Source of the DNA: Methanomicrobiales archaeon
GTDB lineage: Archaea; Halobacteriota; Methanomicrobia; Methanomicrobiales; Methanospirillaceae
Reading direction: 5' to 3'
Assembly (NCBI GenBank): GCA_037137755.1
Contig: JBAXJR010000049.1
Span: 1 to 15,460 of the forward strand
DNA length: 15,460 nt
Shown: positions 1 to 15,460 of the stretch, in pieces
How the letters are laid out: each line of letters starts with the position of its first letter
How positions within the stretch are numbered: position 1 is the stretch's first letter
Program-made: the position numbers and the translations under genes
The notes under the pieces: generated by a model
Databases searched by the model: none
What the model was told of the DNA's origin: nothing
Seen by the model: only the letters and a program-made list of their open reading frames with translations

Positions 1-117
1 CTTCTGAAAATGGGGGAAAGATTTTTACTCAGGACTTTCTAATTGGAGAGTCTCAATCTACATTTTGGTTATTTTATCCAAAAATATTTGTAGCGGTTCA
101 GCATTGAATCAACTTTT

Positions 118-576
118 TTAATGTCCAAAATTATTCCTGACCTCGTCATTATTTTTCGCCAGATCATCACGGATACCATTTAATTTTTCAACCAGGCCTG
201 TATTCCCCGGATTTTTGTCGATTAATTTGCCAATCTGGTCAATTAAATCAGCATTCCGGATAACAGCCATAGTAACTATTTTTGAATTGTCCTTCAAAGC
301 GGCTTTAGTCTCATCGTTGGCTTTTGCGGCCTGTATATTAGCATTCGTGGCCTGGGCATCTGCAGGAGCACGGCCGAAATAATATCCTACCACAACACCC
401 GTCAGACCCATCATCATAGTGAGAAGATTTTTTGCTTCCTCGATTTCTGTCGGAACTCCGATAACTCCAAAAACCTTAAGTAAGAACCAGAGTGTGAACG
501 CAATGATAGCGAGTCCGATCATGGCGGTAATGACTTCTTTAAAGAATTGAATATTAATTTCAGTAATCCATGTCAT
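118..576 (-). CDS. Hypothetical two-TM membrane protein with Ala-rich/coiled-coil C-terminal tail
   Basis: 152-aa ORF with ATG start. Two hydrophobic segments (VITAMIGLAIIAFTLWFLL; LLTMMMGLTGVVVGYYFG) are followed by a helical charged tail. Confidence 0.8.
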   Translation of the reverse strand: MTWITEINIQFFKEVITAMIGLAIIAFTLWFLLKVFGVIGVPTEIEEAKNLLTMMMGLTGVVVGYYFGRAPADAQATNANIQAAKANDETKAALKDNSKIVTMAVIRNADLIDQIGKLIDKNPGNTGLVEKLNGIRDDLAKNNDEVRNNFGH

Positions 577-716
577 AAATTATTCATATCAATTTACAGT
601 ATAAATAAATTGACAGTCGTCCTGATACGCATCATCCAAGCATGTAGGTTATCTCTTTTCTACCATCCATTTTCATCGGCAAAGATATTTCAACAATTAT
701 ATAAAAAAGGACCCCA

Positions 717-1346
717 TCATTTCCTTTTCCCGCGTTTGGGCTTAGGTCCTGCCCTCATTTCACAACATACCGCGTTCATCTGCCTGCAGCAGTCCTGTAT
801 CCCTTCGGAGTCCGCCTCAAATCTCACCACATTATCCCTGGGGATTCCTATCTTTCCGGCATCCTCAAACGCTTTCGGGTCTGCTGAAAGGTAGACGAAG
901 TTCCATTTGTCCTTTTTAATCTGATTCTTTATCATCGATTCAATCTGCGAGAGATTGAATTCCGTGCTTGCATTTTCCTCCCCGTCGGTGAGGATTGCGA
1001 CAATAACGTTATCAGGTATTTTTCTCTGGTCTTCGGTCTTACTTATCCGGCTTTTCACATCGTTGATAGTCCTACCAATTGCATCGAAGAGAGCGGTGGA
1101 CCCGCGGGGCACATAGGTCTTTGTCGTTAGTGGCGGAACGTATCCAATCCGTGTCCCGTTGTGCATGATTTCATATTGGTCATCGAACAACACAATGGTC
1201 ATCAGGGCCTCACCGGAGAGGCTTTGCTGGTCTTTTAAGAACGTATTGAAACTCCCGATTGCGTCGTCCCTGATTGATCCCATCGAACCCGAACGGTCGA
1301 TTATACAAACAATTTCTGTTAGTTTTTCCTGTTTCATTCTGCTCAT
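717..1346 (-). CDS. von Willebrand factor A (vWA) domain protein
   Basis: MIDAS motifs IIDRSGSM, GSTALFDAIG and ILTDGEENAS. An AAAGGA sequence lies immediately upstream of the ATG. Confidence 0.92.
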   Translation of the reverse strand: MSRMKQEKLTEIVCIIDRSGSMGSIRDDAIGSFNTFLKDQQSLSGEALMTIVLFDDQYEIMHNGTRIGYVPPLTTKTYVPRGSTALFDAIGRTINDVKSRISKTEDQRKIPDNVIVAILTDGEENASTEFNLSQIESMIKNQIKKDKWNFVYLSADPKAFEDAGKIGIPRDNVVRFEADSEGIQDCCRQMNAVCCEMRAGPKPKRGKRK

Positions 1347-1352
1347 TCCTTT

Positions 1353-1514
1353 TCACATAATTGATTTTTTTTCAGATTGCGGATTACCCTTCAGGTAATC
1401 TTTCAATAATGTCGAAACAATCTCTTTCTGAGAACAGTCCTCTAGAGCAGCACGGATTTTGAGCTGCATCGCAAGGTCCTTGTCCAGCCGGATTGAGATT
1501 GATTTTTTCGGCAT
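1353..1514 (-). CDS. Ribbon-helix-helix (CopG/ParG-like) DNA-binding protein, 53 aa
   Basis: MPKKSISIRLDKDLAMQLKIRAALEDCSQKEIVSTLLKDYL has the alternating beta-strand plus two-helix RHH pattern. Start re-called to the ATG at 1514. It ends 6 nt before the vWA start, suggesting an operon. Confidence 0.8.
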   Translation of the reverse strand: MPKKSISIRLDKDLAMQLKIRAALEDCSQKEIVSTLLKDYLKGNPQSEKKSIM

Positions 1515-1519
1515 TCTTT

Positions 1520-1539
1520 CATGCAAGATCTTTTGCATG
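1520..1539. promoter_or_regulatory. Perfect 7-bp inverted repeat, candidate operator
   Basis: CATGCAA-gatctt-TTGCATG, 5 nt upstream of the RHH start codon. Confidence 0.55.
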
Positions 1540-1569
1540 CGAAAACAGTGGATAGATACGTTAAAATAC

Positions 1570-1587
1570 AGATTTAACATTAAATCT
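1570..1587. promoter_or_regulatory. Perfect 8-bp inverted repeat, candidate operator
   Basis: AGATTTAA-ca-TTAAATCT, 6 nt upstream of the ATG at 1594. Confidence 0.55.
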
Positions 1588-1593
1588 CTTCAA

Positions 1594-2757
1594 ATGTCGG
1601 AAACTACATATTCCACAGAAGAATGTAGTTTAGACGCCCTGGAAAATGACCGGATCCGGTCCAACGCCTATGTCGCTTTTTTCACCCAAAAGACGCAGGC
1701 TGATGCAAACCGGTTTATTTACGGCATCCAGGGCAACGGTCTCTCCCCTTCGAATCCCGGTCCGCTCATTGATGCGAGGATGGAACTTTCTGAAAAGGGG
1801 TACATTCACCGGATGAATGAGGGGTTGAGAAATGTCCCGTTCCGATCTTCCGTGGACCCGATTATCAATTCAATTCGGACCGATATCGAACGGAGCGGGT
1901 CGTATTTTGATCTCGACAGCGAATCGGGCAGGGCCAGTATGGAGGCCCTGGCAAAGGTACTGGACTCCGAATGGTTCAGACAATTCTTCTCGTATCATGC
2001 TATCCACAATCCCTGGCCCGGGAAACAAAAGGGAGAGTATTATTCCGGGTATGCCGGCCTAAGGCTCACCCCATATGAATTTGCGGATAAAACCTACAAT
2101 GCGGTGGAAATCTGGTATATCAAGAAACTGTTTCTTGAATTGATTGCCGAGATCGGGACCTACAGTTATTATCTGAACTCCTTTTTCGAGAAAAATGCTG
2201 ATGTTCTTGAAAGCTTTGGCTACCGTTCAGTCCGTCCGGAAGAACTTGTTGCAGCACGATCGTTTGATGACTTTTATGCCGGCGAGATGACCCGGTTCTG
2301 CCGCTGCTGGGTTGATGATTTTTACAAGCATGTAAGTGCAGACGAGAAACTCATCAAATCGTTTGTGACCGCTGTCGTTCCCATATTTGACGTCCCGAAA
2401 GAACTTCACCGCAGGAGCAAACGAAAAACGCCCGCACCTATGGCAGATATGGAAGTCTGCAGGAGCGAAATATGCGAGATGAAAATGTCGCTCGATTCAC
2501 CGCCAAGACCAAGGAAGACGAAATTCCAGAAGACAAGGAAGAACCCCCCGTTCGATGTTTCCCCCGTTACGAGTGCGGATATTTCAATACCGGCTGGTTT
2601 TATCGAGCGGATCAAGTACCAGTCTGCATGCATTCCGACCCCGGTTGCCGGCATCATGCGGATGAGTTATCCACAACTACCAAAAGGGATTGGAGAGCGA
2701 TGCATCTATGCTGAATGCCAGCTGAATAAGCAGATTCTGGGGATGGATGGGAAGTAG
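1594..2757 (+). CDS. Hypothetical protein, 387 aa; possible N-terminal winged helix
   Basis: Long open frame. Start re-called to ATG 1594 (MSETTYS) because the TTG at 1459 overlaps the RHH gene. A diverged copy of its 3' end at 10337-10610 differs by many synonymous changes, which supports coding. Confidence 0.85.
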   Translation: MSETTYSTEECSLDALENDRIRSNAYVAFFTQKTQADANRFIYGIQGNGLSPSNPGPLIDARMELSEKGYIHRMNEGLRNVPFRSSVDPIINSIRTDIERSGSYFDLDSESGRASMEALAKVLDSEWFRQFFSYHAIHNPWPGKQKGEYYSGYAGLRLTPYEFADKTYNAVEIWYIKKLFLELIAEIGTYSYYLNSFFEKNADVLESFGYRSVRPEELVAARSFDDFYAGEMTRFCRCWVDDFYKHVSADEKLIKSFVTAVVPIFDVPKELHRRSKRKTPAPMADMEVCRSEICEMKMSLDSPPRPRKTKFQKTRKNPPFDVSPVTSADISIPAGFIERIKYQSACIPTPVAGIMRMSYPQLPKGIGERCIYAECQLNKQILGMDGK

Positions 2758-2788
2758 GAATTCTAATTTAATAAAATGGGGTGAATGA

Positions 2789-3250
2789 ATGGGTTTTGAT
2801 CTTGGCGGTCTGGCGCCGGAAAATGCAGACGGTGAATGCTTCGATACCGATATTTCGGGATGGATGCCACTGGCCGAATATGTCCTGTTTACGTGCGAGG
2901 ATTTATTCCTAGAGGGAGAGACCGAATGCTGGTTCAGCAACGATGGCCAGGTTGTTTCGGCAGAAACCGCCAGGGCGATCGGTGACCGACTCCTGGAACT
3001 TATCGCGGATGGTTCTGTCGAGAAATACAATGAGGAATTCTACTCAAAAATCGGCGGGCCATACGATGAACCAGATGAAGAACCCAACGAAACAGACCGG
3101 GAAGAGGATACACCAATTCAGAAGGGGAAGATTGTGTACAAAGGTAAGGGAACCGCTGTAATATGGACCATAGAATATGAATTCGATGTGGCCGAATTAG
3201 AAAAGTTTGCAAAATTCTGTCTGGCATCAGGTGGATTTGAAATATGTTAG
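2789..3250 (+). CDS. Acidic hypothetical protein resembling a phage/MGE-associated family (MGxD...W.PL..Y...NDG...F..F...SGGFEIC)
   Basis: 153-aa ORF with a GGGGTGA RBS upstream. The motif layout is recalled from uncharacterised virus-associated proteins and is not verified. Confidence 0.8.
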   Translation: MGFDLGGLAPENADGECFDTDISGWMPLAEYVLFTCEDLFLEGETECWFSNDGQVVSAETARAIGDRLLELIADGSVEKYNEEFYSKIGGPYDEPDEEPNETDREEDTPIQKGKIVYKGKGTAVIWTIEYEFDVAELEKFAKFCLASGGFEIC

Positions 3251-3290
3251 GCCGGGGAAAACGGTTTCTCTGATATGAAAGGGGTTTGTC

Positions 3291-3483
3291 ATGGAAAAGA
3301 AGTCTCTTGAAAAGATACAGGAAGTATTCATCAACAATTTTTGCCATTTGCACTTGCAAATACACAGATGAAGAGGGGGAGGGTCGCGGAAAAAAGTGTG
3401 AACCATGTGAAATCGAAGAGTTATTAGTATTGGATATTATCACATCATATCAAACGGTCTGGAGGGATTCCGGGGGCCCCTAA
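3291..3483 (+). pseudogene. Probable frameshifted small Cys-rich (CxxC...CxxC) protein
   Basis: AAAGGGG RBS and ATG 3291 give MEKKSLEKIQEVFINNFC. After a shift near 3343-3346 the reading continues ICTCKYTDEEGEGRGKKCEPCEIEELLVLDIITSY... to TAA 3483. Confidence 0.5.
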
Positions 3484-3683
3484 AAGAAACTTGTTTTAAA
3501 AAGGTGGTATCAGAAGAGAAAAATTGCATCTCTGCTGAGGTGAGTTACAGGTGGAGGTATTAGAAATGAAAATGACTATCACATAATAAAACGTATCATC
3601 AAACTATTGGGACACGAGATTTATTCGCCAGAATGGTACGAGAACATAAAAAATCAGAGAACCACCCCAATAAAAGGTGATCC

Positions 3684-4781
3684 GTGAACAAACAGATACA
3701 TTTCATTTTCGCGTTCATTGCCATCTCGGCTTTACTGATTGCCGGATGTGCCCAGCCGCAGCAGATGGCGGCCCAAACCCCGCAGCCAACCACGGTAACA
3801 CCAGGATCTCACGGGCTGTCCGGCAGTAATAGCAGTGTCGTCTCCCCGGCACCCGTGCCAATATATGTTATCGGTCATCGGCAACCGGACACGGATAGCA
3901 TTGCCAGTGCAGTTGCGTATGCTGCGTTGCTGAACCGCCTATATCCCGGTTCCCCCTATATTCCTGCACGGTGTGGTGATCTGAATGCCGAGTCTCAATA
4001 TGCACTCCAGACTGCGGGCCTGGAATCACCGGTGCTGATAGAAAACGCTCAGAATAAATCTGTCATACTTGTTGATCATAACGAATACGACCAGGCGGTT
4101 AAAGGAATAGAAACTGCGAAAATTAAAGAGATCATGGATCATCACCGGCTCGGGGGAATAACAACATTGAACCCGATACGGTTCAGGAATGAACCTGTTG
4201 GATCTACTGCCACAATTATTACGATGCGATATCGCGAAGAATCGGTTACTCCAGCCCCGGAAATTGCAACAATCCTCCTCGCAGGTATTCTTTCCGATAC
4301 CCTGGGGCTCAGGATGTCAACAACGACAGACCAGGACAAAGAAGCGGTAGCAGATCTGTCGAACATGACGGGAATTGATCCGGAACGTTTTGGAAAAACC
4401 CTGATTAACAAGGGACTGGTCCTTGACGGTGTCCCCATCAGGGAACTGATTGTTCGTGATGTGAAAGAGTATACCCTGCAGGGCAGGAATGTTTCAATTG
4501 CCCAGATTATGACTGATTCAGAAGAATTTCCCCAGAAAAATAAAAAAGAAATTCACGAGACCCTCGGGGAATTTCAGACAGAACATGGATATATGGTGAG
4601 TATTGTTCTCGTAACGGATATTGTCGATCAGCGGACGTACCTGTTCGCTGCAGGTACACCGGATCTGCTGGAAAAACTCGGGTATGCAGAACAACCGGTT
4701 CTGCTTGAGGGTGTCATGTCAAGAAAACTGGATTTTTTCCCTTCGTTTGCCCGGAAATTCGAACAAATTGTTCAGGGTTGA
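3684..4781 (+). CDS. ppaC: Family II (DHH/DHHA2) Mn-dependent inorganic pyrophosphatase with N-terminal lipoprotein signal
   Basis: Motifs GHRQPDTDS, LVDHNE, MDHH, PVGSTATI, GILSDT and SRK..FFP. AAGGTGAT RBS before the GTG start. N-terminal h-region, LIAGC lipobox and Q/T/P/S linker. Confidence 0.92.
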   Translation: MNKQIHFIFAFIAISALLIAGCAQPQQMAAQTPQPTTVTPGSHGLSGSNSSVVSPAPVPIYVIGHRQPDTDSIASAVAYAALLNRLYPGSPYIPARCGDLNAESQYALQTAGLESPVLIENAQNKSVILVDHNEYDQAVKGIETAKIKEIMDHHRLGGITTLNPIRFRNEPVGSTATIITMRYREESVTPAPEIATILLAGILSDTLGLRMSTTTDQDKEAVADLSNMTGIDPERFGKTLINKGLVLDGVPIRELIVRDVKEYTLQGRNVSIAQIMTDSEEFPQKNKKEIHETLGEFQTEHGYMVSIVLVTDIVDQRTYLFAAGTPDLLEKLGYAEQPVLLEGVMSRKLDFFPSFARKFEQIVQG

Positions 4782-4821
4782 ATACAACTTTCCTTTTCTT
4801 ATTTCTTTGAATCCGTTTGTC

Positions 4822-5134
4822 TCATGCGGATGCATAGATTTCAACCTGTGTTTCTTCAATGGAATTCCGGAAATACGGATTACGGATAGGCCCGGGTTCG
4901 ACGAGGTCAACCGGCCGGTTGAACAGGCGCTCCCTGGTCTTCAGCGAGCCCGAAATACTGCTCTGCATGCTCCGCTGGCTGCATTTTCTCAAATTCCACC
5001 AGCAGATCAAGATCACTTTTATCCGGATTGAACCGGTCATCGGTCGCTGATCCAAATTCAGCGAGACGCCTGACCTTCCGGCGGGTGCATATCCGGATTA
5101 TCTCCGGTAGGTTCTGCGTGAGGATCTGTTGCAT
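4822..5134 (-). pseudogene. Minimal nucleotidyltransferase (MNT, antitoxin-type) with a +1 frameshift
   Basis: N-part contains FGS...SDLDLLVEF (ORF 4907..5134). C-part contains ERLFNRPVDLVEPGPIRNPYFRNSIEE (ORF 4822..5055). The two join if one G is removed from the run at 4932-4934. Confidence 0.85.
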
Positions 5135-5359
5135 CTAGAAATTCTCCAATGCCTGTTAATGGTATACTTAGTAGAATGGGGATTGTTCACCCGGATAGTA
5201 ATTGCGATGATCTGGTGACGGTCCACTTATTTTCTCTTTGGTCAATCCCATCCACCCGGGTCCTCATGGATTTCCGATAACGGGGAGTAGCGCTATGCCT
5301 GGGCCACCAACCGGATTAAATCAAAGGGCATATGAACCTGAATTGCTGAATCAATTGAT

Positions 5360-5938
5360 ATGAGATCCATTATTCTGACATTAGCCATCCTGGCACTGGT
5401 CCTTGCTATGGCCGGGGCCGGATGTACTACGACGAATCCTGTGGCCACCACTCCAACCGCAACATCCACCCCGTCTCCGACTGCCATACCGACACCCGCC
5501 GTGGCGGTGAAGCCCACGGCAAACATGTCTGCCGATCAGCAGCGGGTATTCGCGTTTGTCTCAGAGGGGGTCGTATACGGCCGTGAACACGGGAGGCAGG
5601 CGTCGCTCGCTGAATTCAATAACCCGAACGGCTCTTTCGTCCGGGGAGACCTGTTTATATTCGCAGGTGATTACAACGGGACATCCCTCGCATCCATTGC
5701 CCTGCCCCAGCGGGTGAATACGTCTTTCAACAATGATGTCGATGTGACCGGCCAGTATTACATGCGCAACAAGGTCAACCTCTCACGGAGCGGCGGCGGG
5801 TTCATCACCATCTATTTCCCGAATCCAGCCCATAACTTCACGCCAGAACCGAAGCTCTGCTACGTGCACGATGTTGATGGGACCTACTGGATTGGGGCAG
5901 GCATGTATAACCAGTCAAACGTGACGGCCCGTCCGTGA
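5360..5938 (+). CDS. Lipoprotein with a single Cache (sCache_2-like) ligand-binding domain
   Basis: Signal peptide with AGAGC lipobox and Pro/Thr linker. The domain EFNNPNGSFVRGDLFIFA.DYNG...GGGFITIYFPNP...PKLCYV..VDGTYWIGAGMY is typical of single Cache domains. Confidence 0.88.
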   Translation: MRSIILTLAILALVLAMAGAGCTTTNPVATTPTATSTPSPTAIPTPAVAVKPTANMSADQQRVFAFVSEGVVYGREHGRQASLAEFNNPNGSFVRGDLFIFAGDYNGTSLASIALPQRVNTSFNNDVDVTGQYYMRNKVNLSRSGGGFITIYFPNPAHNFTPEPKLCYVHDVDGTYWIGAGMYNQSNVTARP

Positions 5939-6055
5939 GACCTGCCAACTGATGCTCAGTCTGGATACCTGGAGGAATTGCCCGGGAGCAGGAAGACCGG
6001 CAGGTGTGGCCATGTGCCCGGCCTGCCCTCTGCCTAAAAAATACCATCAGCAGGA

Positions 6056-6108
6056 CCGGCTATCCTGGACCTGATTGTGAAGGATACCGGGGTTCCATCG
6101 TTTTTTTT
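6056..6108 (+). terminator. Possible terminator of the Cache gene
   Basis: Imperfect inverted repeat CCGG(c)TATCCT...AGGATACCGG followed by T8 at 6101-6108. Confidence 0.35.
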
Positions 6109-6240
6109 GTTGTTTGAATAAACCCCTGGAACACATCCGGGCCTATGATGAAACCCGGACGTGACCCTGGAATCTGGGGGGATTCGAAAAGCGGGGACCG
6201 GGTGACGTTTTGGAACCGGAAGATTTCCAATCGCTGTATT

Positions 6241-6275
6241 GATTGGCAGGAATTCCGGGGATTACTCTGCCAATC
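6241..6275 (-). terminator. Stem-loop 3' of the small peptide gene at 6286-6435
   Basis: GATTGGCAG...CTGCCAATC 9-bp stem, 10 nt past the stop codon. Confidence 0.45.
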
Positions 6276-6285
6276 CAACCGATCT

Positions 6286-6435
6286 TCAACGCGGGACAGG
6301 TGTATTCATTGGAGCATGAAGTACTACCTGCCTGATCGGGATTTCCACACCAAAATACCATGCAACCGCAATAATTGTTCCAGCCAGCGAAAGTATCAAC
6401 GAAAAAATAAGAAGAGATTTCAAAGCATCATCCAT
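6286..6435 (-). CDS. Small single-TM 'HAPxN' precursor-like peptide, 49 aa (not in ORF track)
   Basis: Translates to MDDALKSLLIFSLILSLAGTIIAVAWYFGVEIPIRQVVLHAPMNTPVPR*. GAGGT RBS upstream. Paralogous to 6704-6853 and 9509-9703. Confidence 0.9.
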   Translation of the reverse strand: MDDALKSLLIFSLILSLAGTIIAVAWYFGVEIPIRQVVLHAPMNTPVPR

Positions 6436-6703
6436 TTTCAATACCTCTGATGAAGTATGTGAATCAAATCATTAAAAAGACTCTGTTTTGTAAAAAACAA
6501 AGGTATTATTTTCAAACTAATTCTGACAGGCCCACCAGGCCCGGTCTGTACAGGACCCCGACACCGGGTTCGGGGCACCGGATAGTACCTACCTGAGAAC
6601 TCCTTACTCTTTGTTACGATACTCCGGCACTGCCTGAAACCGTGCAAAGGGTGAGCCTCCAGAAGGTACGGGCAGATAAGACCCGTGGTACGGTGCATAT
6701 ACT

Positions 6704-6853
6704 TCAATACGGGATAGGTGAATTCACCGGGGCATGAAGTACTACCTGCCTGATCGGGATTTCCACACCAAAATACCATGCAACCGCAATAATTGTTCCA
6801 GCCAGCGAGAGTATCAACGAAAAAATAAGAAGAGATTTTAAAGCATCATCCAT
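6704..6853 (-). CDS. Small single-TM 'HAPxN' precursor-like peptide, 49 aa (not in ORF track)
   Basis: Translates to MDDALKSLLIFSLILSLAGTIIAVAWYFGVEIPIRQVVLHAPVNSPIPY*. GAGGT RBS upstream. Confidence 0.9.
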   Translation of the reverse strand: MDDALKSLLIFSLILSLAGTIIAVAWYFGVEIPIRQVVLHAPVNSPIPY

Positions 6854-7037
6854 TTTCAATACCTCTGATGAAGTATGTTAATCAAATCATTAAAAAAGAC
6901 TCTGTTTTGTAAAAACAAGGGTATTATTTCAACCTTATTCTGACTGCCTGAAACTGTGCAAAAGGTGAACCTGCCGAAGGCACGGGCAGGTAAGACCCGT
7001 GATGCGGTGCTTATTCTTCCCGGGAACACCTTCTTGT

Positions 7038-9170
7038 TTATGGACTTAAAAATTTCATGACCGGCACATTGAGATCCCCGAAATTCTGCGTATTGAGCAT
7101 CTTCACGTGCGATCCTGTCACTCTCTCGTACGTGGTAGTATAAAGGTCCCGGAAGGTAATTCCGGGATCTGCCTGGACCGTGATCAGGACGACTTCGGTA
7201 AACTCATCTGACAGCCACTGTTTGATATCAGGATCGTAAACGGCCCCAAAGGACGGTTCAACGCGGTTGGCCCCGGTGAAATATAAAAGTCCCTTTGCAG
7301 TAATATTCTCCGCGATACTCTCACCAAAGCAGGTATCCACGAAAAAAACTATCTGCCGGTATTTTCCTTCACTTGACATGGTGTTCGTGATGCGGGTGAA
7401 TTCCCCGGTCTTGATCGATGAGTCCGGGAGGGGAAAAACGATATTCCCGGGAAGGCCATGACCTGCAATGTAGACAAATATATCTGTGCTGGAATTGCCC
7501 GGAATGACGAGCGGGGTCTCCCGGGTTTTATTCCCGGTAAGGACATTTATAAATGTTTCAGGAGTCACATTCCGGCCATCATAATCTACTTCGGCACCGG
7601 GACGGAGGTTCGGCCCTTGGGGCAGGTTATGGACATTGCCCTGGAGCGGGTTCTCCCGTACAGAGGGGATATCATCGTAGAGCATGAGGATGATGTGGTC
7701 ATCGGGAACACCGTTTCGCCGCAGAAGCGTGTATACCGCGAGTGCATCGGATTCATGCCGGTAGTTATCCCAGCCCTGTGACGGTCCGGCGATAATTGCC
7801 CAGAAACCCGTCCGGTTCAGGGGGGGGACATACGCTCCCCCGGAAGGTAAGGGCTCCATGAGGCTGGAAGATGCCCCGGAAAGGGCAATTGGCTTACCGG
7901 CTTTTGTTGAAGTCCCACCCTTTGCAGAGTTCAGGACCTCAACGGTATGGTAGGTACCGTTCTCTATGATCCAGTGCGAGTAGGATGTGAGCAACGGGTC
8001 AACCCCGGATACCGGGTCGAAGTCGAGCGGGCCGCTCGCACCGGTTACGGCCGGGCTCTGCCCCCTCTGGATCGCCAGGATCGTATTATGGGGACCCTGC
8101 AAATTCCAGCTTTCGTGGGTCCCGTTACCGTCAACAACGTGCCGGATTGAATCTGCAGGCGATTCAAACGGACTGGTGTCCTGCCTGGCCGATGTGTAGG
8201 CAGCGAGCAGGAGTGCATCATAGGCCGGGGCTGCATAATCGGTGGGAGCATGCCCGAATTTTGCCTGGTATGCGGCCGTAAAGCCGCTTGACGGGTCTGA
8301 TGTCGGCGATGTCCCTTCGAGCCCTTCCGCATCCGGCCCGAGGGAACTGACCAGGGCCGGCGTGGCAGCATCATCGATTAAGAATAGTTTTGCCGGTTTT
8401 CCGGAGCGGTTCATGGCCCTTTTGATCCTGGCTGCATCGGACGGGCCTGAGGCTGCGATAATATAGTCAGGGTTTGTACTGAGTGCACTGGCAACATCCT
8501 CGTCAAGGGTACCCGAACCCGGGTCGAACTGCCGGACATATGTGAGATCGATTCCGGATTCTGTTGCAAAGAAACCGGTCCACTCGTAGAATGTATCGCC
8601 GTAGGTAGAATTCTCGGCAAGGAGTGCCACCCGTCCGGCCCCCTTCGCAAGTAAAACCGAAACGATAACCTTTACCTGAGCTACATCTCCCTGGGCTGTC
8701 CGCCAGAAATAACCTTTCCCTCCGAAGGCCCGGATGATATCGCCAGAGGTCGCAAGGGGGCTGATAAGGAGTTTATGCTTCCGGATAAATGCCGGTGCAA
8801 GGGAATAGACATCATCGCTGGTCGGGGGGCCGATTACCGTCCTGATGGAATCATCCGCGAGCAGTTCTTCGCCAAGCTGCTTCGTATTGCCGGAATTAGT
8901 ATCTTTGTACACGAGTTCGATCGGTCTTCCACCGATCCCTCCCTGTTGGTTGATGGTGTCTTTTGCCCATTCAAGAGGCTCTTTAAGTTCTACATCGCCA
9001 GTCAGGGGCAGGAGGACGCCGATCCGGACCGGCGTATGTGAATGGAAGATGGTGTAGCCAACCCAGGCTCCTGTTACAAGAATTACTATGATCACTACGA
9101 TGAGCCCTGCCTTTTTTTTCGAAAAAATCGCGATCACCCGAGGAGCTGTACCGGACCAAAATGACCCCAT
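7038..9170 (-). CDS. Membrane-anchored fusion of a type I (Leu/Ile/Val-like) substrate-binding domain and peptidase C13 (legumain/GPI8 family)
   Basis: KKK plus TM anchor. PBP part: RIGVLLPLTG...INQQGGIGGRPIELVYKD, VIGP.TS, YDA.LL. C13 part: WDNYRHESD, GVPDDHIILMLYDD, VDY.G..VT, YIAGHG (catalytic His) and VDTC (catalytic Cys). Start re-called to ATG 9170. Confidence 0.93.
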   Translation of the reverse strand: MGSFWSGTAPRVIAIFSKKKAGLIVVIIVILVTGAWVGYTIFHSHTPVRIGVLLPLTGDVELKEPLEWAKDTINQQGGIGGRPIELVYKDTNSGNTKQLGEELLADDSIRTVIGPPTSDDVYSLAPAFIRKHKLLISPLATSGDIIRAFGGKGYFWRTAQGDVAQVKVIVSVLLAKGAGRVALLAENSTYGDTFYEWTGFFATESGIDLTYVRQFDPGSGTLDEDVASALSTNPDYIIAASGPSDAARIKRAMNRSGKPAKLFLIDDAATPALVSSLGPDAEGLEGTSPTSDPSSGFTAAYQAKFGHAPTDYAAPAYDALLLAAYTSARQDTSPFESPADSIRHVVDGNGTHESWNLQGPHNTILAIQRGQSPAVTGASGPLDFDPVSGVDPLLTSYSHWIIENGTYHTVEVLNSAKGGTSTKAGKPIALSGASSSLMEPLPSGGAYVPPLNRTGFWAIIAGPSQGWDNYRHESDALAVYTLLRRNGVPDDHIILMLYDDIPSVRENPLQGNVHNLPQGPNLRPGAEVDYDGRNVTPETFINVLTGNKTRETPLVIPGNSSTDIFVYIAGHGLPGNIVFPLPDSSIKTGEFTRITNTMSSEGKYRQIVFFVDTCFGESIAENITAKGLLYFTGANRVEPSFGAVYDPDIKQWLSDEFTEVVLITVQADPGITFRDLYTTTYERVTGSHVKMLNTQNFGDLNVPVMKFLSP

Positions 9171-9474
9171 GGTGAAATCACGTTTTACAGGGTAGCCGTT
9201 ACATCCAGCCCGTGAGGAGAGGTGGTATGATCTCAAAGATAAGGATTTGTATCCGCTGACTGGCCAGTATTGACACTTTTGTTTAAAATGCCACAATGCT
9301 CAGGGGTCGTTGTGGACTCACCCTTTAGGTTTGGCAAGGCCGGGAGTGGGGGTTAACGGTGAGCCGGGGCCGATCAGGAGCATATATCCATTTCCGGTAG
9401 CGGATGCCGGTGCCGGTTTCATGCCATGGGCGTTGCATCCGCGGCAATACATGGATTATTAAATGTGCCTGATC

Positions 9475-9500
9475 AAAAAAAAGTCCGGATCTTTCCGGTC
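9475..9500 (-). terminator. Hairpin plus U-tract terminator after the 64-aa peptide gene
   Basis: Minus strand reads CCGGA-aaga-TCCGG-ac-TTTTTTTT, starting just after the stop at 9509. Confidence 0.6.
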
Positions 9501-9508
9501 ATTTACTG

Positions 9509-9703
9509 TTAATATAAGTTATACGGGTTCGCTCCTGATCCGGGATTTGGTTTATTCATGGGCGCGTGAAGCACTGCTGCCTGAAGGGCCGGAAGATCCA
9601 CGGCGAAATACCATGCGAGTGCGATGATTGTGCCGATTATTGCCAGTGCAATAACGAATATGACGAGATTTTTCAGTGCGTCGGATTGTTGAGTTTCGGA
9701 CAT
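9509..9703 (-). CDS. Small single-TM 'HAPxN' precursor-like peptide, 64 aa
   Basis: MSETQQSDALKNLVIFVIALAIIGTIIALAWYFAVDLPALQAAVLHAPMNKPNPGSGANPYNLY. AAGGT RBS and a TATAAG box at about 9741-9746. Shares DALK, GTIIA.AWYF and LHAPxN with the two 49-aa ORFs. Confidence 0.9.
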   Translation of the reverse strand: MSETQQSDALKNLVIFVIALAIIGTIIALAWYFAVDLPALQAAVLHAPMNKPNPGSGANPYNLY

Positions 9704-9829
9704 GGGATCATTACCTTACTGTCGTTTACTTTTGGAATAACTTATACATGTTTGAAGGTGCGTGGAACACTCCTCTGGAAGGAGTTCTTTGTCATTTTAT
9801 TTTTTTAATTTATCTTAACCATGTTTATG

Positions 9830-10350
9830 GACAGGTGAAGCGCTACCTTGAGATCAGGAACAATGCGGTGTTTCTCTCCGGCAATGGCCTGCTTGTGACC
9901 GATCCTCCAGCAGGCCTTTAAAAATTCGATTTCCGTGCAGGATGTCCATGGATTCTTAAAAGACTATGGAGGGGCGAGATCGAAGATTCCCCTTGAACAC
10001 AATCTCGGGTGTATGATGAGGCACAGCGGGCCTGGGATGCCGAACGGGTGATAAGAAAAGCGGGGACCAGGCGACGTCAGAACCGGAGGATTTCTTCAAA
10101 CTTGCGGAACGGATGAATTCCTGGGCGTTAATGGTTGCGTTGATTGGTGAGGGTCAGGAGATTCATCTTGGCGAGGAATCCGGGTTGGCACAATGGAATG
10201 ATGTGTTATCGGTGATGCAGAAACCGTGGACGTGTTCAATAGCCCGGAGAAGATTACCGATGTTTTTACGAAGGCCGGGAAACGGGAGAAGAATAACGTT
10301 CTGGACCTTTCCATCACCCTCCGGTCCCCTCTCGCCGAAGATGTCGCTCG
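9830..10350 (+). pseudogene. Internal fragment of a DUF2075-like (SF1 helicase-related) gene with multiple frameshifts
   Basis: Stitched reading: AVFLSGNG.LV / ILQQAFKNS..VQDVHGFLKDYGG / VYDEAQRAWDAERV / SEPEDF..LAERMNSWALMVALIGEGQEIHLGEESGLAQW / LDLSITLRS.LAEDVA. No Walker A motif and no credible start. Ends are approximate. Confidence 0.75.
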
Positions 10351-10610
10351 AAATCCTCGATTCCAAGGAAGACTAAATCCCAGGAAGCCAGGAAGAATCC
10401 CCCATATCCAGCCCCATCTGTGACAAGTCTAGATATCTCCATCCAACCGGGTCTCATTGAAAGGTCAAATACCAGTCGGCATGCATTCCACTCCCTGTTG
10501 CCGGCATTATGCGGTTGAGTTATCTCCAGCTGCCAAAGGGGACTGTGGAGCTGTGCATCTATGCGGAATGTCAGCTAAGCAAGCAGATTTTGGAGAGGGA
10601 TGGGAAGTAA
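10337..10610 (+). pseudogene. Diverged, frameshifted remnant of the 3' end of the 1594-2757 gene
   Basis: Reads KMSL...PRKTKSQEARKNPP...VTSLDISI..GLIER / KYQSACIPLPVAGIMRLSYLQLPKGTVELCIYAECQLSKQILERDGK*. The last 47 aa are 38/47 identical to the C-terminus of 1594-2757. Confidence 0.92.
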
Positions 10611-10708
10611 GGAAAAGGGAGGCATTGTGCTATATGTAATACTCTCATGTTAGATTTTAAGTGAAAAATATCCGGATAAAAAAATTGACCCTTTTCCCAC
10701 TCTGGGTT

Positions 10709-11896
10709 TCATGCAATTTCTAATATTGCTATTGTTCTACCGTTACTTTTTAATTGAGAACGATTATTTTCAAGATGTTTTTCCATTCGCATTACTTGTT
10801 GTGGAGAAAAAAACTGATCAAGTGGGAAACACGTCCAATAACTCATAATATTATTTCTGACGTCCCGATTAATCGGGATCCATGCTTTTCCATCCTTTGC
10901 ATCGACCTGAACAAATTTGTCTGTTGAGCACGCATTATAACCCCAAATCAACGGAAATCCAAGCCATAGATCAATTGGTGTATCAGTGACATCATAGGAA
11001 TCCCCATCAAATTCATTGAGATATTTTTGGCCAAGTAGTTGCTCAGCTTTCATTTTAGTTGCAAGGAGTTCGGCCTCTGTAACCCCATTCATTTTATTTA
11101 AATTACTCTTTAATAGTGGTAAATATAGAGGATTTCTTTTTATTCCAGTCTTATCTTTCAATTCGGCCATTTCTGCTAAACTACCAGCAAAACTTGCAAA
11201 AGTATGATTTAAACTCATAAAATGACCAAATTCATGTGTTAATTGAGAATCCCCCAACCCATAGTTTTCTCCATCTGAAATTATCGGACTCTGCCGGTAT
11301 GGGTTTAATATAATTAAGGGAGAATCTAGTGCCGTATATGACTGCCCAGCTGGGCTATCCGGATACTTTCCACCCCCCCATCGATATAATAACACCACTC
11401 TGTGGTAAAAATCCTTATTTGTAGGATCATCTACTCGTTTTTGGATTTCTTTTCTAATAGCATCATTATCAGCTTCTTTTCCACCATCTAAGGTATTCAT
11501 CGCATCATTATTCTCAAATACATACCTGATATCCTGGTTATCTAACCCAAAATTACAACCAGCACTTTCTAGTTGACGATTTGCAAGATTTATCCAATCT
11601 TTTATAAAATTATCATCAAGGGTTGGATGTCGTGTTAAACTTCTTAAGTAGGGTGTTTTTGGAATCACCTTTCCGTTTACAATTTCATACAGAGGTTGTG
11701 ATCCGTCTTTTTTAGAAGTTAATATCACAGTCACTTTTAATAGAACCGCACTCCAGGTTCTTTTAGATCCTTTATCAAGAAGTTTGCGTAAAGAAATTGG
11801 TTGTTCATAATTCGACACTTTATCTGCAAGTTTACGTATACTCACCGATGGGCCACTTAATCCGCAGAAGGATGCCACTTGTCGTAAGGTTTTCAT
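10709..11896 (-). CDS. Metzincin zinc metalloprotease, M43 (pappalysin/ulilysin-like)
   Basis: HEFGHFMSLNHTF zinc motif, D.VTDTP, NNIMSY Met-turn and FSPQQVMRM. Start re-called to ATG 11896 (GGAG RBS). AT-rich, with no obvious signal peptide. Confidence 0.88.
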   Translation of the reverse strand: MKTLRQVASFCGLSGPSVSIRKLADKVSNYEQPISLRKLLDKGSKRTWSAVLLKVTVILTSKKDGSQPLYEIVNGKVIPKTPYLRSLTRHPTLDDNFIKDWINLANRQLESAGCNFGLDNQDIRYVFENNDAMNTLDGGKEADNDAIRKEIQKRVDDPTNKDFYHRVVLLYRWGGGKYPDSPAGQSYTALDSPLIILNPYRQSPIISDGENYGLGDSQLTHEFGHFMSLNHTFASFAGSLAEMAELKDKTGIKRNPLYLPLLKSNLNKMNGVTEAELLATKMKAEQLLGQKYLNEFDGDSYDVTDTPIDLWLGFPLIWGYNACSTDKFVQVDAKDGKAWIPINRDVRNNIMSYWTCFPLDQFFSPQQVMRMEKHLENNRSQLKSNGRTIAILEIA

Positions 11897-11955
11897 AAAG
11901 GTTATTCTCCAACGTTGTTTCCAGTCCCGATTCTGAATTATATTCCACAATTTAC

Positions 11956-12276
11956 CTATTTGGGAGGATTTTTTATTGGATGGATAGCCTGTTTCTCCAA
12001 TTTCTCTATCCTATCCTGAAGAGACTTAATTTCATTATAAACACTCATCAGAATGACATTTGATCCAATCGCTGGAACCTTTTGTTCGAATAAAATGTCA
12101 GCGCCTTCAATTTTCACAATCCTCAATGGATCCTGATTGGGTGTATCATGAACCACTAGTGAACCTTTAATACTCACAGGAAATTTTGCATCATTATTAC
12201 AAACATCTGAAACGTTCAAAATGCCATTTACATTAACGGCGTTGTCGTCGAGTGTTATATCTGTCATTAATCTCAT
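11956..12276 (-). CDS. Hypothetical protein, beta-rich N-terminus and C-terminal coiled coil
   Basis: 106-aa ORF (alternative ATG at 12267) ending EIKSLQDRIEKLEKQ. Co-oriented just upstream of the M43 gene, with the same AT-rich composition. Confidence 0.7.
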   Translation of the reverse strand: MRLMTDITLDDNAVNVNGILNVSDVCNNDAKFPVSIKGSLVVHDTPNQDPLRIVKIEGADILFEQKVPAIGSNVILMSVYNEIKSLQDRIEKLEKQAIHPIKNPPK

Positions 12277-12538
12277 GTCCTGATTAGTATTCCATCAGGG
12301 CAGACAAACCAGAAAAAGAGTGAAACATATATGTATATTCAATCCAACCCCCCTCTGAATTGCATTACCCACAAGTCACTAATCAATTTGATTTACTATT
12401 GAATACTTGATAATAATTCCTATTTTCTATTTAGGAATATCCTCTTTTTGGATTCGGCAGGTATGCTCAGCATCGATCCCTAATATGGAGGATGTGATTT
12501 CCTTATAAAATGTGAAGACGAATATGAAAAATCTAGTT

Positions 12539-13100
12539 CTATCCCTGATTCCTGAACTGAAACCCCGGTGCACTCCTAAAAACCTCAAAATAATTCCCAA
12601 TCAGATCATTTTCCAGTTCTTTCAGATTATGTGGAGGGACCGGTTCTTCCACATGATGATACGAAAAGTGAAGGTCTTTCCCATCCCAAGATTTCCTGCT
12701 ATGATCCAGCAAACGGTTCTGGCAATTGTTTGATTGCCCGGTATAGATTATTTCCTTTGATCCCGCATCGCTAAGGAAATACAACCCTGCTCCGGGTGGC
12801 ACAGCCCTGATATGTTTCGTATCAAGAGGATTTCCCGCACTCCAGGACAATCCCACCCAACCGGGTTCACCGGGATTTCCGACTATGGGCAGTGGAGCTA
12901 TGCTGGGGCCACCAGCCGGATTATCACGGTGGATTTCTTCCAGCTTTCCACCTCTTTTACCCTCTTTTCCAGTATTCTCCTTACGGTTGGTGGATTTCCG
13001 TTATCGTTTATGAAACCGCCCGAAATTGCAGAGGGTTGATTCCCCGTATTCCTGCCGGTACCGATACAGGAGAAAACTCTCCATCCCCCGTCTTGTGTTT
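12539..13100 (-). pseudogene. GIY-YIG nuclease family gene, 5'-truncated with an internal stop
   Basis: GLY...IIYTGQS...RL..H...ELENDLIG in 12539..12856. The same frame extends upstream through RRGMESFLLYRYRQEYGESTLCNFGRFHKR*, with TAA at 13001-13003. Confidence 0.78.
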
Positions 13101-13332
13101 TGTGAAAACAGAGGACGATTCTTGATGCCCTTCATCTATGTGCTTAATTTTTGGGAGGTCAGGTTCCAAATAACCGGTATTTATCAGGAATAATTTTTGA
13201 ATCCGGTTATTCCCATGTCATTTAAAACAAAACCTCATTCCGTAACAAATTCCGAATCAAACGTTGATTCATCAAAATTTCCCGCTATGGTTCCGTTAAC
13301 CATGAATACTTTTAAGGTAGATAGTTTCAGGA

Positions 13333-14082
13333 ATGACTACCATTCGACCAATGGATTTTCCATCAGGCAGGACACTGCCCGAAGAGCTTCGGAAGGCCAT
13401 GCAACGAGTCGAACGCTATGGTGTCATATACCCACCAGGATACTATGATCAACTGGTGTTGAAATACGAGCGGAAAACGATATTGTATCCCCATATCCTC
13501 ATGATAATCGGTGAACCCCGTATCAATACACACTTCTGTTATCTCAGGGTACTCTCAAATACAGGCAGACTTCTTGACTACGGCTGCGGAACCGGCGATA
13601 ATGTCCGCCAGTTGATCCGTGATGGCTATCCCCGGGAACATATCACCGCGTCCGATATCAACCGGGCAAGTATTGACCTCGGTTTCGATCTCTATCGTGA
13701 TAAAGCGGATATTGATGACCTTTTTACTGCATCTGAAGCATTTCCATTTGGAGTTGGGGAATTTGATTTCGTGTATTCCGCCTCGGTTTTACATGTTATT
13801 GATGATGATGATGAATTACGGGAGTACCTGGCCAATGCGTATACCACTCTCGCGGCAGACGGTGTGTTCTTTGGGTCCACATTAGGTGTTGAGGATGGGA
13901 CCGTCCCTTCTCCGGACAGGTGGGGGCCCCAGCGGGTAATAACAGAACAGCAGCTGGCAGAGTTCCTTACCAGTGTCGGTTTTTCCTGCCCGGATGTGGT
14001 CCGGCGTGAACACGTTCATCACCAGGTCAATGAACAAAAAAATTTGTGCTATTTTGAGTTTTATACACAGAAATCACCCTGA
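13333..14082 (+). CDS. Class I SAM-dependent methyltransferase
   Basis: Motif I LLDYGCGTG, acidic ITASDI, FDFVYSASVLHV and L..DGVFFG. Confidence 0.92.
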   Translation: MTTIRPMDFPSGRTLPEELRKAMQRVERYGVIYPPGYYDQLVLKYERKTILYPHILMIIGEPRINTHFCYLRVLSNTGRLLDYGCGTGDNVRQLIRDGYPREHITASDINRASIDLGFDLYRDKADIDDLFTASEAFPFGVGEFDFVYSASVLHVIDDDDELREYLANAYTTLAADGVFFGSTLGVEDGTVPSPDRWGPQRVITEQQLAEFLTSVGFSCPDVVRREHVHHQVNEQKNLCYFEFYTQKSP

Positions 14083-14330
14083 TGATTTCTTTTTATTTCT
14101 GATATCGAAAGGAATTCACTAACAAAAAATAATCCGAATTTGCCTTCCCCTGCCACAACACGATCAAAAGTGTGTGCCTTGGCGTACACGGGTATCTCTG
14201 CCCAGTCATCCACGCAAGGTCAGCACCAGGCCAGGAATTGTCATGGAGGCCCGGGACACCCGGGTTGCGGAACATGGGGACCGCACACATTTGATAATCC
14301 TCTTATGTGCAGCAATACAAAATGAGGAGT

Positions 14331-15460
14331 ATGGGAACGGCGGGGACGACCACGTCACGGAACGAATTTACTCTCCTGATCATCTCAATCTCGCTTGCCG
14401 CTTTCATGACAGCACTTGACGGGACCATCGTGAATATCGCGCTTCCCACGATATCCGAGGCATTCGATGTCTCGACCAGCACGGTGAGCTGGGTATCGAC
14501 AATCTACCTGCTCGTCATCTCGGGGTGCATCCTTATCTTCGGGAAGGTTTCCGACGGGATCGGGTTCCGGAAGGTATTCCTCTGGGGATTCCTGCTTTTT
14601 TCCGTTGGATCGCTGTTCTGCGGGATTCTTCCCGATTTACTCGGGTCATTCCCAGTCCTGATCGGTTCAAGGGCGTTCCAGGCGGTAGGAGCCGCCATGA
14701 TCGCCGCGATCGGGCCTGCGATGGTCACAGCATTTTTCCCGATGGAGCAGAAAGGAAAGGCAATGGGGATCGTTCTGACGTTCTCCTCCCTCGGGACGAT
14801 AGTCGGCCCGGCGATCGGAGGTGTGCTGTGCCAGTATCTCTCCTGGAACTGGATCTTCTTCATTAATATCCCGGTAGGAATCGTCGCGATTCTCCTTGGT
14901 TCAAAGGTGATCCCGGCGACCGGGGTTGTGAAGCGGACCGGAGGGTTCGACCGTGCCGGTGCAGCCCTTATCTTCGTGGGCCTCGCGAGCCTGCTCTTTG
15001 CCCTTTCCGAGGGTCAGACCTTAGGTTGGACAACCCCGGCAATCATCGTCGCATTCGCACTCGCCATAATCACGCTCGGTGGCTTTATTTACTGCGAGCT
15101 CAGGGCTCCTGACCCGCTGCTCGAACTCCGCCTGTTTACACGGAAGAACTTCCTCATGACCAATTTGATCATCGCCCTGATTTTCTTCTGCTATGGCGGG
15201 CTCAACTACCTGTTCCCCTTTTATCTTGAGTATGTCCAGCACTTCCTCCCTTCCACAGCAGGGTTAATCCTGACATCGCTCTCAGTTACCGGCGGGATCG
15301 CCGGGATTCTTGCGGGGATGCTGTACAACAGGACTGGCGGACGGTTGCTTTGCATCCTCGCCGGGATCTCTATAATTGCAGGGTTCCTCATGATGACGAT
15401 GATCCGGGTAGACACCTCTACGGGATTCGTGGTTGCATGCCTCATGTTGTTCGGCTTCGG
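14331..15460 (+). CDS. DHA2 (EmrB/QacA) family MFS efflux transporter, truncated by the window end (not in ORF track)
   Basis: MGTAGTTTSRNEFTLLIISISLAAFMTALDGTIVNIALPTI...WVSTIYLL...GKVSDGIGFRKVF...GPAIGG...WNWIFFINIPVG. An alternative in-frame ATG lies at 14322. Confidence 0.95.
   Translation, partial: MGTAGTTTSRNEFTLLIISISLAAFMTALDGTIVNIALPTISEAFDVSTSTVSWVSTIYLLVISGCILIFGKVSDGIGFRKVFLWGFLLFSVGSLFCGILPDLLGSFPVLIGSRAFQAVGAAMIAAIGPAMVTAFFPMEQKGKAMGIVLTFSSLGTIVGPAIGGVLCQYLSWNWIFFINIPVGIVAILLGSKVIPATGVVKRTGGFDRAGAALIFVGLASLLFALSEGQTLGWTTPAIIVAFALAIITLGGFIYCELRAPDPLLELRLFTRKNFLMTNLIIALIFFCYGGLNYLFPFYLEYVQHFLPSTAGLILTSLSVTGGIAGILAGMLYNRTGGRLLCILAGISIIAGFLMMTMIRVDTSTGFVVACLMLFGF

What the first reader, a model, noticed from the sequence alone, without database searches (positions are those of the whole stretch)
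6286..9703. Candidate archaeal peptide-release/ligation system: C13 Asn-peptidase flanked by three membrane-tethered 'HAPxN' precursors
Seen: three co-oriented small genes surround a membrane-anchored PBP-C13 fusion. Each encodes a Lys-preceded single TM helix, a short stalk, an invariant LHAP(M/V)N and then a variable tail (KPNPGSGANPYNLY; SPIPY; TPVPR). Known: legumain-type C13 enzymes cut strictly after Asn/Asp and can transpeptidate. Inferred: both partners are N-in/C-out, so the protease could cut at HAPxN on the cell surface and release short peptides as signals or bioactive products. This would be a RiPP-like or Phr-like leader/core architecture, which I do not know to be described in methanogens.
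Basis: partly seen in the sequence, partly recalled or inferred. Interest (0 to 1): 0.92.

Follow-up and report, generated by a model that had tools for sequence, protein, structure and literature searches.

The report
Legumain-linked membrane-tethered peptide precursors in methanogens
Three tiny membrane-anchored proteins that end in a conserved Pro-x-Asn motif followed by a variable tail sit around a surface-exposed legumain-type protease in a methanogen, and they belong to a large unnamed family that looks like precursors of secreted peptides cut free after the Asn, although no cleavage has been tested.

Summary
Three minus-strand small genes (6286-6441, 6704-6859, 9509-9703) flank a 710-aa membrane-anchored PBP + Peptidase_C13 fusion (7038-9170).

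The small proteins belong to a large, unnamed family with no Pfam or NCBIfam model. It gave 479 hits at E<=1e-3 among 50%-identity cluster representatives; the named members come from Methanoregula or Methanomicrobiales MAGs. Each has a short N-terminus, one TM helix, a conserved stalk and a near-invariant P-x-N. After the Asn the sequence becomes hypervariable: tails of 2-75 aa, Cys-rich, nearly always with an even Cys count.

The C13 domain keeps the legumain His/Cys dyad and all four residues of the Asn-specific S1 pocket.

Peptide and PBP-C13 genes co-occur: all 24 of 24 multi-copy genomes have the enzyme. They are neighbours far more often than chance predicts (12 of 26 genomes, against 0.8 expected).

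Most peptide genes, however, are not beside a C13 gene (66 of 80 metagenome loci). Also, 20 of 47 PBP-C13 genomes have no detectable peptide.

Best reading (about 0.55): these are N-in/C-out precursors cut after the Asn by the extracellular legumain domain, which releases the tails. Ligation or cyclisation has no support. Nothing was tested biochemically. I rate it a new variant of a known kind, with high interest.

The parts
9509..9703 (-). Precursor gene (64 aa): N-terminus, K-flanked TM helix, stalk DLPALQAAVLHAPMN, 14-aa tail. It is followed by a hairpin plus T8.
9554..9562 (-). P-M-N codons of the 64-aa precursor. This is the proposed P3-P1 of the cleavage site.
   Evidence: conservation
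7038..9170 (-). PBP-C13 fusion gene, 710 aa from the ATG at 9170 (the open frame extends to a TTG at 9296).
9045..9110 (-). N-terminal TM helix of the fusion (AGLIVV...YTIF), preceded by KKK. It predicts that the PBP and C13 domains lie outside the cell.
   Evidence: sequence; topology is inferred
8199..9032 (-). Type I periplasmic-binding-protein domain (Peripla_BP_6 / LivJ-like).
   Evidence: E=2.5e-31; branched-chain amino-acid binding proteins, E down to 7.8e-12
7065..7802 (-). Peptidase_C13 (legumain) domain. Codons: catalytic His 7458-7460, Cys 7329-7331; S1 pocket Arg 7758-7760, His 7755-7757, Ser 7251-7253, Asp 7206-7208.
6704..6859 (-). Precursor gene (51 aa from TTG; probably 49 aa from the ATG at 6853), tail SPIPY.
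6722..6730 (-). P-V-N codons.
6286..6441 (-). Precursor gene (51 aa from TTG; probably 49 aa from the ATG at 6435), tail TPVPR. It is the tandem duplicate of 6704-6859.
   Evidence: One contig of an RNA library covers 6247-6416; this does not show transcription.
6304..6312 (-). P-M-N codons.

Best explanation
The three small genes encode single-pass, N-in/C-out membrane proteins that act as precursors of secreted peptides. The conserved part works as a membrane-tethered leader. It consists of a short cytoplasmic N-terminus, a TM helix and an extracellular stalk of about 15-19 residues that ends in P-x-N. The variable C-terminal tail is the product.

The neighbouring protein is anchored the same way and carries a PBP domain and a legumain-type C13 domain outside the cell. 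Its C13 domain cuts the stalk after the invariant Asn (P1), with the invariant Pro at P3. This frees the tail: TPVPR, SPIPY and KPNPGSGANPYNLY here, and 30-75-aa multi-Cys mini-proteins in most relatives.

One enzyme serves several precursor genes, some adjacent and some scattered through the genome. I take the released peptides to act outside the cell in cell-cell signalling or antagonism. I guess that the PBP domain recognises the leader stalk or gates the protease.

Shown here: the gene anatomy, family-wide conservation with a sharp break after the Asn, an intact catalytic dyad and S1 pocket, and co-occurrence and co-localisation. Inferred: topology, cleavage, release, and the roles of the PBP domain and of the peptides.
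For: (1) Leader/core break. 119 of 128 unique precursors carry P-x-N at the expected place. Entropy steps from about 2 bits to 3.5-4.0 bits right after the Asn. With an HMM that ends before the motif, 145 of 150 representatives have P-x-N within 9 residues.

(2) The tails look like secreted products. Cys makes up 11.7% of tails against 0.8% of leaders. Cys counts are even in 139 of 145 tails (0:25, 2:10, 4:19, 6:56, 8:25, 10:4). Tails are under purifying selection among close equal-length pairs, with pN/pS 0.41 against 0.29 for the leader (51 non-independent pairs).

(3) Enzyme competence. The C13 domain aligns to mammalian legumain over 253 residues at E=2e-37. His148, Cys189 and the S1 residues Arg44, His45, Ser216 and Asp231 are identical. 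All six are invariant in 15 of 15 PBP-C13 homologues. The S1 residues are those named in passages of PMC4357240. Passages of PMC13052201 give the motif X-P/A/V/E-A/T/D/S-N-C/G for human legumain. The family's P-(A/M/T...)-N-(S/G...) fits that motif.

(4) Co-occurrence in 301 genomes of the order. All 24 of 24 genomes with 2 or more peptide hits have a roughly 700-aa PBP-C13. So do 26 of 29 genomes with a peptide hit at E<=1e-5. In genus g4 the counts are both 20, peptide only 4, C13 only 4, neither 21 (Fisher p=2.6e-6; related genomes are not independent). In genus g1 the counts are both 3, neither 4, discordant 0.

(5) Co-localisation. At least one peptide gene lies within 6 kb of the C13 domain in 12 of 26 genomes that have both, against 0.81 expected. 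These genomes span two families, and the genes sit in tandem, divergent and convergent arrangements. Among 80 metagenome loci chosen by the peptide alone, 14 hold a C13 domain, including 6 of the 24 loci of 9 kb or more. My rough chance estimate for a +/-8 kb window is below 1%. PBP-C13 is the only recurrent protein-coding neighbour in the first set of 22 stretches of DNA (20 loci, the window and contig C52). It is also the most frequent real neighbour in the second set.

(6) All 5 of 5 family members in this genome lie beside the PBP-C13 gene or its remnant.

(7) Topology. K+R make up 10.9% of the N flank against 2.4% of the stalk. The enzyme has KKK before its own TM helix.

(8) Complex prediction gave weak support. 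The score was 0.42 (runs 0.42, 0.52, 0.06) against 0.00 for the best of 3 controls. That mark was reached by 58 of 80 solved complexes and 2 of 110 mismatched pairs. At 0.60 or under, however, only 7 of those 80 solved complexes reached it, as did both mismatches that passed, so such a pass is more often wrong than right unless the guess was already likely. The runs agree in at least 64% of contacts and the partner pLDDT is at least 61. My own alignments were used, so these counts hold only roughly.
Against: - No biochemical or proteomic evidence of cleavage exists.
- 66 of 80 peptide loci hold no C13 in the DNA examined, including 29 of the 40 loci of 5 kb or more.
- 20 of 47 genomes with a roughly 700-aa PBP-C13 have no detectable peptide. 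With the broader A2 profile, 4 of 5 such genomes still have none and 1 has only a weak hit. No peptide-like small ORF lies beside the enzyme gene in 4 of 4 such loci inspected.
- 3 of 29 peptide-bearing genomes lack a PBP-C13 (G023, G214, G288).
- Some copies directly beside a C13 gene lack the Asn (L040) or stop just before it (L046, L047).
- Several tails are only 1-3 residues long, which is hard to see as a product.
- According to passages of PMC13052201, legumain hydrolysis dominates at acidic pH. An extracellular archaeal enzyme may behave differently.
- The protein lacks a legumain-type C-terminal prodomain.
- The complex prediction is only weak support.
- Related genomes are not independent, so the p-values overstate the case.
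Confidence: 0.55

Rival explanations
1. The small proteins are not cleaved. They are permanent single-pass membrane proteins that display a variable ectodomain (receptor, adhesin, immunity or recognition tag), or they are small subunits or regulators of the PBP-C13 protein. On this reading P-x-N is a structural hinge or a docking or pseudo-substrate motif.
For: - Nothing shows cleavage.
- Tails as short as 1-3 residues, and 'leader-only' copies beside C13 genes (L046, L047), fit a role for the conserved leader itself.
- The weak complex prediction (0.42 against 0.00 for the best control, with the calibration counts given under the best explanation) would fit stable binding as well as it fits substrate binding.
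- The leader is under stronger constraint than the tail (pN/pS 0.29 against 0.41).
Against: - A strict Asn at the exact boundary between conserved and hypervariable sequence is what a processing site looks like. The adjacent enzyme has an intact Asn-specific S1 pocket.
- A pure hinge would not need an invariant Asn.
- Conserved-leader, hypervariable multi-Cys tails with even Cys counts resemble secreted mini-proteins. This resemblance is my own judgement and comes from no call.
Confidence: 0.2
2. The proteins are processed precursors, but another protease does the cutting (signal peptidase, a rhomboid-type protease or an unknown one). PBP-C13 has other substrates, and the linkage reflects shared regulation or a shared cell-surface role.
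For: - Most peptide genes are not next to a C13 gene (66 of 80 loci).
- PBP-C13 occurs without peptides in 20 of 47 genomes.
- 3 peptide-bearing genomes lack PBP-C13.
- The leader has the overall n-region/h-region/c-region layout of a long signal sequence (seen directly in the sequences).
Against: - No other protease or transporter gene recurs next to the peptide genes.
- Pro at -3 and Asn at -1 do not match the small-x-small rule of type I signal peptidase. That rule is recalled, not tested here.
- All 24 of 24 multi-copy genomes have PBP-C13.
- The motif fits legumain preferences.
Confidence: 0.15
3. The C13 domain works mainly as a transpeptidase. After forming the acyl-enzyme on the Asn, it either transfers the membrane-anchored leader to an amine (perhaps one bound by the PBP domain) or cyclises the cores.
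For: Legumains can ligate and transpeptidate near neutral pH (passages of PMC13052201). The PBP fusion could supply a nucleophile, but that is speculation.
Against: - The Asn lies N-terminal to the variable part. The acyl-enzyme would therefore carry the leader, not the core.
- The tails have no conserved C-terminal Asn/Asp or recognition tail for head-to-tail cyclisation.
- No acceptor is identified.
Confidence: 0.05
4. The small ORFs are chance reading frames in intergenic DNA or in a repeat.
For: They are short, and two of them lie in a tandem repeat.
Against: - The profile search gave 479 hits at E<=1e-3 and 284 at E<=1e-10.
- Changes in the leader are synonymous only, and pN/pS is below 1.
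- A Shine-Dalgarno-like GAGGT and a terminator-like hairpin plus T8 are present.
Confidence: 0.01

Closest known systems
Legumain / asparaginyl endopeptidase (MEROPS C13; mammalian legumain, plant VPEs, butelase-type ligases)
   Same: The Pfam Peptidase_C13 hit is far above its cut-off. The domain aligns to solved legumains at E=2e-37. The His/Cys dyad and the Arg/His/Ser/Asp S1 pocket are identical. The proposed cut after Asn, with Pro at P3, fits published preferences.
   Different: It is archaeal and anchored by an N-terminal TM helix. It is fused behind a type I PBP domain. It has no C-terminal LSAM-type prodomain, because the protein ends 2 residues after the aligned domain. It is presumed to act at the cell surface rather than in an acidic vacuole or lysosome. 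Its proposed substrates are dedicated, genetically linked mini-precursors.
Leader/core precursor peptides of bacteria (class II bacteriocins with double-glycine leaders, RiPP precursors, Phr-type signalling peptides)
   Same: The leader is conserved, the core is hypervariable, and the gene families are multi-copy and often tandem. A protease gene is linked to the precursor genes.
   Different: The leader contains a full TM helix. The boundary is P-x-N, not GG or a Sec/AxA site. No C39-ABC exporter, RRE, radical-SAM, LanM or YcaO-type gene, and no Rap/RNPP receptor, recurs nearby. The protease is of the legumain type.
Agr system of staphylococci (AgrD precursor, AgrB membrane cysteine peptidase, AgrC sensor kinase); comparison recalled, not tested
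   Same: A small membrane-associated precursor is processed by a membrane cysteine peptidase. In a minority of loci (8 of 80) an extracellular-sensor histidine kinase (CHASE4) lies nearby.
   Different: There is no sequence relationship. The kinase association is inconsistent. No thiolactone-forming motif is evident.
Cys-rich secreted mini-proteins with conserved pre/pro regions (conotoxin- or defensin-like gene families; halocin C8 in haloarchaea); comparison recalled
   Same: The targeting and pro region is conserved, the mature part is a hypervariable multi-Cys peptide with an even Cys count, and the gene families are expanded.
   Different: There is no sequence similarity to any Pfam or NCBIfam family. 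The hosts are strictly anaerobic methanogens, where extracellular disulfide formation is itself uncertain. The three window members have Cys-free tails of 5-14 aa.
GPI transamidase (GPI8/PIGK) and sortase/archaeosortase sorting signals
   Same: GPI8 is a C13 enzyme and is also matched (E about 1e-26). Both systems use a membrane-embedded signal next to the cleavage site.
   Different: Those signals are C-terminal: mature protein, then site, then TM. Here the order is TM, then site, then variable tail. The membrane anchor is therefore the leaving 'leader', and the released part is the C-terminal peptide.

Membership tests
Peptidase C13 (legumain family) | Match to the family profile above the curated cut-off | tested here: met
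   PF01650: E=1.1e-50, 173 bits against a cut-off of 22.8, profile positions 2-252 of 258.
Peptidase C13 (legumain family) | Catalytic His-Gly ... Cys dyad | tested here: met
   GHG and DTC align with legumain His148 and Cys189. H571 and C614 are invariant in 15 of 15 homologues.
Peptidase C13 (legumain family) | Asn-specific S1 pocket (Arg44, His45, Ser216, Asp231 of human legumain; passages of PMC4357240) | tested here: met
   R471, H472, S640 and D655 align to these four residues (chain offset +24). All four are invariant in 15 of 15 homologues.
Peptidase C13 (legumain family) | C-terminal activation peptide plus LSAM prodomain (a feature of eukaryotic legumains) | tested here: not met
   The alignment ends at residue 750 of 752, so no C-terminal extension exists. 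An N-terminal PBP domain is present instead.
Peptidase C13 (legumain family) | Cleavage after Asn | not testable with these tools
   This needs an enzyme assay.
Type I periplasmic binding protein of an ABC importer (Peripla_BP_6 / LivJ-like) | Profile match | tested here: met
   PF13458 at E=2.5e-31. PDB branched-chain amino-acid binding proteins match at E down to 7.8e-12.
Type I periplasmic binding protein of an ABC importer (Peripla_BP_6 / LivJ-like) | Adjacent ABC permease and ATPase genes | tested here: not met
   None of the 15 window ORFs scanned shows an ABC transporter domain. Such genes are not recurrent in the related loci either.
RiPP precursor / biosynthetic cluster | Conserved leader and variable core | tested here: met
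RiPP precursor / biosynthetic cluster | Linked post-translational modification enzyme (radical SAM, LanM/LanB, YcaO, RRE protein and the like) | tested here: not met
   No such family is among the recurrent neighbours, either in the 22 stretches of DNA of the first set (20 loci, the window and contig C52) or in the 80 loci of the second set. Only recurrent clusters were annotated, so a rare neighbour could have been missed.
Class II bacteriocin (double-glycine leader) | GG/GA leader end and a C39-peptidase ABC exporter | tested here: not met
   The boundary is P-x-N. No ABC exporter recurs. The NCBIfam E492 microcin hit (E=0.055, 14 bits against a cut-off of 50) is noise.
Sec-type cleavable signal peptide | Short h-region and small residues at -3/-1 close behind it | tested here: inconclusive
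   By inspection only. The hydrophobic stretch is about 22 residues, followed by a stalk of 15-19 residues with Pro at -3 and Asn at -1. No signal-peptide predictor was available.
C-terminal sorting signal (GPI omega-site, sortase, archaeosortase) | The signal lies at the C-terminus of a larger mature protein | tested here: not met
   The TM helix is N-terminal and the variable part is C-terminal.

The most novel reading that the evidence does not exclude
Methanoregula-type methanogens run a previously unrecognised peptide-secretion system. Hundreds of hypervariable, mostly multi-Cys peptides are made as membrane-tethered precursors. A dedicated prokaryotic legumain, whose fused PBP domain acts as the leader-recognition or gating module, frees them at the cell surface. 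This would be the first assigned function for an archaeal C13 peptidase. It would also be the first genetically defined peptide arsenal or peptide signalling system in methanogens, with nearby CHASE4 or Cache sensors as possible receptors.
Probability: 0.4. Interest if true: 0.9.

Novelty: new variant of a known kind. Interest (0 to 1): 0.8.

Why it matters
Prokaryotic C13 (legumain-type) peptidases have no assigned function that I could find. A full-text search for 'bacterial legumain', 'prokaryotic legumain' and 'archaeal legumain' returned no paper containing any of those phrases. The review of RiPP leader proteases mentions asparaginyl endopeptidase only in one plant reference.

I found no report of secreted peptide signals or peptide toxins of this kind in methanogens (searches; 0 hits in the archaeocin preprint).

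If the reading is right, a family with 479 hits at E<=1e-3 among 50%-identity cluster representatives, now all 'hypothetical', becomes a defined class of secreted archaeal peptides with a predictable cleavage site. That would make methanogen cell-cell communication or antagonism directly testable with synthetic peptides. It would also offer a compact, membrane-anchored Asn-specific protease, and possibly ligase, from an anaerobe.

Tried and rejected
- Pfam, NCBIfam and ESM-Atlas searches for the small proteins found no family. Atlas hits scored 0.80-0.81, which is within the range shuffled sequences reach.
- I looked for another conserved partner (exporter, maturase, second protease). None recurs. 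The top 'cluster' (18 loci) consists of antisense frames that overlap the peptide genes.
- CHASE4 histidine kinases lie near peptide genes in 8 of 80 metagenome loci and in G139. There are 2-8 copies per genome, and none is near the peptides in G000, G252, G243 or G248. I kept this as a side note, not as part of the system.
- Divergent peptides beside PBP-C13 in genomes that have the enzyme only: none found.
- Diversifying selection on cores: not seen among close equal-length pairs (core pN/pS 0.41). The diversity lies between paralogues and arises through indels.
- Cyclisation of the 64-aa member through an internal Asn: the tail is not conserved among close relatives, so I dropped the idea.
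- Expression. Contigs from two RNA libraries of one sample cover 7515-7896, 8105-8342 and 8444-8944 (inside the C13 gene) and 6247-6416 (most of one small gene). The tool warns that DNA can be present in such libraries and that contigs do not show transcription. Stretches without cover say nothing.
- Contig C52 might have been a strain variant rather than a paralogue. One search shows both copies on one metagenome contig (L057 and L060), so I treat them as paralogues.
The supplementary lists of Cys-rich methanogen proteins in PMC13692751 might include this family. I saw only that paper's abstract and outline.

Full report
**Observation.** One search confirms three minus-strand small ORFs at 6286-6441, 6704-6859 and 9509-9703. 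Each has a K-flanked hydrophobic helix, a stalk ending in VLHAP(M/V)N, and a different tail (TPVPR, SPIPY, KPNPGSGANPYNLY). Between them lies a long ORF, 7038-9296 (-). Pfam finds Peripla_BP_6 (E=2.5e-31) followed by Peptidase_C13 (E=1.1e-50). Homologues align from about residue 48 onward. An ATG at 9170 gives a 710-aa protein that starts with ...SKKK followed by a 22-residue helix. The two 51-aa genes are a 418-bp tandem duplication. A GAGGT lies 7 nt before an internal ATG, which suggests 49-aa products. The 64-aa gene is followed by a hairpin and T8.

**The ORFs are real genes.** A six-frame scan of the window's genome (2.64 Mb, 106 contigs) finds exactly five members. Three are in the window. 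Two are on contig C52, where they flank a 113-aa C-terminal remnant of the same C13 gene. C52 is a roughly 90% identical copy in which the equivalent of window 7451-9297 is deleted. Both copies lie on one metagenome contig (L057/L060), so they are paralogues. Between the tandem copies, the four differences in the leader codons are all synonymous third positions. Five further differences in the last 7 codons change 4 residues.

**The family.**
- A profile of the five proteins hit 38 of 301 genomes of the order. Most hits were in family f1 (33 of 120) and genus g4 (24 of 49), with up to 17 hits per genome and tandem arrays.
- The public protein collection gave 56 close relatives. All are 'hypothetical' and none has a Pfam domain. 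The named ones come from Methanoregula or Methanomicrobiales MAGs.
- A profile of 69 diverse members (A2) found 479 cluster representatives at E<=1e-3 and 284 at E<=1e-10 among 1.84 billion. The 150 best listed are 46-182 aa long.
- Two leader types exist. One begins ...QQSDALKNLVIF, has mostly short tails, and includes the window's genes. The other begins ...SPLARLVLFMICL and has tails of 30-75 aa. Both share the Y(Y/F)AVDLPxQQ...P-x-N stalk.

**The break at the Asn.** Of 128 unique precursors, 119 carry P-x-N at the expected place. Column entropy is 1.7-2.2 bits for positions -9 to -3 and 0.22 at the Pro, then jumps to 3.5-4.0 bits from +1 onward. That anchoring used the Asn itself, so I built an HMM ending four residues before the Asn (two before the Pro). 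All 150 of 150 representatives matched it, and 145 of 150 have P-x-N within the next 9 residues. Tails are 2-75 aa long (median 38). Cys makes up 11.7% of tails against 0.8% of leaders. The Cys count is even in 139 of 145 tails. Among 51 close, equal-length (non-independent) pairs, pN/pS is 0.29 in the leader and 0.41 in the core. Cores are therefore maintained among orthologues, while paralogues differ wholesale and by indels.

**Topology.** K+R make up 10.9% of the N-terminal flank and 2.4% of the stalk across 198 sequences. The enzyme has KKK before its helix. Both proteins are therefore predicted to be N-in/C-out, which places the stalk, the tail, the PBP domain and the C13 domain outside the cell. 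This is an inference.

**The enzyme.** The C13 domain aligns to mammalian legumains over 253 residues (E=2e-37). Plant legumains, peptide asparaginyl ligases and GPI8 follow in the hit list. With the chain offset of +24, six query residues align to human His148, Cys189, Arg44, His45, Ser216 and Asp231: H571, C614, R471, H472, S640 and D655. Passages of PMC4357240 name the last four as the residues that create the Asn-specific S1 pocket. All six are invariant in 15 of 15 PBP-C13 homologues, including the 32%-identical ones. There is no C-terminal prodomain. Passages of PMC13052201 give X-P/A/V/E-A/T/D/S-N-C/G-R/K as a preferred motif for human legumain. They also state that hydrolysis dominates at acidic pH and transpeptidation near neutral pH. 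The family's Pro at P3, A/M/T at P2, Asn at P1 and S/G at P1' are compatible with that motif.

**Linkage.** PF01650 hit 58 of 301 genomes, and 47 of these have the roughly 700-aa PBP-C13 type.
- All 24 of 24 genomes with 2 or more peptide hits have PBP-C13, as do 26 of 29 with a hit at E<=1e-5.
- Within g4 the 2x2 table is 20/4/4/21. Within g1 it is 3 with both and 4 with neither.
- In 12 of the 26 genomes with both, a peptide gene lies within 6 kb of the C13 domain, against 0.81 expected. The arrangements vary: tandem downstream, upstream, divergent and convergent. They occur in two taxonomic families.
- Among 80 metagenome loci picked by the peptide alone, 14 contain a C13 domain: 0 of 29 loci under 2.5 kb, 3 of 11, 5 of 16, and 6 of 24 loci of 9 kb or more.
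- PBP-C13 is the only recurrent real neighbour in the first set of 22 stretches of DNA (20 loci, the window and contig C52) and the most frequent one in the second set.
This hints at further shared contigs but was not verified.

**Evidence against.** Most peptide genes are not next to a C13 gene (66 of 80 loci). Twenty of the 47 PBP-C13 genomes have no peptide hit. These include genera g13 (9), g6 (3) and g22 (3), whose enzymes are only about 32% identical to the window's, and also 3 g4 genomes. With the broader profile, 4 of 5 such genomes still show nothing, and no candidate small ORF lies beside the gene. Three peptide-bearing genomes lack the enzyme. A few copies beside C13 genes lack the Asn or stop just before it. 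The enzyme family is therefore wider than the peptide family, and one enzyme must act in trans on scattered precursors if the model holds.

**Complex prediction.** The result was weak support. The score was 0.42 (runs 0.42, 0.52, 0.06) against 0.00 for the best of 3 controls. The mark was reached by 58 of 80 solved complexes and 2 of 110 mismatched pairs. At 0.60 or under, only 7 of those 80 solved complexes reached it, as did both mismatches that passed. The runs agree in at least 64% of contacts, and the partner pLDDT is at least 61. My own alignments were used, so the counts hold only roughly.

**Comparison with known systems.** The enzyme passes every sequence-level test for C13/legumain except the eukaryotic prodomain. 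The small proteins behave like leader/core precursors but fail membership in several groups. They are not RiPPs (no linked modification enzyme), not double-glycine bacteriocins, and not C-terminal sorting signals. They match no curated family. The nearest functional analogies are plant and animal legumain-processed pro-peptides and bacterial precursor/protease pairs.

**Literature.** The searches found nothing on this system.
- PMC13692751 (abstract and outline only) describes a different radical-SAM system, Crp, in Methanococcus voltae.
- PMC10885120 (term search) mentions asparaginyl endopeptidase only in a plant reference.
- The preprint 10.64898/2026.07.27.741052 (term search) contains none of my terms.

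**Verdict.** The interpretation survives the two computational refutation tests its author proposed but remains unproven. I put 0.55 on legumain-mediated release of the tails. I rate this a new variant of a known kind (leader/core precursors with a dedicated protease), with interest 0.8.

Noticed in passing
window 5360-5938 (+); G000 contig C52 9211-9789 (+); L047 5159-6568; L134 4514-5986: A 192-aa protein lies next to the cassette and is duplicated with it on C52. It has a lipoprotein-like N-terminus, a Thr/Pro-rich linker and a single Cache (sCache_2) domain. Proteins with several sCache stretches (3 in L047 and in L134) lie near peptide genes in G232 and in 4 of 80 metagenome loci. It could be a sensor linked to the system.
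   Followed up: partly
L090 5468-7540, L094, L128 8306-10102, L132 12683-14536, L136, L109, L085, L092; L048 9678-11846: A CHASE4-HAMP-PAS histidine kinase recurs near peptide genes in 8 of 80 metagenome loci and in G139. In L090 the order is kinase, peptide, C13. Genomes hold 2-8 CHASE4 genes, and none is near the peptides in G000, G252, G243 or G248. The association is suggestive but inconsistent.
   Followed up: partly
G000 contig C52 7360-8620: This second copy of the cassette is about 90% identical. Most of the PBP-C13 gene is deleted (the equivalent of window 7451-9297), yet both flanking precursor genes are intact. The tail of the long precursor is rewritten by an indel (…KPNPWAGAD).
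   Followed up: partly
L046 6608-6751, L047 6700-6840, L040 8586-8744: 'Leader-only' or degenerate family members lie directly beside C13 genes. They stop just before the expected Asn or lack it altogether. They could be pseudogenes, decoys or regulators.
   Followed up: no
window 6177-6208 and 10046-10077: A 32-nt direct repeat (84% identical) brackets the whole peptide/C13 cassette. In addition, 10337-10614 resembles window 2481-2760 (74%), and 9371-9495 matches contig C27 (87%). These may be duplication or mobility boundaries.
   Followed up: no
window 10500-12500: A low-GC stretch (0.36-0.38 against 0.46-0.58 nearby) holds a 413-aa ORF (10709-11950, -) and a 106-aa ORF. The 413-aa ORF has only a short zinc-metallopeptidase (M43) motif match. 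The stretch may have been acquired horizontally.
   Followed up: no
L074, L076, L080, L081, L114 (e.g. L114 1296-2462): A Bmp/PnrA-type ABC substrate-binding protein lies directly next to the PBP-C13 gene in 5 of the 6 metagenome loci of its cluster. The sixth locus, L075, holds no C13 hit.
   Followed up: no
L053 6747-8174, L054 6365-7615, L055 4697-6262: In genera g13 and g6, which have PBP-C13 but no peptides, the enzyme gene overlaps or abuts a stand-alone PBP (Peripla_BP_6) paralogue.
   Followed up: no

Follow-up and report, generated by a model that had tools for sequence, protein, structure and literature searches.

Membrane-helix precursors with variable tails beyond an invariant asparagine, and their linkage to a legumain-like peptidase gene in methanogens

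Introduction

Legumain-type peptidases of family C13 cut after asparagine (Asn), and in plants the C13 enzymes known as vacuolar processing enzymes or asparaginyl endopeptidases mature cyclotides, the sunflower trypsin inhibitor and 2S albumins. Phr of Bacillus and the other RRNPP signals are exported pro-peptide pheromones of Gram-positive bacteria, while in double-glycine leader bacteriocins with C39 peptidase exporters, as in the Nif11/NHLP-leader families, one shared leader is combined with many cores. LPXTG and sortase, PGF-CTERM and archaeosortase, and the GPI signal and GPI8, which is itself a C13 enzyme, each pair a sorting signal with a membrane cysteine transpeptidase.

Here we describe a family of precursor genes met in a 15,460-nucleotide stretch of a Methanomicrobiales contig (JBAXJR010000049.1), which was analysed as a whole and is called the window below. 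Every family member consists of a conserved head of ~44–50 residues, followed by a hypervariable tail of 1–105 residues, and this head/payload architecture is well supported. As in plant C13 precursors, a targeting sequence and a pro-segment precede a short or cysteine-paired peptide, with, as we infer here, a C13 cut at the conserved Asn. Unlike the plant system, the present one is archaeal and its candidate enzyme, a fusion with a periplasmic binding domain, is anchored in the membrane; moreover, the Asn ends the head and not the product, so that no cyclisation is implied.

The likeness to Phr and other RRNPP peptides lies in a hydrophobic N-terminal export segment, a variable 5–10-residue peptide at the C-terminus and paralogs with distinct tails, whereas the invariant Pro-x-Asn (PxN) junction and the large cysteine-rich payloads set the family apart. 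Pfam revealed no RRNPP/TPR-type receptor among the window ORFs or the recurrent neighbours examined, and the NCBIfam model of the Phr N-terminus (TIGR04429) matched one member only, at E 0.47 and 11 bits against a cut-off of 25. With the shared-leader families it has in common one leader for many hypervariable cores per genome, tandem arrays and a linked cysteine protease gene. Double-glycine systems differ in that here the helix lies within the leader, the junction is PxN rather than GG, and the protease is a predicted extracellular C13 domain, not a cytoplasmic C39 exporter domain; the window contains no C39 peptidase or ABC exporter, and the E492 microcin model reached E 0.053, far under its cut-off. 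Like the sorting pairs, finally, the family shows a short invariant motif by a transmembrane (TM) helix, dispersed substrate genes with few beside the enzyme gene, and matching phyletic patterns. Unlike in those pairs, the helix-plus-motif unit is N-terminal, and a cut would free the payload rather than anchor it. A C-terminal tripartite sorting signal is absent from the best 150 profile matches, in which the helix-plus-motif unit is N-terminal, the model positions corresponding to residues 1–50 or lying behind a mis-called start.

Results

Copies A and B differ in the tail

Two of the precursor genes in the window, copies A and B, lie in tandem with their upstream regions and with a repeat that recurs beside the C13 gene:

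6286–6435 (including stop), minus strand: copy A, 49-codon precursor gene, head codons 1–44
6304–6306, Asn44 codon of copy A; 6289–6303, its tail TPVPR; 6286–6288, its stop codon
6436–6527, minus strand: conserved region ahead of copy A with promoter and ribosome-binding site, co-duplicated with the gene
6704–6853 (including stop), minus strand: copy B, 49-codon precursor gene, with the Asn44 codon at 6722–6724 and the tail SPIPY at 6707–6721
6854–6944, minus strand: upstream region of copy B, conserved
6629–6705: 77-nt direct repeat, first copy, just downstream of copy B, with no significant fold
6943–7019: 77-nt direct repeat, second copy, 86% identical, just downstream of the C13 gene, with no significant fold

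Each of the two genes starts at an ATG with GAGGT 7 nt upstream. A preliminary description of this pair had counted four substitutions in codons 1–42, all synonymous, and four amino-acid changes in the last seven codons, with the Asn and both Pro kept. Our recount agrees: the synonymous differences all fall on third positions (A/B: Leu5 TTG/TTA, Leu15 CTT/CTC, Ala41 GCT/GCC, Pro42 CCA/CCG), the replacements in codons 43–49 are M/V, T/S, V/I and R/Y, and Asn44, Pro46 and Pro48 are identical in both copies. By the Nei–Gojobori method, the 44-codon head has four synonymous steps and one non-synonymous step, versus zero and four in the five-codon tail (Fisher's test p = 0.048, on very few events). 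The stretches 6284–6527 and 6702–6944 are 93% identical, and this near-identity, which includes ~90 nt upstream of the genes, indicates that the A/B unit is a tandem duplication of promoter and gene; directly past the stop codon, identity collapses. Comparing copy A with copy C, a close paralog on contig C52, sharpens this contrast: 5 of the 15 tail bases differ, but only 15 of the 222 in head and flanks (p = 0.0045, post hoc). Copy C is itself a mosaic, with a B-like tail and an A-like 3′ flank.

RNA folding of the two 77-nt repeat copies and the 3′ flank of copy A gave z-scores of 0.54, −0.21 and −0.36, with no sign of structured RNA, and Rfam returned 0 matches at gathering thresholds over the whole window. 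Metatranscriptome contigs with 0 differences cover 6204–6416 (copy A) and parts of the C13 gene, none lying over copies B and D; being low-depth assembled contigs from one study, with DNA carry-over possible, they weakly indicate expression of copy A and of the C13 gene.

The head is conserved up to an invariant asparagine

The genome from which the window derives has five paralogs, three in the window and two on another contig. The third window member is longer:

9509–9703, minus strand: copy D, a paralog of 64 codons whose N-terminus is longer, with the Asn50 codon at 9554–9556 and a 14-residue tail starting KPNP
9475–9498: hairpin and T-run just downstream of copy D

Close homologues are labelled 'hypothetical protein' in some NCBI metagenome-assembled genome records. 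A word-indexed search found 76 relatives, and an exhaustive profile search of public data found 464 cluster representatives at E ≤ 1e-3. Among the genomes searched, the head is confined to one methanogen family (Methanoregula and relatives), where it reaches up to 22 copies per genome and forms tandem arrays, for example of five at locus L071; in viral contigs, none of 190 pattern matches was confirmed as a relative. Pfam returned 0 families for copies A and B, and NCBIfam, searched with A, B, D and five long members, gave no match at E ≤ 0.05 and none close to a curated cut-off, while the best scores of copy D in an ESM Atlas look-up (0.80–0.81) were at chance level. As judged from the Pfam and NCBIfam models tested, which do not cover it, the head module is an undescribed family.

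The head is made up of a short N-terminus, one membrane helix and then (D/E)LPxQ...PxN, with Lys/Arg beside the hydrophobic helix, followed by an acidic residue, LPxQ and, 5–8 residues further on, the invariant PxN. In an alignment of 56 unique heads, the invariant columns are P38, P47 and N49. Asn stands at the head end in 120/120 unique members, with Pro at −2 in 97%, and in all 248 full-length head matches; among 147 new representatives, 135 of the 135 full-length matches end in PxN. The boundary at this Asn is sharp. Positions past it have an entropy of 3.6–4.1 bits, which is near-maximal variability, and the head is under purifying selection, with pN/pS ~0.1 in close pairs (pN ~0.01–0.04, pS 0.12–0.33). 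The genes are thus coding and conserved, and the earlier proposal that the A and B reading frames are real is borne out by a large coding family with this constraint on the head. Beyond the Asn, Pro is never found at +1 (0/248), as against 6% of tail residues overall and 10–21% at +2, +4 and +5 (chance ~2e-7), and in 135 of the 248 members the +1 residue is S, G, A or T, including Gly in 39 and Ala in 28. Such a pattern at +1 would suit a scissile bond.

Inspected by eye, the alignments display signal-peptide-like features, with Lys at head position 11, 18 hydrophobic positions, Ala28 in at least 90% of members and Ala30 common, and a small-x-small site occurs upstream of an aromatic W/H-Y-F in the head. 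The h-region is long enough for a stable anchor. In divergent members the N-terminus is strongly basic and the helix is followed by an acidic residue. The helix of the core subfamily has little charge around it, so the predicted topology is drawn from these divergent members and from the kinds of payload carried.

Nor are the tails junk: identical ones (SPIPY, GMMDPW, TPVPR) turn up on diverged heads and in different genomes, and TPVPR is shared with a record that has another head subtype. Many tails are cysteine-rich, with the cysteines in pairs: Cys accounts for 8.9% of tail residues versus 0.4% of head residues, and its number is even in 129 of the 141 tails that contain any. Payload classes include conserved cysteine-rich types of 25–105 residues, and one payload is a PEGA domain. 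Some members carry tails of only 1–3 residues, which make little sense as a released product and count against a reading in which the tail is released.

The preliminary description had proposed a conserved leader with a diversifying core. A head conserved up to the Asn and a variable tail are indeed found family-wide, so that this proposal was for the most part correct, and the family has the layout of RiPP precursors, with a conserved leader, a variable core and one small product. The leader, however, is not of the soluble RiPP type: it is a membrane helix or signal-like module with a short conserved pro-segment. In view of the cysteine-rich payloads of 25–105 residues, 'pre-pro-protein with Asn processing site' is a better description than 'RiPP core'.

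A legumain-like fusion protein is encoded beside the head genes

Between the window copies lies the gene of a fusion protein:

7038–9170, minus strand: membrane-anchored fusion protein joining, in this order, a TM helix, a periplasmic binding domain of type I and a legumain-like C13 peptidase domain
9296 and 9170: start region of the fusion protein, the ORF being open from TTG 9296, with the likely start at ATG 9170

Its N-terminus has KKK and then the TM helix, PF13458 matches at E 2.5e-31, and PF01650 matches residues 499–744 at E 1.1e-50 (173.1 bits, cut-off 22.8). Against legumain structures from plants and animals the C13 domain scores E 1.9e-37; in this alignment the His in AGHG and the Cys in DTCFGES fall on the legumain His and Cys, and the NYRH motif, an E-x-S segment and a Y-D line up as well. 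The catalytic His613 and Cys656, NYRH, the E-x-S segment and the Y-D do not vary among 16 orthologues. We take the legumain S1 pocket for Asn to be formed by the NYRH Arg-His, a Ser and an Asp further on, and a Glu after the Cys; the residue past the catalytic Cys is Phe here versus Glu in legumain. Complex prediction of the ectodomain (residues 85–752, 16-row alignment) with residues 30–64 of copy D (63-row alignment) was inconsistent, with three runs scoring 0.00, 0.51 and 0.01 where the mark was 0.32.

Linkage of the head to C13 is seen across genomes, often with the two genes side by side. The three window copies flank the C13 gene, and a second cassette on C52 preserves this order around a C13 remnant. 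In a set of 228 genomes from the methanogen family, head and PF01650 occur together in 40 and are both missing from 142, while 13 carry the head alone and 33 PF01650 alone (Fisher's test 6e-14, on raw counts uncorrected for kinship). In genus g6 the numbers for both, head alone, PF01650 alone and neither are 33, 9, 8 and 58, and several single-contig genomes of this genus have 4–7 copies. PF01650 is present in 31 of the 32 genomes with at least four head copies. A head gene lies within 3.5 kb of a C13 gene in at least 14 of the 40 genomes with both; the majority of head genes are scattered, at distances from it of tens of kb and upwards. Of the 13 head-positive genomes with no PF01650 match, six are 94–99% complete, each with a single head copy. 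The 33 PF01650-positive genomes with no head, whole genera included (g15, 13/25; g8, 3/3), mean that the C13 enzyme must have other substrates or roles. A crude screen for helix plus PxN beside the C13 genes of headless genomes (L045, L046, L058, L059, L062 and others) yielded no alternative substrate family. The same screen gave one doubtful ORF in L042 and recovered a divergent true member in L055.

Pfam identified no radical SAM, YcaO, lanthipeptide synthetase or similar modification enzyme among 12 large window ORFs and 13 representatives of recurrent neighbours. A class I methyltransferase gene lies 3.6 kb from copy D and is absent from the recurrent neighbour clusters. A Bmp/PnrA-like binding protein recurs as a neighbour at 5 loci and a PAS histidine kinase at 6; both were set aside as too common and too variable in position.

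Discussion

Our analysis makes it moderately probable that copies A, B and D are pre-pro-peptide genes, in which a conserved membrane head carries a variable payload that is freed after the invariant Asn by the neighbouring C13 protein. The helix would insert the peptide into the membrane with the payload outside, and it may double as a cleavable Sec signal, as the small-x-small site before W/H-Y-F suggests. The outward-facing, membrane-anchored legumain-like C13 domain would then cut the Asn-X bond, freeing the pentapeptides TPVPR and SPIPY and a 14-mer in the window and, elsewhere, cysteine-paired loops or cysteine-rich mini-proteins of 25–105 residues. We infer this topology, the cleavage after Asn and the C13 protein as the enzyme.

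The head could instead be a permanent membrane anchor, with the payloads tethered as variable surface peptides or mini-proteins and PxN serving as a hinge or as a docking motif, bound for example by the binding-protein domain of the neighbour. The helix is conserved to a degree that is unusually high for a mere signal sequence, PEGA domains such as the one found as a payload are typical of cell-surface proteins, many head genes are remote from C13 genes, and PF01650 goes unmatched in 13 genomes that have the head, all of which a permanent anchor would accommodate. We nevertheless consider it unlikely, since the invariant Asn beside a member of a protease family that cuts after Asn would be a strong coincidence, Pro is missing from +1 in all 248 members although the tails are Pro-rich, and a 5-residue tail ~15 residues off the membrane would be an unlikely surface structure.

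The C13 domain also matches GPI transamidase and peptide asparaginyl ligase structures (E 1e-26 to 1e-28), and its catalytic-Cys motif starts with DTC, as in GPI8. These similarities, together with the existence of 1–3-residue tails, are consistent with transpeptidase activity of the sort seen in GPI8 and in plant peptide asparaginyl ligases: the domain would cut after Asn, join the head to an acceptor amine and discard the tail as a drifting leaving group. That the tails do not drift, being identical across genomes while the heads gain synonymous changes, makes such a role improbable, and so do the even Cys counts in 129 of the 141 Cys-bearing tails and the conserved payload classes of 25–105 residues.

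As for the contrast between copies A and B, it might be functionless and mark the border left close to the stop codon by a recent tandem duplication or by a tract of gene conversion. Identity that reaches ~90 nt upstream and collapses directly past the stop codon would fit such an edge, and the mosaic copy C implies that recombination occurs here. The same boundary is, however, found at the same Asn in hundreds of unrelated members, the tails of A and C differ (5/15 bases) with both flanks matching (15/222), and TPVPR is found on a different head subtype in another record, rendering a tract edge distinctly improbable.

Very improbable, in our assessment, is an autocatalytic release in which the Asn side chain forms a succinimide and the Asn-X bond is broken without a protease, as at intein C-termini. 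An invariant Asn, frequent small or nucleophilic +1 residues and head-positive genomes with no C13 would agree with it; yet no fold that could drive cyclisation is recognisable in the 19-residue segment, +1 is not limited to Cys, Ser and Thr (Gly 39/248, Ala 28/248), and the phyletic and positional link to C13 would be left unexplained. That the 49-residue products are type-I-toxin-like small membrane peptides acting on the producer's own membrane, as short single-helix proteins from multicopy tandem genes in intergenic-looking DNA might be, is scarcely plausible given that the same head bears extracellular-type payloads of up to 105 residues, that the non-helical PxN segment is conserved, and that neither an antisense RNA family nor a structured element was found (Rfam on the whole window; folding of the repeats and the copy A 3′ flank).

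If payloads are released by the C13 protein as proposed, we would guess that they are secreted signals or antagonistic peptides with strain-specific repertoires. Going further, and only tentatively, the family may represent an undescribed export system, in which a surface legumain/binding-domain fusion frees strain-specific short proline-rich peptides and disulfide-paired mini-proteins from a common head by a cut at the invariant Asn. The products would serve as pherotype-like signals, for which the fused binding domain might be a sensor, or as antagonistic 'archaeocins'; this combined reading remains doubtful. To our knowledge, peptide-based communication or antagonism is almost unexplored in methanogens. 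In the portions of the literature covered by our search, we found no prokaryotic C13 peptidase with a substrate family; in PMC10885120, asparaginyl endopeptidase appears in the reference list only, and 'legumain' and 'archaea' have 0 occurrences.

Should the export reading be true, a prokaryotic C13 peptidase would for the first time have a set of substrates, supplied by the head family, and the system would be a prokaryotic counterpart to the plant maturation of cysteine-rich peptides. Hundreds of natural payloads are now catalogued, including 5-residue peptides and small cysteine-paired folds. If cleavage occurs as proposed, the fusion protein may yield a neutral-pH, membrane-tethered Asn-specific protease or ligase for biotechnology, and the head would define a new processing signal at the N-terminus, one so far overlooked by gene callers and family databases. 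Such cleavage would also explain a patchy, multicopy family of environmentally important freshwater and peat methanogens.

Variation is concentrated in the precursor tails

The window carries a cassette of three small precursor genes and one large gene, and a second, paralogous cassette is found on another contig (C52) of the same genome:

6286–6435, minus: copy A, 49-codon ORF
6704–6853, minus: copy B, 49-codon ORF
7038–9296, minus: large ORF of 752 codons, a periplasmic binding domain fused to peptidase C13; A and B lie downstream of it
9509–9703, minus: copy D, 64-codon paralog, upstream of the C13 ORF
C52, ~7250–9935 (loci L003, L005, L057): second cassette, 86–93% identical to the window cassette

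A preliminary description had reported four substitutions in codons 1–42 of copies A and B, all synonymous, and four amino-acid changes in the last seven codons, with Asn and both Pro kept. Our alignment agrees: the four early differences are silent third-position changes (Leu5, Leu15, Ala41, Pro42), and codons 43–49 carry M/V, T/S, V/I and R/Y exchanges, with Asn44, Pro46 and Pro48 unchanged. By Nei-Gojobori counting, the head, which ends in the Asn, differs by 4 synonymous and 1 non-synonymous steps, and the 5-codon tail that follows by 0 synonymous and 4 non-synonymous steps; as that description had cautioned of a sample of two copies, the pair alone is thin evidence for such a contrast (Fisher's test, p = 0.048). 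The duplicated stretch (6284–6527 versus 6702–6944, 93% identity) reaches ~90 nt upstream of the two genes and includes a GAGGT 7 nt ahead of each ATG, while similarity is lost directly 3′ of the stop codon. Against the excess of tail changes being just the edge of this duplication stands copy C, a close relative on C52, which has a 3′ flank like that of A and a tail like that of B: between A and C, 5/15 tail bases differ versus 15/222 bases elsewhere (p = 0.0045, post hoc), so the changes are concentrated in the tail itself.

A profile of five paralogs from the window's genome matched 76 proteins of 49–102 residues, those with a name being 'hypothetical protein' entries in metagenome-assembled genomes assigned to Methanoregula or Methanomicrobiales, and a genome scan yielded 24 loci, every one in genomes of these groups. 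When 1.84 billion cluster representatives were searched exhaustively with a profile, 464 matched at the N-terminus at E ≤ 1e-3 (218 at E ≤ 1e-10), all sharing one architecture, which bears out the earlier view that the ORFs are real. The family and its division into head and payload are solid. Within the window's taxonomic family, the head module occurs in 53/228 genomes, with a maximum of 22 matches per genome. In an even sample of 401 phylum genomes, it was present in 10/29 genomes of that family (the window's own included) and in 1/372 outside it, the latter a borderline, partial match within a 677-residue frame. The module was not found in the viral contigs searched, and the head matches no Pfam or NCBIfam model.

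The head spans ~44–50 residues and consists of a short N-terminus, a single hydrophobic helix, an acidic residue and LPxQ, followed 5–8 residues on by Pro-x-Asn; alignments inspected by eye also show a small-x-small site directly before an aromatic W/H-Y-F. P38, P47 and N49 are the only invariant columns among 56 unique heads. The Asn is present in 120/120 unique proteins, with Pro at −2 in 97%, and entropy after it is 3.6–4.1 bits per position. Full-length head matches number 135 among 147 new representatives, and every one of them ends in PxN; the remaining 12 match partially, some of them deviating at the junction (e.g. a Trp inserted before Asn, or no Asn), and were left out of this count, so the invariance of PxN holds for full-head matches and is partly a product of selection.

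Rates estimated separately before and after the Asn, as had been suggested, are not uniform. In close pairs, head pN is 0.01–0.04 versus a pS of 0.12–0.33, and tails of different classes reach a pN of 0.38–0.53, 13 to 38 times that of the head. The proposal of a conserved leader with a diversifying core is supported by the family-wide data; within a class, tails are conserved (SPIPY versus SPIPY, 0 non-synonymous steps; GMMDPW versus GMTDPW and MVMPKMPI versus MVIPKMPI, one each). Together with the occurrence of TPVPR, the tail of copy A, on a long-subtype head in another record, this argues that tails are discrete, maintained units that are swapped or replaced, not unconstrained ends.

Payloads and gene arrays

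Tails range from 1 to 105 residues (median 13, n = 248), with 138 of ≤15 and 93 of ≥25 residues. Short tails can be sorted into classes that recur (among them SPIPY, TPVPR, GMMDPW and xxCxPxC loops); long tails are Cys-rich, one being a PEGA domain, and the Cys count is even in 129 of the 141 Cys-bearing tails. Many payloads of 30–40 residues share C-x2-C-x3-C and, later, C-x3-C-x3-5-C (e.g. L078:13904–14149, L089:8720–9070, P0102, P0143), a pattern that suggests a disulfide-stapled helical hairpin. Another payload, at L077:1007–1402 (+), is made of ~80 residues of Gly-Gly-Asn-type repeats and is neither short nor Cys-rich.

Five family genes form a tandem array at L071:295–1654 (+), and L072:2727–4986 holds four complete genes, with a truncated fifth at 5405–5488. 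Both arrays adjoin the fusion gene, and within each the tails are all different; in some genomes, therefore, the family genes are a cassette-like repertoire.

In the window's genome, two more paralogs lie on C52, ordered as in the window but with a C13 remnant between them, and all five copies adjoin a C13 gene or its remnant. The C52 cassette comprises a D-like copy, the remnant, which retains only the last 113 codons (the deletion corresponds to window 7450–9298), and an A/B-like copy, with a Cache-domain gene on the other side. This gene was duplicated along with the cassette (window 5360–5938 (+); C52 9211–9789), and its 192-codon window product has a signal-like N-terminus and a Thr/Pro-rich linker before the Cache domain. 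The final 55 nt of the window contig are the first 55 nt of C52, by which the two cassettes may lie on one chromosome, ~13–16 kb apart. Direct repeats of ~105 nt (6123–6227 and 9989–10094, 74% identical) bracket the entire A-B-C13-D cassette; related pieces occur at C52 7174–7302, 8883–8967, 6345–6463 and 4630–4727, and all seven matches in the genome, including the query's own place, are on these two contigs. The repeats may be traces of the route of cassette duplication. A further 280-nt direct repeat (2481–2760 and 10337–10614, 74% identical) has its units far apart. A 413-codon ORF 1 kb upstream of copy D (10709–11950, minus) combines an HExxH zinc-protease motif with a Peptidase_M43 match that is weak and limited to one short stretch (E 4.4e-6); it was not a recurrent neighbour of other family members.

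The head is linked to a legumain-like peptidase

The large ORF encodes, in order, an N-terminal KKK, a hydrophobic helix, a type-I periplasmic binding domain (PF13458, E 2.5e-31) and peptidase C13 (PF01650, E 1.1e-50). Given the basic residues that precede the helix and the kind of binding domain that follows it, we infer by the positive-inside rule that the C13 domain is extracellular. Its best structural matches are mammalian legumain (E 1.9e-37), followed by plant vacuolar processing enzymes, peptide asparaginyl ligases and GPI transamidase. Both catalytic residues, His and Cys, align with legumain, as does the NYRH motif, and all are invariant in 16 orthologues; the position after the catalytic Cys is Phe here and Glu in legumain. 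Legumains cleave after Asn.

The fusion gene lies within ~2 kb at 5/24 independent loci (L068, L071, L072, L078, L087). A head gene is found ≤3.5 kb from a C13 gene in at least 14 of the 40 genomes holding both (G000, the window's own, and G002, G003, G012, G023, G033, G098, G109, G110, G114, G134, G160, G189 and G191), near both C13 genes in G109; the arrangement varies by genome, being upstream, downstream or divergent, with differing payloads.

Co-occurrence of the head module and PF01650 in the window's taxonomic family
All 228 genomes: both 40; head only 13; PF01650 only 33; neither 142
Genus g6 (108 genomes): both 33; head only 9; PF01650 only 8; neither 58

Fisher's test gives 6e-14 for the 228 genomes and 3e-12 for g6, values that are not strict probabilities because related genomes are not independent. 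PF01650 is present in 31/32 genomes with at least four head copies, the lone exception being 70% complete, and in 9/21 with one to three. Against the link, the enzyme occurs without the head in genera g15 (13/25) and g8 (3/3); in 10 of the 33 'PF01650 only' genomes the match is weak and falls in a long, very different frame. Binding-domain/C13 fusion genes are found in g15, g8 and g7 genomes where the head was not found (e.g. L045, L058, L059, L062), and the substrates of these enzymes, if any, must differ; a crude screen of 1.5-kb flanks found no alternative substrate genes beside C13 there.

Proposed release of the payload

We propose, from sequence, that the products arise by Asn-directed proteolysis. 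The helix would insert the precursor into the membrane with the payload outside, the outward-facing C13 domain would cleave the Asn-X bond, and the payload would depart; signal peptidase could also remove the helix at the small-x-small site. Asn-directed release would yield TPVPR, SPIPY and a 14-mer beginning KPNP from the window. A payload outside the cell is in keeping with the PEGA tail and with divergent members having basic N-termini, and the mostly even Cys counts of Cys-bearing tails add support to the proposal. Pro is never found at +1, the first tail residue (0/248; chance ~2e-7), though common at +2, +4 and +5 and making up 6% of tail residues, and small residues prevail there (135/248). 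Peptide bonds preceding Pro withstand most proteases, so this is the pattern to be expected at a scissile bond.

Parts of 6150–9800 are contained in four metatranscriptome runs (one study, two freshwater samples, assembled contigs). Two of these, matching with 0 differences, span 6247–6416 and 6204–6387, covering copy A and its copy-specific 3′ flank, and others span parts of the C13 gene (7154–8944); at a depth of ~3, with DNA carry-over possible, these weakly support transcription of copy A. A hairpin and T-run lie 3′ of copy D.

A C-terminal sorting signal was rejected, as the helix-motif unit is N-terminal, and so were a Phr-type pheromone (no receptor among the neighbours, model E 0.47), a double-glycine bacteriocin (the junction lacks GG, and the window has no C39 exporter) and the RiPP classes considered (no modification enzyme among the window ORFs and recurrent neighbours scanned). 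The system would reverse sorting-signal logic: a motif sits beside a helix, the substrates are many and dispersed, there is a single membrane cysteine peptidase, and the phyletic patterns match. At the level of search results and a passage of PMC10885120, no prokaryotic C13 peptidase came up for which a substrate family is described.

The nearest mechanistic parallel may be the C13-mediated maturation of short and Cys-rich peptides in plants, and the working principle would be that of shared-leader, many-core precursor families with a dedicated cysteine protease. Several matches carry in-frame stops. Multicopy, patchy and decay-prone, with tails that are hypervariable from class to class but conserved inside each, the family shows a pattern resembling that of secreted signals or antagonistic peptides, which its payloads may be.
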